This document shows positions 1 to 64,000 of a stretch of DNA of 64,000 bases, one piece after another. The notes beneath the pieces are model-generated. The model saw only the letters and a list, made by a program, of their open reading frames with translations, ran no database searches and was not told the origin of the DNA. Location: NCBI GenBank assembly GCA_043827025.1, contig JBDRPL010000005.1, forward strand, positions 1-64,000, read 5' to 3'. Origin of the DNA: Candidatus Micrarchaeota archaeon. GTDB lineage: Archaea; Micrarchaeota; Micrarchaeia; Anstonellales; Bilamarchaeaceae. The translations under genes were made by a program, and so were the position numbers. Within the stretch, counting starts at the first letter, position 1, and each line of letters opens with the position of its first letter.

Positions 1-210
1 GTGCAGTCTGAGAAGTCAATGGTTTTGCCCCTGCCTTTCCTGCAAGCGAACCATCGCCTTGCGTGCATCCAGCCATAAACACCATAAATCCAATAAGAAG
101 CGCAAACAGCGCCAGATTAGCATTTTTCATATGAATCACGAATGGATTAGGAAGAGAAGATATATATATATCGTCAGCGTTTTCCTGATTTCCAAGTAAC
201 AGAGTTTCTT

Positions 211-292
211 TGGGGGTGAATCCCTCAGCCCCTTTCTTTCAAAAAGAGGGGGCAGGAGTCCCAGGGAACCTGGGGGAAACCTCCCCCGGGTT
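211..292. repeat. GC-rich cluster of inverted repeats (REP/MITE-like or structured RNA)
   Basis: Adjacent hairpins GGGGG/CCCTC, GCCCC..GGGGC, CCCAGG-GAA-CCTGGG and GGGGGA-AACC-TCCCCC in otherwise AT-rich intergenic DNA. Confidence 0.55.
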
Positions 293-297
293 GGCAT

Positions 298-333
298 GTA
301 TGAAAAGTATGAATAGTATGAAAAGTATGAATT
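298..333. repeat. 4 x 9-bp tandem repeat GTATGAA(A/T)(A/T)
   Basis: gtatgaaaa-gtatgaata-gtatgaaaa-gtatgaatt read directly from the sequence. Confidence 0.85.
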
Positions 334-422
334 TTTTGAGATGTATTTGTAAATGCTTTCTGAGTAGATAATTAAGATAATCAAGAGTTAATTATATAAA
401 TTGTCAGTCCGAGGTATGTGAG

Positions 423-1115
423 ATGGCAGTCAAAGCATCTGAAAAAGAGGTCCTGAAACTGGACCATGTCAGGAAGACATACCATGTTGGAGAAAGGGAC
501 CTTCATGCGCTTGATGATGTTTCCTTTACAATCCACAAGGGTGATTTCATAACACTGCTCGGACCTTCAGGAAGTGGCAAAAGCACCTTATTGCATATGA
601 TGGGCCTGCTTGACAGCCCGAGTTCAGGGAAGGTATATATCGATGGCATTGATGTAAGCTCGATGGATGATTCAAAGAAGGCAAGGATAAGGGGAAAGAA
701 GATAGGATTTATTTTCCAAAGCTTTAACCTAATACCAAGCATAACTGCATTTGAGAATGTGGTCTTGCCAATGCTTATCTGCGAAGACTTTTCGCAGTCA
801 AAGCAAAAGGCGGCTATTGACCTGCTGGAGCGCGTAGGTTTGAAGAACAGAATGCATCATTATCCTGGCCAGCTGAGTGGCGGAGAGCGCCAGAGGGTTG
901 CAATTGCACGGGCGTTAGTAAACGATCCAGAGCTTATACTTGCAGATGAGCCAACAGGAAATCTCGACACAAAAACTGGAAGCGAGATATTAAAAATATT
1001 CAAGGAGCTTAATGCCTTGGGGAAAACAGTAGTGATAATTACGCATGATGTTGGAATAACCAAATTGACAAGAGAGACTATACGGATAATTGATGGTAAA
1101 GTAAATGGTGGTTAA
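423..1115 (+). CDS. ABC transporter ATP-binding protein (LolD/MacB family)
   Basis: Walker A GPSGSGKS, LSGGERQRVAIARAL signature, ILADEPTGNLD Walker B. Confidence 0.95.
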   Translation: MAVKASEKEVLKLDHVRKTYHVGERDLHALDDVSFTIHKGDFITLLGPSGSGKSTLLHMMGLLDSPSSGKVYIDGIDVSSMDDSKKARIRGKKIGFIFQSFNLIPSITAFENVVLPMLICEDFSQSKQKAAIDLLERVGLKNRMHHYPGQLSGGERQRVAIARALVNDPELILADEPTGNLDTKTGSEILKIFKELNALGKTVVIITHDVGITKLTRETIRIIDGKVNGG

Positions 1116-1118
1116 TGT

Positions 1119-2582
1119 ATGAAAAATTTATTGATAGTATTTATTATGTTGGGAATGATTGGGTCTGTTTTCGCAGGACTTTCTTTGAGTAGCTATACAT
1201 TTTCCTCAAGCTCATATGAGCCAGGTGCCTCAGGCGTTTTGACATTGGTTGTTGAAAATACGAATACTGGAACCAGTTCTTCTGATGATTATACTGCAGT
1301 CAAGGTTTCGACAATTGTTCCTGCCCCCGTCACCATAGATGATGAGGTCTTTATAGGTGATTTGGATTCATCAACATCTACAACCGTTTCAATACCTTTC
1401 ACCGTGGATGATAGGGTGGATAGTCAAATATATATTATTGAATTGAGGCTCTATGGCACTTCAAAATCAAGTGCAACTCGTTCAGCACAATCCTATTTCA
1501 AATCTTCTTTCGTTCCGATTTCAATAGTCCAAAAACCTGTTTTTTCTATGCAGTCTGACAACGATGTTCTGTATGGCGTTCAAGGACTGAAAATGACTCT
1601 TATTAATAACGGAGGCATTGCCAAGAATGTCAAGATCTCAATCCCTTCAAGCAATTTTGCATTCTCCAAAAGTGACCAGGTTTTCATAAAACAAGTCAAT
1701 GGATCAGCAACATTCGATGTCCTGATAGATTCAAGGAATGCGCAGGAAGGCCCTAACGACCTGAACTTCTCTGTGACCTATGATGATGCTGTTGGAACAT
1801 CCCACACAGATACATTATCCCTAAGGGTTACTGTCAAGAAAGAGAAGCTTGACCTTGACATTTCATCAAAGAACCCACTGGTTACAAAAGAGGAAGGCGA
1901 TTTGGCATTGACAATTATTAACAATGGGAATTCCATTTCGGACGTTAGGTTATACGTGAGCGATCCGAACATGAAACTCCAGCAGATCAATGAAATCCAA
2001 TTGGGAGACATGGCTTCTAAATCCCAAAAAGAAGTTACGCTTAGGGTTTTTCCAGAATATACTCCGGGACTCAACGGAATGATAATGACTGTCAAATGGT
2101 ACGAAGGAAATGTGCAGAAGGAAAAAGAAATTTCAGTGCCTGTTAAGATAACCTCTGATGCAGATGTCCATGTTTATCTCGAAGCGAAACCTACTCCTCT
2201 CAAGGTGGATCAGGAGCATACGATCTCTGTTTTGGTTTCGAATGTCGGGTCATTCAAGATAGATAATGTGGATGTATCAATTTCATCTGATTCCATGGAA
2301 CTTCTCGACGTACAGAATAAGGAATACATCGGAAGCCTTGATCCTGATGATTTCAGCACAGTTCAGTTCAAGGTAAAAGTGAAGTCAGTTGATGTTGGAA
2401 TCCATAATATGCTTGTGACTGTCAATTACCGCGACAATTCTGGCCAATGGAGCACCAAAGAAATAAATTCAGAGATTCTTGTGAACCCTGCTGATACACA
2501 TGAGGGTGGGCTATTGCCAATCATATTAGTGGTCGTAGTTCTTGCAATGGTTGTTTGGTATTTCAAGTTCAGGAAGAAGTAA
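1119..2582 (+). CDS. COG1361-like S-layer/Ig-repeat membrane-anchored protein
   Basis: Signal peptide, repeated beta-rich Ig-like units (IGDLDS, LGDMAS, IGSLDP), C-terminal TM plus basic tail; sits inside a MacB-type ABC operon. Confidence 0.75.
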   Translation: MKNLLIVFIMLGMIGSVFAGLSLSSYTFSSSSYEPGASGVLTLVVENTNTGTSSSDDYTAVKVSTIVPAPVTIDDEVFIGDLDSSTSTTVSIPFTVDDRVDSQIYIIELRLYGTSKSSATRSAQSYFKSSFVPISIVQKPVFSMQSDNDVLYGVQGLKMTLINNGGIAKNVKISIPSSNFAFSKSDQVFIKQVNGSATFDVLIDSRNAQEGPNDLNFSVTYDDAVGTSHTDTLSLRVTVKKEKLDLDISSKNPLVTKEEGDLALTIINNGNSISDVRLYVSDPNMKLQQINEIQLGDMASKSQKEVTLRVFPEYTPGLNGMIMTVKWYEGNVQKEKEISVPVKITSDADVHVYLEAKPTPLKVDQEHTISVLVSNVGSFKIDNVDVSISSDSMELLDVQNKEYIGSLDPDDFSTVQFKVKVKSVDVGIHNMLVTVNYRDNSGQWSTKEINSEILVNPADTHEGGLLPIILVVVVLAMVVWYFKFRKK

Positions 2583-2625
2583 TTGCGAATTGCGTATTAC
2601 TGGATAAAAGTAAAGTGCATTGCCT

Positions 2626-3837
2626 ATGAATTTCATCAGCATGTTTCACTATGCCTATCGGAACCTTAAATTTAGAGGTGTCCGTTCATGGCTTACCATC
2701 CTAGGTATAGTCGTGGGCATATGTTCGGTCGTTATTCTGGTGGGTCTGGTGGATGGCCTCAAGAATCAGATCAATTCCCAGCTCGATACTTTTGGCCCAA
2801 GGACCTTCATGGTTGTTCCGATGGACGTATCCTCTGGAATCCAGAGCGCCTCTTCGTTCATTCCAACAAGCGGAAAACTGTTTGAAAAGGATTTCAATAG
2901 GTTGAAACGGATAAGCGCCATCGATGTTATCTCAAAAGTGATAATGGGGAGGACCTACGTGGTCTATAAGGGAAACCAGATAAGTTCTTCGATTTATGGG
3001 ATTGAACCTGATGAATACTCCAAGACTGTTGGTTCGCTTGAAATAGATACTGGACGTTTTCTTATTTCTACAGACAAGAGGGCAGTGGTGATTGGCTCAT
3101 CCCTTGCAATTGATGGTTTTGAAAAGAAAATTGAGCTTGGAAGCACCCTTAATATGTCAGGCGTAGATTATACTGTTGTAGGGATAATGAAGAAGACTGG
3201 GAATTCGATTGCACAGCTTGACAGCGCGCTTCTTATTAATTTCAAAGAAGCAGAATCCTTGTTTGCAGACCAACTGAGCACTGATGAGATAAGCGTCATC
3301 AGAATGACTATTCAAGAATCATATGATCTGGACGAAGTTGAGGAAGAAGTCACTTCAGTGATGCTTTCATCCCATCGAGTTAGTTTAGAAGAAAAGGATT
3401 TCAGTATTGTGTCCCCTAAATTCATAGGTCAGCAGGTGGATGCCATAACTGGGGTCCTAGGACTTTTCCTGGGTGCTATTGCAGGTGTTTCACTTATTGT
3501 TGGTGGAATTGGCATTTCAAACACAATGTTCATGTCTGTTCTTGAGAGAAGAAAGGAAATAGGGGTTTTGAAATCTATTGGCTCAAAGGAAGACGATATC
3601 TGGCGTCTTTTTCTGATCGAGTCTTCATTAATAGGGCTTTTGGGAGGAATACTTGGATTGGCCCTTGCATTTTTCATTACCTTTTTGATCAATCAGTTTG
3701 CAGGTATATCATTTTCTATCTCACTGCCACTTCTTGTTTTTGCACTTATGTTTTCTTCGCTTGTGGGTGTTTTATCAGGAACTATCCCTGCAAGGCGTGC
3801 GGCTAGGCTTGACCCTGTTGATGCCCTGAGGTTTTGA
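2626..3837 (+). CDS. ABC transporter permease (MacB/FtsX family)
   Basis: RSWLTILGIVVG, GGIGISNTMFMSVLERRKEIG, PARRAARLDPVDALR. Confidence 0.93.
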   Translation: MNFISMFHYAYRNLKFRGVRSWLTILGIVVGICSVVILVGLVDGLKNQINSQLDTFGPRTFMVVPMDVSSGIQSASSFIPTSGKLFEKDFNRLKRISAIDVISKVIMGRTYVVYKGNQISSSIYGIEPDEYSKTVGSLEIDTGRFLISTDKRAVVIGSSLAIDGFEKKIELGSTLNMSGVDYTVVGIMKKTGNSIAQLDSALLINFKEAESLFADQLSTDEISVIRMTIQESYDLDEVEEEVTSVMLSSHRVSLEEKDFSIVSPKFIGQQVDAITGVLGLFLGAIAGVSLIVGGIGISNTMFMSVLERRKEIGVLKSIGSKEDDIWRLFLIESSLIGLLGGILGLALAFFITFLINQFAGISFSISLPLLVFALMFSSLVGVLSGTIPARRAARLDPVDALRF

Positions 3838-3840
3838 GTG

Positions 3841-5064
3841 ATGAAAACTTACGAAGCTTTTGGCTATGGCTGGAAAAACCTAAGGAGAAGGAAACTCAGA
3901 TCCTGGCTCACTATTTTGGGAGTGATCATAGGCATAATGACGGTGATGGTTGTCATGTCTATCGGCGAGGGAGTCAAGGCAAGCATTTCAAAAGAATTAG
4001 AGTCATTCGGTTCAGACCAGATGTTCATTTTGCCAATTGCAATAAATGCAAAGTCAATGGCATCTTTCAGCGGAGGTCGCGGTGCCACCAACGGAAAGCT
4101 TTTTGAGAAAGATTACAATGCTATAAATGGAGTTGCAGGTGTCAAAGAGGTTTCCAAATTGGTTTATGGGCGAACCACAGTTGCATTCAAGGATAAGGAG
4201 ATCACTGCAACTGTTTATGGTGTTGATACTGTTTATTTTGATATCTGGCAGAGCCAGTTCAAGATCGAAAAAGGCCGCATCTTGCAAAGCTCTGACAAGA
4301 GCTCTGTTGTTCTTGGGTACAGCGCTGCATATGATCTTTTCGGAAAGAACGAAGTCGGGGTTGGAAGCGTACTTATAATTGGCAAGAAAAAGTTCCATGT
4401 AGTTGGCATAATGGAAAAGATCGGAACCACATTTTCCCAGGCTGACGATTCCTCAATATATGTAAGTTTTGATGACGGTGCTGAATTGTTCAAAAGCCAG
4501 CTTTCAAAGGATGAGATTTCTTTTATCTCAGTCAAAATAGGCCAGGGTTTTGATTCAAAAAAAATCCAGGAAGATATCGAATTTAGAATTGCTTCTTTGC
4601 ACAAGGTTTCGCTTGATGACAAGGATTTCAGCGTCATTACTGCTGATTTTGTCAACGAAACGATTGGTTCGCTTCTTGGCGCGCTTTCAACATTTCTTTT
4701 TGCAATAACCCTTATTTCATCTATAGTCGGTGGCATTGGAATTTCAAATACGATGTTTATGGCGGTTTTGGAAAGAATAAAAGAGATTGGAATATTGAAA
4801 TCAGTTGGTGCAACCAATAGCGATATCATGAAGATTTTTCTCATAGAAAGTGGTCTAATGGGCCTGATGGGAGGATTGGTTGGCATAGTATTTGGCGTAC
4901 TCCTCCTGCTTTTGGTGGGCAATTTCGGTATCCCATATGTCATAACTCCTACATTGATTTTATTCTCCATATTATTCTCGTTCATGGTCGGGATAATTTC
5001 CGGCTACATTCCAGCAAGGCGCGCGTCCAATATGCTTCCAGTTGAGGCGTTTAGGCATGAATAA
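3841..5064 (+). CDS. ABC transporter permease (MacB/FtsX family), paralog of upstream gene
   Basis: RSWLTILGVIIG, GGIGISNTMFMAVLERIKEIG, PARRAS..PVEAFR. Confidence 0.93.
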   Translation: MKTYEAFGYGWKNLRRRKLRSWLTILGVIIGIMTVMVVMSIGEGVKASISKELESFGSDQMFILPIAINAKSMASFSGGRGATNGKLFEKDYNAINGVAGVKEVSKLVYGRTTVAFKDKEITATVYGVDTVYFDIWQSQFKIEKGRILQSSDKSSVVLGYSAAYDLFGKNEVGVGSVLIIGKKKFHVVGIMEKIGTTFSQADDSSIYVSFDDGAELFKSQLSKDEISFISVKIGQGFDSKKIQEDIEFRIASLHKVSLDDKDFSVITADFVNETIGSLLGALSTFLFAITLISSIVGGIGISNTMFMAVLERIKEIGILKSVGATNSDIMKIFLIESGLMGLMGGLVGIVFGVLLLLLVGNFGIPYVITPTLILFSILFSFMVGIISGYIPARRASNMLPVEAFRHE

Positions 5065-5138
5065 TCAAAAAAAACAGGGTAGGAAAAAGAAATTATCTTT
5101 ATAAATTCATTTTGCCAAATAAACTGTGAAGTGAAATC

Positions 5139-6059
5139 ATGAATTCTGTGAAACTTGAAACAAAGACAGATGATTATAGATTATATCATGTGGCTGCACC
5201 TGAACTGCCTAAAAACACTTTTATTGTTTGTTCAGATTCTGCAAGGCAAATACTCTACAGTCCGCATCTAGCAGGTAAGAAGCTTCAGGACCTTATGGAC
5301 AAGATGAGCGAAATCTTTGTCAAGGCAGTAACTGAAAAGGCATTGAAAGGAGAGAAGAAAGACAAAATTATCGAGTTTGTGCTTCTTAGCGGCGCCCTAT
5401 ATTACAATTTGAATTACGGTTTCAAGAAGGTCAACAACATTGCGCTTCCGCAGTGTTTTTTGGGCATCAAAAGGCAACGGGTAGAGGGAACAGAAGGAAC
5501 GTTTATTGCAGTTTCCACCTATGAAAATTTTGAATCCCTGGTGGATGATGCCATTGTTATATGTGGCGACACGATTGCAAGTGGTGCAACAATCATCCGC
5601 GCAATCAATGATTTGGAAAAGGCGATGGAGGAAAAGGATTTCAAGATGAAAAAACTCATCGTCCTTTCGCTTGCAGGCTCAACAGAAGGCGGAAGAAGAT
5701 TGAAGAAACTGGAGGAAAGGCTCAGGATCCCAACTTATTATTTTGTTGCTGAACAGCTATTTCATGTGATGCCTGATGGCACCGATCTTAGATTCCTGAG
5801 GGAAGATTCGATTATGCCTGATGAAACAAAAGAATATACTTTCAAGACGTACGGTCCAGTTCTTGGAAAAGAAATGAAATGTGCAGTTTTTGATTGGGGC
5901 ACAAGATGCAAGAACCCTCAGAAGCATTATCATGAATTCATGGAGTTCGCAAACGACATATTGAAGCAGAATGTGCTTGATGCAAAGGGAACTGAAAAGA
6001 TAAAGAGGATGAGGAAAGAGATAGAAGAGGAGATCACCAAAACACAACAGACTCTCTAA
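5139..6059 (+). CDS. Type I phosphoribosyltransferase, uracil PRTase-like
   Basis: PRPP-binding loop-like VICGDTIASGATI; LLSGALYY resembles the UPRT ILRGG motif. Confidence 0.6.
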   Translation: MNSVKLETKTDDYRLYHVAAPELPKNTFIVCSDSARQILYSPHLAGKKLQDLMDKMSEIFVKAVTEKALKGEKKDKIIEFVLLSGALYYNLNYGFKKVNNIALPQCFLGIKRQRVEGTEGTFIAVSTYENFESLVDDAIVICGDTIASGATIIRAINDLEKAMEEKDFKMKKLIVLSLAGSTEGGRRLKKLEERLRIPTYYFVAEQLFHVMPDGTDLRFLREDSIMPDETKEYTFKTYGPVLGKEMKCAVFDWGTRCKNPQKHYHEFMEFANDILKQNVLDAKGTEKIKRMRKEIEEEITKTQQTL

Positions 6060-6064
6060 TCGGT

Positions 6065-7132
6065 TTAAGGGTTTAGTTCAAGGAAACTTTCATAAAGTGC
6101 ATTTGCACCTGCTACTAAAATTCCTCTTTCTGTATTTCCTACTTTTTCTTTATAAGGGTCGGGTGCAAATGATCCTCCAGGAACAATACCTACGATCGCA
6201 GATATCAATCCTGTTTCTACTAGAATGCCATGCTCGTGAAGGAATCTTGCTGCTTCGAAATTTATCAGTAGTTGTTCCATTTCTGTACTAAAAACCCCAA
6301 AGTCTGTCCTAAGTGCCATCACTTGTGTTTCATCTGCTTCAAGATATAATGAATCCTTTGAAAAATTTCTTCCAACATAGGTTTGCAAACCCTGAGCTTG
6401 TGATGCACGTACTAATTGTTTGACCATTTCTTCGCTTTCTGGTTGCACTATATATCTATTGCCTTTGCCATCATGTATGATCTGGTTAAATCCAAGTTCT
6501 GCCATCCTTCTGCAATATATGGAAAAGACTCTTGGTTTGAAGAAGTTTATGCTTCCAAGAGATTGGAGTATTGCGCCCATATTTCCTATGTTGTCCTTTG
6601 CAACTACAACATCTCCTACGTCTAGAAGAGGGTGTTGTTTTTCTTCAGCGAAGGTAAGTATCCCGCCTGCTGTTCCACATCTCACTGCCTTTATTCCATT
6701 TGATTTAATGGCAGTGTGCTCATCAAGCGCATATTGTCCTTTTTTTACAAGTGCCCATAATTCCCTGAGTATTATCTGGTTTGGCGAGCCGCCCATTTGG
6801 CATTCTACCAAAAGCAGAGGCATTCTTTTTTCTTGTCCACTTGGGCTGTATATCCCCAAAGCAAGATTCACCCTTCCTGATCCTTGCAATCCAAATATTT
6901 CTTCTGATGCAAGGTCCAATCTTACTGCATTTCTTAGTCTTAATTCCCTTGTCGCATCAATAACTCTCCTTCTATCTCCAAACAACAGCATAAACGGAGG
7001 TAATTTTCCATAATTATCTTTTAGAAAAGGGATGTCATTGTATCTATTGCTTTCCGCAAGCCATGAAGCTGCAGTATGCTTTCCCAGGTAGGTTGGGTTA
7101 CGTGTTCTAGGTTGTGTAGTTTTACGTGACAT
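6065..7132 (-). CDS. Nucleoside phosphorylase (uridine phosphorylase-like, NP-I family)
   Basis: GDRRRV, MGGSP..IILREL, RCGTAGG, KDSLY, STEME motifs. Confidence 0.7.
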   Translation of the reverse strand: MSRKTTQPRTRNPTYLGKHTAASWLAESNRYNDIPFLKDNYGKLPPFMLLFGDRRRVIDATRELRLRNAVRLDLASEEIFGLQGSGRVNLALGIYSPSGQEKRMPLLLVECQMGGSPNQIILRELWALVKKGQYALDEHTAIKSNGIKAVRCGTAGGILTFAEEKQHPLLDVGDVVVAKDNIGNMGAILQSLGSINFFKPRVFSIYCRRMAELGFNQIIHDGKGNRYIVQPESEEMVKQLVRASQAQGLQTYVGRNFSKDSLYLEADETQVMALRTDFGVFSTEMEQLLINFEAARFLHEHGILVETGLISAIVGIVPGGSFAPDPYKEKVGNTERGILVAGANALYESFLELNP

Positions 7133-7150
7133 AAAATTACTCTCTAAATG

Positions 7151-8191
7151 TTATCCCGAAGGTTTCCTGCGAGGCGGAAGTGGTCGCAATACTGTTGCTG
7201 GAGGGGGTGGCGGTCTGGCAGTTTGTTGTTTAACTGTTGGAGGCAATGGAGGTGGTCGGACCCGTCTGTCAATTACCTTTCCATTGTCAGTTACACGAAT
7301 TTTTGGAGTTTGAGCTGGTGGTGTTTGCCTAGGTGCAGGTTCAGACACTGTTTGGCCAAGAAGATCTAATGCCAGACTAGATGCTCTAAGCCTTATTGCG
7401 TCTGGTGCGATAAGTTTACTTGGTTCGTCAGTGCCGCTATAAACTACAGTCTTTGATCCATAAGTATGAGAAAAAGACCTTAATTTTCTACTATCTGCTG
7501 CTACAGTGAGTAATACTTGTCTTAATCCGTAGGTATGGCACATCGTAATAAACTGTTGTCCTATTTCCATTTTATTCCTGAAACCAACAGTAGGATCGCC
7601 AATAAATCGAATCACGCATTCATAATCCGCATCCGGAATTTTAGCGCTTTCCTTCATTTCCAGGTGTGTTTGCATAAGTTGGAGTAGTTTCTCTGCTGCA
7701 TTCACTCGAGTTTCACTGTGAATGTTAGGGTCAAGCATTATATCTTCAAGTGGATTCCATAAAGGAACTGCTGCATAAAATGCAGTATATCTTTTGCCAA
7801 GTTCAACACGTGTTCCGAAGTCGATACCATCAAAACGTTCAGTGGCAAGCTTAAAAGCAGCGTTAATCGCTTCTACTGGTAATTCGTTACCGGATACTAT
7901 TGCTGCTTGCATTACAGCCCCAATTCCATTGGCAGCCAAAAATGCGACTTTGTTAGGAGTACGTGAATTAACTGCCAACCTAAAGAGCTCTTCCCAATCT
8001 TTGTTTTGAAATAATATAGAAACAAGCAGTTCACCAATCTCTTTTCGATGCGTGAACGACTTATGGCTAGTCACTTCGTCCATAAAATGGTCTATTTCAG
8101 AAGCTTGGATTTGTTCGCCAATAGGTGCATGAACTCCCCAAACATCTTCAAGAAGAGCAAGAGTTCTACCGGAACATAAGTTATCAACCAT
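7151..8191 (-). CDS. Hypothetical helical protein with Pro-rich C-terminal tail
   Basis: 346-aa ORF with upstream GAGG-like RBS; tail PPPLPP/PPPPPA; no family recognised. Confidence 0.6.
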   Translation of the reverse strand: MVDNLCSGRTLALLEDVWGVHAPIGEQIQASEIDHFMDEVTSHKSFTHRKEIGELLVSILFQNKDWEELFRLAVNSRTPNKVAFLAANGIGAVMQAAIVSGNELPVEAINAAFKLATERFDGIDFGTRVELGKRYTAFYAAVPLWNPLEDIMLDPNIHSETRVNAAEKLLQLMQTHLEMKESAKIPDADYECVIRFIGDPTVGFRNKMEIGQQFITMCHTYGLRQVLLTVAADSRKLRSFSHTYGSKTVVYSGTDEPSKLIAPDAIRLRASSLALDLLGQTVSEPAPRQTPPAQTPKIRVTDNGKVIDRRVRPPPLPPTVKQQTARPPPPPATVLRPLPPRRKPSG

Positions 8192-8313
8192 ATTTTATAC
8201 CTCTAATTTTATATCTCTAGTATTTCACTGGAGTATGCAATATGCAACATTACTTAAAGTTTTTCTTGAAACTGTGCATCCATTATAAACTTTCCTTTTC
8301 TAATTGTCCTCTA

Positions 8314-10362
8314 ATGGACCTCATAATCGCAGAAAAACCCAAGGTAGCTCAGAAGATAGCTGAAGCAATATGCACCAAACTCACCCGCAAGGCTCAGGGG
8401 GGTGTTTCATACTATGTTGGCGAGGCCAATGGAAAGGAAATCGTAGTCGTCTCTGCTGTGGGTCATATCTATACTCTTACGGAAAAGAAGAAAACCAATT
8501 CCTATCCTGCATTTGACATCCAATGGGTTCCTTCTTTTGAAGTTGACAAAGGTGCAGCATTTACCAAGCCATATCTTACATTGATAAAATCCCTTGCCAA
8601 AAAGGCAGATAATCTTATAATTGCCTGCGACTTTGATATAGAAGGTTCGCTTATTGGCGGGAATGTCTACCGTTTTGCCTATGGTAAAAAGAAAGGCCAG
8701 AGGATGAAATTTTCTGCGCTTACGAAATCTGATTTAAGCAAGGCATATGAAAAAGCAGGGGAAATCGATTTTAATAATATAAATGCAGGAGAAGCAAGAC
8801 ACATTCTTGACTGGTATTATGGTATCAATCTTAGTCGTGCATTGATGAATTCCATAAGAGCAGTGAGTAAATTTAGAGTCATGAGCATTGGCCGTGTCCA
8901 AGGCCCTGCACTTCATATGTTAGCCATGCTTGAAAAGAAAATCAAGGCATTTGTATCAAGCCCTTATTGGGAGGTTACAGCAGTTGCAAAAGGCGTCACA
9001 TTCCTTCATTCACAGAAAAGGTTTTTGGAAGAGGAAAAGGCAAAACAAGCTCTTGACAATACTGGAAAAACAGCAATAGTTTCTTCATTGGAAAAGAAAG
9101 ACCTTGTTATATCTCCTGATCCAAACTTTGATTTGACTTCTTTGCAGGTTGAGGCATATTCAAAGTTGGGCATTCAGCCTTCTAGAACTCTGCAATTGTC
9201 GCAAGGCCTTTATGAAGAATCTTTAATTTCGTATCCAAGAACTTCCTCTCAACAAATCCCTTCAAGTATTGATGTTCGCTCTATAATCCACAAGCTCAAG
9301 GAAAACAAGGATTACGAAGCTTTGGCATCAAAGTTGATTGAAAAAAACTATTTCACTCCACTTCAGGGTAAAAAAGAGGATCCGGCACATCCTGCCATTC
9401 ATCCAACAGGCCAGAAAGGCCAATTTGATAGTGAATATCACAGGAAACTCTATGACCTTATAGTAAAGAGATTCCTTGCATCCTTTGCAGATCCTGCAAA
9501 GAAGCAGAAGACTGATATCGAGATAGATTCAAATGGAGAAAAATACAATGCAAGCGGCACTGTAACAAAGGAAAAGAATTGGATTGAATTTTACATGCCT
9601 TATTACAAATCAAAGGATGTTGAACTGCCAGAAATGAAGCAGGGGGAAACCGTTCCAGTTGAAAAGAAGAAAAAAGAGAAGAAGATGACTAAGCCACCCA
9701 ACAGATACACTGCGGCGTCTATAATTTCTGAATTGGAAAAGAAGCATCTTGGTACAAAGGCAACCCGATCTACCATTATAGATACTCTTTTCAAACGAGG
9801 ATACATAAACGGCAAGTCCATTGAAGTCACTGATTTCGGGATGAAAGTGTGTAATGTCCTTGAAAAGCATGCGCCTGAGATATTGGACGAAGACCTTACT
9901 GAACATATCGAAGAGAACATGGAAAAAATACAGGATGGAAAGATAACAAGTGATTCCGTTGTTCAGGAAGGAAAAGATGTTCTCTCAAAGATACTTGCAA
10001 AATGGAAGACCAAGGAGAAAGCAATAGGTGCAGACCTCATAGATGCACTTCAAATTACTATTGAAAAGGAATCCACTCCCGGCGTATGCAACAAATGCGG
10101 AAAGAACCTGAGAATAATCCATATGAAGATGGGAAAGCAGTTTGTTGGCTGCAATGGCTATCCTGACTGTAGGAACGCATATCCATTGCCAGGCAGTGCG
10201 CTCATAAAAACTACAGAAGAACTTTGTGAGAAGTGCAAGACTCCGATTGTTGAAGTCATAAGAAAAGGCTCGCGTCCGTTCAAGATGTGCCTTGATACGA
10301 AATGCGAGACAAAGGCTAACTGGGGGAAAAAACCACAGGAAACGAAAGGGCAATCAATATAA
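8314..10362 (+). CDS. topA: DNA topoisomerase I (type IA) with C-terminal Zn ribbons
   Basis: LIIAEKP TOPRIM start, ACDFDIEG, SIGRVQ, ISYPRT catalytic Tyr, GTKATR, C-terminal CxxC motifs; start moved to ATG 8314. Confidence 0.95.
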   Translation: MDLIIAEKPKVAQKIAEAICTKLTRKAQGGVSYYVGEANGKEIVVVSAVGHIYTLTEKKKTNSYPAFDIQWVPSFEVDKGAAFTKPYLTLIKSLAKKADNLIIACDFDIEGSLIGGNVYRFAYGKKKGQRMKFSALTKSDLSKAYEKAGEIDFNNINAGEARHILDWYYGINLSRALMNSIRAVSKFRVMSIGRVQGPALHMLAMLEKKIKAFVSSPYWEVTAVAKGVTFLHSQKRFLEEEKAKQALDNTGKTAIVSSLEKKDLVISPDPNFDLTSLQVEAYSKLGIQPSRTLQLSQGLYEESLISYPRTSSQQIPSSIDVRSIIHKLKENKDYEALASKLIEKNYFTPLQGKKEDPAHPAIHPTGQKGQFDSEYHRKLYDLIVKRFLASFADPAKKQKTDIEIDSNGEKYNASGTVTKEKNWIEFYMPYYKSKDVELPEMKQGETVPVEKKKKEKKMTKPPNRYTAASIISELEKKHLGTKATRSTIIDTLFKRGYINGKSIEVTDFGMKVCNVLEKHAPEILDEDLTEHIEENMEKIQDGKITSDSVVQEGKDVLSKILAKWKTKEKAIGADLIDALQITIEKESTPGVCNKCGKNLRIIHMKMGKQFVGCNGYPDCRNAYPLPGSALIKTTEELCEKCKTPIVEVIRKGSRPFKMCLDTKCETKANWGKKPQETKGQSI

Positions 10363-10384
10363 TCCTATTCAGTAATATGCGTAC

Positions 10385-12361
10385 ATGCTGTTCTGTAACA
10401 AAATCCCGTTTATTTGCGTTTTATTTGTCTTATCGATCGGTCTTGTTTTTGCAGAAGACAAACCTGCCTATGAAATTCCGGAGAAGCTTAGTGCAGAAGA
10501 AATGAAGGATGCCCCTGTATTCACTAATGCGGTTGTGTATCCTGAATGGGGAGTGCCATGCACTAACTTCAGTTACCTGGCAACCTACAAGGATGAAAAA
10601 GGAAGGCCTCCTGTGTATGTAAGAGTATGGCTCAATGGTCAATGGCACAATATGAAAAAAACAGAAGGTGATGATTTCGTACGCGGAGTTACATATTCTT
10701 ACAATTACATTCCAACATCCGGCAAATCCAACTTCTATTATTATGAGGCAAGCAACGGAGTTGGAAAGGCAAGGGGAGCTATAATCGACAGCCCTAACCA
10801 GGGGCCGATGATTTATTCCCAGAAATTCGACAACAACGAAATTATTTTATTGAAGAAAGGAAGCAGCACTCCTTTATGGAATTTTGAAACAGGCTATGAC
10901 ATGACAAGTGATGTCGCAGTATCAAAAGACGGAAGATATGTCGCAGCAGCAACTGCGACACATATTTATCTTTTTTCAACTGGGAGCAACAAGCCGTTAT
11001 GGAGTTTTTGCACTGATTGCGAAGAGTTGAAGATGGGAAGGAGCAACTATGGAGGGATTGCAATCTCTGCAGATGGCAGCTATGTGGCAGCTTCAATAAA
11101 CAGTAATCTTTATTTCTTCGAAAAAGGGAGTAATGAGCCAGTCTGGCACGCAGAAATAGAGTCGAATGCAATTGGAATAGACATGTCTGACAATGGAAAT
11201 TATGTTGCAGTAGGGGTTGGCAATGCAGGAAAACAAGGCGATAAATTCTTCCTTTTCAACAAGGAAGGCGAAAAGCTGTTTGAATACAAGGCACAACATT
11301 CCGAATATGAGCAGACAGGGAATTTCTACCGGCCAGATATGACGCCTGACGGAAAGTACACTGCAGTTTCAACAGGATGCCCGGACAGAAGGGCATATTT
11401 ATTTTCAAATGAGCCGAAGCTTGTTTTCAGGAGCGATCAGCTGACACAGGACAGTCCTGTGCATAAATCTGCAATCTCGAATGATGCAAGCATTATTGCG
11501 TATTCGCTTGACCACATGAGCGGGAAGCCGCTTCTTTATGTTTTTGACAAGCAGGGAAAATTACTTTGGAGTTTTTCTAATTTGGAAGATGCAACTGCAA
11601 GAGCGGTTTCAGTTTCAGGGGATGGGAAATACATTGCAATAGGCACTATGGGAGGAAACATCTATTTCTTTTCCAAGGATTCGAATAAACCTCTATGGTC
11701 GCATTCGATTGGACAGCAATATGCAAAGGTTGGAGACGTCAAACTCAGCTCTGCAGGAGATTTTCTTGTTGCAGGTTCTACTACAAAGAACGTTTATCTT
11801 TTTTCCTATACTGACAGCGATCCCGTCTGGGAATATACTGCGAATACATGGGTGAATGCAGTTGATTTCAATGGCGAGTACATAATTGCAGGCACAGGCA
11901 TGCTTGAATATGCTTTTGAAGGGAATGACGTGAGCGAGAAGGAAGTCTCATGCACAAGCATAATCCAACCCCCTCCTCAGGAATCTTTCGATTTGGGGAT
12001 GGGTAATGCGAATGCTTATTGCGGCAATGGCATATGTGAGCCAGATGGTGGAGAAAACAAGGAAAGCTGCACTGCGGACTGCATGCTTTTTGATGATCAT
12101 AATGATGGCCCGGTTAATGACCCTGTCATTGAATCTGTGGATGATTTTGATGGTGTCCAGCAACCTGAAGAACCTGTTAATAAGAACGTATCGCCTCCGG
12201 CAATGAATCAAACGAAATCTCCTGGTGTTGTACAAAATCCTTTTCCTACGCAGAATACTACGGATAATACAGGACAACAGGGAGGACTTTGTCTGCAGGC
12301 TTTAATCCTTGCATTTGTATTTGTTTTTACGTGTCAAATAAGCCGTGAGAGGATATTTTAA
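10385..12361 (+). CDS. Secreted beta-propeller (PQQ/WD40-like) surface protein with Cys-rich module and C-terminal anchor
   Basis: Signal peptide, repeated VAVSxDGxYVA..PLW blades, CGNGICE..C..DC motif, P/T/Q linker, hydrophobic C-terminus. Confidence 0.75.
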   Translation: MLFCNKIPFICVLFVLSIGLVFAEDKPAYEIPEKLSAEEMKDAPVFTNAVVYPEWGVPCTNFSYLATYKDEKGRPPVYVRVWLNGQWHNMKKTEGDDFVRGVTYSYNYIPTSGKSNFYYYEASNGVGKARGAIIDSPNQGPMIYSQKFDNNEIILLKKGSSTPLWNFETGYDMTSDVAVSKDGRYVAAATATHIYLFSTGSNKPLWSFCTDCEELKMGRSNYGGIAISADGSYVAASINSNLYFFEKGSNEPVWHAEIESNAIGIDMSDNGNYVAVGVGNAGKQGDKFFLFNKEGEKLFEYKAQHSEYEQTGNFYRPDMTPDGKYTAVSTGCPDRRAYLFSNEPKLVFRSDQLTQDSPVHKSAISNDASIIAYSLDHMSGKPLLYVFDKQGKLLWSFSNLEDATARAVSVSGDGKYIAIGTMGGNIYFFSKDSNKPLWSHSIGQQYAKVGDVKLSSAGDFLVAGSTTKNVYLFSYTDSDPVWEYTANTWVNAVDFNGEYIIAGTGMLEYAFEGNDVSEKEVSCTSIIQPPPQESFDLGMGNANAYCGNGICEPDGGENKESCTADCMLFDDHNDGPVNDPVIESVDDFDGVQQPEEPVNKNVSPPAMNQTKSPGVVQNPFPTQNTTDNTGQQGGLCLQALILAFVFVFTCQISRERIF

Positions 12362-12364
12362 TAT

Positions 12365-13333
12365 ATGGAGCAATATATTTCCATGTCAGGCAGGTTTCAG
12401 TTGTTTTTGTTCTTTCTCTGTATTGTAGCACACTCGTTTCCTGTACAAGTCGAACAAATAAATCTAAACGCAACTTCTGTCGACCATCTCGTTTCCGTTG
12501 ATTCAAGCCTTGATTTCAATTCCCTTTTGCCTGGCTATGAGTATGCTGGATATATTGACATTTCATGGGCAGTTCCTGATTCTGCGTTGGAGCGGATTGA
12601 TGAAAATGTCGTTTCTGTCTATGTTGGATTTGATTCCAGAAGAAATATGTCGGGTATAACATTTAACTACGAAGGCGAGAAATATTCTGCCCTTAATCTT
12701 GTCTTGACCTGTTTTGTTGAGGATTCATTATGCAGTGCAGGCTCCAACTTGTCTAAGAGAATCGGAATTACCGTAGTTCTTGATGAATTGTCTTCTTCTA
12801 TTAATGATACTTTGGTGATAACTGCGCATACAAGATCTTCTTTGATGGTTGATGTGGTAAAAAAGAGCGAGGACACCATCGCTCAGGCGGAATTCATACG
12901 CCAGGTTATTGATTCAGACCCTGAGATACTGAATATCATCCCAATCATGCTTCCTGAGCAAGTAAGTGAAGATTTCAATGAAAGAGTCCAAACATTTATA
13001 CTATACACAGTGGATGAGGCTGCTAAGGGCCTAAGCGAACCTCTTCTTTCCAATGCTTCGACAACTTTGGTAAAACAAAATGAAGATCTGCCTTTTGACA
13101 GTGAAGAACTGGATGCACCTATCCCTCATAAATCAGAAGGTGTTTTTTCAGAAAATCTGCCTGACCTGAGTAAAATAGGACTGCCTGACATTTCCAATAG
13201 CATTTCGAACTCGGATGATTTGCTAAAATATTCCGTAGGGATACTCGTTGTCCTTGCAATGTTATTCATCTTCCTGTGGATGGTCCTAAGGCTTCTGTTT
13301 CCGAAAAAGAGAAAAAATATTCCAAAACTTTAA
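12365..13333 (+). CDS. Hypothetical exported protein with C-terminal TM anchor
   Basis: N-terminal hydrophobic segment, acidic body, C-terminal TM plus KKRK. Confidence 0.6.
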   Translation: MEQYISMSGRFQLFLFFLCIVAHSFPVQVEQINLNATSVDHLVSVDSSLDFNSLLPGYEYAGYIDISWAVPDSALERIDENVVSVYVGFDSRRNMSGITFNYEGEKYSALNLVLTCFVEDSLCSAGSNLSKRIGITVVLDELSSSINDTLVITAHTRSSLMVDVVKKSEDTIAQAEFIRQVIDSDPEILNIIPIMLPEQVSEDFNERVQTFILYTVDEAAKGLSEPLLSNASTTLVKQNEDLPFDSEELDAPIPHKSEGVFSENLPDLSKIGLPDISNSISNSDDLLKYSVGILVVLAMLFIFLWMVLRLLFPKKRKNIPKL

Positions 13334-13406
13334 ATATTTAGTCTTCCAATAGTTGCTATTGTTATTCCTGTTCTTCCAATAGGAACTTATTTCTGAGGTA
13401 TATGTC

Positions 13407-14588
13407 ATGAAATCCATAGATTCAGTAGAAATACGTGGAAAAAAGGTGCTTTTGAGAGTTGATTTAAACTCACCGATTGATTTTGGTAAGGTTGTTGTGA
13501 ATCCAAGAATAGTTGCACATTCACATACGGTCAAAGAACTTAGTGAAAAAGGAGCAAAACTCATTGTTTTGGCACACCAGGGCCAAAAAGGAAAGCCTGA
13601 TTTCGCCAGTTTAGAGCAGCACTGCAAAATAGTTGAGCAATTGTCTGGAAGGAAGATCACATTTGTAGATGATGTCATTGGTGTTCGCGTAACCAAGGCG
13701 ATTGAATTAATGCAGAATGGCGATGTCATAATGCTTGACAATGTCAGGTTCATGAAGGATGAGACCGAAGGCGATCCGTATACCTCTCATCTGGTGAGTT
13801 TTCTTTGTCCCTTGGCAGACCTGTATGTGCTTGATGCACTTTCTGTAGCTCACAGGGTGCAGGCAAGCGTAGTCGGTTTTTCCAAGTGCATGCCCTGTTA
13901 TGCAGGACCAATCTTAACGAAAGAAGTGAATGCGCTTGAGAAAGTAAGGCATAACAAAGATGTTACATTTATTTTTGGGGGAGCAAAGCCAAAGGATTCC
14001 ATCCGCATAATAAAATATTGGCTTGGTACCGGGCACGTTCATAAAATACTTACAGGAGGCGCAGTGGGCATGCTCTTCCTGCATGCAAAAGGAATTGGCA
14101 TTGGCACTTCATTGGCATTCCTTGAAAAGAATGAAGGCATCCTTAGTTTAGAAGATGCAAAGCACATCCTTGAAAAATATTCTGACAAGATTGTTCTTCC
14201 TGTGGATGTTGCAGTCAGGATCGAGGATGAGCGGGTCGAATTCGACGTTCATAAAATAAAAGAAGGCGGAATCTGGGATATTGGGGAGAAAACCATTGAG
14301 GAATACAAAAAGATAATCCAGAGTTCCAAAGTCATAGTTATCAATGGTCCGGTTGGAGTGTATGAGATAACTGATTTTGCAAAAGGAACAAGAGAGATAT
14401 TTAAGGCATTGGAGAATTATGATACCTTTACTTTATGCGGAGGCGGCCATACTATAACAGCAATAGAGATGTTTGGCATAGACAGGTCGAAGTTAGGTTA
14501 CGTCAGCCTTGCAGGCAAGGCATTCATGGAGTTCTTGGCAGGAAAGGAATTACCAGGTATAACCGCAATAAAGGAAGCAAAGCATTGA
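13407..14588 (+). CDS. pgk: Phosphoglycerate kinase
   Basis: KKVLLRVDLNSP, LAHQG, NVRF, VAHR, NGPVGVYE, GGGHT. Confidence 0.95.
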   Translation: MKSIDSVEIRGKKVLLRVDLNSPIDFGKVVVNPRIVAHSHTVKELSEKGAKLIVLAHQGQKGKPDFASLEQHCKIVEQLSGRKITFVDDVIGVRVTKAIELMQNGDVIMLDNVRFMKDETEGDPYTSHLVSFLCPLADLYVLDALSVAHRVQASVVGFSKCMPCYAGPILTKEVNALEKVRHNKDVTFIFGGAKPKDSIRIIKYWLGTGHVHKILTGGAVGMLFLHAKGIGIGTSLAFLEKNEGILSLEDAKHILEKYSDKIVLPVDVAVRIEDERVEFDVHKIKEGGIWDIGEKTIEEYKKIIQSSKVIVINGPVGVYEITDFAKGTREIFKALENYDTFTLCGGGHTITAIEMFGIDRSKLGYVSLAGKAFMEFLAGKELPGITAIKEAKH

Positions 14589-14657
14589 AGTTTCTTTCTT
14601 ATTATTTTTTTCTTTTCTCCGAAACGTTTATAAGCAGTCAAGTGCCTATTTTTCCCT

Positions 14658-15791
14658 ATGGCAATTGATAATGGCAATAATTCTAATGTTCCAAAGAAAC
14701 CACTTATAACTATAACACCTTCAACGGACCAAGTCATCTTGGCTTTGGAGGAGCGTGGTTTTGCAGTAGGTTTGATGGCTGATGGTACGACCATAAAAAA
14801 AGAAGCGAGAAATATCGAAGATTTCCTTGACCTTGAAAAAAAAGCCTCTGTGACTTGGATAGATTACGTAGTCGATAATGTCAAGAAAGAGGCGCCGAAA
14901 ATTGCAAAATCCCTGGGGTTCAGCGAGGCGCTGTTGTCTCCATTGCTGAAGAATGACCGCAGTAGCTATGAGGATCTTAATAATGAGTTGGGTATTGAAG
15001 TTCCTGCAATCGTAGTCAACAATTTCGATGTGCAGTTAAAACGCCTGATAATACTCATACGTGGAAATCTGGTGGTGACTATGCACACCACTGAAGTCAG
15101 GAGATTCTTTAGATTAAGAAGATATGCAGACATTTTTCTGAAGAAAATAAAATCAAATGCCAAGCAGGTCGACAAGCTTGCAGTCATACTCATAAGAATA
15201 CTTGATGAAAACAACAGCAGGAATTTTGAGCATCTCAGGGAAATCGAAGAGGCTGCTGATAAAGTTAGTGCACAGCTTGCGGATTCCAAGGTCAATAGAG
15301 ACACTATAGGTCCTCAGATACACCACATGAAGCACGCAATAGTTACTTATCTCAATGGCCTTTGGGCAACTGCGGATGTTTTCAACTCTCTTCGATATGG
15401 TGATGCTGAACTTCTGACTGATGACCTGAAATTGCTGGCCAAACTGGATATAATTGCAAAGGAAGTCCAATCTCATATAAGCCTTGCTGAACACCTGAGC
15501 GATGTTTTGATAGGTGGTTTGGAAGTAATGCAGAGCATTTACAACAATCAGTTGCAGATCCTCAACAACAAGATGGCAATGCTTGTTGCTTATCTTACCA
15601 TCCTGGGTACTGCTGTTTTGGTGCCAAATACGCTTGCCACTGCGTTGAGCAGTTCTGTTTTTGCCCTTACTCCTGTTGATAGAGATTGGTATATTGAATT
15701 GCTGCTGGTTTCAACAATTGTTTCAACACTTCTTGCATTTTGGTGGGTAAAACGCAATGGACTTTTACCCAGGAAGCCTCATGAGGAATAG
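14658..15791 (+). CDS. CorA-family divalent cation transporter
   Basis: Long helical cytoplasmic domain, NNQLQILNNKM coiled stalk, two C-terminal TMs; canonical GMN motif not seen. Confidence 0.7.
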   Translation: MAIDNGNNSNVPKKPLITITPSTDQVILALEERGFAVGLMADGTTIKKEARNIEDFLDLEKKASVTWIDYVVDNVKKEAPKIAKSLGFSEALLSPLLKNDRSSYEDLNNELGIEVPAIVVNNFDVQLKRLIILIRGNLVVTMHTTEVRRFFRLRRYADIFLKKIKSNAKQVDKLAVILIRILDENNSRNFEHLREIEEAADKVSAQLADSKVNRDTIGPQIHHMKHAIVTYLNGLWATADVFNSLRYGDAELLTDDLKLLAKLDIIAKEVQSHISLAEHLSDVLIGGLEVMQSIYNNQLQILNNKMAMLVAYLTILGTAVLVPNTLATALSSSVFALTPVDRDWYIELLLVSTIVSTLLAFWWVKRNGLLPRKPHEE

Positions 15792-15799
15792 GTGCAGCT

Positions 15800-16744
15800 A
15801 TGTCTAAGATAGGATCTATTGCTGTTGATGTGAAGAATCTTGCAATTACTTACCAGAATGGAAAGAAGAGTGTTGAGGATTGCAGTTTTGCAGTGCATAA
15901 GGGGGAGACTGTCGGGTTGCTTGGCTCAAATGGAGCAGGCAAAAGCACCATCCTCCGAACCATAGCAGGTCTTAATCCCAACTTCGATGGCAGGATACTG
16001 GTTTTCGGCAATAGTATTTCAACGAACCTCAAATTATTGAAATCCAAGATGGCATTTGTCCCTCAGGAATCAGCGTTTTTCATGGATTTCACTGTAAGGG
16101 AGAATCTTTCATATATGATGGATGCATACAATATCTCAGGTTCTGCGAAAAACGAGCGCATAGCTGATCTGCTAAAAGTGTTTTTCCTTAAACCCTTTGA
16201 GAATATTCGGGCAAAAAGGTTGTCTGGAGGTTACAAACAACTACTGAATGTTGCGATGTCTTTTGTAATCGAACCTGATTTGGTTCTTTTCGATGAGCCC
16301 ACTGTCGGACTTGATATAACTGCAAGAAAGATGTTTGCAGATTTTATCATTTCCCTGAAAAAGATGCGCAAGACTATTCTTATTACTACACATTATCTGG
16401 ATGAGGCGCAGGCACTTTGCGACAAGATTGTTCTTCTAAAGGATGGAAAACTGGTTGCATACGGAAGTATCGGGGATCTGGTATTGCAATATGGTGGCAG
16501 ATACACAATAATACTTAAATTCAAGGCTTTAGACGAGAAACTTGTTTCATTATGCAAAACTTTCAAGTACTCTGCCCTGTCCGGTTCCAATGCAAATTAC
16601 GTTTATTTGACTTCTGACCAGAAGGAAATCGGAGAAGCAATAGTTGAACTAACTGAAAAACTAAAGGAACATAAGCGTATGTTTGAAAAGATAGATGTCA
16701 GCGAACCTTCTATAACCGAAGTCTTCAAGGAGGTAATGAAATGA
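15800..16744 (+). CDS. ABC-2 type transporter ATP-binding protein
   Basis: GSNGAGKST, LSGG, LFDEPTVGLD, TTHYLDEA. Confidence 0.92.
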   Translation: MSKIGSIAVDVKNLAITYQNGKKSVEDCSFAVHKGETVGLLGSNGAGKSTILRTIAGLNPNFDGRILVFGNSISTNLKLLKSKMAFVPQESAFFMDFTVRENLSYMMDAYNISGSAKNERIADLLKVFFLKPFENIRAKRLSGGYKQLLNVAMSFVIEPDLVLFDEPTVGLDITARKMFADFIISLKKMRKTILITTHYLDEAQALCDKIVLLKDGKLVAYGSIGDLVLQYGGRYTIILKFKALDEKLVSLCKTFKYSALSGSNANYVYLTSDQKEIGEAIVELTEKLKEHKRMFEKIDVSEPSITEVFKEVMK

Positions 16745-16787
16745 ACTTCGTTCATTTATCTCCTTTCACATCGTTCAAGGTGATGAA

Positions 16788-18761
16788 ATGATAAACTTCC
16801 TCCGTATTTTCTCCAATGAATTCAAGTTCATAATTCGCCAGGGTACCACATCGCAACTCATTCTTCTTTACCCAATAATCATTATGCTTTTGATAGGCCC
16901 TGCTTTCAATTCGTCTTCGTTAGCTCAGATAAATGTTGCTGCATTTGGATCAAGCACCCTATTGGATAAGCTTGATTCAGTATCATCCATCAATCTCATA
17001 CCTGCACCAAGTGCTGAAGATGCATTAAACCTTGTAAAATCAAAATCTGCAGTCATGGCTTTCATTTTTGAGGATTCTGCAGGTGAAGGTACAAAAGTAA
17101 ATGTTTACATTGATTCTTCAAAAAAGCCGGTTGTGGATACAGTACTTTTGTTACTTGATAAGTCCATAGCGGAAGAGACTTCTATTTCTGCCAATGAGAT
17201 CCTTGAACTTCAGTCGCAGTTGAGTTTAGCACTTGATGCGATTGACCAGAAATCAAGCGATATCTCGGCTTTTAAGTACCGGATCAACGAATTCCAGGAT
17301 AATCTATCCATCATGCAAACTCAGGCAAATGCATTATCTGCTTCTCTTTCAGGTTCACAGGAAGAATTGAACCAGCTTTCTCAGAATATTAATGTGCTGG
17401 TTTTGAAAATGGATTCATTTTCAGCCAATCTTTCGCATGCAAGCCAGTCCATGGCGCAGATATCGAAATATACTGATGACATAAGTTCGTATGTGGCCCA
17501 GATTGCTTTTTTGCAAAATGCTTCCTATGCTCAGGAAAATGAAAGGGATGCTCAGGTAATAAAAATCAACAGCACAATCTCAAAACTGGATTACTATGAC
17601 TCAAGACTTGCTCCAATACAATCAAACATTGCACTCATAACTGATTCGCTTGGGCCTGCAAATCCGTTTTATTCTGAATTATCCTCGATTGAGAGTAATA
17701 TCAGTTCAGTAAGGGCGGACATCAGGCAGACCAAGGAGGACTTGGAATACTCCAGGGACAGGCTGGATTCAATTGATTTTGCAGGTTATCGCAATACTCT
17801 TGCAGTTGTCAAGGATGACCTCATCGAAACCAGGTATAATATCTCATCTTTTGTAAATGATACTTCTGATGCAATGGGTTCGATGCAGGAAAATGTGGTT
17901 TTTTTCAATTCAAGTGTGGATGAGCTTGACACAAACCTTCAGCAGATAAATTTAAATATGGATAAATTTTATTCATATAACAATGATTTCCTTAACTTTA
18001 TCACTTCCCTCAAGTCTGCATCAACATCATTGAAGGCAGGGGTTATAGAGATGCAAACTCTTTTGTCTCAGATAAGGGAGCCTATGAGGTCTTTTGTTCA
18101 GACATCAAGGGAGGACATTCTTCCTCCTGTGATACGATATGAGGATGTTTTTGTGCGTAATGATCCCATCACCATATTATTCCCAGTCATCCTTGGGATA
18201 GATATGCTCCTTGCAAGCCTTCTTTTGCCTATGATCATGAGCATACGTTTGAAAGACCAGGGATTGCTTTATAGGTTGAAGATGAGCAGGATTGGCTCGT
18301 TTTCAGTAATATTCGGAAGATTCCTTGGAAATTATTTCATATGTCTTTTGCAGGTCTTCATACTTGCGCTTGTGGGTGTGCTAGTCTTCAACGTTTATTA
18401 TGGGAACCTCTTGTCTTTGCTTTTTGTCCTTCTGTTGGCACCGATAGTCTTTACTTCCATAGGCATGCTGCTTTCGCAATTCGTCAATACCACAAGCACT
18501 GCATTCATGCTTTCTTTGCTCATAAGCATTCCCTTGATATTCCTTAGCGGAAGCATAGTTCCGCTTGAGTTCCTTAATCCACCTATGGACTTTTTGGGGT
18601 CTCTTCTTCCTCTTCATACGCTAATCGATGTTACTGAGAAACTCATGTTTAGGGATCTTGGGGTACTTAGTGCATTGGGCAGCATAGTTTATCTGCTTTT
18701 CATCAGCATAGTTTCACTTGGCCTTGCAATGGTATACTATAAATCCAGGAATCTATATTGA
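16788..18761 (+). CDS. ABC-2 permease with long extracellular coiled coil (YhgE/Pip-like architecture)
   Basis: N-terminal TM, ~300-aa heptad-rich region, five C-terminal TMs with FLSGSIVPL ABC-2 motif. Confidence 0.8.
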   Translation: MINFLRIFSNEFKFIIRQGTTSQLILLYPIIIMLLIGPAFNSSSLAQINVAAFGSSTLLDKLDSVSSINLIPAPSAEDALNLVKSKSAVMAFIFEDSAGEGTKVNVYIDSSKKPVVDTVLLLLDKSIAEETSISANEILELQSQLSLALDAIDQKSSDISAFKYRINEFQDNLSIMQTQANALSASLSGSQEELNQLSQNINVLVLKMDSFSANLSHASQSMAQISKYTDDISSYVAQIAFLQNASYAQENERDAQVIKINSTISKLDYYDSRLAPIQSNIALITDSLGPANPFYSELSSIESNISSVRADIRQTKEDLEYSRDRLDSIDFAGYRNTLAVVKDDLIETRYNISSFVNDTSDAMGSMQENVVFFNSSVDELDTNLQQINLNMDKFYSYNNDFLNFITSLKSASTSLKAGVIEMQTLLSQIREPMRSFVQTSREDILPPVIRYEDVFVRNDPITILFPVILGIDMLLASLLLPMIMSIRLKDQGLLYRLKMSRIGSFSVIFGRFLGNYFICLLQVFILALVGVLVFNVYYGNLLSLLFVLLLAPIVFTSIGMLLSQFVNTTSTAFMLSLLISIPLIFLSGSIVPLEFLNPPMDFLGSLLPLHTLIDVTEKLMFRDLGVLSALGSIVYLLFISIVSLGLAMVYYKSRNLY

Positions 18762-18777
18762 TGTTTTGGGGTTATCT

Positions 18778-19467
18778 ATGAAATTCATGTCCAGAAAAGA
18801 AGATACTGAATATCTCTATGACGAGCAATGGGTCTACGCCAGGAAAGGCGATGATCTCTTTAAATTGGCAGTGTTTGATAAGCATCTTTACAAGCTGAGA
18901 ATGATGAATGGTGCGCCTGTTCTTGAGATTGATGGTTTGAGGATGCAGCTTGTCAAGAACTTCAAGACTCCGCTTGATTATTCAAAAGAGGTTGCAGGGA
19001 TTCTTGAAGTCACAAAAGAAGATGTGGTTTTGGATACGTGTATGGGCCTTGGATATACTGCAATTGCATGCTCCAAGGCTAAGGAGATTACGACGTGCGA
19101 AATAAATGATGCTGTTTATACCTTAGCTTCCTGGAGCCCTTTCAGCACAGGTCTTTTTTCCAAGAACATCAAGATCATAAGGGGTGATATCGCAGAAGAA
19201 ATAAAGAAATTCGATTCCGAATCTTTCAGTGTAATTATCCACGATCCGCCTCGTTTCTCATTGGCACAATTTCTCTATTCAACTCCTTTCTACGAAGAGC
19301 TCAAGCGTGTTGCAAAGCCTGATGCAAGATTGTTTCACTATGTTGGCTCATTGGGTAAGTCAAAGGGAAGGAACATTGCACAGGAAGTTCAAAGGCGGCT
19401 GGAAAAGGTCGGGTTCAGGGATATCAATTACAAGGAAAAATACCAGGGGTTGTTTTTCAGGAAATAA
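18778..19467 (+). CDS. SAM-dependent methyltransferase (archaeal COG2521-like)
   Basis: VLDTCMGLGYTAI motif I, IIHDPPRF, LFHYVG. Confidence 0.85.
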   Translation: MKFMSRKEDTEYLYDEQWVYARKGDDLFKLAVFDKHLYKLRMMNGAPVLEIDGLRMQLVKNFKTPLDYSKEVAGILEVTKEDVVLDTCMGLGYTAIACSKAKEITTCEINDAVYTLASWSPFSTGLFSKNIKIIRGDIAEEIKKFDSESFSVIIHDPPRFSLAQFLYSTPFYEELKRVAKPDARLFHYVGSLGKSKGRNIAQEVQRRLEKVGFRDINYKEKYQGLFFRK

Positions 19468-19472
19468 CCTAT

Positions 19473-20318
19473 CTATTTGCCTTTATCTCTATATGATTTG
19501 CTGACATTTTCACTCCAAAACGATGGCAATGAATTAGATGCGAATCCCTGGTATTCATTGGAATAAATATAGCAAACTCCCTTATTTTCCTCGTATTTAG
19601 CAAATTTATCCTTGATTTCGCTATATATCTCCTTTATCTTCTTTCTTTCAAAATCAAGTTGCAGGAGGGACGGTCTTTTGAATATCAGGTAGTCTGCCTG
19701 CCTGAGAGTGTTTATTTCTATGTTTGAAGAGTTTTGGCTTATAAAAAGAACTGAAATGTCCTTATGTCTGGAAATCAGGAGCAACTCGCTCAATAATTTG
19801 TTTGCACCTGACATTGTATTTCTCGAAGAAAATTCAATGCCACTTTCATCTGCCAATAGGAATGAATTTTGCCCGACTTCTTTAATAGAGTTTATTGGAT
19901 GTACCCATGAAGGCAGATTTTCTTTTTTAAATCCAAGTGCATATGTTTTCCTTCCTGTTTTTGCATGTACATTTTCTAATATTCGCATTCCAATTGCACT
20001 TTTGCCAGAACCTCTTGAACCGAATATTATCCCTATCAGGCTTTTGTTTTTACATAATTTGGATTCAATAGCCTTCAAATTCCCCTCATTTTTCTCTAGC
20101 TCTATAAATTCATCATATTCCGCTTTTATCTTAGGCCTTTTGTTTTCGGCATGTGCGTTCTTCACCCTAGTGCCTCCCTTTTTTATCAGGCCAACTATCC
20201 CCATTATGATGAATTTAATTAGCTTGTAAATAGAAACAACGATCCATTTGATTATGTTGAAAATAAGTGTTATGAATGAAATTATATAACTAAGGATTCC
20301 TTTTTTCTTTTTTGCCAT
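19473..20318 (-). CDS. Membrane-anchored P-loop ATPase (FtsK/HerA/Zot-like)
   Basis: N-terminal hydrophobic helix, GSRGSGKS, LLADE, SRH..hhhhSQ. Confidence 0.7.
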   Translation of the reverse strand: MAKKKKGILSYIISFITLIFNIIKWIVVSIYKLIKFIIMGIVGLIKKGGTRVKNAHAENKRPKIKAEYDEFIELEKNEGNLKAIESKLCKNKSLIGIIFGSRGSGKSAIGMRILENVHAKTGRKTYALGFKKENLPSWVHPINSIKEVGQNSFLLADESGIEFSSRNTMSGANKLLSELLLISRHKDISVLFISQNSSNIEINTLRQADYLIFKRPSLLQLDFERKKIKEIYSEIKDKFAKYEENKGVCYIYSNEYQGFASNSLPSFWSENVSKSYRDKGK

Positions 20319-20339
20319 ATCCTTAATATGACGGGGAGG

Positions 20340-20594
20340 TCATTTTAATCCTTTTCCTATGGACTCCCATTTCACAATCGTTCCGCAGATGGAGCATTTG
20401 ATGCAAAGCAAATCCTGGGATGGTTGCGTACAGCCATGGTAGAGGTTAGTAGCATAGGGAATCTTTTTCTTCTTGAAATCTGCAGTCATCTTGTCAAAAT
20501 GTTTGCGTGCAGCAGGCTCGACAGTCGGCAAATCCTTTCCGTCAATGATCCTTACCTTCTTTTTGCATTTCTCGCAGAATCCGTAGGTTGGCAT
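20340..20594 (-). CDS. Small Zn-finger hypothetical protein
   Basis: CEKC ... HGC ... CSIC motifs. Confidence 0.55.
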   Translation of the reverse strand: MPTYGFCEKCKKKVRIIDGKDLPTVEPAARKHFDKMTADFKKKKIPYATNLYHGCTQPSQDLLCIKCSICGTIVKWESIGKGLK

Positions 20595-20601
20595 GATCAC
20601 T

Positions 20602-21948
20602 TTACTTAGTTGGTCCTTTTATATTTTTCATAGTGTACCAATAGGCGATTATCGCCATCAAAATGCTTGAAACCACAAACCCGAACCATATTCCCGTTTC
20701 CTTCAGGTCCATCATATATGCCATCACCCATAAGGAGGGTATCATTATCACGAAGAAACGCATGAGGTTTATGCCAAGCGTATGATGCGCCTTTCCCAAA
20801 CCCTGGAGAACTGCGCCTGAGATGATAATTATTGCAGTTGGTATATATGAAAACGTGATTATCCAAAGATAGCTTGAAATCGAGCTGATGAGGATTGGGT
20901 CGCTTGTGAAAAGCGAAGCAAGCTGTTTAGAAAATGCAAGGACAATCACAGAGCCTGCAAGCAGAAGCATTATCCCGTATTTCAGCGATATTTGATAGGT
21001 CTCTTTGATTCTCTCGAAATTTTTTGCACCATAGTTCTGCCCTACTATTGAGATGGATGCAGTTGCAATTCCTATTGCAGGTAATACTATCAATTGGTCA
21101 ATCCTCATGCCGACTCCAAAAGTGGCCAGTGCATTTTCTCCAAAATCCGATACAAACCTTGTTATGACCAGGAATCCTATTGCATTGTTTGCCTGATTCA
21201 GGCTTGAAGGTATTGCCTGCTTGATTATGGCGAATCCTATCTCTTTTTTTGGAATATAGAAATGAAGCGAATTTGCAAGCATGCCTCTTTTGTTGGCTCT
21301 GTAGATGAATATTATCACACCTAGGAATTGCACAAGAACTGTTGCCCATGCGACTCCTGCAACTCCCATTGCCGGAAGGCCCCACCAGCCATACATAAGT
21401 GCAGGATCCAGGAAAATATTTAATATGAACCCTAAGAACATCACTGTTCCCCCTGTCTTGGTGTCCCCGCTTGCGCTTAGAATTCCATTGAGCGTGGCTG
21501 AAAGGAAAAGCACACCTATGCCAAGAAATATTATGTTCATGTATTGGACAGCGATTTCGACCACATGCGAGTTTCCGCCCATGAAGCTGAATATGCCGTT
21601 AGAGAATGTAAGGCCTATGATTGTCATGGCTATTGAGATGAGGATAGAGATGGTAATGCCCTGTGCTGCAACCTCAACTGCTTTTTTCTCGTTCTTTTCC
21701 CCAAGTTTCTTTGAGACAAGCGCATTTGTTGAGATGGTTATGCCTATGCCTAATGCGAGTATGAGGAAGAAAAGCGGGAATGTCAAAGATAACCCAGCAA
21801 GCGCATCAATCGAAAGCTGGGCTACGTAAAAAGTATCTGTCACGTTGTACATTGCCTGGAAAAAAAATCCCAGAGCTACAGGTATGGCCATCTTTTTTAT
21901 CAGGTCCGGAATGGATTCGGCTGTCAGGTTTTTTCTCATGAAAACCAT
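20602..21948 (-). CDS. MATE-family efflux transporter
   Basis: About 12 TMs, YNVTDT, GQNYGA, internal duplication typical of MATE. Confidence 0.92.
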   Translation of the reverse strand: MVFMRKNLTAESIPDLIKKMAIPVALGFFFQAMYNVTDTFYVAQLSIDALAGLSLTFPLFFLILALGIGITISTNALVSKKLGEKNEKKAVEVAAQGITISILISIAMTIIGLTFSNGIFSFMGGNSHVVEIAVQYMNIIFLGIGVLFLSATLNGILSASGDTKTGGTVMFLGFILNIFLDPALMYGWWGLPAMGVAGVAWATVLVQFLGVIIFIYRANKRGMLANSLHFYIPKKEIGFAIIKQAIPSSLNQANNAIGFLVITRFVSDFGENALATFGVGMRIDQLIVLPAIGIATASISIVGQNYGAKNFERIKETYQISLKYGIMLLLAGSVIVLAFSKQLASLFTSDPILISSISSYLWIITFSYIPTAIIIISGAVLQGLGKAHHTLGINLMRFFVIMIPSLWVMAYMMDLKETGIWFGFVVSSILMAIIAYWYTMKNIKGPTK

Positions 21949-22001
21949 ATCTACAAATAAGAATAAAAATAAGAGTAAAAAAGAATAAAATTTTTTTTTG
22001 C

Positions 22002-24197
22002 TTACTGGTCAAGGAAGAATTCAATTGTTGGGGGGTCTGGTCTCTCTCCTTTTCTTTCCCTGATCTTTCCGATTGTCCTTGCAATGACTTCCTTAGGCAT
22101 GACGTGGTATCCGTCATATTCAGGATACCAGATTGCACGGCCTTGCGTTACACCGCGAAGCGCATTGGCGAATCCGAACATCTCGGCAACAGGCATGACT
22201 ATAGTTATCGTGGAATTCTCTCCTTCCTGTTCGATACCCACCAGCTGGCCTCTCCTTCCATTTATCATGTTTATTACGTCTCCTGCGTAGTTGTTGACCG
22301 TCTGAATAAGGACCTTCTGTTTTGGCTCTTTTAATGTGACTCCTGCTGCAATGATACAGGCGTATACTGGCCTCTTTGTAGTTGGGATCATCTGTGCCGG
22401 ACCTCTGTGGATGTTATCCTCATGAAGAGTTGCATCGACAAGTACAACCTTAACTCCTGTTACCTTCTCCTTTGCAAGCGGACCTTGGTTCATTGCCTCT
22501 TCAAATCCTTCTGCTATAAGTTCCTGGATTTCGTTAAGGTTTTGGATACCTTTTGTTCCATTGATGAGGAGGTTCTTGTTGTAGATATCCCAGACGTTTC
22601 TCGCCTCTTCTCTTTCAAGACCTGCTTCAATAAGCTTGTCCCAATATTCCTTTCCTTTTGGCTTTCCATTTTGGATGTCGCTGCTTCCAAGTAATTCAAG
22701 CATCTTTTCATCTAATGGTTCTACACGGAATTTGAGTTTGTTGTGCTTGTTAGGGGATTTGCCTTCGTATGGACCTGCATTCTTTGTGATTGTTTCTTGA
22801 TAAACAACAATCGGAGGTGAAGTCACTATATCTACTTTCTTTTCATTCTTTATCTTGTATTCAATGATTTCAAGATGCAGTTCTCCCATACCAGATATCA
22901 AGTGCTCACCAGTTTCCTGATTCAACTCTACTCTAAGTGTTGCATCCTCTTTGGAGAGGCTTCTCAATGCATCTATTAGTTTTGCAAGGTCCTTTGTTTC
23001 TTTTGCTTCGATTGATTTTGTAACTACAGGTTCTGAATAGTGCTTGATCTGCTCAAATGGTGTTATAGGTTCTGCTGAGACCGTTTCTCCTACAAAAAGG
23101 TCTTTGATACCTACGACTGCGCCGATATTTCCAGCACTTATATGGTCTGCCTGCACTCTATCAGGGCCCATGTAGATTCCAATCTGTTGAACTTTTGAAT
23201 AGGTTTTCTTGGAGGAAACGTAAAGCTGGTCTCCTTTTGTAACTGATCCTGAGAACATTCTCAATACGCCGACTTCTCCTGCATGTTCATCGTAAACTAT
23301 ACCAAAGCATACTCCGATTGCCTTCCCCTTGGCATCACATGCAACCATAGATTTTCCTTCTACCGTATTAAGATCCCCATGCTTCCATAGGACTGGTACC
23401 CTCATTGGCTGCGCATCCTTTGGATTCGGCAGGTTCTTGATCATCATCTGCAATAAAACCTCATCAAGGGGCGACTTTTCCACCAGATATTTGTGGTCTC
23501 CTTCTGCGCATTTTTCATTTATTGTCTTGAAGTTTATGTTGAATCTTTTCATTGACTCTATGGAAACGGCCCATTTGTTGTATGCCGTACCGAATGCTAC
23601 GTTTCCCTTTGCAACTGAAATGGACCATTCTTCTTTTTTGTCAGGAGGTGCGCTTGCCTCGATTATCTTGTTGACAGAATTAATTACTTTCATGAATCTT
23701 TCCTGCATTGCAGTTGAGTCCAATTTCAATTCATTGATAAGCCTGTCGATTTTGTTGATGAACAACACTGGTTGTGCCCTTTCTTTCAATGCCATTCTTA
23801 AGTTCGTTTCAGTTTGTGGCATGACTCCTTCAACTGCATCTATTACCAAAACCACTCCATCAACAGCTCTCATTGCTCTTGTTACGTGGCCTCCGAAGTC
23901 TACGTGTCCTGGCGTGTCAATCAAGTTAATCAGGTAGTCCTTGCCTTCGAATTGGAAACCAAGAGATATGTTAGCTGACTTGATTGTGATTCCTCTTGCC
24001 TGTTCCTGCTCATCGAAATCCGTCCATCTCTGTGCCCCTGCAAGCTCCTTGTTAATAAGCCCTGCCCTTGCGATCAGCGAGTCAGTAAGCGTTGTCTTTC
24101 CATGGTCTACATGTGCTACGATTGCAACATTTCGAATGTTTTCCAGATTATCCATCAATTTTTGTACTTCTTCGACTACGTATTCCTTTCGTGCCAT
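22002..24197 (-). CDS. fusA: Translation elongation factor EF-2
   Basis: AHVDHGKTT, RGITI, DTPGHVDF, NKID, GMGELHL, HEDNIHRGPAQ diphthamide loop. Confidence 0.98.
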   Translation of the reverse strand: MARKEYVVEEVQKLMDNLENIRNVAIVAHVDHGKTTLTDSLIARAGLINKELAGAQRWTDFDEQEQARGITIKSANISLGFQFEGKDYLINLIDTPGHVDFGGHVTRAMRAVDGVVLVIDAVEGVMPQTETNLRMALKERAQPVLFINKIDRLINELKLDSTAMQERFMKVINSVNKIIEASAPPDKKEEWSISVAKGNVAFGTAYNKWAVSIESMKRFNINFKTINEKCAEGDHKYLVEKSPLDEVLLQMMIKNLPNPKDAQPMRVPVLWKHGDLNTVEGKSMVACDAKGKAIGVCFGIVYDEHAGEVGVLRMFSGSVTKGDQLYVSSKKTYSKVQQIGIYMGPDRVQADHISAGNIGAVVGIKDLFVGETVSAEPITPFEQIKHYSEPVVTKSIEAKETKDLAKLIDALRSLSKEDATLRVELNQETGEHLISGMGELHLEIIEYKIKNEKKVDIVTSPPIVVYQETITKNAGPYEGKSPNKHNKLKFRVEPLDEKMLELLGSSDIQNGKPKGKEYWDKLIEAGLEREEARNVWDIYNKNLLINGTKGIQNLNEIQELIAEGFEEAMNQGPLAKEKVTGVKVVLVDATLHEDNIHRGPAQMIPTTKRPVYACIIAAGVTLKEPKQKVLIQTVNNYAGDVINMINGRRGQLVGIEQEGENSTITIVMPVAEMFGFANALRGVTQGRAIWYPEYDGYHVMPKEVIARTIGKIRERKGERPDPPTIEFFLDQ

Positions 24198-24335
24198 TCA
24201 AATTCACCTTAACAAATATCTACTGTTTATTTATCATTTTGACTGATAAATTCTAACCTCTATAGAAAAAGGTTTTAGAGATTACTTTGCAAAGAAAGGT
24301 ATATAAATATTGGGCATTGGCTGCTGACGTACGAA

Positions 24336-25349
24336 TCAGTCTGCTTTGAATATTTTTTCAACCTTACCTGCTATTTCTCGTTTTTCCTTTTCACTCAAGA
24401 ACGAAGCTTCGAATGAATTCTTGGCCAATTGGTGAAGTTCTCCCTTTGTTAGTCCAATTGCCTTATTCAAAGCAAGATAGTTTTCATTAACATATCCTCC
24501 AAAATATGCGGGATCATCTGAATTTATAGTTACCGTTAATCCACGTTCTATCATTTTCCTTAATGGATGTTGCTTCAAATCCTTGACTACCCTTAGTTTA
24601 AGGTTGGATAGTGGGCAAACTGTCAAAGGCATCTTTATCTTGGCCAGTGTTTGAACCAGTTTTTCATCGTCCAAACAATGGTTTCCGTGGTCGATTCTTG
24701 AAACCTTTAGTAATCGTAAAGCTTCCCATACATATTCTGCAGGGCCTTCTTCTCCAGCATGAGCCACTGCTAGAAATCCGTTTTTTCTTGCCTTAGCATA
24801 CACTTTTTTGAATTTTGAAGGTGGATTGCCTCTTTCTCCGGAATCCAGCCCAACAGCAACAATCCATTTTTTGTATGGCAATGCCTGTTCTAGGGCTTCA
24901 AAAGCAGATTTTTGGTCAAGGTGCCTAAGGAAGCATAATATTGATTTAGTTGTTATGCCCATTTTCTTTTTGGCGTCAACACACGCCCTGTGGATTCCGT
25001 TAATCACAGTTGAAAATTTGATGCCTCTTTCAGTATGTGTTTGTGGGTCGAAAAAAATTTCCGCATGGATGACATTTTGTCCATGGGCTTTTTTTAGATA
25101 GGCATAAGTCAGATCATAGAAATCCTTTTCTTTTACCAATACTTTGCAGCTTTCATAATATATATCAAGGAATTCCTGAAGGTTGCTGAAATTGTATGCT
25201 TTTTTGACCTGTTCAATTGTCCTGTATTTCAATTTTATCTTATTTCTTTTGGCAATCTTGAACATTAAGTTTGGTTCAAGTGTTCCTTCAATATGAAGGT
25301 GGAGTTCTGCTTTAGGCATCTTTTTAATTATCAATTCGATTGGCTTCAT
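24336..25349 (-). CDS. add: Adenine/adenosine deaminase
   Basis: KAELHLHIEG, AHAGEEGP, RIDHG, TINSDDPAYFGG. Confidence 0.92.
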   Translation of the reverse strand: MKPIELIIKKMPKAELHLHIEGTLEPNLMFKIAKRNKIKLKYRTIEQVKKAYNFSNLQEFLDIYYESCKVLVKEKDFYDLTYAYLKKAHGQNVIHAEIFFDPQTHTERGIKFSTVINGIHRACVDAKKKMGITTKSILCFLRHLDQKSAFEALEQALPYKKWIVAVGLDSGERGNPPSKFKKVYAKARKNGFLAVAHAGEEGPAEYVWEALRLLKVSRIDHGNHCLDDEKLVQTLAKIKMPLTVCPLSNLKLRVVKDLKQHPLRKMIERGLTVTINSDDPAYFGGYVNENYLALNKAIGLTKGELHQLAKNSFEASFLSEKEKREIAGKVEKIFKAD

Positions 25350-25443
25350 AATTTGATTATGGCTTTATGGCTTATAAATCTGATGATAAATTAGAGTTAA
25401 AATAAAAGTAGAAAAAGAAATAATAATTTAAAAACAATCAGGA

Positions 25444-26049
25444 TCAGCGTGCACTTCTTGCCATTCTCTCCGTTTCATCCCTTTTCTTCATTGCGTAGGA
25501 TGTCTGTATGTCTCCTTTCGCAGTGTTGACGATTTCTGATGCAAGTGTTTCATGCAATGGCTTTGGTTTATTGAACGAACCCATGATTGCCGCAAGTGCG
25601 ATGTTTCTCAATGCCATGTCAAGCCTTCTTGTTGCTGATAAGTCTACAGCTATCTGATAGCTTACACCACCGTGTGACACTCTTGTCGTGTCTTCTCTTG
25701 GTGCTGAGTTCTCAAGTGCTTTCAACAAAATCTGGACTGGGTTTTCCTTGGTTTGCTTTTCAACGGATTCCAGTGCCATCTCAACTATTTTCATAGTTTT
25801 CAGCTTTTTTCCCTGGAGCCTTCCATGAGTTCGGATTATCTTTCCAGAAGTCTTTTCTCCGGTTCCCCCTCTCATTAGCTTGTTGGCAAGCCTTTCCACT
25901 ATATTTACCTCGGTCTTTCCAAGAGCTCTTCTTTTGTGTCTTCCTGCTGAATGAGGTACGACGATAGGTTTCAATGAAACTACCTGGGCCAGACTCTTGT
26001 CATTTATCTGAAGACCTTCCAATTCATATTTGCCAAATACCTTAACCAT
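25444..26049 (-). CDS. rps7: 30S ribosomal protein S7 (uS7, archaeal type)
   Basis: IVERLAN, ENSAPREDTTR, AVDLS..RRLD, KKRDETERMARSAR. Confidence 0.96.
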   Translation of the reverse strand: MVKVFGKYELEGLQINDKSLAQVVSLKPIVVPHSAGRHKRRALGKTEVNIVERLANKLMRGGTGEKTSGKIIRTHGRLQGKKLKTMKIVEMALESVEKQTKENPVQILLKALENSAPREDTTRVSHGGVSYQIAVDLSATRRLDMALRNIALAAIMGSFNKPKPLHETLASEIVNTAKGDIQTSYAMKKRDETERMARSAR

Positions 26050-26053
26050 ATAA

Positions 26054-26491
26054 TCATCTCTTAGCCTTTTCTTTCTTTCCGTGCCTCATTGCCTGGAGGT
26101 CTGTGTTGTTCACTCTATCTACTTTGTACTTGACACCTGGTATGGAACCCATCTGCCCTCTCTGCGAACCGCCGAGCCCTGATATTATGACTTCATCGTG
26201 TTCATCTATGAACGTTATTGCTTTGTTCCTTGGTGCGTGTGCAGACACTATCTTTCCATTCTTTGTCAATTGCACTTTCACGCATTTAATCATTCCTGAG
26301 TGAGGCTGTTTCTGCTCCAATTGGATTTTTTCAAGCACTATTCCCTTTGCCTGGGGTGCTCCTCCAAGTGGGTCGAACTTTTTCTTGAGGTCCAATGTTT
26401 TTCTCTTCCATTTCTTGGACAGCCATCTGCACAATTTTCTTTTTCGCCTAATGTTTCGGCCTGCGAACTCGCCGTTTGATCCTTTACTCAT
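26054..26491 (-). CDS. rps12: 30S ribosomal protein S12 (uS12)
   Basis: DPLGGAPQAKGIVLEK, KCVKVQL, IDEHDEV; directly upstream of rps7. Confidence 0.96.
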   Translation of the reverse strand: MSKGSNGEFAGRNIRRKRKLCRWLSKKWKRKTLDLKKKFDPLGGAPQAKGIVLEKIQLEQKQPHSGMIKCVKVQLTKNGKIVSAHAPRNKAITFIDEHDEVIISGLGGSQRGQMGSIPGVKYKVDRVNNTDLQAMRHGKKEKAKR

Positions 26492-26574
26492 TAAATATCA
26501 CCAAATATATTGCACTTTTTACTCTATGTAAAGAGAGATACTATTTGAACTCGAAGGATTTAAAAAGATTAGTT

Positions 26575-27258
26575 TCACATCCCTGCAAGGCAGTTCATCA
26601 AAATCACGCCGAAAAGCATAATTTCCAGTATGCAGAAAATTATTGCCATTGCTTTCAGTGCCAAGAAAACGTCGTTGCTGGTTTTCTGTGCGCCTTCCAT
26701 TGCGCTTCTTTCATCTGATATCTCTTGTTTTAGGATTGCAATCTCGTCTTTGAATTTGGATATCGCGCCTTTATGCGCCTTCAGGTTTATCTCATCTAAA
26801 GAGTCTCCAGTCTGGATGAATGCATCTCCTGTTTCTTTCATCATTCTGCCTTCTTCCTGGAATCCTATAAGTCCGCCGAAGTTTATCCCAGAAACGGTCT
26901 GCCCAAAACTTTTCAATGTATTTCCCATCATAGTGATCGAAGTTTTCAGCTGGCGGATTGTCAAATCCATTTCATCTACAGTTGTTTCTAAATTGGATAT
27001 TTCATTCATGGAACTGTCAAGACTCAATTCTATCTGCATCATTACTTCATCAGTCTGCTCAAGTTGATTCAGGGTTTCCTTATGTGTGGTGTCCAAAACA
27101 TAATATGAAAGCATCATTAATATTACAGTACCGAGAATCCCAAGTATGGAGACGCTTATGGAAATATAATATAAATACTTCTTAGTTTGTTTGCGTTTTT
27201 CTCTTTTGTTCATCTCCTTGTTTTCAGGCATTTCTTCATTTTCTTCATCTTTTTCCAT
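26575..27258 (-). CDS. Hypothetical membrane protein, TM-coiled coil-TM
   Basis: Two hydrophobic segments flanking a heptad-rich region. Confidence 0.65.
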   Translation of the reverse strand: MEKDEENEEMPENKEMNKREKRKQTKKYLYYISISVSILGILGTVILMMLSYYVLDTTHKETLNQLEQTDEVMMQIELSLDSSMNEISNLETTVDEMDLTIRQLKTSITMMGNTLKSFGQTVSGINFGGLIGFQEEGRMMKETGDAFIQTGDSLDEINLKAHKGAISKFKDEIAILKQEISDERSAMEGAQKTSNDVFLALKAMAIIFCILEIMLFGVILMNCLAGM

Positions 27259-27311
27259 GCAGTTAATTCCTTTAGTTATTTTTATAAAGAAGATGGATAT
27301 AGTACTATGCT

Positions 27312-28145
27312 ATGGATTTCCAGATTTATTTTTTAGTTGTGACTTTTGCGGCTATATTATATTCTGTCATTGCAAAGGAGATTCAATTTCGGCTCACAAA
27401 TCACAAGCTTGCAAAGGACCTTCAGGAACGTTCAAAGAAGGTGAGTGAGGAGCTCAAGGAAGCGAGCAAGCGCAATGACCAGAAAAAATTAGATGAAGCC
27501 ATGAAAAGGCAGATGGCACTTATAGGTGAAATGAATAAGATGATGTTCCAGAACCTTAAGGCAATAGTTCCTGTCATTGCAGTGTTCCTGTGTTTTACCT
27601 ATGTTCTTGGCATGTTTGACCCTACTGTTACAGATGACTTCAAACTGCATCCTTTAGATGATGGCGTAGGTTGTGACAAGACTGCAGGAGATAACATTTA
27701 TTCTATATGCCACATTGTCAATGGAAACGCAGGTGAATGGCTTTTGATTGCAAAGGTGTATGATGGCAAAAACCTATGGGGCCAGGACAATATTGTTGGT
27801 GAGAAGAGCCAGACTTTCTTTTTGGGTGAAAAGGGAATCGCTACGCATTCTCCACCACTTAAGGGCGCGAATATTTCGCTATATGGCCTGAAAGAAGTTT
27901 ATTCAAATGGAGAACAGCTTTCTGTTTTTATGGAAGTCCAGAAAGGCGTTCCGGAAATAATTATAAATAATGGGACTTGGTTCTATGCTGACCTTCCGTT
28001 TACCATTCCTTTGTTGAATGTTAAGCGAATCAGCGAAGTATATTGGTGGTTTATATTTGTTGCCTTCGTATTCGGTCTCATCAGCGCCCCTATACTAAAA
28101 AAAGTCAGGGCTATGAAAGGTAAGCCAAATGATACTTGCAATTAA
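27312..28145 (+). CDS. DUF106 / EMC3-TMCO1 (Oxa1 superfamily) membrane protein with soluble insertion
   Basis: TM1, coiled coil with Met-rich end, TM2, C-terminal YWWFI TM; adjacent to cmk as in the conserved archaeal cluster. Confidence 0.8.
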   Translation: MDFQIYFLVVTFAAILYSVIAKEIQFRLTNHKLAKDLQERSKKVSEELKEASKRNDQKKLDEAMKRQMALIGEMNKMMFQNLKAIVPVIAVFLCFTYVLGMFDPTVTDDFKLHPLDDGVGCDKTAGDNIYSICHIVNGNAGEWLLIAKVYDGKNLWGQDNIVGEKSQTFFLGEKGIATHSPPLKGANISLYGLKEVYSNGEQLSVFMEVQKGVPEIIINNGTWFYADLPFTIPLLNVKRISEVYWWFIFVAFVFGLISAPILKKVRAMKGKPNDTCN

Positions 28146-28638
28146 TGGTTTAACTGGAAGCGGTAAGAATACATTGGGCGAATTGCTTGCGAAAGAATTG
28201 GGCTACAAACTAGTGTGCCCGACATTCAAGGACCTTGCCAAGGAAGAAGGCATTTCTTTGATGGAATTCCAGAAGAAAGCTGAAAAGGATCACAATATAG
28301 ACAAGAAGTTTGACGATATCTTAAAGAAACAGGCCACAGGCAATTGTATTGTCACAACATGGCTTGGCCCTTGGATCGTGAAACCTGATGTCAGTATCAG
28401 GCTTTTTGCACCTCTTGATGTACGAGCCCGCAGGGTTGCAAAGCGAGATGAGATGAAGCCAGGGGAATCCCTGAAGCATGTTGATAAAAGAGATAATGAC
28501 AACAGGAAGAGATATCTTGAAGTTTATAACATTGATATATTCAATACAGATAATTTTGATGCCTGCCTTTCAAGCGAAAAATACAATCCGGAACAGCTGA
28601 AAAAGATTGTTTTGAACATAATTAAATTGAAGAAGTGA
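28129..28638 (+). CDS. cmk: Cytidylate kinase (archaeal type)
   Basis: INGLTGSGKNT P-loop, FKDLAKEEG, VRARRVAKRD, RYLEVYNID. Confidence 0.9.
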   Translation: MILAINGLTGSGKNTLGELLAKELGYKLVCPTFKDLAKEEGISLMEFQKKAEKDHNIDKKFDDILKKQATGNCIVTTWLGPWIVKPDVSIRLFAPLDVRARRVAKRDEMKPGESLKHVDKRDNDNRKRYLEVYNIDIFNTDNFDACLSSEKYNPEQLKKIVLNIIKLKK

Positions 28639-29332
28639 TGTTATCAAAAATAAAATACTTCCTAAACCAGGTGTTTGCCAGTATTGTGGCAAGCCCATAA
28701 CTGTTTATTCGAATTCCAGGGTGAATTTTTTCAGAAAAAAGATGAGGACCATTCCTGGTCATGGTGAGTATTCTGACGGCCATCTCTCTATAGTTAGCTT
28801 TAGCCTCATGCAATGCCGTAAGTGCAACACCTATTATGAGGACCTATCCTATGAAACAGACGATCCTGAGAGCGACATGGGGTTGGCAAGGGAACATAGC
28901 ATCTTCAATGCAATACGACGCCGTACTTTTTCAGAAGCAGTCAAGCGCATTGGATGTCTGATCAAGTGTTGCAAAGGCGATAAATCACTGCTTGAGAAAG
29001 AATTATGCAGGGCAAAAGAATTGAGAAAGGACTTTAATCGTTCGCAAAGAGGTAAAATAACAATTCCCAAAAAACAATGGACTTGGAATCATAGGGTCTT
29101 TCCTGGTGGCGGATCATGCTATGAAGGCGCCAATACCTACTCTGGAAAATTGATTTGGTTTCAGGAAGGTGTGCCTTCCTATGCACATGGTGCCGCAAGT
29201 GAGCAATCTTTCGAAGATTTCCTTGCAAATGGGCCTTCGGTGACGGGAGTGCCAAAAGAAATTATAACGGAATTGCGAGAAGTCATTCGTAAAGCAATCA
29301 AGAGTAGTAAACATGCTCTAGACTCGGATTAG
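28638..29332 (+). CDS. Hypothetical Zn-binding protein, probably frameshifted near its 5' end
   Basis: ORF 28721-29332 is stop-free back to 28631 and encodes CQYC there, plus CRKC downstream; the coupled ATG at 28638 is one base out of frame. Confidence 0.5.
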
Positions 29333-29411
29333 GTGCATAGAGAGTATGCTTAATAAATGTAAAGTGATTATAGGTAGATCCAAAACAAGGAATGACTGAT
29401 AGGGTTTTTAC

Positions 29412-30113
29412 ATGGACGAGAAAGTCAAGAAACTGATTGTAGATCTCAAGAGTTCGGATGCAAAGGTTCGCGAAGCTGCAGTGAATAGCATGATTTATGA
29501 GGTCAATTGTGATCTCTCAGATGCTGTTGCAGATCTTGAAAAGGCGCTGTCTGATTCTTCTGCAATGGTTAGGTGGGATTCTTCAAAGATACTTACCCAA
29601 TATTATGCAAAGAAAAAGGAATGGAGTAGAATCGCATTGCTGTTGAACAGCTCTAATTTCGAAGTCAAGCAGGGGGCAAGCATGTTCCTTCAGTATGTTG
29701 ATGCTGTTAATGAGTCCTTGTTGCCAGTTCTGGAAAGACTCCTTTCAGATAGTTATGATGCTGTAAAAGGAGATGCTGCAGGAGTTTTAGCCAAATATTA
29801 CGTAAAAAAACAGGATTGGAACAAGATAAATGAGTTGGTAAAACACAAGGATCTTTTGGTAAAGCTTGGAGTAACATTTCATCTTAAAGGCGTTACATTA
29901 ATGGGTTCAGATATAGCTCCTGTGGTTCCTTCATTAGTCTTGCTTCTGTCAGACAAGGATAGGGCTCTGAAGGAACATACTGTTGGAGCGCTGAGCAATT
30001 ATGTTGATCAGAAGCCTGATAACAAGAAAATTGTTATGAGTGCAATCACCAAGTCCAAAATAGATAAGAAACTGCCTGAAGTACAGGAGATAATCAAGAA
30101 GTGTGGGGCATAG
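29412..30113 (+). CDS. HEAT-repeat protein
   Basis: Repeated L..D....VR/VK..A...L units. Confidence 0.8.
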   Translation: MDEKVKKLIVDLKSSDAKVREAAVNSMIYEVNCDLSDAVADLEKALSDSSAMVRWDSSKILTQYYAKKKEWSRIALLLNSSNFEVKQGASMFLQYVDAVNESLLPVLERLLSDSYDAVKGDAAGVLAKYYVKKQDWNKINELVKHKDLLVKLGVTFHLKGVTLMGSDIAPVVPSLVLLLSDKDRALKEHTVGALSNYVDQKPDNKKIVMSAITKSKIDKKLPEVQEIIKKCGA

Positions 30114-30118
30114 GCCTT

Positions 30119-30940
30119 ATGGACGGAATCCTTGTCATTGACAAACCACCTAAAGTAATATGCCATGAGCTTACCACTTGGGTCAAGAAACTCCTGAATG
30201 TTAGGGCAGGCCATGCAGGTACTTTGGACCCCGATGTTTCTGGTGTTTTGCCAATTGCGCTTGGAAAATCAACCAAACTGCTTCAATATATCGCAGCAAA
30301 GAAGAAAACCTATGTCGGTATCATCAAATTCAAAGATGAGAAAATAACTGATAATCAGGTCTACTCGTTATTCAAGGAATTTACTGGCAAAATAAGCCAA
30401 ACGCCTCCGCTGATCAGTGCGGTTAAGAAAGTTCCAAGAAAGCGAACTATTTTTTCCCTGGAATTTCTAGAACGAAATGGAAAACTTGTTTTATTCAAGG
30501 CGGACGTTGAAGCTGGTACATATATTCGTACATTATGCGAAGATATTGGGAAAAAGTGCGGTGGTGCGAGAATGGAGGAGTTGAGGCGAGTTGCTGTGGG
30601 AGAAATAACTGAGAAAGAAGCAATTCCACTTAACAAACTGATTGATGCTTATAACAATGGAAAAATAGATTCACTTGTCCACAAGCCAGAGGAATTCATT
30701 GATTTTCCAAAGGTCGAAATAAACAAAGATGCGTTGAATGCCGTGTTGCATGGTGCCAAAATAGCAAAGAATGGCATTTTAAAGTGCGATCGTTTTGGAG
30801 TCAAGGAATTGGTTTCTGTTTATTGCGATGGCAAGTTTGTCGGAATTGGTTTATCTATAATTCGATCAAAAGAAATGGAAGCCATGAAAAGCGGTTTTGT
30901 TATTGGAATGGAGCGCGTGCATTATTCCAAACCAATTTGA
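30119..30940 (+). CDS. cbf5: Pseudouridine synthase Cbf5/TruB with PUA domain
   Basis: IDKP, GHAGTLDPDVSGVL, QTPP..SAVK, GTYIRTL, MEELRR. Confidence 0.93.
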   Translation: MDGILVIDKPPKVICHELTTWVKKLLNVRAGHAGTLDPDVSGVLPIALGKSTKLLQYIAAKKKTYVGIIKFKDEKITDNQVYSLFKEFTGKISQTPPLISAVKKVPRKRTIFSLEFLERNGKLVLFKADVEAGTYIRTLCEDIGKKCGGARMEELRRVAVGEITEKEAIPLNKLIDAYNNGKIDSLVHKPEEFIDFPKVEINKDALNAVLHGAKIAKNGILKCDRFGVKELVSVYCDGKFVGIGLSIIRSKEMEAMKSGFVIGMERVHYSKPI

Positions 30941-30954
30941 ATCAATTGATCACT

Positions 30955-32112
30955 CTAAATCTCAACAACACTAATTTCTTTCATTGTTTTTTCTAGTATC
31001 TCATCAATTCCAATTTCATGCTCGATTCTTTTTACATCCTCCAGTTTAACTCTTGTAGACGGGTGCTTTGCTGCAACCAATGAACAGCAGTCCTTGTATT
31101 TTTCAATGGAAAGGTCGAAAGTGCCTATCTTCTGCGCTAGGTAGATTATGTCCTGCTTATCATATGCAATAAGCGGTCGGTAAACTGGGACAGTGAATGC
31201 TTCATCTGTTGCATAGAGATTTTCTATTGTTTGGGATGCCACTTGGCCCATGCTGTCTCCTGTAATGACACCGAACATCCTGTTTTCCTTGCACATCTCG
31301 CTTGCAAGTTTTGCTATGAATCTTCTGAATAATACTAATTCTAACCTTGGGTCAACATCCATCGTTGCCTGGTTGAATTCTTGATAAGAAACTACGTGTA
31401 ATCGGGTCTTGAATGGCAGATATCTTCGCAATACTTTTATCAGCTCTGCTATCTTTGATTTTACTACTTCTTCATCAGAAGGATAATTATGAATGTGAAG
31501 GAAATCGATTTCACAACCTCTTTTCATCATCAGCCAGCTTGCAACAGGAGAGTCTATTCCACCTGATAGCAGGCAAAGCAGTCTGTTGCTTGAACCTATA
31601 GGAAGGCCGCCCAACCCCTGTATCTTTCCAAATGATACCAGGAATTGATTCCTCATTATTTCTATGAATATCTTTTCATCAGGTTTCTTGACATCTATCC
31701 CTACACCTGCATTTTCTATTATTTTTCCAATTTCCATGCTCAAATCCATTGAAGTCTTAGAATATGTTTTGTCTGACCTGGTAGTTTCTATCTTTATCTT
31801 TTTGCCAGAGTAATTTTTCTTTGCATAATCCAGGACACAATCTGCAAGCTTCTTTATGTCACGTTCAAGGGAATAAGACAAGGCAAACCAGCTTATTCCG
31901 AAGATACGTGCAATTGCCTGATGTGCTTTTTCAATATCTGTTTTTTCATTGAGATAAACAAGTATTCTTCTTTCTTTCTTTTCGATTCTTTCATATTCTA
32001 TGCCATGGAGGGCATATTTTAGGTTATCCACTAGCACTTTCTCGAATTCTATTCGGTTCTCCCCTTTCAGGGAAAGCTCGGCGCTGTAATGGATATTGAG
32101 GAGCCTGTTCAT
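30955..32112 (-). CDS. thiI: tRNA 4-thiouridine synthase (THUMP + PP-loop, no rhodanese domain)
   Basis: ELSLKGENR, GGLPIGS, LLSGGIDSPVA, GDSMGQVASQT, DCC. Confidence 0.93.
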   Translation of the reverse strand: MNRLLNIHYSAELSLKGENRIEFEKVLVDNLKYALHGIEYERIEKKERRILVYLNEKTDIEKAHQAIARIFGISWFALSYSLERDIKKLADCVLDYAKKNYSGKKIKIETTRSDKTYSKTSMDLSMEIGKIIENAGVGIDVKKPDEKIFIEIMRNQFLVSFGKIQGLGGLPIGSSNRLLCLLSGGIDSPVASWLMMKRGCEIDFLHIHNYPSDEEVVKSKIAELIKVLRRYLPFKTRLHVVSYQEFNQATMDVDPRLELVLFRRFIAKLASEMCKENRMFGVITGDSMGQVASQTIENLYATDEAFTVPVYRPLIAYDKQDIIYLAQKIGTFDLSIEKYKDCCSLVAAKHPSTRVKLEDVKRIEHEIGIDEILEKTMKEISVVEI

Positions 32113-32846
32113 ATTATCACGGAATTACTATTTTCAACATGAAAAGGTTCTAAACCCTGCTGCATTATTTGTTCAATCCATATGCCCCTAGCCTTTTCGT
32201 ATTCGTCTCTCATCTTTCCAGCATCTACGCGTGCCAGGTCTGCCAGATCTAAAATGTCAGTTTGAATTTCCGGGTTAGGATATATCTGAAGATTTGTTAC
32301 GTCTGCCATTACTGCATGGAACGGGTTTTCCAGTGTCAGCCAGAGTGTAGGTGTTGGATGCCTCATCATTTTATCGCATTCGTAAATTTGACCCAGTTTA
32401 AGGTTAAGCAGATGTAAAAGCGCCAGCTCTGATGTCATCGTGGCAAGAGGTTTGCCTTTTATCCCTCCCATCATGTTTGCATATCTCAATCCATCCCATG
32501 GCATTTTACCGTTCATGCACGCGTCACTCATCAGGATGCAACCTTCTCCTTCAAATTCCACTGCCTTAAATATTTCAAGAGTTGGCACTCCCAGTTTTGC
32601 TACTGCCTGAATTATCTCAACTGCGAGTAGTGCTTTCATAGTGCTGTATTCTTCAAAAGTTAGTTCTGGTTTCAGAATATTGTTTTTCTGATCTATTACG
32701 AATCTTTCTTTTTTGAATCTTTTTAATGCAATCCTTACCTGTTTTCCAGCACGTTCTGTTGTGCCAAAATATATCGTTGCTTCTTTTCCGGAACAGGTGT
32801 ACCAATTGTTTAGGGTGATTTTGGCTTTGGGTAATCCTGTTTTCAT
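32109..32846 (-). CDS. Hypothetical protein with degenerate kinase-like (RIO/Bud32-like) fold
   Basis: SGKEATIY Gly-loop-like, ALKRF, GVPT, LALLH, hhhD; no clear catalytic-loop Asp. Confidence 0.45.
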   Translation of the reverse strand: MKTGLPKAKITLNNWYTCSGKEATIYFGTTERAGKQVRIALKRFKKERFVIDQKNNILKPELTFEEYSTMKALLAVEIIQAVAKLGVPTLEIFKAVEFEGEGCILMSDACMNGKMPWDGLRYANMMGGIKGKPLATMTSELALLHLLNLKLGQIYECDKMMRHPTPTLWLTLENPFHAVMADVTNLQIYPNPEIQTDILDLADLARVDAGKMRDEYEKARGIWIEQIMQQGLEPFHVENSNSVII

Positions 32847-32959
32847 ATGAGTGAGTGTGGTTAATACTGTTTAAATAACCAGATTATGTTAAATTAAAAA
32901 AATAAAAAAACGCCGAGACAGTGAACTTCGTTCAAGAACTGCCTTTTTGTGAACAAAAA

Positions 32960-33119
32960 CGCTGAGGGCCAGATTTGAACTGGCAATCCTTGCGGACACG
33001 CTAACCGAACCGCGGGGAAACACAGTTTCCCCTCAGTTTGAGGGTCCTTCTGATCTCCTTCTTTTTGGAGTTCAGAAGAAATTCCAGGCGTGCGCACTAC
33101 CGGGTTATGCGACCTCAGC
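32960..33119 (-). tRNA. tRNA-Ser(GGA) with 79-nt intron at 37/38 (33003-33081)
   Basis: GCTGAGG/CCTCAGC acceptor, CACGC-CTGGAA|A-GCGTG anticodon arm, long variable arm TCCGCAAGGA, GTTCAAATC T-loop. Confidence 0.93.
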
Positions 33120-33129
33120 GAACGAATGT

Positions 33130-33229
33130 GAGCTAAGAGTATTGAATAATAGTTCAATTTGACCTCAGCATGAATATCAATGAATGCTGTGGGTTATGAA
33201 AATAGGATTTTCATTTGACCTCAGCATTT
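33130..33229 (-). repeat. Two tandem hairpin units beginning with the tRNA-Ser 5' sequence GCTGAGGTC
   Basis: tttgacctcagcat occurs at 33158 and 33214 on +; gacctcagc is also the tRNA 5' end at 33111-33119. Confidence 0.8.
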
Positions 33230-33265
33230 AAGAAAAAGAAATAGAAGACAAGTATTTTTAAGGCA

Positions 33266-33765
33266 TTATCTTTTTTCCTTCAGGTGTTTTTCATATTCCC
33301 AGCCATTCTTCTTCAGTATTTGCACAGCCTTTTCAGAAGCTTTGGGAGGAAGAACTTTTTTCTCAAGCAGCCCCCTCAATTCATCCATCCGCCGTTTCCT
33401 ATTGCATTTACTCCCGCTATTTTGATGTTTTCAGGAATGTCTTTTCTTTCCAGTAGTTTTAGGAGGTCGTCATGGCTTACGTCTTCTGCTTTTGATTTTA
33501 TGATTGTTATGAGGCCTTTTTCCACAGGATTCATTATCAAATCGTACATTTTCCGTTTATCCAAGTAAAATCTAATCAATTCATTCATGTATCCGTAACC
33601 GGGGCTTGAGAATTTTTTTAGTATTTTTGAAAGAACTGCCTTTATCTTCTTTCTTACTGCTGGACGTTTGTTTTTTTCATAAAGCTCAAGCAATTCATTT
33701 ACCTGGTCAGTATCTTCATAGGCTGCTATTTGTTTGTAGACTTCGTCGTCTTTGTTTCGTGCCAT
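33266..33765 (-). pseudogene. Helical-repeat hypothetical protein, probably frameshifted
   Basis: ORF stops at 33376, but a shifted frame 33388-33266 continues with a similar repeat unit (DDLLKLLERKDIP vs DELRGLLEKKVLP); shift lies at a GGATGGAT repeat. Confidence 0.5.
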
Positions 33766-33815
33766 ATCAAAATTAAGAAGACAAAAGATATATATCTTCA
33801 CAGTCTAATGCGTAC

Positions 33816-34274
33816 ATGAGCGTTAAGGTTGAAGGTCATCGCGAATTCAAGCAAATGAATGACTTTACTTTTAGTTATCCTGTATTCGAAGGTTGGGAAA
33901 AGGAAACTGTTGAATTCAGGAAAGGAGATTTCTACAAGCTCAAAAACAGATATTCCGGGGTCTGCAATATTAAATTTCCAAGTTCAAGAAAAAACAGCAA
34001 GAAGTATCTGCTTCTAACCGCCACAAAAATTCCTCTTAGTTTTTCGGATTGCTATCCTTCTGGAGATGCCAAAGCATGGCTTAATGCAGGCCTTCGAGAT
34101 GCAGAACGGAAAGAAAACAAGAATGGTGTGATGTATGAAAGAAATCTAATGGATTCAAGCAGCGTTACATTCTATGGCAAAGCATTTTCTGTCCGAATCA
34201 CATTTTCAGAAAAGAATCCGTCAGTTTCAGATGCTTTTTGGAAAGAAATTATTAAATCCTTTAAGTTCATATAA
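33816..34274 (+). CDS. Hypothetical protein, PsbP-like fold (paralog 1)
   Basis: FTFSYP..W start, NKNGVMY, C-terminal SDAFWKEIIKSFKFI. Confidence 0.6.
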   Translation: MSVKVEGHREFKQMNDFTFSYPVFEGWEKETVEFRKGDFYKLKNRYSGVCNIKFPSSRKNSKKYLLLTATKIPLSFSDCYPSGDAKAWLNAGLRDAERKENKNGVMYERNLMDSSSVTFYGKAFSVRITFSEKNPSVSDAFWKEIIKSFKFI

Positions 34275-34288
34275 TTTAAGGTGAAAAC

Positions 34289-34756
34289 ATGGCAGGGCTA
34301 TTTGATAAATCGGAAATTGCGGAATACAAGGAGTTCAAGAATAAGGAGTTTTCTTTCACGTATCCTCTTTTTAAGGAATATGAAAGGGAAAATGTTTTTC
34401 TTGCTTCTGCTACCCATAAGATTGTGTTTAGCTCTCCTAATATTGATTCTTTCAAGAAGATTGAATTTGAAGAAACAACATTGCCTAAGATGGATGTTAA
34501 GAGGATTTCACAAGGATTACACGATGCATGCGGAGAATGTATGCTTGTAGGTTATCATGAAAAGATAAAGACCAATCCAAACGGAGTCAAGTATGCTCCG
34601 ATGAGAGTTCTAGGTAATATTAAGGATTGGAGCGGCTATGAGTTCTACAAAGAGCATGGCTGGTCTGTTTCAATCAAGGTCTGGACGAATAATAGCAAAG
34701 GATTTTCTTCAGATGCATTCTTCAAGAAAGTAATCGAGACCTTCAAGTTTTTGTGA
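34289..34756 (+). CDS. Hypothetical protein, PsbP-like fold (paralog 2)
   Basis: FSFTYP..Y, NPNGVKY, C-terminal SDAFFKKVIETFKFL. Confidence 0.6.
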   Translation: MAGLFDKSEIAEYKEFKNKEFSFTYPLFKEYERENVFLASATHKIVFSSPNIDSFKKIEFEETTLPKMDVKRISQGLHDACGECMLVGYHEKIKTNPNGVKYAPMRVLGNIKDWSGYEFYKEHGWSVSIKVWTNNSKGFSSDAFFKKVIETFKFL

Positions 34757-34775
34757 ATTAGTTAATGGGATTGAG

Positions 34776-35588
34776 ATGGACATTTCAACAAAAATTAAAT
34801 TAAACAACGGAATTCAGATGCCTATGCTTGGCTTTGGAACATGGCAGCTTAAGCAGGGAAAAGAAACGGAGCAGGCTGTTTTATGGGCTTTGGAAGCTGG
34901 TTATGTGTCGATAGACACTGCATCCTATTATGCAAATGAGGAAAACGTTGGCAAGGCAATAAGGAAAAGCGATATTCCAAGGGAAGAGATTTTTGTGACG
35001 ACCAAGATCTGGAATGATGAACATGCTGATCCAGAACAAGCTTTCAATGATAGTTTGGAGAGGCTGGGTTTGGATTATATTGACCTTTATCTTATTCATT
35101 GGCCAGTTAAGGAAAGGCTGGAAACATGGAAAGTCTTTGAAAAGCTTTACAAACAAGGCAAATGCAAATCTATTGGAGTAAGCAACTTCACAATAAAGCA
35201 TCTAAATGAATTGTTGGCAGAATCAAAGACTGTTCCAGCATTGAATCAGGTTGAGTTTAACTCCTTTCTTTATCAGAAAGAACTATTGGAATTCTGCAAA
35301 TCAAAAAACATAGTGTTGGAGGCATACTGTCCTCTGTCACGTGCAAAAAGGCTTGATGATCCAAAGATAGTTTCGATAGCAAAAAATCATTCAAAGACAT
35401 CCGCACAGGTCCTTCTAAGGTGGGCTTTACAGCATGATGTTGTAGTGATTCCAAAATCCAAACACAAGGAAAGAATAATTGAGAATGCAGACATATTTGG
35501 CTTTAATCTGTCAGCAGAAGAGATGATTGTTCTTGATGGCTTAAATGAGAATCTACGGGTCACCTGGGACCCGACTAATGCGCCTTAA
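34776..35588 (+). CDS. Aldo/keto reductase
   Basis: MPMLGFGTW, IDTASYY, DLYLIHWP, IGVSNF, NQVE, IPKS. Confidence 0.95.
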   Translation: MDISTKIKLNNGIQMPMLGFGTWQLKQGKETEQAVLWALEAGYVSIDTASYYANEENVGKAIRKSDIPREEIFVTTKIWNDEHADPEQAFNDSLERLGLDYIDLYLIHWPVKERLETWKVFEKLYKQGKCKSIGVSNFTIKHLNELLAESKTVPALNQVEFNSFLYQKELLEFCKSKNIVLEAYCPLSRAKRLDDPKIVSIAKNHSKTSAQVLLRWALQHDVVVIPKSKHKERIIENADIFGFNLSAEEMIVLDGLNENLRVTWDPTNAP

Positions 35589-35590
35589 TG

Positions 35591-35719
35591 TCACTTCCTT
35601 TTCTTCTTTAGTTCATTCATGGCCCTTTTTGCGGTTCCGCATATCCAGTATTTCTTGTCAAAATCTTCCTTGCTGAGAATCATTGCCTTTGTCATTTCCT
35701 TTGGAGTTGGTTTTTTCAT
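35591..35719 (-). CDS. Small basic hypothetical protein (42 aa)
   Basis: Hand-translated MKKPTPKEMTKAMILSKEDFDKKYWICGTAKRAMNELKKKRK; fills the intergenic gap. Confidence 0.4.
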   Translation of the reverse strand: MKKPTPKEMTKAMILSKEDFDKKYWICGTAKRAMNELKKKRK

Positions 35720-35834
35720 GATTTTAAAACGCGGCAAACATATTTAATAACAGCCCAAGGGGGCGAGTATGGCTAATCAAGATTGCCCCCTTAGTCCGTT
35801 ACCGCCCAAACCCCCTTATTATAAACGAGTCAAT

Positions 35835-36590
35835 TTATTTTTTCTTTTCTTCTATGTACTTCTTAACGGTATTGCCAAAAGTAGTCCACCAATACGAATA
35901 GGTTAATCTTTCTACTCCATGTTCATCTTTTTTCATCGCAGTATTGAGTTTTAAAATTCCTAAATCTAATAGCCTATATATCGAATCTCTTTTTTCTATG
36001 GGAGGGGGCATGAAATTTTTTTGCTTACCATGAATTTGTATGAGATAAAGGCCTTCATCATCTATTGACTCCGCTGCAAACCTAACAATTTTTCCTTTGT
36101 AATGCTCTTGATTTTTTAATGCTTCTTTGAGTATTTTCTGAACAAACTCTTCGTCGAGTGGCTCCACAAATTCATTATAATTTGGACTTTGTATATAAAG
36201 TGATTCTCTTTCTTCTGATTCGGATTTTGGCCTTATAATTACAATATCCCACGGGTCTCTAATTGCCCTAGCTATTCCTAGTTCATGCATTACACTTAGA
36301 TTAATATGCTTGGTTCTCGTGTCTTTGGAAATATCAAAAAAGAGCATTTTAGCATTAATAATGCGATTAACTACTTTGTCATCAGTATCAATTGCTACTT
36401 TTTCAGTATTTGATAGTTCTGTTCCAGATTTAAATTCATTTTCTTGATTTTCATTTTTTAGTCTCTTAGTCGTGTCTTCAATTATCTTGTATTTGTTATC
36501 TTTATTCTTATCAAATGGCATACATACAAATAATTCGCTTATCTGTTCACTTTCCCAAAATCTTTTAGCATTTGGACTTACGATCATCAT
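35835..36590 (-). CDS. Nucleoside 2-deoxyribosyltransferase/TIR-like domain protein
   Basis: LFVCMPF ... IINAKMLFFDIS ... NLSVMHELGIA pattern; AGGTG RBS upstream of ATG 36590. Confidence 0.6.
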   Translation of the reverse strand: MMIVSPNAKRFWESEQISELFVCMPFDKNKDNKYKIIEDTTKRLKNENQENEFKSGTELSNTEKVAIDTDDKVVNRIINAKMLFFDISKDTRTKHINLSVMHELGIARAIRDPWDIVIIRPKSESEERESLYIQSPNYNEFVEPLDEEFVQKILKEALKNQEHYKGKIVRFAAESIDDEGLYLIQIHGKQKNFMPPPIEKRDSIYRLLDLGILKLNTAMKKDEHGVERLTYSYWWTTFGNTVKKYIEEKKK

Positions 36591-36670
36591 ATGAACACCT
36601 ATAATCACATTTCCTATATTCAAAACATATTTAATTCTTAACAGCAATAAGTCATTGGGAGGCTATCATC

Positions 36671-37909
36671 ATGGATGAGTTGAAAAAAACAGACCCTGCA
36701 GTCTACGACCTGGTTCAGAAGGAATTGGATTATGAAAGGAAGACCTTGAGATTGATTCCATCGGAGAATTATGTCTCCAAGGCTGTTTTAGAAGCAACTG
36801 GCTCTATTTTTGCCAATAAATATGCAGAAGGCTACCCTAGAAAGAGATACTATGCTGGCCAGAAATACGTTGATGAAGTTGAGGAATTAGCAATAGAAAG
36901 GGCAAAGAAGCTGTTTGGCGTTGATTATGTCAATGTGCAACCTAATTCCGGTTCGCCTGCAAACATGGCAGCCTATTTTGCCATGCTTGAACATGGAGAT
37001 ACTATGATGGGTTTGGAATTATCCCAAGGAGGCCATCTGACCCATGGCTCACCTGTCAATTTCTCAGGCAAAACCTACAAGGTCGTTTCATACAAGCTTG
37101 ATAAAACAACAGAAAGGCTTGATTTTGATGAGATACGAAAACTTGCAGTAGAAAGCAAGCCAAAGGTGATTGTCTGCGGTTTCACTGCTTATCCTTACCA
37201 AGTTGATTTTCAGAAATTCAGGGAAATCGCTGATGAAGTTGGTGCTTATTTGATGGCAGATATTTCGCACATTGCAGGCTTGATTGTAGGTGGTGTTCAT
37301 CCTTCGCCGGTTTCTTATGCGGATATCATTACATCCACAACTCACAAGACACTGAGAGGGCCAAGAGGAGCAATAATAATGACGAATAGCGAAGAACTTG
37401 CAAAGAAAGTGGACAAGGCAATCTTCCCTGGAATTCAGGGTGGCCCTCAAATCCATTCAATTGCCGCAAAAGCAGTCTGCTTCCACGAGGCTCTACAACC
37501 GTCTTTTAAGGAATATGCTCATCAGATAGTGAAAAATGCAAAGGCATTGGCTGAAGATCTGTCAAAGCTTGGCATTAGATTAGTTGGAGGCGGGACAGAA
37601 ACTCATTTGATACTGTTTGACACCCTGTCTTCCAAGAAAATAACTGGAAAAGAAGCGCATGAAGCGTTGGAAGAGGCAGGAATCATCGTGAACAAGAATA
37701 CAATTCCTTATGATACGCAAAAGCCATTTATAGGTTCAGGTGTTCGAATAGGAACACCATCAGTGACTACAATGGGTATGAAGGAGCCTGAGATGAAGAA
37801 GGTGGCAGAGCTAATTGTTAAGGTTCTTGATCATCCTGCAGATGTTTCTGTGAAGGAACATGTAAGAAAGGAAGTGGAAGCTCTTTGCGCGAAGTTTCCG
37901 ATTTACTGA
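36671..37909 (+). CDS. glyA: Serine hydroxymethyltransferase (bacterial-like)
   Basis: LIPSENY, YAEGYPRKRYY, GGHLTHG, TTHKTLRGPRG, GVRIGTP. Confidence 0.97.
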   Translation: MDELKKTDPAVYDLVQKELDYERKTLRLIPSENYVSKAVLEATGSIFANKYAEGYPRKRYYAGQKYVDEVEELAIERAKKLFGVDYVNVQPNSGSPANMAAYFAMLEHGDTMMGLELSQGGHLTHGSPVNFSGKTYKVVSYKLDKTTERLDFDEIRKLAVESKPKVIVCGFTAYPYQVDFQKFREIADEVGAYLMADISHIAGLIVGGVHPSPVSYADIITSTTHKTLRGPRGAIIMTNSEELAKKVDKAIFPGIQGGPQIHSIAAKAVCFHEALQPSFKEYAHQIVKNAKALAEDLSKLGIRLVGGGTETHLILFDTLSSKKITGKEAHEALEEAGIIVNKNTIPYDTQKPFIGSGVRIGTPSVTTMGMKEPEMKKVAELIVKVLDHPADVSVKEHVRKEVEALCAKFPIY

Positions 37910-37926
37910 TTTTTTTTACTTTTTTA

Positions 37927-38841
37927 TTACTTTATTTCCATTATCTCCTTTATCTCATCTTCTGTTTTCGACATGCAAACCCTTGATCTAAGTTTTGTCG
38001 CACCGGGTATTCCTCTGATGAAACAAAGTGCCTGTGCCTTTAGGTCTCCGACGCTTCGTTTAATCCCAAGCTCACGGACTGTTTTTAGATATTCATCAAA
38101 TGCCTTCAATCTCATTTCCGGAGTAACCTCAAAATCCTTCTTTTGTTTGCACTGCTTGAAGATGAATGGGTTGCCTAATGCTGCACGGCCAATCATCACT
38201 GCATCGCAACCTGTTTCATCAAACATTCGTTTTGCACTCGAATAATCAACAACATCCCCATTCCCGAAAACAGGAATCGAAAGCGCATCTTTGATTTGCT
38301 TTATCATATTCCAATCAGCCTTTCCAGAATAAATTTGATCTAAGGTTCTTCCGTGAACTGCGAGTGCAGATGCTCCGCTTTTTTCAATCAGTTTCGCAAT
38401 CTCAACAGCCTTGTCCTTTGTCTTTATTCCAAGTCTCATCTTCGCAGTTACTGGCTTTTTGATTGTTGAAACAATCTCGCCAATTATCTCATTGATTAGT
38501 TTTGGCTTGTCTAACAATGATGCCCCGCCGCCACCTCTCAATACTTTTGGAGCTGGACAACCCAGATTAATATCAATTACGTCCGCCTTTTTCTCTAGTA
38601 TGTGGGAAGCCTTTGCCATTACGCTTGGCTTTGAGCCGAAAATCTGTATTCCGCAAGGCCTTTCCTCATCTGAAATGAAAAGCATTTCCTGCGTCTTCTT
38701 ATTTTCCCTTACAACTGCTTCAGCTGAAACGAATTCCGTTACAACATAATCAGCGCCGTATCTTCTGCACATCCATCTAAATGCAGCATCAGTATGCGAT
38801 GCCATTGGAGAAAGAATGTACTTGATTTTTGAGAAATCCAT
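37927..38841 (-). CDS. dus: tRNA-dihydrouridine synthase
   Basis: LSPMA, QIFG, DINLGCP, AKMRLG, VHGRT, GNGDV, MIGRAALGNP. Confidence 0.93.
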   Translation of the reverse strand: MDFSKIKYILSPMASHTDAAFRWMCRRYGADYVVTEFVSAEAVVRENKKTQEMLFISDEERPCGIQIFGSKPSVMAKASHILEKKADVIDINLGCPAPKVLRGGGGASLLDKPKLINEIIGEIVSTIKKPVTAKMRLGIKTKDKAVEIAKLIEKSGASALAVHGRTLDQIYSGKADWNMIKQIKDALSIPVFGNGDVVDYSSAKRMFDETGCDAVMIGRAALGNPFIFKQCKQKKDFEVTPEMRLKAFDEYLKTVRELGIKRSVGDLKAQALCFIRGIPGATKLRSRVCMSKTEDEIKEIMEIK

Positions 38842-38875
38842 CTTTTTACCTATAATTTTTATGAAGATAAAATTT

Positions 38876-39084
38876 TGCGGCCATCGGGAATTGAACCCGA
38901 TCTATCAGCTCTTACCTTTTAGGAAAAGGTAAGTCCAAAACCCGTTTGTTCAGGTTTTTTGTTTAGCCTTTTTTTCCTTTTTGATGAAACTTTTTAGGCA
39001 TCCCGAAAAAGTTTCTTGGGAAGCTGAAGTCATACCGTTGTCCGTTTATAGATAAAGAATCTATAATCTGTAGACCATGGCCGC
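38876..39084 (-). tRNA. tRNA-Gly(CCC) with a ~32-nt D-loop intron (~39039-39070) and a 106-nt 37/38 intron (38911-39016)
   Basis: Removing both inserts gives a 71-nt cloverleaf GCGGCCA..GTCTAACGGTATGAC..TCAGC-TTCCCAA-GCTGA..TCGGGTTCAATTCCCGA-TGGCCGCA. Confidence 0.88.
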
Positions 39085-39239
39085 ATATCATGTATATTCA
39101 TCTTCTTGTTTTTCATTTGTTCGCTTGGGCCCCTTTGAGAGGCTATTCGTTCTATTTTACTTATAATGTACATAGAATTTTATATACTAATGTTGGGGAA
39201 AATAAGAAAAAGAATAAAAAGTTAGAGGTTGTTGCCAGG

Positions 39240-40097
39240 TCACTGTATTGCCAATTGATCTACGTTCTTGAACAAAGGCAATCCATTGTTCTGGATTGGA
39301 ACGTAGATGACGCTCTTCTGGTCCTTTAGGTTCTGTATCCAATACCAGGTAAGGTAAGAATCAGTCAAAGAGTTTGCGATTATTGTTTGACTCTCTGAGA
39401 TACCTCTTGCTTCTATGACCTTTCTTTCAGCTTCGCTCTGCTCTTTCTGAAGGACGAATTGCATCCTTTTAGCATCCTGCTCTGCAGTCAGCTTTGTTTC
39501 GATTGCAGTCTGTATCTGGTCAGGAAGTACAATATCCCTTATAAGCACATCTTCAATTACGATTCCTCTGTCTATGAGTTTCGCTTTTATGTTGCTTGTC
39601 AGGCTTGATTGTAACACCACTCTTTTATCAGTAGTATAAAGGTCCTCTGCATTATATGTTGCAACAAGATCCCTTGCAGTTGCCCTTGCAACTGGTTTGA
39701 TAAGCACATTTGCATAGTCAGTGCCTACACTTTTGTAAAGTGATGGTGCATCGTTAGATTCAACGTGGTATAATACACTTAGGTCAAGCTTGACTGTAAG
39801 ACCTTCTGCTGTAATAACATCTAAGCCTATATCATCTCCGCCCCTGTGCATATTATAGCTCATTGTCCTTAGGTTGTAGTGAGTTACAGTTTGCCACGGC
39901 ATCATCACGTAGAATCCTTCGCCCAATGTCTTAGCCTGGACACCTCCTGCGAACGGATCATAAATAACACCCATATTACCCGCCTCAATCACTACAAAAA
40001 TATTTCCAAGTATGAGAAGCAGCACGAACAGCACAACCAATGCTACAAACATTCCGCCAATCAGTTTTCCGATATTATCAAATAGTCCAAAACCCAT
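39240..40097 (-). CDS. SPFH/prohibitin-family membrane protein
   Basis: N-terminal TM, LGEG..PW, T.EGL.V.LD.SV, AIE.K..AEQ.A.R. Confidence 0.9.
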   Translation of the reverse strand: MGFGLFDNIGKLIGGMFVALVVLFVLLLILGNIFVVIEAGNMGVIYDPFAGGVQAKTLGEGFYVMMPWQTVTHYNLRTMSYNMHRGGDDIGLDVITAEGLTVKLDLSVLYHVESNDAPSLYKSVGTDYANVLIKPVARATARDLVATYNAEDLYTTDKRVVLQSSLTSNIKAKLIDRGIVIEDVLIRDIVLPDQIQTAIETKLTAEQDAKRMQFVLQKEQSEAERKVIEARGISESQTIIANSLTDSYLTWYWIQNLKDQKSVIYVPIQNNGLPLFKNVDQLAIQ

Positions 40098-40259
40098 CAA
40101 TCATCATCCTCTTTGAGCGATCCAAAAATCGCTGCTAGCTGACCAATCTTCTGAAAATATTGTTGGTTGGCTATAGTTGAAGTATCAAGGTAAAGGTATA
40201 AAAATATTCCTAGATGCCGTTGATGCTAAAAATAGTGTTAAAATAAAAAAAATTAATTA

Positions 40260-40712
40260 TTATTCAGCTTCGCCTGATTTCCTGAACAGTCTTACTGTTT
40301 TTGATTTAACTGAAACAGGGATTGGGACAGCTACTTCGATGAGCTCTACGGTTATCTCATCTTTTGCATCGTCGATTTTGACTACCTTTGCCTTTTCCCC
40401 TTTGAAAGGCCCTGAAATCATCTCGACAATATCCTTTATTTCGATTGTCACAGCGGGTTTGCTTGCTGATGTCACAAGACCTTTTATATCTTCTGAAGCC
40501 ATTGTCTTTGGTAAAAGCCCTTTTATGTGTTTGACTTTCTGGACCAAGCGAACAACTGCGTTCTCTTCAGGAGATTCTATGAATAAGTATCCTTTCACGC
40601 TGTCAACATAAACTATTGAATGTATGTTGGGTTCCTGCTCCTTTGCCTTTTTTCTGAGTATCTCGACAATTATTTTTTCTTGTCCTGATGTTACTCTTGC
40701 TGTGAATATCAT
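40260..40712 (-). CDS. spt5: Transcription elongation factor Spt5
   Basis: VTSGQE, KGYLFIE, KOW motif ISGPFKGEKAKV. Confidence 0.95.
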   Translation of the reverse strand: MIFTARVTSGQEKIIVEILRKKAKEQEPNIHSIVYVDSVKGYLFIESPEENAVVRLVQKVKHIKGLLPKTMASEDIKGLVTSASKPAVTIEIKDIVEMISGPFKGEKAKVVKIDDAKDEITVELIEVAVPIPVSVKSKTVRLFRKSGEAE

Positions 40713-40721
40713 ATTTATACC

Positions 40722-40886
40722 TCACCCTATGAATCCGAATATTACTGCAACCACTACGCCGACGAGACCAATAACTATAACTCCTATGGAAGTCACCTTT
40801 GCAACCTTTGTGAATTCGTCATGAGTAGGCTTCCTTGAGATTATCAATATCCTCAAACATCTTTTTACAAGTTCTGTCAAATTCAT
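40722..40886 (-). CDS. secE: Protein translocase subunit SecE (Sec61-gamma)
   Basis: Hand-translated MNLTELVKRCLRILIISRKPTHDEFTKVAKVTSIGVIVIGLVG...; lies between ftsZ and spt5. Confidence 0.9.
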   Translation of the reverse strand: MNLTELVKRCLRILIISRKPTHDEFTKVAKVTSIGVIVIGLVGVVVAVIFGFIG

Positions 40887-40891
40887 ACGTA

Positions 40892-42022
40892 TTACCCTAT
40901 TATATCAATATCAAGACCGTCCAGTTCCTGATCTACAGTCTTTGTTTCCTTCTTAGTAAATCTTACTCCCGCAAGAACTATTAATACTCGCATTGACGAC
41001 TTTTTCATATTTTCTTCTATCCTTGAACCCCAAATTATATGGGCATTCGGATTTATTCTTCTTGAAGTCTCTGCTACGATATATTCAGCTTCCTTTAATG
41101 TCATATCCTCTCCGCCTACGACATTAACAAGAGCTTTGGTGCACGAGTCTATCTCTGCATCAAGCAATGGCGAATTCAATGCAGTGTCAATTGCTATCCT
41201 GCACCTTTCATCCCCTTTTGCATCAAGCGAAGCTTCTCCTAAACCAATTACTGCAAATCCTCCGCTGGACAGTATTGTCCTAAGATCTGCAAAATCCACG
41301 TTTACAAGTCCTGATTTGGTGACCAGTTCTGTAATTCCTTTGACTGCACCTGCAAGAACTTCATCACAGACTTTGAACGCAGTATTAAGCGGAAGGTCTG
41401 GGACAAGGTTCAGGAGTTTGTCATTTTTTATTACTATGAGTGTGTCAGTGAATTTCTTGAGTTTTTCAAGGCCGGTCATTGCATTTTCCATCCTTATTTT
41501 TCCTTCTGAAGTGAAGGGCAATGTTACTACTCCTACTGTCAATGCGCCTGCTGCCTTTGCCTGCTCTGCAATTATTGGTGCGCTTCCTGTTCCTGTGCCG
41601 CCACCTAACCCGCAGGTTATGAATACTAATGAACCATCGCTTATTACATTTTTTATTTCTGACAGGGCCTCCTTTGCAGCTTCTTCTCCGACTGTAGGGT
41701 TGCTTCCAGCGCCCTTTCCTCCACTAACCTTTTTTCCTAAAATGATCTTTTTGTTTGCCCTTACCTTTAACAGATGTCGAGCATCAGTATTCATTGCAAT
41801 TAGTTTCACACCATCGATTCCCAATTCAAATAATCTGTCAAGCGTGTTGCTTCCGCTTCCCCCAGACCCAACGATATATATTTTCTGCTTGTTTTCTTCT
41901 ATGAATTTCAGTATTTCATCGTTGCTGTCAGCCTCGTCAGTGATGTCTTTTATAAGCTCGCTGTTCGTGGCATCTGCAACCATGATTTTTTCCGGGGTTT
42001 GAGTCTGTGGGACTTCTGACAC
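40892..42022 (-). CDS. ftsZ: Cell division protein FtsZ
   Basis: GLGGGTGTGSAP signature, NTDARHL, NVDFADL. Confidence 0.97.
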   Translation of the reverse strand: MSEVPQTQTPEKIMVADATNSELIKDITDEADSNDEILKFIEENKQKIYIVGSGGSGSNTLDRLFELGIDGVKLIAMNTDARHLLKVRANKKIILGKKVSGGKGAGSNPTVGEEAAKEALSEIKNVISDGSLVFITCGLGGGTGTGSAPIIAEQAKAAGALTVGVVTLPFTSEGKIRMENAMTGLEKLKKFTDTLIVIKNDKLLNLVPDLPLNTAFKVCDEVLAGAVKGITELVTKSGLVNVDFADLRTILSSGGFAVIGLGEASLDAKGDERCRIAIDTALNSPLLDAEIDSCTKALVNVVGGEDMTLKEAEYIVAETSRRINPNAHIIWGSRIEENMKKSSMRVLIVLAGVRFTKKETKTVDQELDGLDIDIIG

Positions 42023-42144
42023 TTGTAATCACCTATAAAAATAGATGCTAGATACTTGAAGCAAAAGGTATTTATATGTACCTTTTCTTGCATTCAGAAT
42101 TCAAAATTCAAGACCCGAAACTCGAGACAGGAAACAATAATTGA

Positions 42145-42218
42145 CGCCCCCACTGAGATTTGAACTCAGGTTCCAGGATCCGCAATCCAGTGTTCTGTCC
42201 AGGCTATACTATGGGGGC
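42145..42218 (-). tRNA. tRNA-Arg(GCG)
   Basis: GCCCCCA/TGGGGGC acceptor, TT-GCG-GA loop, GTTCAAATC T-loop; one U-U mismatch in the anticodon stem. Confidence 0.9.
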
Positions 42219-42380
42219 TTCAAAGGATTAAGATGTGACACAAATGTTTAAATATGTAATGTTATAAATTAGAGTTCTCTTTATTCTCAGATAACAAGGT
42301 AATTCCAATTGCTTTGCCTTAGGTTCTCTGCGGTTTGGATGAGAATGGGTGAATCCTGAATGGGATTCAGTGAAGGTGAA

Positions 42381-42527
42381 ATGATGAAATTATGTAGCTC
42401 ATGTAACAGAATGACTAAGAACTTTGCTGCGTTCCCCTCGCCAGTCGGCGAAGGCGAAATAGTCAGATGCTATTACTGCAGGGAAAACAAGAACCCTTAC
42501 AAATACGGAGAGTTCCAGGGTCCCTAG
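42381..42527 (+). CDS. Small Zn-ribbon protein (DUF1610/HVO_2753-like)
   Basis: Hand-translated MMKLCSSCNR..F.SP.GEGEIVRCYYCRENKNPY..GEFQGP; usual position upstream of EF-1beta; AGGTGA RBS. Confidence 0.75.
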   Translation: MMKLCSSCNRMTKNFAAFPSPVGEGEIVRCYYCRENKNPYKYGEFQGP

Positions 42528-42535
42528 GTGAATGA

Positions 42536-42796
42536 ATGTCTGACGAATTCAACGTATCTTTGACGCTTAAGATCTATCTTGAGGATTATAGCAAGATGGA
42601 CCATGTGAAAAAAAACATATCTGAGAAGTACAAGGTTTCCAAATTTTGGGAAGAGGATATTGGTTTTGGAATAAAAGCCCTCAAGGCTTCACTTCTTTTG
42701 AACGATGGCAAAGGCGGAGCTGATGCGGTCGAGGAGTATCTGATGTCGCTTGAAGGAGTCAGCCAAGTCCAAGTAGAAGATATGTCTAGAATATAG
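42536..42796 (+). CDS. ef1b: Translation elongation factor aEF-1beta
   Basis: EEDIGFGIKAL, EGVSQVQV; 86 aa. Confidence 0.9.
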   Translation: MSDEFNVSLTLKIYLEDYSKMDHVKKNISEKYKVSKFWEEDIGFGIKALKASLLLNDGKGGADAVEEYLMSLEGVSQVQVEDMSRI

Positions 42797-42805
42797 GGTG
42801 TATTT

Positions 42806-43483
42806 ATGGGATTACCAAAGAAAAGAGAGAAAAAGGAAACTAAGAAAGAAATTGTAAAAACGTCTAAACACGGCGAGAAGAAAGTAGAGGGAGCAGTAGA
42901 ATTTAGGGGTATCGTAAGAATCGCAGGAAGAGATATCCGAGGTCAAGTCCAGCTTAAAAGGGCTATCTACAAGGTCGTAGGGATCGGTTCCACATTGGCG
43001 ATTGCAGCACAAAGAGTTATAGAGCGTGAGTTGACCATACCTGGAGAAACGCAGGTTGGAAACCTTAGTGAAGATCAAGTTGCAAACGTAGATGAGATAC
43101 TATTCCATCTTCATAAATACAATGTTCCAAGATTTTTATTGAATTCAAGAAGAGGTGTGACCAACGGGAAAGATGAACATTTCATCATGAGCGACCTTGA
43201 CTTTGCATTCAAGCAAAGCATCGAAACTGAGAAGAAATTGTTTTCATGGAAGGGTTACAGGCATGCTTATGGCCAAAGAGTAAGAGGCCAAAGAACAAGA
43301 AATACTGGCAGAAAAGGTATGGCATTGGGTGTTATGAGAAAATCAATCATTGCAGCCTCTGCATCTGCCAAGGCTAGTCCAAAAGGGTCTGCAGGAGCGC
43401 CTGCAGCAGCAAAAGCACCATCGGGAGCAGCAAAGGAAGTGCCAAAGGCAGCTGAAAAGAAGCCAGCCGAAGCAAAGAAATAA
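42806..43483 (+). CDS. rps13: 30S ribosomal protein S13 with Ala/Lys-rich tail
   Basis: IVRIAGRDI, GIG, WKGYRH..GQRVRGQRTRNTGR. Confidence 0.95.
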   Translation: MGLPKKREKKETKKEIVKTSKHGEKKVEGAVEFRGIVRIAGRDIRGQVQLKRAIYKVVGIGSTLAIAAQRVIERELTIPGETQVGNLSEDQVANVDEILFHLHKYNVPRFLLNSRRGVTNGKDEHFIMSDLDFAFKQSIETEKKLFSWKGYRHAYGQRVRGQRTRNTGRKGMALGVMRKSIIAASASAKASPKGSAGAPAAAKAPSGAAKEVPKAAEKKPAEAKK

Positions 43484-43495
43484 AGAGGTAATTGA

Positions 43496-44095
43496 ATGGG
43501 AGATCCACCAAAACTAAGAAACAAATATTCTCGTCCAAAACGATTATGGGATGTTGACAGGCTTAAGGAAGAAAAGGGGCTTAAAAAAGAGTATGGCCTG
43601 AAGAACATGAGGGAGCTTTGGGTAGTTGGCGCCAAACTGAAGAAATACAGGCGTGAAGCCAGGCGATTGCTTTCTCTTCCGGAAGATGAAAGGGAAAGAG
43701 ACAAGGCAATCATACTCAATAAGCTTGTAAGCATGGGCATTCTTAAGACAGAATCTACTGTTGAAGATATTCTTTCTTTAGGTGTCAAGGCGTTTTTAGA
43801 GAGAAGGCTTCAGACAATTGTTTACAAAAAAGGCCTTGCAAGAAGCATTGATCAGAGCAGGCAATTGATAACTCATGGATTTGTTTCAGTGAATGGAGGG
43901 CGAGTTTCCATTCCGAGTTATTTCGTTGATTCTGGAGATGAGGCAGATATTTCTTATTCAAAGAAAATAGATATTGAGCCTCCGAAGGCTGCAGAACCTG
44001 TAAAAGAAGCTGCTGCAACGAAGGTAGAGGGCGGAAAACCGAATGAAAATAGTCCTGCAACTCCACAGCCAAAGGCTGAGGAAGCAGCATCTTAG
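43496..44095 (+). CDS. rps4: 30S ribosomal protein S4
   Basis: [31 protein letters not shown]. Confidence 0.96.
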
Positions 44096-44103
44096 GTGAA
44101 AAA

Positions 44104-44592
44104 ATGGCAGAAGAAGTAAAAGAAGTAGTAAAGGAAGTACAGAAGGAAGTTCCAAAAGACTCACCAAAAGAAGTAGTAAAGGAAGTGCCAAGAGAAGTAA
44201 AGAAGACCAAGAATAAAGTGGCATTGCTTCACGTTTTCTCTTCAAAGAACGATACTATCATAACTGCAACAGATCTGAGCGGTGCAGAGACACTTGCTTG
44301 GGCAAGCGGTGGAATGATGGTCAAGTCCGACAGAGAAGAAGGAAGGCCGTATGCTGCAATGCAAGCTGCAATCAAAGTGGTTAATCTTATAAAAGATAAA
44401 GGCATAACCCATGTTCATATACGCATTCGTGCACCGGGTGGAAATGGGACAAAGACCCCTGGTCCAGGTGCTCAGGCAGTTGTAAGAACAGTTGCAAGAG
44501 CAGGCGTTCGTATTGGTACTATCGAAGAAGTCACTCCGCTTCCAACGGACTCGATGAAGAGAAAGGGTGGAAGAAGAGGCAGAAGAGTATAA
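44104..44592 (+). CDS. rps11: 30S ribosomal protein S11
   Basis: [32 protein letters not shown]. Confidence 0.96.
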
Positions 44593-44604
44593 GGTGTTGT
44601 ATTC

Positions 44605-45186
44605 ATGAAAGTAGCCATTGAAAAAGAGCACGAGAACAGGCTGGAGTTTTCAGTTGAAGGGATTACTCCGACATTTGCAAATGCCATAAGGCGTTATGCA
44701 ATTGCAAGGGTTCCAATAATTGCGATTGATCAAGTGACTTTCTATGAAAACAGCTCCTATGTCTTTGATGAATATCTTGCGCATAGGGTTGGGCAGCTTC
44801 CTTTGAAGACGCCTGACAAATTGAGTGAAAATGCGGAAATAACCCTTTCGCTTGATGCAACAGGGCCGAAACTTGTCAGTTCAAAGGACTTGAAGAGTTC
44901 TGATTCTCAGATTGTTGTTGTGAAGGACAATGTCCCTATAATTTCTCTGAACGAAGGACAAAGGCTTCAGTTCGAGGGAAAGGCAATTGTCGGTCGCGGA
45001 AGGACCCATGCAAAGTTCCAATCAGGTATAGTTGCCTATGGGATTGATGAAAAAACAGGCAAGATATCTTTCAAAGTAGAAGGATTTTATCAGATGCCTA
45101 TAAAGGAACTTGTGATTCGTGCATGCACTCAGCTTGAGGATGATTTGGTTGAAATGACAAAGTTTCTTAAGAAAAAGTCGAAATAG
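44605..45186 (+). CDS. rpoD: DNA-directed RNA polymerase subunit D (Rpo3)
   Basis: FANAIRR, VP..AID.V...ENSS..FDEYLAHR.G, HAKFQ; follows rps11. Confidence 0.93.
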   Translation: MKVAIEKEHENRLEFSVEGITPTFANAIRRYAIARVPIIAIDQVTFYENSSYVFDEYLAHRVGQLPLKTPDKLSENAEITLSLDATGPKLVSSKDLKSSDSQIVVVKDNVPIISLNEGQRLQFEGKAIVGRGRTHAKFQSGIVAYGIDEKTGKISFKVEGFYQMPIKELVIRACTQLEDDLVEMTKFLKKKSK

Positions 45187-45276
45187 ATTTTTATATTCTT
45201 TCATTCTAGTTATTTGTTTCTTTAATTAGGTATTGTAGACAGGTTATTTGTGCATGTTTTGCACATGTTTTTATTT

Positions 45277-45360
45277 GCAGGGGTGGCGGAGTGGTCAAAC
45301 GTGCTAGGTTGAGGGCCTAGTGGCTTAGTGCCTACGAGAGTTCGAACCTCTTTCCCTGCA
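45277..45360 (+). tRNA. tRNA-Leu(GAG)
   Basis: GCAGGGG acceptor, CTAGG-TTGAGGG-CCTAG, long variable arm, GTTCGAAC T-loop. Confidence 0.95.
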
Positions 45361-45592
45361 TACTGATCTGGTCTGAGGACACTAACCTTTTAGGTTCTCA
45401 GATTAGATCTCAAATCATGGCAAGAACGTCGCAACGTTCTTGACTGCCATTGTCGCAAGCGACAATAGCATGCCCTGAGGAACTCAGATCGGATCTGAGG
45501 TCTGAAGCTACTTAACATTACAATGCCAAATTTAGCAAAATGTAGATCATCTCGCCGAGTGCTGTTCTGAGGAGAGAAGCTTATAAAGACTG

Positions 45593-45922
45593 CTACTGGC
45601 TTAACCAAACTAATTTGTTATTAGAATCAATAGGAAATCTACTTTTTAACGTATGTAAAAGGGTTCTACTATCCCCTTTCTTTAAACAAAACCATGCCCC
45701 CATCAAACGATGGTATTCTCTAAGGGTTATTTTCGAATCTCCAATTTTTGTTTTAAGTCGTTCAAATGCCATTTTTTCAAAATCAAATTTTCTATTCGTT
45801 TCTTCTACTATCTCGGGTTCAATTTCTTTCTTTACCTGCGGTTTATTTTGCTTTTTTTCTTCAACCCTAGCGAATAAATCGTCTAGTATGGCATTCCATC
45901 TTTCAAGTTTTTCTCGATCCAT
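45593..45922 (-). CDS. Small hypothetical protein, possible winged-helix C-terminus
   Basis: MDREKLERW... 109 aa, starts 11 nt after the MBL gene stop; the longer ORF-track start overlaps the MBL gene. Confidence 0.5.
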   Translation of the reverse strand: MDREKLERWNAILDDLFARVEEKKQNKPQVKKEIEPEIVEETNRKFDFEKMAFERLKTKIGDSKITLREYHRLMGAWFCLKKGDSRTLLHTLKSRFPIDSNNKLVWLSQ

Positions 45923-45932
45923 ATTAAAAACC

Positions 45933-47276
45933 CTATAAATCAATCTTATTGCCTTTTTTCGGGTGTAATGCTCGATCCTTAAATAGTTCAGCATGATGAG
46001 TATGTATAGGTAAAACTTTTTTTGGATCAATCTCTTCAATGAATCCAAATATCTCACTCATAGCCGCATGCCCGGAAGCGTGCAATTGGTGATATGTAAG
46101 ACCGAAGGTATCAGTCCAATTATGTAAAACGTCATCAGAAACCTGAGAAATCGGATCCTCTTCAAAAGGTTCACTCATCGAATGAATACAAATTCCTCCT
46201 TTTGGTTTTATATCAATTAATTCAGTGAGTTGGAAAAAATCAAGCTCAAGAATACAATTGTTACAATTCTCAGAAACATATTCTGAATCAACACACTTTG
46301 GTAACATTGGTTTCTCCCATGGCTTGTAAACTTTCATTTCTCTACCATAAATTTTGATATGCTTATCTGAATATGGATCTGGCAAACCTATTGGATCATC
46401 TTTCAAAGATAAAAGCAAATGTGCCATCTTCATTGAGATTATCAAATCTTTTCCAGTTTCTTTTGCTATCGAGTAAAACGTTCTAAATCTATCAATGTCT
46501 TTTGGATATCTCATGGCTAATATCAAACCTTTTGATTCTTGAACTACTTTTTTGCTCTCACTTTGCACAATTGATTCTGTATGATTTTTTCGTGTTTCCT
46601 TTGGAGCAACTCTTGTTCCTTCTATAATCAAAACTTCAGGATCAAATTCCGATGCTTTTTTCACAAAATCCTCGGTCATATCGCATCGTGGGCCATGCTT
46701 TCTCAAATCCCCAGAATAAGCGATATTTCCTTCTGAAGTTTCGATAACAAATCCATAAGCTCCAGGTACAGAGTGGTCAACATGAACTGGGCAGACTTTG
46801 AAATCCCCTATTGAGAAGTCTTTTCCTGTTCTGAAAGTGTTAGTTTTAGTTTCTTCTTTGAAGAATTTCTGATTTGTTGTTTCTTGAGTAGAACCTAAAA
46901 TAAGCTCAGTTGCTTCACCCAAATAAAGAGGAATGTCTGGATGTAAGTATTGCAAATGGGCAACATGATCAAAATGAGCATGTGAAAGTATCACGCCGTC
47001 AAATTCTGGTTCTGCATAAGCCAGATCTGTTTTTTCCAAGACGTCTTTGGAGTATAAACCTTTGAGTTTTGGAATAAGATTAAATGCAAAATAATCCCTA
47101 AGTCCAAATCTTGCTCTTGGTGCAAGATATGCTTCAGGTACAAAATAATCATCTAAGAGATTAAATGACTGTCCAAAATCCAAAAATATTCTTGACTTTT
47201 TATCTTCTATAAGAAATTTATTTCCGCCAATTTCGTTTATTCCACCATATGCAGTTATTGATGTCATATTGCTCAC
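45933..47276 (-). CDS. MBL-fold beta-CASP metallo-hydrolase (RNase J-like)
   Basis: GG..EIGGN, LDFG, SHAHFDH, VDHS, YSGDLR.HG, IIEGT, HASGH, PIHT. Confidence 0.85.
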   Translation of the reverse strand: MSNMTSITAYGGINEIGGNKFLIEDKKSRIFLDFGQSFNLLDDYFVPEAYLAPRARFGLRDYFAFNLIPKLKGLYSKDVLEKTDLAYAEPEFDGVILSHAHFDHVAHLQYLHPDIPLYLGEATELILGSTQETTNQKFFKEETKTNTFRTGKDFSIGDFKVCPVHVDHSVPGAYGFVIETSEGNIAYSGDLRKHGPRCDMTEDFVKKASEFDPEVLIIEGTRVAPKETRKNHTESIVQSESKKVVQESKGLILAMRYPKDIDRFRTFYSIAKETGKDLIISMKMAHLLLSLKDDPIGLPDPYSDKHIKIYGREMKVYKPWEKPMLPKCVDSEYVSENCNNCILELDFFQLTELIDIKPKGGICIHSMSEPFEEDPISQVSDDVLHNWTDTFGLTYHQLHASGHAAMSEIFGFIEEIDPKKVLPIHTHHAELFKDRALHPKKGNKIDL

Positions 47277-48523
47277 TCCGTTAAATCTCTTATAAGTTCA
47301 TAAACAGCATATAATTCACTAATTGTTTTTCTTACAAATGAAATTGTTTCGTCCTCACTCATCTTTATTAAAGTTGCACGGGGCATCTCTTTACATATCT
47401 TAATTTCTAGTCCGTGATGTTTTCTTTTTAGAAGTTTTTTGAGTTTTTTAAAAATAATCAAATAATCATTTTGTTCAGAAAAATCTAAATTCAAAGATAA
47501 GACTTCACTATATGAAGTTGGCGCATTTTTCCTGTTTTTGTCGCGTTCTATAAATTGAATAATAATTTTGTAACTTTTAGAATGTGTAGAACCTCCCTTT
47601 AATTGGTTAAACACTCGTGAAAGAGAAACGCCAGATTTGCGTAATTGGTCTGATTCAAGACAATCTTTAACTAACCTACGGATTTTAGCCTTGTTATTTA
47701 AAACTACAAATACCTCTAAACAACTTGGTGTCAGACCAGTAGAAATATGAGCAAAATCTTGTTGTCGTTCATATTTTGTTAGAACTGCACCAACCCACTG
47801 GTTTTCCATATTTAGCTTCGATTGATAAGCCAATGGTTTGACCCACATACTGCCTTTTTTAGGCTTAGCTTTTTTCAAGATTCCCTCAACTTTACTTTTT
47901 ACATTCCTAGCCATTTCTTGATCTTCGAAAAATCCAAAATCTTTACTATTAAAATTTAATGTTGCCATATTATTCACCTCGAGATATTCAAGAAATTCAG
48001 TTAATAGAAAATTCACCAAAAGCTTCTTTTCAAATTTTTGTTGCATCTCTTTCAAGAAGGAATATACTTCTGGCCATTGATGCTTATTTTCTTTCTTAAC
48101 ATTAAGCAACTTACAATGTCTTCTAAGTTGATCTTTGTTTACGTTAGAACTTGTTTTGACCTCTACGAGTATTGCGAAGTTATCGTTATTACTATAAATC
48201 CAAGCGTCTGGAATACTATCATTAAGTTTAATTTTTCCATTTTCTCTCTTTTCTTTAGAATATATTAGCAAAACTGCTCTTTGTTTTTTAGATCTAAGAT
48301 CTTTAGCTAAATCTCGATTTTGGAGTTCATATTTAATATTACTTCCAGAAGGAACCACGCTGGTAAATTTTTTTATAAACTTACGGGTAATCTCAGGTTC
48401 GTCACATTTTTCTAATAAATTTATAAGTGATTTCGTAGTATTATTCTCTATCTGATACTCGTCTTTCTGTGGGTCAGAACTTTGAGTGCCATAATAATAA
48501 AATAAATTCTTATGTGGATCCAC
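47273..48523 (-). CDS. PD-(D/E)XK superfamily nuclease with uncharacterised C-terminal domain
   Basis: EN..T..L, SIPDAWI, ILVEVK, QL.RH, W..V, FLEYL pattern. Confidence 0.7.
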   Translation of the reverse strand: MDPHKNLFYYYGTQSSDPQKDEYQIENNTTKSLINLLEKCDEPEITRKFIKKFTSVVPSGSNIKYELQNRDLAKDLRSKKQRAVLLIYSKEKRENGKIKLNDSIPDAWIYSNNDNFAILVEVKTSSNVNKDQLRRHCKLLNVKKENKHQWPEVYSFLKEMQQKFEKKLLVNFLLTEFLEYLEVNNMATLNFNSKDFGFFEDQEMARNVKSKVEGILKKAKPKKGSMWVKPLAYQSKLNMENQWVGAVLTKYERQQDFAHISTGLTPSCLEVFVVLNNKAKIRRLVKDCLESDQLRKSGVSLSRVFNQLKGGSTHSKSYKIIIQFIERDKNRKNAPTSYSEVLSLNLDFSEQNDYLIIFKKLKKLLKRKHHGLEIKICKEMPRATLIKMSEDETISFVRKTISELYAVYELIRDLTE

Positions 48524-49191
48524 TAAATTACCCCCGTTAATTCCTCAAATTTTTCTATTTCATAATCCGCTTGAATATTATCCTTGAACATCTGTCCGTA
48601 TTTTGCTAGGCAAGTTTGCATACCTACCGCTTTAGCACCTTTAATGTCCCGTGTGGGATTATCACCAACAAATAAAACTGCATCGGGTAATACTCCTAGT
48701 TTTTTTAGTGCCAATGTGAAAGCAGAAGGATGCGGTTTGAATTTTTGAGTGTCTGAATGTGTAATTATAAAATCAAATTCATTTTCCAATCCAGTAATAA
48801 TAAGTCGTTGCCAAACTTTGTTTCGTGGGCCATCAGAAACTATGCCCAATTTTACGCCTTTTTCTCTTATTTTTCTAAGAGTTGGCTTTACCATTGGATA
48901 AGGTCGCAGAACTTCTGATTTTCTTTGTAAATAAGCCAAAATTCCAGCCTGTTGAATCTTTTCAGCTAGATTTACTTCTAATTTATACTGCTTAACTACT
49001 TCATAGAAAGTCTTTTGATATTCTATTCCTTTCTCATCATAAACCGAGAATATTTTTCCATAAACTTTTATTTCCTCATCTGGAAGGCCCTGCTTAATCA
49101 TGGCCTTAGCGGCAGCTTTAGCAGTTTCTTTCTTGAAAGTAAGGAAATCCAGAAGCGTATTGTCCAAATCGAAAAGAACTGCCTTAAACAT
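48523..49191 (-). CDS. HAD-superfamily hydrolase (subfamily IA)
   Basis: FDLDNTL, IVSDG, KPHP, FVGDNPTRDI.GA. Confidence 0.92.
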   Translation of the reverse strand: MFKAVLFDLDNTLLDFLTFKKETAKAAAKAMIKQGLPDEEIKVYGKIFSVYDEKGIEYQKTFYEVVKQYKLEVNLAEKIQQAGILAYLQRKSEVLRPYPMVKPTLRKIREKGVKLGIVSDGPRNKVWQRLIITGLENEFDFIITHSDTQKFKPHPSAFTLALKKLGVLPDAVLFVGDNPTRDIKGAKAVGMQTCLAKYGQMFKDNIQADYEIEKFEELTGVI

Positions 49192-49194
49192 GAA

Positions 49195-49293
49195 TCAACC
49201 TTTAGAAAGATCATCTAAGTACTTAGTAAGAAATTTACTTACTGCCTCCTTTTTCTCTTCAAGGGAATACTCCTTTTTCTTTGCATTTTTCAT
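49195..49293 (-). CDS. Possible 32-aa leader ORF or gene remnant
   Basis: MKNAKKKEYSLEEKKEAVSKFLTKYLDDLSKG with AAGGTG RBS; stop 3 nt before the HAD start. Confidence 0.35.
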   Translation of the reverse strand: MKNAKKKEYSLEEKKEAVSKFLTKYLDDLSKG

Positions 49294-49382
49294 TAACACA
49301 CCTTGTCTATGTTTTTTATAGACATATCTGTTTAAAAGGTTAATGAAATTAAATATTACCATGACAGAAACGGTGCTTATCT

Positions 49383-49589
49383 CTACCTTTTACTCAGCCA
49401 TTTGGCCCAGCAGCGCATACAATATACTACCTTGGCCACTCGCCCGTGGCTCGAACCCTTAGCTAACCGTATCTTGGAAAACGAAACTATGTCCTTTTTG
49501 TTTTCAGGACATATTTCCGGCTCTTTATCCATCTTGTCCAGCGCAGTGGCCAGACGCCTCGGATAGTTATACAAATCTATATCCGCCAT
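49383..49589 (-). pseudogene. Truncated tyrosine recombinase/integrase (N-terminal fragment only)
   Basis: DLYNYPRRL..ALDKM..ICPENKKDIVSF....LAKGSSHGRVAKVVY resembles the N-terminal domain of archaeal integrases; no catalytic domain follows; adjacent to att-like repeat. Confidence 0.65.
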
Positions 49590-49786
49590 ACCAATCACTC
49601 CGGCAGATGATCTATTTTTTATTTCCTGCAAAATTTGATACCACAATGATAATTGGTTTGTGATCTCAGATCAGGTCTGTGAATTCTTCCCCTTGCATAG
49701 TCATTTTCTCTCAGTGCACTATTTTGTCGAAACACTGAGACTGAATCTCAACTTTCTTCCCCTGCACCACTTCTTTTTCATAGTCA

Positions 49787-50977
49787 TTAGAACATGCTTT
49801 TGATCTTCTTTAGCGCTTCAGCCAATTTGTCCACATCTTCTTCTGTGTTGTAGATATAGAAACTTGCCCTTGAGGTTGCTGCCAGGTTTAGTCTTGTATG
49901 CAAAGGCATTGCACAGTGATGGCCACTTCTTGTTGCGACGTTGTATTCGCTTAGCATCGCAGAAACATCGTGCGCGTGGATTCTGTCAATTGTGAATGGG
50001 ATTATCCCGCCTCGCTGGTTCGTATCTTTTGGACCGTAGATCTTCACCAAGTTATCCAGTTTCTCAAACGCATATTTTGTAAGTTTTATCTCGTGTTCTC
50101 TGATTCGCTTCATTCCAATCTTTTTTAGATAATCAATTGCAGTTCCAAGCCCGATCATTTCCGCGATTATTGGGGTTCCAGCCTCAAACTTCAGCGGAAC
50201 CTCATTCCAAGTAGTTTCTTCAACCTTTACTGATTTTATCATGTCTCCGCCATAGAGGAAAGGGTCCATTTCTTCAAGCAGTTTCTTTTTTGCATACAGT
50301 GCGCCTGAACCGAAAGGGGCAAGCATCTTATGGCCTGAAAACACGAAGAAGTCGCAATCTATTCCCTTGACGTCGATTGGAATATGCGGGATGCTTTGGA
50401 CCCCATCAATCAATGTGACAGCGCCTTCTTTCCTTGCTATTTGGCACAACCTTTTAACATCATTTATTGTTCCAAGTACATTTGAGCAATGGGTCACTGC
50501 AAAGAATTTGGCCCCTTTTAGCTTGTCCAATTCGCTATCCTTCAGCGTTCCATTATCATTGATGTCAATAACTTCGAATTTTGCTTTCTTCTTTTTTGCA
50601 AGCTGCTGCCAGGGGATGAAATTGGCATGGTGTTCCATGATTGTTGTAACTATCTTGTCCCCTTCCTTGACGTTCTTTTCGCCCCATGCGCGCATAACAA
50701 GGTTGGTTGATTCAGTCGCTCCTTTTGTATAGATTATCTCTTTTTCTTCCCTTGCGCCAATAAAGTCCTTTATTTTTTTCCTTACTGCGTCATATTCAAC
50801 TGTCGCATTCTCACTTAGCTTATATGTTCCTCTATGAACATTTGCATTTTCTTCGCTATAAAACTTATTTAGTCGGTCAATAACGCATTTAGGCTTCTGG
50901 CTGGTTGCAGTTGAATCAAGATAAACAAGCTTTGGATTGCTCTGGAATATTGGAAAATCCTTCTTTAATTCGTCCAT
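49787..50977 (-). CDS. sufS: Cysteine desulfurase (SufS-type)
   Basis: YLDSTATSQKP, NVHRG, MEHHAN, FSGHKM, EAGTP, RSGHHCA. Confidence 0.95.
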   Translation of the reverse strand: MDELKKDFPIFQSNPKLVYLDSTATSQKPKCVIDRLNKFYSEENANVHRGTYKLSENATVEYDAVRKKIKDFIGAREEKEIIYTKGATESTNLVMRAWGEKNVKEGDKIVTTIMEHHANFIPWQQLAKKKKAKFEVIDINDNGTLKDSELDKLKGAKFFAVTHCSNVLGTINDVKRLCQIARKEGAVTLIDGVQSIPHIPIDVKGIDCDFFVFSGHKMLAPFGSGALYAKKKLLEEMDPFLYGGDMIKSVKVEETTWNEVPLKFEAGTPIIAEMIGLGTAIDYLKKIGMKRIREHEIKLTKYAFEKLDNLVKIYGPKDTNQRGGIIPFTIDRIHAHDVSAMLSEYNVATRSGHHCAMPLHTRLNLAATSRASFYIYNTEEDVDKLAEALKKIKSMF

Positions 50978-51042
50978 GGATGGATATTCGGGATAATAGA
51001 ATTAAAATGCTTCGATTACTGGTTGGAAAGCAGATAAACTAA

Positions 51043-51747
51043 TCAAATCTTCCTCAAGACTGTCAATAACACAGGCATGAGCTTGGCCTCAGCCTTTCTT
51101 AGATGCTCTGCAAGCGTTGAAGGGCTCAGATCGAGTTTTTCAGCCAGTTCTTCGATACTGACTTTTTTAGGAATCTCATAATATCCCCAGTCGCAGGCCT
51201 TTGAGAATACTTCTAACTGTTTATCAGTCAGGACCTCCTTTGCAGATGTCAGGTCGAAGAAGCCGCTGGTCTTGAACATTCCAAGGCTCTTGACTTCATT
51301 TTCAGCAAGGTATCTCTTCTTTCTCAGCCTGACGTCCCATCCTTGCTCCTTCCAGGCACTTATGAGGTTGCTAAGGTCCTTGTAATTCTTTGCCATGAGG
51401 ATTTCCTTATCAACCCCATGCCGGGTTACGGGGCTTTCAAGAAGCGTCACATTTGACTCATTAAGGATGCTAAGGGTGAGGGATGAGAACTTGAAGGTTA
51501 CTTTAAGGACTGCGCTATCAGGTTTGAGTAAGATTATCTCCACTCTCTTGACAAGTTCGTGCTTCCTTATGAATTCTATGTCTTTTCTTGGATTTGGGGA
51601 AGTTAATTCAACCAGATAATCAACATTATCCTTTCTCATCCCAACGATCTGCAATGCTTTCAATTGGGCATCGGGATTGTGTTCTGTCAAATCAACGAAC
51701 CAGCACGGATGGCTTATGTCAACTTCAAAGAATATAAGATCGCTCAT
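51043..51747 (-). CDS. Transcriptional regulator with C-terminal bacterio-opsin-activator-type HTH (HTH_10)
   Basis: LTDKQ......GYYEIPKK....ELAEKL.LS.ST..EHLRKAEAK. Confidence 0.85.
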   Translation of the reverse strand: MSDLIFFEVDISHPCWFVDLTEHNPDAQLKALQIVGMRKDNVDYLVELTSPNPRKDIEFIRKHELVKRVEIILLKPDSAVLKVTFKFSSLTLSILNESNVTLLESPVTRHGVDKEILMAKNYKDLSNLISAWKEQGWDVRLRKKRYLAENEVKSLGMFKTSGFFDLTSAKEVLTDKQLEVFSKACDWGYYEIPKKVSIEELAEKLDLSPSTLAEHLRKAEAKLMPVLLTVLRKI

Positions 51748-51823
51748 TCTGCACCATCTAGATTTTCGTTGATGCTATTTTTATTACTTGCTTAGATGTA
51801 TGAAAAATAGAAAAAAGAAGAGA

Positions 51824-52282
51824 TTATTGAACCACTCCGTTCAATGTTCCTGCTTCCGAGTAGGTAAATCCACTTGAAACATCAGTGTAGCCTATATTCA
51901 GATCCACTTTGAAAGATGTTCCTTTTGTGAATGTGCCCAGGTCTCCAACAGTTAATGTGCCTGTGCTTTTTCCAACTCCTAGATTAGTCACTGCAGGGCT
52001 TGATTCTATTGAAACATTAGAGTAAGTTGCATTTATTGTGTCGATATTTATTGTTTTTCCGACTTGGTTCTGCAATTTTACTGTCAATGTGCCGTCTTCA
52101 ACCAGTTTGAAACCAACCACCTGTATTTCAGTGAAGGCTGCTGCCTTGTTACCAACAAAACTGCCTGTATCAAAAATTCCCAATGCAAACAAGGCTGCTG
52201 CCACCAGAATAATAAGCACTATTGCCCAGCCGTAGGTCATTAAGAAATCAATAGCTGCTTGCCCTTTCTTTTCATTCTTCAT
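51824..52282 (-). CDS. Archaeal type IV pilin (class III signal peptide), likely major pilin
   Basis: KKG/QAAIDFLMTYGWAIVLI. Confidence 0.85.
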   Translation of the reverse strand: MKNEKKGQAAIDFLMTYGWAIVLIILVAAALFALGIFDTGSFVGNKAAAFTEIQVVGFKLVEDGTLTVKLQNQVGKTINIDTINATYSNVSIESSPAVTNLGVGKSTGTLTVGDLGTFTKGTSFKVDLNIGYTDVSSGFTYSEAGTLNGVVQ

Positions 52283-52355
52283 CTCTTCACCTCAAATGAA
52301 TATTGAAAAACTTTCATATTTAATCTTTATAAAGCTTGTCTAGGAATCATTTTTG

Positions 52356-54263
52356 ATGAAACGTGGGCAGTCTAGTTTAGAGAGCCTTATTATGATTGGC
52401 TTTGGGTTGATCATATCGGTGGCATTTTTTTCCATGGCATTCATTTTCATTACTGATTCAATTGCAGCGCAGCAGGGAAAGGATGCGGCCAATCGGATAG
52501 GTAGCGAGATAGATTACGTTTATTCTTCTGGCGTAGGGACAGTGAGATATGTTGATGTTACCTTTCCTGCAGGCACCCAAAGTGTTCTTGTAGGTGATCA
52601 TAGAGTCGTTGTCACAGTTCAGCTCTCCAGCGGCACTTCCCAATATTTTGCCAGTACTGATGCCTCTCTCGTGGGAATGATAGATTCTGAACCTGGACTT
52701 GAAAGGGTAAGGATTGAATATCTTGATTCTGAAAAACTCCTAGTTGGCACAGCATCGCTGAGCATGACTCCTAAAAGATTGGATTTCGCACTACAGTCAA
52801 CTGGTTTGGCATCTTCACAAGTGAATGCCTCAAACGAAGGCGCATCTTTACTGAACGGAATCGTTTCAACGGTTGACACTTCTATATCTGATATGGTTTC
52901 CTTATCAGGAGTTCCAGCATCACTTGCTTCTGGTGCCTCCTCGCTTTTCAATGTCTTGGTCAGTGTTCCTGGTGGAAAAACACTTGGAATATATTCTGGC
53001 TTGGTAACATTGACATCAGCAAGTGGAGAAACAGACAGTACTCTAGTCGTGGTAAATATCCTTGGACAGACGCCTACATCATGTTCTATTTTACCAAGCA
53101 TTGCAAATGTTTCTCAGGGCTCATCGCAGGAATTTACCATCTCTTGTCTTGATGCTAACTCATCCAGCGTATCTTGCCCTGTTTTCACATGGACAACAAA
53201 TGCTGGCCAAGTGATTCCTCCAACTTCATCGACTTCAACTACGCTCATAGTTACTCAAACATCTGGCACATATGTTCTTGCATCTGCAGGTTTCATTTGT
53301 TCTGCAACCTTGGTTTTCAATGGCACCACTCTAGATACGCAAGGTCCAATTGCAACAATTCTTTCTCTAAGCCCAGCATCTCCACAAACAGGAAATTCCA
53401 TAACTGTTAATGCAACTGGTGATGATACAACAACTGGCAACAACAATATCCAATCCTGCGAAGCAAAGATGGATGTTGCAGGTGCATGGAATCTGATGAC
53501 TGCAGTTGATGGTTCTTACAGTTCGCCGATCGAAAATGTCACCTACACATTCAATCCGCAATCTAAGGGTTCGCATACTATTTATGTAAGATGCACTGAC
53601 AGCATAGGCAACCTAGGAAATGAAACTTCAATCGCATTCAATGTTACAAAGCCAATAAAGCCAATTTTGTTTATTCAGGATGCGGCAGGTGCAACTGCAA
53701 CTGAAACTTATTGGAAGAGTTGGATAAGTGGCCACACTTCAGCACAAGGATATAATTGGTCCTACGATGTCAGTAATGTGGCGGATGTGACTGGTGGAGT
53801 GACTGATCCAACTGGCTACAAGATTGTTGTGATGGCGGAATATCCGAATGGAAACGCCCTACTTAATAGCAATTTAACAAATTACAAAACAGGTGGAGGA
53901 TATGTGGTGTTATTAGCAAATGCACTTCAAAGAGGCCCACAGAATCTTGGGCTTACAGGATCAACAGGGAATCAACAAAGCAGAAATGAGATGGAGATCA
54001 TTACGGCCCATAATATAACCACTGGTTACACCGTAGGCATCCAGTACACGATTCAAAACTCAAATCAAAATATTTATTACAACAACAATCTGGTGACAAA
54101 TATAGGCGCTATGGAAACAGGAAGTACCAGAACCATGCTTGGGGAAAATTCTAGGATTCTTACCTATGGACCAACAAGGCCAGATATATTCAATGCCGAT
54201 GGGAACACCTTTGCAACAAGAGTGCTTGACTGGGCGCTTGCTCAATCAACAATAGCAGGTTGA
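52356..54263 (+). CDS. Large pilin-like adhesin with class III signal peptide and Ig-like domains
   Basis: KRG/QSSLESL, then S/T-rich beta domains. Confidence 0.75.
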   Translation: MKRGQSSLESLIMIGFGLIISVAFFSMAFIFITDSIAAQQGKDAANRIGSEIDYVYSSGVGTVRYVDVTFPAGTQSVLVGDHRVVVTVQLSSGTSQYFASTDASLVGMIDSEPGLERVRIEYLDSEKLLVGTASLSMTPKRLDFALQSTGLASSQVNASNEGASLLNGIVSTVDTSISDMVSLSGVPASLASGASSLFNVLVSVPGGKTLGIYSGLVTLTSASGETDSTLVVVNILGQTPTSCSILPSIANVSQGSSQEFTISCLDANSSSVSCPVFTWTTNAGQVIPPTSSTSTTLIVTQTSGTYVLASAGFICSATLVFNGTTLDTQGPIATILSLSPASPQTGNSITVNATGDDTTTGNNNIQSCEAKMDVAGAWNLMTAVDGSYSSPIENVTYTFNPQSKGSHTIYVRCTDSIGNLGNETSIAFNVTKPIKPILFIQDAAGATATETYWKSWISGHTSAQGYNWSYDVSNVADVTGGVTDPTGYKIVVMAEYPNGNALLNSNLTNYKTGGGYVVLLANALQRGPQNLGLTGSTGNQQSRNEMEIITAHNITTGYTVGIQYTIQNSNQNIYYNNNLVTNIGAMETGSTRTMLGENSRILTYGPTRPDIFNADGNTFATRVLDWALAQSTIAG

Positions 54264-54267
54264 TTTC

Positions 54268-54672
54268 ATGAAAGGGCAGGCAAGTATGGAATTCCTTATC
54301 TTCGTATGCATTGGCATGTTCTTTCTTCTAATTTCAGTTGTTTTCTATGCGGACAGAATCTTCGAGGTTTCTGAATTCCAGATTGTTTCTGAGATGAGAG
54401 GGATTTGCAACACCCTTTCAAGTTCAGCAAGCATGGTCTACACTGGGAAGGATGGAACAAACATCTCACTTTCCTTTCCAGAAGAGATATACGGAAAACC
54501 CTATTTTATCAGAGTCAACAGCATTGACAAGACAGTTGCAATTGCAAGGGACAATTCCACCATGGTCGCCTGTTCATTTTTCGTTAATGCCTCCAATGGC
54601 CTAAACAACACGTTCGAAGCATCAAAATCACCTGTTCTGCAGAACAGGAAAGGGGTGGTTGTGTTTGGCTAA
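54268..54672 (+). CDS. Minor pilin (class III signal peptide)
   Basis: MKG/QASMEFLI. Confidence 0.8.
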   Translation: MKGQASMEFLIFVCIGMFFLLISVVFYADRIFEVSEFQIVSEMRGICNTLSSSASMVYTGKDGTNISLSFPEEIYGKPYFIRVNSIDKTVAIARDNSTMVACSFFVNASNGLNNTFEASKSPVLQNRKGVVVFG

Positions 54673-55123
54673 TTCACTTGATTTCATGTTTTCCACATTC
54701 ATCTTTCTGATAGTGTTCATGTATTTGATACTTCTTTATTCGAATTACGTTGACAAGTATAATATCGAAGAAGTAAAGAGGGCTTTGGAAAGCGAGGCTC
54801 TGTCAGCATCAGAAATACTTGTTAAGACCCAAGGTGTTCCATACAATTGGGAAAAAAATACGAGCCAGATATATTCGATTGGTTTGGCAAACAGCGAAAA
54901 CGTGCTTGATGGTGATAAAGTATCATTCATCTCCAGCCTAAATTATGATTTGTTGAAAAATTATACTGGTTTTAGCAGGGATTATTACCTAAGATTGAAA
55001 ACAATTTCAGGAACAACTGTTTTTGAGAAAGGCAATTCAACTGGTGAACTCTCGGTTTCCATAATACGCACTGTGATATATAACAATTCGATTGCGCGTC
55101 TGACGGTGAGGCTCTATGGTTAA
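54659..55123 (+). CDS. Pilin-like protein
   Basis: N-terminal SLDFM hydrophobic helix, G.P.NW, IGLA motif; overlapping genes in operon. Confidence 0.65.
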   Translation: MCLANSLDFMFSTFIFLIVFMYLILLYSNYVDKYNIEEVKRALESEALSASEILVKTQGVPYNWEKNTSQIYSIGLANSENVLDGDKVSFISSLNYDLLKNYTGFSRDYYLRLKTISGTTVFEKGNSTGELSVSIIRTVIYNNSIARLTVRLYG

Positions 55124-55508
55124 TTTCACTGTTGATGCGCTTTTCGCAGTTCTCATTGCCATAATCTTCCTTTTTGCAATAGGAGGGTTCATATCGGAAA
55201 CAGACAAATTTCAGGATTCCTATGTCATCAACGATATCCTCATAGTCCTTGACAAGCAAAACACACTATCGACATTTGATTCTGCGACAATCAACAACTC
55301 TCTTGACATTCTTTTAGATGCAAATTATAGGTTAGAGATCACAACTTATAATGCGACGTCATTTGCTTTGCTAAGAAACATGGCGATTGGGCAGAATCTT
55401 CCGCAGATCAATGACTATGAGATAATGACTGCTGACAGGTATTTTGTGCAGTCTGCAGGAAATCGGATACAGAACCTGTCAAAGGCGAGGTTGTACGCAT
55501 GGCGCTGA
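55116..55508 (+). CDS. Pilin-like protein
   Basis: FTVDALFA N-terminal hydrophobic helix; in pilus operon. Confidence 0.6.
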   Translation: MVNFTVDALFAVLIAIIFLFAIGGFISETDKFQDSYVINDILIVLDKQNTLSTFDSATINNSLDILLDANYRLEITTYNATSFALLRNMAIGQNLPQINDYEIMTADRYFVQSAGNRIQNLSKARLYAWR

Positions 55509-56293
55509 CTTCAAACAATGGAACAACGAATGCCAAGAAAGGCATATTTCTTGTAGTATCAGTGTTTGTGATGATGCTTGCCTTGTTTGCCATGTCATCT
55601 CTTTTGTACAACATACAAACTCAGAAGAAGAATGCGATGTCAGGCACGCTTTTGCTTTCGACAATGAATGAAAAGGCTTCAAACCTTGGTTACATAGCAG
55701 GAAAAATCTATTCTTCATCAGGAAGGTCAGTAAGCAGGTTTGGGGATTATGTTCAGATAATACAGGATGATAATCTTTCTTCCAACTTGGACTATAACCT
55801 TAACCTAATAGTTTCATTGACTAATTTTACAAATTCGTCCCTTTCAATATCTGACAAGCGAAGGGTTTATTTCGGTGAACAGCAGGCTCAATTCATTTAC
55901 TTTTCTGTTCCCAATACCACGATAAACGTAAATACCACTTATCTTCATATAGGTGTGCATATGTCCTGCACCAACCTTTCATCTTCCTGGTCTTCAAGAA
56001 GTTCAGGGAATAGAAATGTCTCAGTATATGTTGACTGCACGAATTCCGGATCCTACGTCAGTGTTTTGGATAGCATACAATCAGGCATTTTGAATGTCAC
56101 TGATAGTGGAGAAACTGTAATTTCAATAGACGTGAATGACAGGGTGCAAATCATGAAATACAGAGGCGCATATTTAAATATGATAACGAAGATGAATGAA
56201 ACATCTCCTGCAGGCTTAAACGGTTCGATATCCGTTTCAAGAGGCAGTGCAAACAAGAATTCGATATTATGGATGGATGGCTATGTTGGTTAG
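55499..56293 (+). CDS. Pilin-like protein
   Basis: KKG/IF followed by hydrophobic helix. Confidence 0.6.
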   Translation: MALTSNNGTTNAKKGIFLVVSVFVMMLALFAMSSLLYNIQTQKKNAMSGTLLLSTMNEKASNLGYIAGKIYSSSGRSVSRFGDYVQIIQDDNLSSNLDYNLNLIVSLTNFTNSSLSISDKRRVYFGEQQAQFIYFSVPNTTINVNTTYLHIGVHMSCTNLSSSWSSRSSGNRNVSVYVDCTNSGSYVSVLDSIQSGILNVTDSGETVISIDVNDRVQIMKYRGAYLNMITKMNETSPAGLNGSISVSRGSANKNSILWMDGYVG

Positions 56294-56927
56294 TGAATTG
56301 ATGAGGAAGGAGTTTATTTCCATAGATGCAAATCAGAGCCTGCTTTACATCATAAAATTGTTTGCGAAACATGGTGTACATGAGGCTCCTGTCATAAACA
56401 ATAAGCTTTTCCTTGGCCTTGTTTCGGATAGGGAGATATCTCGTGCAATTGTCAGCAGGCCGTGGTTCAAGAAACCCTTCATGAAATCACGCGATGATTT
56501 TGAGGGGCTAAAGGCAATCGATGTTGTCAATAAATCTCCCCTTAAACTCAAGCCTGATGACTCTGTGATTAATGCCATACTTGACATGGGTTCAAAACAC
56601 ATTAACATAATCCCTGTTCTTGATAAAGGAGTGCTTGTAGGCATAATTACTGGAAAGGATATAATCCAGTATCTTTCCCTAGATATTGCTAAACAAACAA
56701 TTTCCAAAACAGATGACTCTACTGTCAAGTCGCTCATAGATTCCTTTCTTTTGATAATAAGGAACTCAAAGAAGATAAATGCGCAGAAGGTTGCGAAGAT
56801 GCTTAAGATACGGGTGGAAAAGGCTGAAGAGATTGCAAAAGCGCTTGAATCGCACCATCTTATAGCGATTGAATATTCTCTTTCAGGAAACATGATTTTG
56901 AGGGATAAAAATGCTGGACAAATATAA
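56283..56927 (+). CDS. CBS-pair protein with C-terminal winged-helix-like domain
   Basis: V.ELM, APV....LGLVSDRE, IPVLD...VGIITGKD; C-terminal KVAKML......EEIAKALE.H.LI. Confidence 0.75.
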   Translation: MLVSELMRKEFISIDANQSLLYIIKLFAKHGVHEAPVINNKLFLGLVSDREISRAIVSRPWFKKPFMKSRDDFEGLKAIDVVNKSPLKLKPDDSVINAILDMGSKHINIIPVLDKGVLVGIITGKDIIQYLSLDIAKQTISKTDDSTVKSLIDSFLLIIRNSKKINAQKVAKMLKIRVEKAEEIAKALESHHLIAIEYSLSGNMILRDKNAGQI

Positions 56928-58380
56928 CATTCGTGAAAACCATACTACTTTGCAGGTGACCATAGACAAGGACGAAACATCATACACTGACGTTTATAAG
57001 TTGTCAATCCCAAAAATATCCGAAGCAACTCTTGCTTATGTAGACAGCATAAAAACAGACCTTTTGAAAGACATCACCATCTCAAAGACGGAGATACTTG
57101 ATGAATCCAAAATGGATGTGCTTAAACAATATTTACATTCAGAAGCAACAAAAAGGCAGAAATCTTTCATGCCTGATGCTGATGAGGACACATTATGCTA
57201 CGTTTCTTGTACAATCGTTAGGGATATGCTTGGGCTTGGGGAGATCGAGTTTCTTCTTGCAGATGAAAATCTTGAGGAAATATGCGTGAATGGGGCGCAA
57301 TTCGCAATCTGGGTATATCATAAAAAGCATGGCTGGCTGAAAACGAATCTCAAACCAAAAAGCGAGATGGAAATACGGAATTATTCAGCATCCATAGGCC
57401 GAAGGGTGGGCAGGCAAATAACGGTCCAGGACCCTCTTTTAGACGCCCATTTGATCACAGGCGACCGTGTCAATGCGACCCTCTCGCCAATATCTGCATT
57501 TGGAAACACAATCACCATAAGAAAGTTTGCAAGAAAACCCTGGACTGTTGTGGACCTTATCAAGAATGGAACACTTGATTTTGAATCAACCGCATTTCTG
57601 TGGATGTGTCTTCAGTATGAATTGAATCTCATAGTTTCAGGGGGAACAGGCTCAGGAAAAACCTCGTTTCTCAATTCTCTTTCATCATTTTTCCCTCCAA
57701 ACCAAAGAACCATAAGCATAGAGCAGACAAGGGAGATAGTTCTTCCAAAATACCTGCAATGGGTGCCATTGGTTATAAGGGAAGCCACGGGCGAAGGGAA
57801 AGGCCAGGTCGGCATGCTTGACCTTATGATAAATTCATTAAGAATGAGGCCTGACCGCATCATAGTCGGCGAAGTCAGGTCGAGCGATGAGGCCCAGGTG
57901 CTATTCGAAGCAATGCATACTGGCCATTCTGTTTACGCAACAATGCATGCAGAAACTGCCTATGAATCTCTCAGAAGGCTGACAAATAAGCCAATTGATA
58001 TTCCTTCGGTTGTGCTTGGCTCATTGCATCTTATTGCAGTGATGTATCGCGACAGGCGCTCTGGAATACGCCGTCTTTTTGAGGTTGTAGAATTGCTTCC
58101 AACTGAAAGGAAAGAGGACATGTCCATACGTTTCCTCTATAAATGGAGGCCGTTTAAGGACACTATCTCCACAAGTGAAAACAGTGTAAGGTGTTTTGAT
58201 ACGATAAAGACATTCACAAGGATGGATGAGGATGCTATCAAAAGAGATCTTGCTGAAAAAGAGCAGATCCTAAGGTGGCTTGTAAAGAATGATGTTAATG
58301 ATGTTGATAAATTCGGTGCGCAGATAGGCGAGTATTATTTCGATAAGGAAGCGTTCCTCAAGAAATTGAAAATTAAATAG
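56911..58380 (+). CDS. Type IV pilus assembly ATPase (CpaF/VirB11/FlaI family)
   Basis: GGTGSGKT, SIEQTRE, LRMRPDRIIVGEVR, MHTGH, TMHA. Confidence 0.93.
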   Translation: MLDKYNIRENHTTLQVTIDKDETSYTDVYKLSIPKISEATLAYVDSIKTDLLKDITISKTEILDESKMDVLKQYLHSEATKRQKSFMPDADEDTLCYVSCTIVRDMLGLGEIEFLLADENLEEICVNGAQFAIWVYHKKHGWLKTNLKPKSEMEIRNYSASIGRRVGRQITVQDPLLDAHLITGDRVNATLSPISAFGNTITIRKFARKPWTVVDLIKNGTLDFESTAFLWMCLQYELNLIVSGGTGSGKTSFLNSLSSFFPPNQRTISIEQTREIVLPKYLQWVPLVIREATGEGKGQVGMLDLMINSLRMRPDRIIVGEVRSSDEAQVLFEAMHTGHSVYATMHAETAYESLRRLTNKPIDIPSVVLGSLHLIAVMYRDRRSGIRRLFEVVELLPTERKEDMSIRFLYKWRPFKDTISTSENSVRCFDTIKTFTRMDEDAIKRDLAEKEQILRWLVKNDVNDVDKFGAQIGEYYFDKEAFLKKLKIK

Positions 58381-58389
58381 TGTAGGGTT

Positions 58390-59274
58390 ATGCAAATGAG
58401 GGTTCCGTTTATATTGCCTGACAGGCTTTCAGACATTCTTTCAAGGCCATTTAGCATTCCAATGGCATATCTAGCAAAGCTTTTCCCTGAAACTTCAGGT
58501 GCGCTTGAGCTTTCTGAAATAAAAATGAAGGACGTGGAATATCTGAGAAAGGCGCTGATAAATGCGTTTTTCGTAGGAATCATCCTTGGTTTTTCATTCT
58601 ATCTCTTTGCTTTCAGGATGAAAGTTTCAGATTCAATCCTATTTTTTGGCTCGATATTCTTTGGTGTTGCATTGTTTTTTGGATATTTCTTTTATCTTGT
58701 AATATTTCCTAACTGGCTGATTGTGAAAAGATCTCAGGAAATAGACGAATACCTTATATTTGCAATGAGGCACATTTCCGTGCAGGTGAGTGCAGGTGTT
58801 CCTGTTTTTGATGCCATTCAGTCAGCATCAACAGGTTATGGGGCAGTTTCCAAAGAATTTAGAAAAATAGTTACAAATGTCAACGGGGGCCAGGATTTTG
58901 CTGATGCCATAGATGAGAGTGCAGAAAAATCCCCATCAACATATTACAGGAGGATAATGTGGCAACTTTCCAACTCAACCCGGTCAGGCTATGCTATAAA
59001 AGACATACTAAAGGAATTGGTTGATTTCCTAACTGATGACCAAAAAACAAGGCTCAAGAAATTCGGTTCTGAGTTGAATGTCATTTCCATATTTTATCTT
59101 TCAACTGCAATCATACTTCCAACATTGGGGTTGATATTCGTAATAATCGCCTCTTCTTTCGGAGTAGTGAGTCCAAATACTGCAGTACTTTCGATGTTTG
59201 TATTTCTTATAACTCTTTTCAATTTGATATTTCTAGGGTTGATAAAGTCCAAGAGGCCAAGGGGGATAATGTAA
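58390..59274 (+). CDS. Type II secretion F / TadB-C family membrane platform protein
   Basis: TM pair, SAGVP...AI, YG.VSKEF, C-terminal TMs. Confidence 0.85.
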   Translation: MQMRVPFILPDRLSDILSRPFSIPMAYLAKLFPETSGALELSEIKMKDVEYLRKALINAFFVGIILGFSFYLFAFRMKVSDSILFFGSIFFGVALFFGYFFYLVIFPNWLIVKRSQEIDEYLIFAMRHISVQVSAGVPVFDAIQSASTGYGAVSKEFRKIVTNVNGGQDFADAIDESAEKSPSTYYRRIMWQLSNSTRSGYAIKDILKELVDFLTDDQKTRLKKFGSELNVISIFYLSTAIILPTLGLIFVIIASSFGVVSPNTAVLSMFVFLITLFNLIFLGLIKSKRPRGIM

Positions 59275-60206
59275 TGATTGTCGAAAACATAGGAACACTT
59301 TTGAAATATTGCGACATCGATATCAATGCAAGGAAGTTTCTTCTTTTTGTGATCTGGTTCCCATTAGGCATTTCCTTAGTATTCCCTATCATGTTTAATG
59401 CAGACCTCTTGCTTGGTTTCGTACTTTTCATAGTTTCATCAGTATTTATAGTGCTAACTATTTTTGCTTACCTGTATATGATAAAGAACAAAAGGGCAGA
59501 GCTTGTAGAGGCTAACCTTCCGGATTATCTTTTGCTTGTTGCCAATAACATAAGGAGCGGGATACCTCCTGAAAAGGCGCTCATGATCTCAGCTAAAAAA
59601 GAGTTTGGCGTATTAAGCAAGGAAGTTATGGGTGTGATGAAGCTTTCCTTTTCAGGTAAGTCCTTGGAAGAGATTCTTCCGGAGATAAGTGCAAGGATAG
59701 ACTCTGAGGTTCTCAGAAATTCCATAAACCTGATTGTCGAAGGGATGCAATCTGGAGGAGAATTGCCTTCGCTTCTTGAAAGGACGTCCTATGACCTAAG
59801 GAGCTTTGAATCAGTGAGAAAAGACATAAAATCAGTCATAACTACCTATGAATTGTTTATTGCAGCTGCAGCTTCATTTGCAGCGCCTTTGTTGCTTGCA
59901 ACATCCACTTACATCGTTCAGATAATGACCTCTTTAAAGTCAAGGATTCCGGAGGACATTGCAGCAGGTTCTATTCCAGTTTTCAAGCAAAGCGAGATTG
60001 CAATAACCTCGGATGACCTTCTTATATTTTCATTTGTCTCCATCTTCATCACTGCATTTTTTGCATCTCTTGCAATTGGCTTGATGTCAAAAGGAAAAAT
60101 AGTTGAAGGTGTAAAGAGCATTCCAATGCTTGTGGCTTTGGGGTTAGCACTTTTTTTCATATTCAGGCTGCTTCTCCAGGGGATGCTTGGGAATCTTATT
60201 GTCTAG
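59274..60206 (+). CDS. Type II secretion F / TadC family membrane platform protein
   Basis: LPDYL...NNIRSG...EKAL, FGVLS.E, SGG. Confidence 0.85.
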   Translation: MIVENIGTLLKYCDIDINARKFLLFVIWFPLGISLVFPIMFNADLLLGFVLFIVSSVFIVLTIFAYLYMIKNKRAELVEANLPDYLLLVANNIRSGIPPEKALMISAKKEFGVLSKEVMGVMKLSFSGKSLEEILPEISARIDSEVLRNSINLIVEGMQSGGELPSLLERTSYDLRSFESVRKDIKSVITTYELFIAAAASFAAPLLLATSTYIVQIMTSLKSRIPEDIAAGSIPVFKQSEIAITSDDLLIFSFVSIFITAFFASLAIGLMSKGKIVEGVKSIPMLVALGLALFFIFRLLLQGMLGNLIV

Positions 60207-60224
60207 TATTTGCTAGAATATTTT

Positions 60225-60755
60225 CTAGATTTTTATAACTTTATCACAGAGCTGGGATATTGTAGGAGTCATCTTTTCAATCTTTGGGTCGTTGATGCCT
60301 ATTGCAATTGCTTTTATTCCAAGTATTTTTGATTTCTTCATTAGGTAATAAAAGAAACGCGTTGTTGTATCCACTTCATTGTAAAGTGTAGTGCCATTTA
60401 TCAAATCAAATATTATGAATTTGAATCTGCCAGTGTTCAGGTTTTTCGTCATCAATATAGATAGTTCTGTAAGTGATCCTGGGCTTTTTATCCTTGTAAG
60501 TCCTTCTGCGTCGTTTTTTCCAGTTGCAATTATTTGAACCTTGGATTTATCTATGCCCTGTTTTTTGAAATCCTCAAGTATCGAATTGAAATCTTTGTTA
60601 GTACTTACATATATTCCAGCCATCTTTTGCTTTGAAATCAGGTTTTTCAAGAGTTTTGATGAAAGATAGGCGTAATCTTCAGTATTGGTCAAAACAATGG
60701 CGCTGTTTATTTTTTTGATTACACCCAACTCGGAATATTGGTTCTTCATGTTCAC
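60225..60755 (-). CDS. Inactive KaiC/RecA-like domain protein (DUF835-like)
   Basis: GIYVS, P.SLTEL, IIFD, LCDKVI; no Walker A. Confidence 0.6.
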   Translation of the reverse strand: MNMKNQYSELGVIKKINSAIVLTNTEDYAYLSSKLLKNLISKQKMAGIYVSTNKDFNSILEDFKKQGIDKSKVQIIATGKNDAEGLTRIKSPGSLTELSILMTKNLNTGRFKFIIFDLINGTTLYNEVDTTTRFFYYLMKKSKILGIKAIAIGINDPKIEKMTPTISQLCDKVIKI

Positions 60756-61324
60756 TGCCTCTTCCTGCCATATTGCTCGTAAAACACCAATTCTTCCAAG
60801 GATTTCCTTTCCTTTTCTTTCTGATATGCTCCTTTTTTCTCATAACCAAGGCCAATGCCAAGTATCGCTTCCTTATCTTTTGGAACGTTCAGGAGCCTGT
60901 TCGTTTCATTAACCTTGAGCGAAAGGATGCAGTTGCCAATGCCAAGCGAAGTTGCCTCGAAACACATGCTTGTCAATGCTGCACCTGAATTAAGATACCT
61001 GTGCTTTGGAAAAATCCCCATTGCTTCTGCATGGGCAGCTGCCTTTTCCTTAGTATGGACTTCTTCGCTCAGTATGACAAGTATTACTTTGGGTATGGAA
61101 TGGAAGAAACCATAGTAAACAGAATCCATTATTTTTTCGATTTTCTTTTTGTCTCTGACCACTATAAAATACCAGGGTTGGCTGTTCAATGAACTTGGAG
61201 ATAACCTGCCCGCCTCAAGAATCTTGGTTATGTCTGTTTCTTTGACATTCTAGTCTGTGAACTCATAGGTTGTCTTCCGTTCATTCGCCAGCTTGAGAAA
61301 ATCGCATCTTTTGTTGAATAGCAT
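60752..61324 (-). pseudogene. Nitroreductase-family gene interrupted by in-frame TAG at 61250-61252
   Basis: MLFNKRCDFLKLANERKTTYEFTD*NVKETDITKILEAGRLSPSSLNSQPWYF..A.SLGIG.C..GIGLGY. Confidence 0.8.
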
Positions 61325-61333
61325 GTTCTCGCC

Positions 61334-62134
61334 TCAGAATATCTCTGCATCAGGATAAACTTCAATGCCTTCCTTCTTGATCTCCATTGGCAGGAGCCTT
61401 AATGGATGTTCAGTGAAGTCTAATTTCCTTATCTGCAATGCCCTTACGTATATTGCCTGGTCTGATTTTGCTATCAGGTGAAGCATGAATACTCCGTTTG
61501 CAACAAATTCCTCGAATCCGCTTGCAGAGAATGCCCTTTCCCCTTCCTTTACATCTGAAATGGCAAGAGCAGTGCATCCTCTTTTTCGCATTATTGTTCT
61601 AAGCTGTGACAGTGCTTTCCTTACATCATAAGTGCTTTCAAAATATGCAGTTATGAAACTGAAGGGGTTTACAACAACTCTTTTAGCCCCCATCTTTTCC
61701 ACTTCATCTTCTATTAATTCTTTGAGAACATCAAACCTATAAACCTCAGGCCTTAGGACAACTAATTTCTTCTCTTTTATAAGTTTTCTAAGGTCTGGCC
61801 AGTGCATTTCCATTGCTTCTATAACTTCGTCGACTTCTTCTTCTAAGCTAATGTATAATCCTGGTTCGCCATTCTGCGCGCCATAGTAAAGGAACTGCAT
61901 GGCAAAGGTTGCCTTTCCGCTTCCAGAATAGCCTGAAAGGAGATTAAGCGTTCCTACAGGTATTCCGCCTTCAATTACAGAATCAAGGCCTTCAATGCCT
62001 GTTTTGCACCTTTCTTTTTTCTTAGGCTCCTTTTGTGTCTTTTCAATTTTTTCAGCAGTACCTTTTGGAACCTCAGCTTTCTGTTTCATCCTTGCTGCAA
62101 GCTCTTTTGTCTTGTTACGTTTCTTCGAAGGCAT
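61334..62134 (-). CDS. KaiC-like RecA-superfamily ATPase with degenerate Walker motifs
   Basis: TGIEGLD..IEGGIP, GYSGSGKAT, YISLEE, RVVVNP, RALQIRK. Confidence 0.85.
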   Translation of the reverse strand: MPSKKRNKTKELAARMKQKAEVPKGTAEKIEKTQKEPKKKERCKTGIEGLDSVIEGGIPVGTLNLLSGYSGSGKATFAMQFLYYGAQNGEPGLYISLEEEVDEVIEAMEMHWPDLRKLIKEKKLVVLRPEVYRFDVLKELIEDEVEKMGAKRVVVNPFSFITAYFESTYDVRKALSQLRTIMRKRGCTALAISDVKEGERAFSASGFEEFVANGVFMLHLIAKSDQAIYVRALQIRKLDFTEHPLRLLPMEIKKEGIEVYPDAEIF

Positions 62135-62229
62135 GAATAAAGCACCAATCTAATATTTAAAAATCATACTGTCTTCTGAAATCTGCTGTTTTTCATAAAA
62201 CATTTAAACATTTCCTGTTCATTATACTT

Positions 62230-63381
62230 ATGAAAAGGAATGTCACAGTCAACTATTTTCCTAAACCTAATTTGGATATCGAATTCGTGGAACGAAAGGG
62301 CCTTGGTCATCCTGATTCTTTGACTGATGGAATAGTTGAGTTGATATCAAGGGAGCTTTGCAAGTATTATCTTGATCATTTTGGAACAATACTTCACCAC
62401 AATGTTGACAAGGCTCAGTTGATTGCAGGGAATGTGGTTCGCAAGAAATTCATCAAACCAATCAGGTTTGTTTTGGGAGGAAGGGCAACAGATTCCTTCA
62501 AGGGAAAGAAGATTCCTGTAAAAGAAATCGCAGAAAACTCTGTTGAGTTATATCTTTCTAAGATAGTGCCTCAACTGAAATCTAAAGACTATATTATTGA
62601 TTGCTATATTGCTCCTGGTTCTGCAGACCTTAATGAGTTGTTTTTAAGAAAATCGAAGGTGCCACTGGCTAATGATACTTCTTTTGGGGTTGGCTATGCC
62701 CCCTATTCTGAGCTGGATGCTTTGGTCCTATCTGTTGAGAAATATTTAAATTCAGAGTATGCAGATAGACATTCCTATATAGGGTCCGACATCAAAGTCA
62801 TGGGATTCAGGGAAAACAACAGGATAGGTTTGACACTTTCAGTTGCTTTCATCTCAAAATTCGTTCCATCCATTGACAGCTATTTAAAATACAAGGAAAA
62901 ACTGGCTTCAGATGTTCTAAGGTATGCTGAAAAAACAATAAAAAAGAAGATCATGGTACAGATAAATACTGCTGATGACCCTAAAAACAAGTCTGTTTAT
63001 TTGACTTTATCCGGCACAAGTGCTGAAATGGGGGATGATGGAGAGGTTGGCAGAGGCAATCGGGTTAATGGTTTAATTACACCTGGAAAGCCAATGAGTT
63101 TGGAGGCAGCTGCTGGTAAAAATCCAGTAACGCATGTTGGTAAGCTATATAACATACTGGCATTTGAAACTGCCAAACAAATTTCAGAGGAATTGGATAC
63201 CTATGCAGAAATCTATCTGCTTTCTTTTATCGGGACACCAATCAATGTTCCAAAAGCAGCATACCTAAAGATTTCAAGGAAAAATATAGAAAAGAAAGCC
63301 CAGTATATTCTCTCAAAGAATATCGAGGATATCCAGGATTTGACTTCAAAGCTAGTCTCTGGGAAATTAAGCATTTTCTAG
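62230..63381 (+). CDS. mat: S-adenosylmethionine synthetase, archaeal type
   Basis: [46 protein letters not shown]. Confidence 0.95.
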
Positions 63382-63405
63382 CTTTCTAGAGGCGCGTTCG
63401 AGTTC

Positions 63406-63469
63406 GCATCTTAGCTAATACATTTGCTAAGATGTATGCATCCTAGCTAATCAATTGACTAAAATGCAT
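63406..63469. promoter_or_regulatory. Two tandem ~32-bp imperfect palindromes (possible operators)
   Basis: GCATCTTAGC-N-GCTAAGATGT followed by GCATCCTAGC-N-GACTAAAATGC, upstream of the next gene. Confidence 0.5.
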
Positions 63470-63501
63470 ATATTTTTAAAGCAAATAGACTTAATATACT
63501 C

Positions 63502-64000
63502 ATGGACGTAAACCAAGAAATACTGGAGCTTAGTGCAAGGGCAAAGGAAGAGGGAAAAGAATATCCAAAAAAAAGGTTTTTCCATGACAAGATAATGAGT
63601 TATCTGCCAGAGCGAATTTTCATTGCTTTGGTTGGTCCGCGAGGCGTTGGAAAAACAGTAACACTAAAACAAATATTGTCTGAGACTGAGGCCGCACTTT
63701 ATGTCTCTCTTGATACAACAAAACCTGAAAACGGAATATATGATTTTGCAAAAGAAGCTGAAGGAAGAGGCATAAAATTGTTACTTCTTGATGAGGTGCA
63801 CAATTATCCGGGTTTTGATCGAGAACTTAAAAAAATATACGATGTTCTGAAAATCAATGTGATATTTACTTCTTCAGCAGCACTTGCACTTCATGAGTTA
63901 ACCTATGACCTCTCACGGCGCGTAAGGGTATTGCCAGCACCACCATTTTCCTTCAGAGAATTTGTATTTTTTGAAAAAGGAGATAAACCGCCAGCACTAT
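63502..64000 (+). CDS. AAA+ ATPase (COG1373/AAA_14-type), 3'-truncated by window end
   Basis: Hand-translated: LVGPRGVGKT, YVSLD, LLLDEVH, TSS, DLSRR, PFSFREF. Confidence 0.85.
   Translation, partial: MDVNQEILELSARAKEEGKEYPKKRFFHDKIMSYLPERIFIALVGPRGVGKTVTLKQILSETEAALYVSLDTTKPENGIYDFAKEAEGRGIKLLLLDEVHNYPGFDRELKKIYDVLKINVIFTSSAALALHELTYDLSRRVRVLPAPPFSFREFVFFEKGDKPPAL

Follow-up and report, generated by a model that had tools for sequence, protein, structure and literature searches.

The window analysed here is a 64,000-nucleotide stretch whose nearest labelled homolog comes from Candidatus Micrarchaeota, in keeping with the DPANN-type host first proposed for it, and it carries a gene island inserted at a tRNA gene. 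The integration target is tRNA-Leu(GAG) (45276..45361, plus strand; ARAGORN). The island is bounded by attL (45344..45362, plus strand), which holds the 6-nt core TGCATA at 45357-45362, and by attR (49681..49699, plus strand; same core at 49694-49699), which aligns to the att site preceding the integrase of a relative, G015. Contigs of two runs, X1 and X3, contain the empty site, in which 45356 is joined to 49694 with 6 letters common to both sides; some of the population sampled thus carries the island and some does not. Next to attL lie CTCAGA-type repeats (45363..45500), which are likely to act as integrase arm sites: four of the five genome-wide matches to the pattern fall at the island ends (45377, 45397, 45483 and 49665), and in G015 the motif flanks both att sites. 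A tRNA-end-like second copy at 49755-49769 was also considered but was not taken as evidence for an att site, since 12-mers with one mismatch of this kind occur 19 times in the genome.

In G015 the same tRNA-Leu, located after rpoD, is occupied by an intact integrase/VirB4-type conjugative element; together with the empty-site joint this confirms the tRNA island recognised in the initial annotation. An att duplication, an integrase and an empty-site form are all present, as in a tRNA-integrated element (ICE remnant). The tyrosine integrase survives as a 5' fragment (49383..49592, minus strand) sharing 79% identity with a PF00589 protein of 399 aa that is intact in G015; the enzyme is indeed dead, and the 3' end of the fragment is fused at about 49394-49397 to the stump of a regulator gene. 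The junction is covered by a contig of run X1 (49337-49723) with zero differences. One deletion removed the integrase and truncated the regulator gene. No conjugation genes lie between attL and attR of this copy, while the G015 element has them. The island is best read as cargo left behind by a conjugative element that was otherwise deleted from tRNA-Leu, and its HAD and metallo-beta-lactamase (MBL) genes are not native core genes of the locus, an alternative that the initial annotation had named against its own reading.

The first gene after the promoter is a 32-aa ORF (49195..49293, minus strand), with a 29-aa homolog in a CARF-controlled operon of another locus, L031 (54% over 26 aa, E 4.6e-4). 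It is followed by a HAD subfamily IA phosphatase of 222 aa (48523-49191, minus strand; TIGR02253, PH1655-like), a predicted nucleotidase, which scores 175.2 bits against TIGR02253, above the curated cut-off of 169.75, and matches 2HOQ at E 5e-32. HAD motifs I-IV are present (D8xD10, S119, K150-K152 and GD(176-177)..D). Its stop codon and the GTG start of the next gene use base 48523 in common, which is the 1-nt overlap noted earlier; the coordinates and intact catalytic motifs given earlier for all three enzymes were likewise borne out.

This next gene encodes a 416-aa protein (47273..48523, minus strand) consisting of a PD-(D/E)xK nuclease domain and a C-terminal domain of the DUF1054/YktB fold. 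Residues D106, E121 and K123 are invariant in 66/66 sequences, and the conserved D..ExK on a restriction-endonuclease core identifies it as a PD-(D/E)xK nuclease. The family is large (at E up to 0.001 it numbers 1,594 representatives of clusters) and has almost no Pfam cover; no solved relative was found by sequence profile, nor by Foldseek at E up to 0.001, and viral contigs gave no nuclease matches. There is no cognate methyltransferase within the island, and one methyltransferase-like ORF is present elsewhere in the assembly.

The third enzyme is a beta-CASP hydrolase with a metallo-beta-lactamase fold, EF2904/2AZ4 type (45933..47267, minus strand; 2AZ4 at E 2.9e-27). The ORF as called spans 45933-47276 and does contain the GTGA overlap with the nuclease ORF at 47273-47276 on which translational coupling had been argued, but ATG 47267 is the likelier start, because homologs begin at the equivalent position. 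MBL motifs 1-4 and motifs A, B and C, which define the beta-CASP family, are all present, with D30, H96xH98xD100H101, H165, D187, E216, H400 and H422 invariant in 37/37. The RNase J and aRNase J cut-offs are not reached (90.3 against 400 bits for TIGR00649, 76 against 820 bits for NF047419). Motif C is His, which only suggests RNA as the substrate; DNA-processing beta-CASP enzymes are described as having Val at this position (PMC3095777). Viral contigs contain 11 distant beta-CASP loci (25-32%), and a search of a phage collection returned 17 records, none above 31%. A small ORF does follow, with a gap of 10 nt between the beta-CASP stop and its ATG at 45922. It encodes a 109-aa protein (45593..45922, minus strand), a reading in agreement with a database record of equal length and with its only two homologs; a 154-aa reading was rejected in its favour, as it would overlap the beta-CASP gene. 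The protein is possibly winged-helix-like (Atlas matches below 0.9, and weak wHTH-like structures), is unmatched in all the loci that were retrieved and probably lies outside the conserved module.

The initial annotation took the three enzymes for the whole cargo; the enzymes are there, but it left unnamed the 32-aa ORF, an operator-like palindrome and the regulator stump. By DNA alignment, the stump (49361..49396, plus strand) comprises the opening 12 codons (MTETVLISTFYS) of a gene for a CARF3-wHTH (Csa3-like) regulator, the rest of which is deleted, and it aligns to intact regulator starts and promoters in L119, L083, L059, L031 and others. The CARF plus wHTH architecture, as judged on these homologs, is seen in an intact family member (PDLC01849 at E 8e-60, with Csa3_N and HTH matches). 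No other copy of the regulator was found in the assembly. The palindrome TGTCTAT-N7-ATAGACA (49304..49324) covaries and lies beside the regulator elsewhere, and is the predicted CARF-wHTH operator; L254, where no CARF ORF was called, is left out of the held-out operator count. On one side of it the HAD operon begins with its first gene, and on the other lies TTTAAAA (49331..49337), a block conserved beside the palindrome in alignment A3 and, from archaeal promoter spacing, the predicted TATA box of a divergent promoter. A ligand-sensing regulator likely switches the HAD/beta-CASP pair. Cas10 (PF22335) was detected in just one of 31 genomes with the regulator (78-94% complete; the control was positive in 6/14 reference genomes), and therefore the CARF ligand is probably not cyclic oligoadenylate. 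The type III CRISPR association of a CRISPR-linked, cA4-binding Csa3 was accordingly not found.

On comparison across 400 genomes, the HAD and beta-CASP genes were found at most 10 kb apart in 44 of the 64 that hold both; a single-protein scan of genome contigs returned 8 loci only. The conserved unit is the HAD phosphatase plus the EF2904-type beta-CASP hydrolase, and the gene between them varies, often being a nuclease. The nuclease of this genome fills that slot in no other locus examined. Slot genes are non-nuclease in 5/19 cases (L053, L087, L044 and longer gaps not counted). EEP, NucS-like and glycosylase-like genes are among the occupants of the slot. Proximity to known defence genes, proposed earlier as a check, was found, since the neighbourhoods in relatives are defence-rich.

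We favour, with a confidence that falls a little short of even, a HAD + beta-CASP pair that moves as a unit throughout this archaeal phylum and, with a replaceable middle gene, likely makes up a defence cassette that degrades nucleic acids and can be induced. Its predicted repressor is a CARF-wHTH protein, of which this genome keeps a 12-codon gene stump. The defence role is suggested by gene context. A CARF-wHTH dimer would bind the palindrome and block the HAD operon until released by a small nucleotide ligand not made by Cas10. The slot nuclease would then cut invading DNA, perhaps sensing modified bases through its DUF1054-fold domain, the beta-CASP enzyme would degrade RNA or short oligonucleotides to mononucleotides, and the HAD enzyme would strip phosphate from these, both denying nucleotides to the invader and clearing the inducing signal. 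As the repressor is gone and the assembly yielded no other copy, the operon would be constitutively on, and the cassette is likely derepressed in this genome.

A rival explanation, unlikely on the whole yet the strongest of those considered, regards the pair as a housekeeping RNA-decay and nucleotide-salvage unit of small-genome archaea that rides on mobile elements, with unrelated, stand-alone defence genes dropping into a permissive gap. Such a role would fit the 17 directly adjacent pairs, the many pairs amid housekeeping genes, the motif C His, the non-nuclease slot genes, one homolog in an ABC-transporter operon and the absence of CARF from 64/79 loci (a count without the duplicate L051 and the non-phylum loci L052-L058). 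However, the patchy distribution (88/400) and the incongruence of the trees (that of beta-CASP built with FastTree only) are unlike those of core genes, the CARF regulator and palindrome recur, and of 6 plasmid records examined, 5 have the homolog next to genes for restriction, Avs2 or toxin-antitoxin, or to cas genes.

It is rather improbable that the pair is instead an off-switch, a phosphodiesterase and a phosphatase destroying the CARF ligand, with the slot gene as the sole effector. A constant pair with a variable effector is the anatomy expected of such a device, Cas10 is missing in 30/31 genomes, and MisB of Metis is described as a HAD enzyme dephosphorylating an m6dAMP signal (bioRxiv 2025.11.05.686725); yet the pair mostly occurs without the regulator, which itself also precedes restriction-modification and UvrD-PD-(D/E)xK genes without the pair. 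Those UvrD-PD-(D/E)xK helicase-nucleases adjoining CARF genes, the EEP, NucS-like and glycosylase-like slot genes and the reported activation of DNA repair genes by Csa3a (PMC8844856) could be read as a DNA-damage/repair regulon, in which nuclease, beta-CASP and phosphatase process ends and antiviral defence has no part; we consider this very unlikely, given His and not Val at motif C and carriage by conjugative elements with restriction-modification cargo. Least credible, and largely refuted by the varying slot, is the fixed four-gene antiviral system (HAD, PD-(D/E)xK nuclease, beta-CASP and small protein) of the initial annotation, for despite translational coupling, intact motifs and members of the same nuclease family near CARF, HAD or beta-CASP in 3/6 other genomes, the arrangement was seen in no other locus, the small protein is unmatched among the loci retrieved, and the nuclease was found in 0/60 relatives by single query and 6/400 genomes by profile, never between HAD and beta-CASP.

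The favoured cassette could be extended to a CRISPR-independent CARF circuit of DPANN archaea, a proposal that we regard as doubtful. A Csa3-like sensor would recognise a nucleotide from infection-time nucleic-acid breakdown and derepress a TGTMTAK-N7-MTAKACA operator, the slot would accept any nuclease, beta-CASP and HAD would finish degradation and erase the signal, and the window would represent a natural regulator knock-out. The locus bears on the ligands of CARF proteins without type III CRISPR and on the regulation of archaeal defence islands. It offers a regulator, a covarying predicted operator and two constant enzymes as candidate ligand-processing enzymes, the occupants of the slot can be taken directly as new nuclease candidates, and a conjugative element family of Micrarchaeota-type genomes moves such cassettes.

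The combination corresponds to no named system, as initially judged: PADLOC-DB 2.0 (2023 library) gave no system match and only a generic 'Hydrolase' model for the HAD protein (E 1.5e-8), PHROGs held nothing specific for the four proteins, and among the papers listed by literature searches no title or abstract opening describes the cassette. Partial likenesses exist for each component. Like EF2904 (2AZ4) and RNase J / aRNase J, the beta-CASP protein has all MBL and beta-CASP motifs and His at motif C, but unlike RNase J / aRNase J it is about 445 aa, scores far below the cut-offs, and is patchy and mobile; it may belong to those archaeal clusters that, not being monophyletic, are described as set aside in PMC3553952. 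By description only, the HAD enzyme resembles Metis MisB, PUA-Cal-HAD, DS-9 (metallophosphatase + HAD) and Chp CARF-HAD effectors in that a nucleotide phosphatase of the HAD type occurs in a defence context, in some cases beside a metal-dependent phosphoesterase, whereas here there is no PUA, calcineurin-like or membrane effector and CARF is a separate transcription factor. The nuclease, in a model from 8 sequences, would share with the type IV restriction enzymes McrBC, Mrr and MspJI a PD-(D/E)xK domain fused with one from the McrB-N fold neighbourhood, although there is no GTPase here, a direct McrB-N match is at noise level and any dependence on modification is hypothetical. The regulator has the CARF3-wHTH organisation (PADLOC CARF3, CasR, Csa3; Pfam Csa3_N) described for Csa3a/Csa3b of Sulfolobales and MM_0565 (PMC8844856, PMC7465815), but it occurs almost always without Cas10, is predicted to control nucleases and restriction genes and not cas genes, and differs in its ligand-pocket motifs (ISTFYS for T-x-G-F, GGWK for G-x-R). 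BrxR and CapW, reported as repressors with a WYL domain that act in the defence islands of bacteria (PMC9122601, PMC11662680), differ in that here the sensor is CARF, the host archaeal, HAD + beta-CASP the recurrent partner and binding and repression are predicted; the shared plan is that of a single wHTH dimer which senses a ligand and sits at an inverted repeat ahead of diverse defence genes.

On re-reading the window sequence, the four minus-strand ORFs of the initial annotation, with their overlaps and motifs, were borne out: a HAD gene (48523-49191), a PD-(D/E)xK nuclease gene (47273-48523), a beta-CASP gene (45933-47267, start most likely ATG 47267) and a gene for a small protein of 109 aa (45593-45922, start most likely ATG 45922). 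The G+C content of the island genes is 31-36%, against 40.6% genome-wide. The HAD scores above the TIGR02253 cut-off, while the nuclease gave only sub-threshold matches in Pfam. The beta-CASP protein is nearest to EF2904 (PDB 2AZ4), scores far below RNase J cut-offs and carries His at motif C, described as the RNA signature of beta-CASP enzymes (PMC3095777).

The island bearing these genes, between attL (45344-45362) and attR (49681-49699) beside tRNA-Leu(GAG) (45276-45361), is genuine, is polymorphic and represents what remains of a conjugative element. The fragment of integrase that it retains shares 79% identity with an intact one from a relative's genome (G015), which marks the far end of an element of ~20 kb that has integrated, after rpoD, at the same tRNA-Leu(GAG). 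This intact-looking, conjugative element (L231-L232, G015:C1 about 284700-304700) encodes the integrase, a Cdc6-like ATPase, a TraG/VirB4-type ATPase, PrgI and a VirB2 pilin, and carries restriction-modification genes; two methyltransferases and Vsr are among its products. Its att and arm-like sequences can be aligned with those of the island. The empty site, 45356 joined to 49694 across a shared TGCATA, is seen in contigs of two sequencing runs; in run X1, which may be the source sample, depth is about 6-7 over the island and about 14.5 over its flanks, values of summed contig depth that do not equate to a share of cells. In a genome of the same genus (G001, 74% complete), other genes lie between rpoD and sufS, and neither HAD nor beta-CASP was found. 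Together, the G015 element, the empty site and the G001 locus indicate that the genes are cargo and not native to the locus, as had been proposed, along with an integrase now dead.

A 25-nt inverted repeat, 80% complementary, lies near both island ends (45537-45561 and 49596-49620); the right one corresponds to the region upstream of the integrase, a sequence also present twice in G015. Two same-family integrases elsewhere in the genome (C10:75295-76542 and C12:9209-9553; 50-56% identical over the fragment) mean that excision in trans might still occur. Contig 6 of run X1 (774 nt) matches window positions 48757-49349 for 593 nt and then diverges just before the regulator stump described below, and the integrase letters of another contig differ; the sample may contain further forms of the element. 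ARAGORN reports only 7 tRNA genes on the 1.33-Mb assembly, which means that most tRNA regions are either missing from it or escaped detection.

The earlier list of the cargo was right about the four genes but missed a regulator stump and a palindrome. Positions 49361-49396 (+) encode the first 12 residues of a CARF3-wHTH (Csa3-like) regulator; beyond them the sequence continues into the integrase fragment on its reverse strand, hence one deletion took both the regulator and the element core. The regulator promoter is still present, and the palindrome TGTCTAT-N7-ATAGACA (49304-49324), a predicted operator, stands 47 nt before the stump. The regulator gene occurs in 15 of 79 phylum loci and in 48 of 401 genomes; no intact copy was found in the 91.6% complete assembly itself. 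Of the 18 loci that have the regulator, 12 show the palindrome close to a CARF, HAD or beta-CASP start; of the 149 that lack the regulator, one does, namely the window. As the palindrome had been defined on the first loci, 19 further CARF loci were examined: it is present in 9, at 22-67 nt from the called start, and missing in 10, several with CARF directly behind another gene. Two of seven palindrome pairs show two-sided change (9 cells; a value as high arose in 4 of 500 shuffles).

The regulator also adjoins restriction-modification, UvrD-PD-(D/E)xK and AAA genes without the HAD-beta-CASP pair, and a Cas10 palm domain was detected in 1 of 31 genomes checked. It stands repeatedly (L248, L251, L252, L255, L257-L260) beside a ~900-aa UvrD helicase with C-terminal PD-(D/E)xK. 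Operator-consensus sites number 2 in the island's own genome against 0.08 expected under a Markov model. The second perfect match, with a spacer that is not T-rich, lies at position 18742 of contig C18 between two divergent genes, which by eye we take to be AlbA/RecG-like and to resemble a DpnI-type endonuclease; this site could represent a further orphaned regulon member.

Amongst 400 phylum genomes, in which kin are not independent, beta-CASP occurs in 88, HAD in 84 and both in 64, lying within 10 kb of each other in 44 of these 64. HAD precedes beta-CASP in 36 of 45 pairs, and 17 pairs nearly touch (87 fetched loci were mapped). The window HAD groups with L119, G191 and G196, whereas its beta-CASP groups with G112, G139 and G308, the G191 and G196 enzymes falling in a different clade; since the groupings disagree, partners have been exchanged while the pairing persists. 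Across 80 metagenome loci, HADs again flank beta-CASP, two other HAD types among them. The island's closest relative, L119 (HAD 87% identical), reads type I methyltransferase, intact CARF gene, operator, HAD, two slot genes, beta-CASP and CAAX protease, with the same tRNA-Leu end. Genes related to the G015 pilin region adjoin the pair in L060, L061 and L083, and three beta-CASP ORFs (L195, 917 aa; L181, 706 aa; L063, 561 aa) are of a length that suggests a fusion or a long extension.

Quite possibly, though we hold this tentatively, the cassette is an inducible, nucleic-acid-degrading one for defence. In 21 of 79 loci a methyltransferase stands no more than about 13 kb away; among the loci with CARF the figure is 9 of 15, and for random windows in this genome, a weak control, it is 1.5%. 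In five of six opened plasmid records, homologs adjoin restriction, Avs2, toxin-antitoxin or cas genes; in the sixth, the homolog sits inside an ABC-transporter operon. Most loci have neither CARF nor a methyltransferase, and two metagenome loci (L147, L149) place a divergent CARF-wHTH pair before HAD and beta-CASP with housekeeping genes around. That the two enzymes are a housekeeping pair with passengers is rather unlikely. Defence roles of HAD phosphatases include a signal eraser, MisB (bioRxiv 2025.11.05.686725), nucleotide-depleting effectors, the Chp phosphatases (PMC12715507), and an action in DS-9 (PMC13092281). A role of the cassette in signal erasure appears unlikely, and one in repair distinctly improbable.

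The gene position between HAD and beta-CASP, here termed the slot, is variable. In 19 non-window pairs with genes in a gap of at most 2 kb, it holds a profile-supported nuclease or HD hydrolase in 8, proteins with nuclease- or glycosylase-like motifs recognised by eye only in 6 (their family labels are our presumption) and something else in 5. The expected co-occurrence of homologs holds for the HAD/beta-CASP pairing but not for the window's nuclease family, which is in none of the 19 other slots, and a fixed four-gene system is on this count the least probable reading.

What recurs across the loci compared is a cassette of CARF-wHTH regulator, predicted operator, HAD, variable slot and beta-CASP, of which the island carries one instance. 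It belongs to no named system; the initial annotation had recognised none, and PADLOC named none for the window proteins. In its way of working, the cassette may be likened to a BrxR-controlled defence island (PMC9122601).
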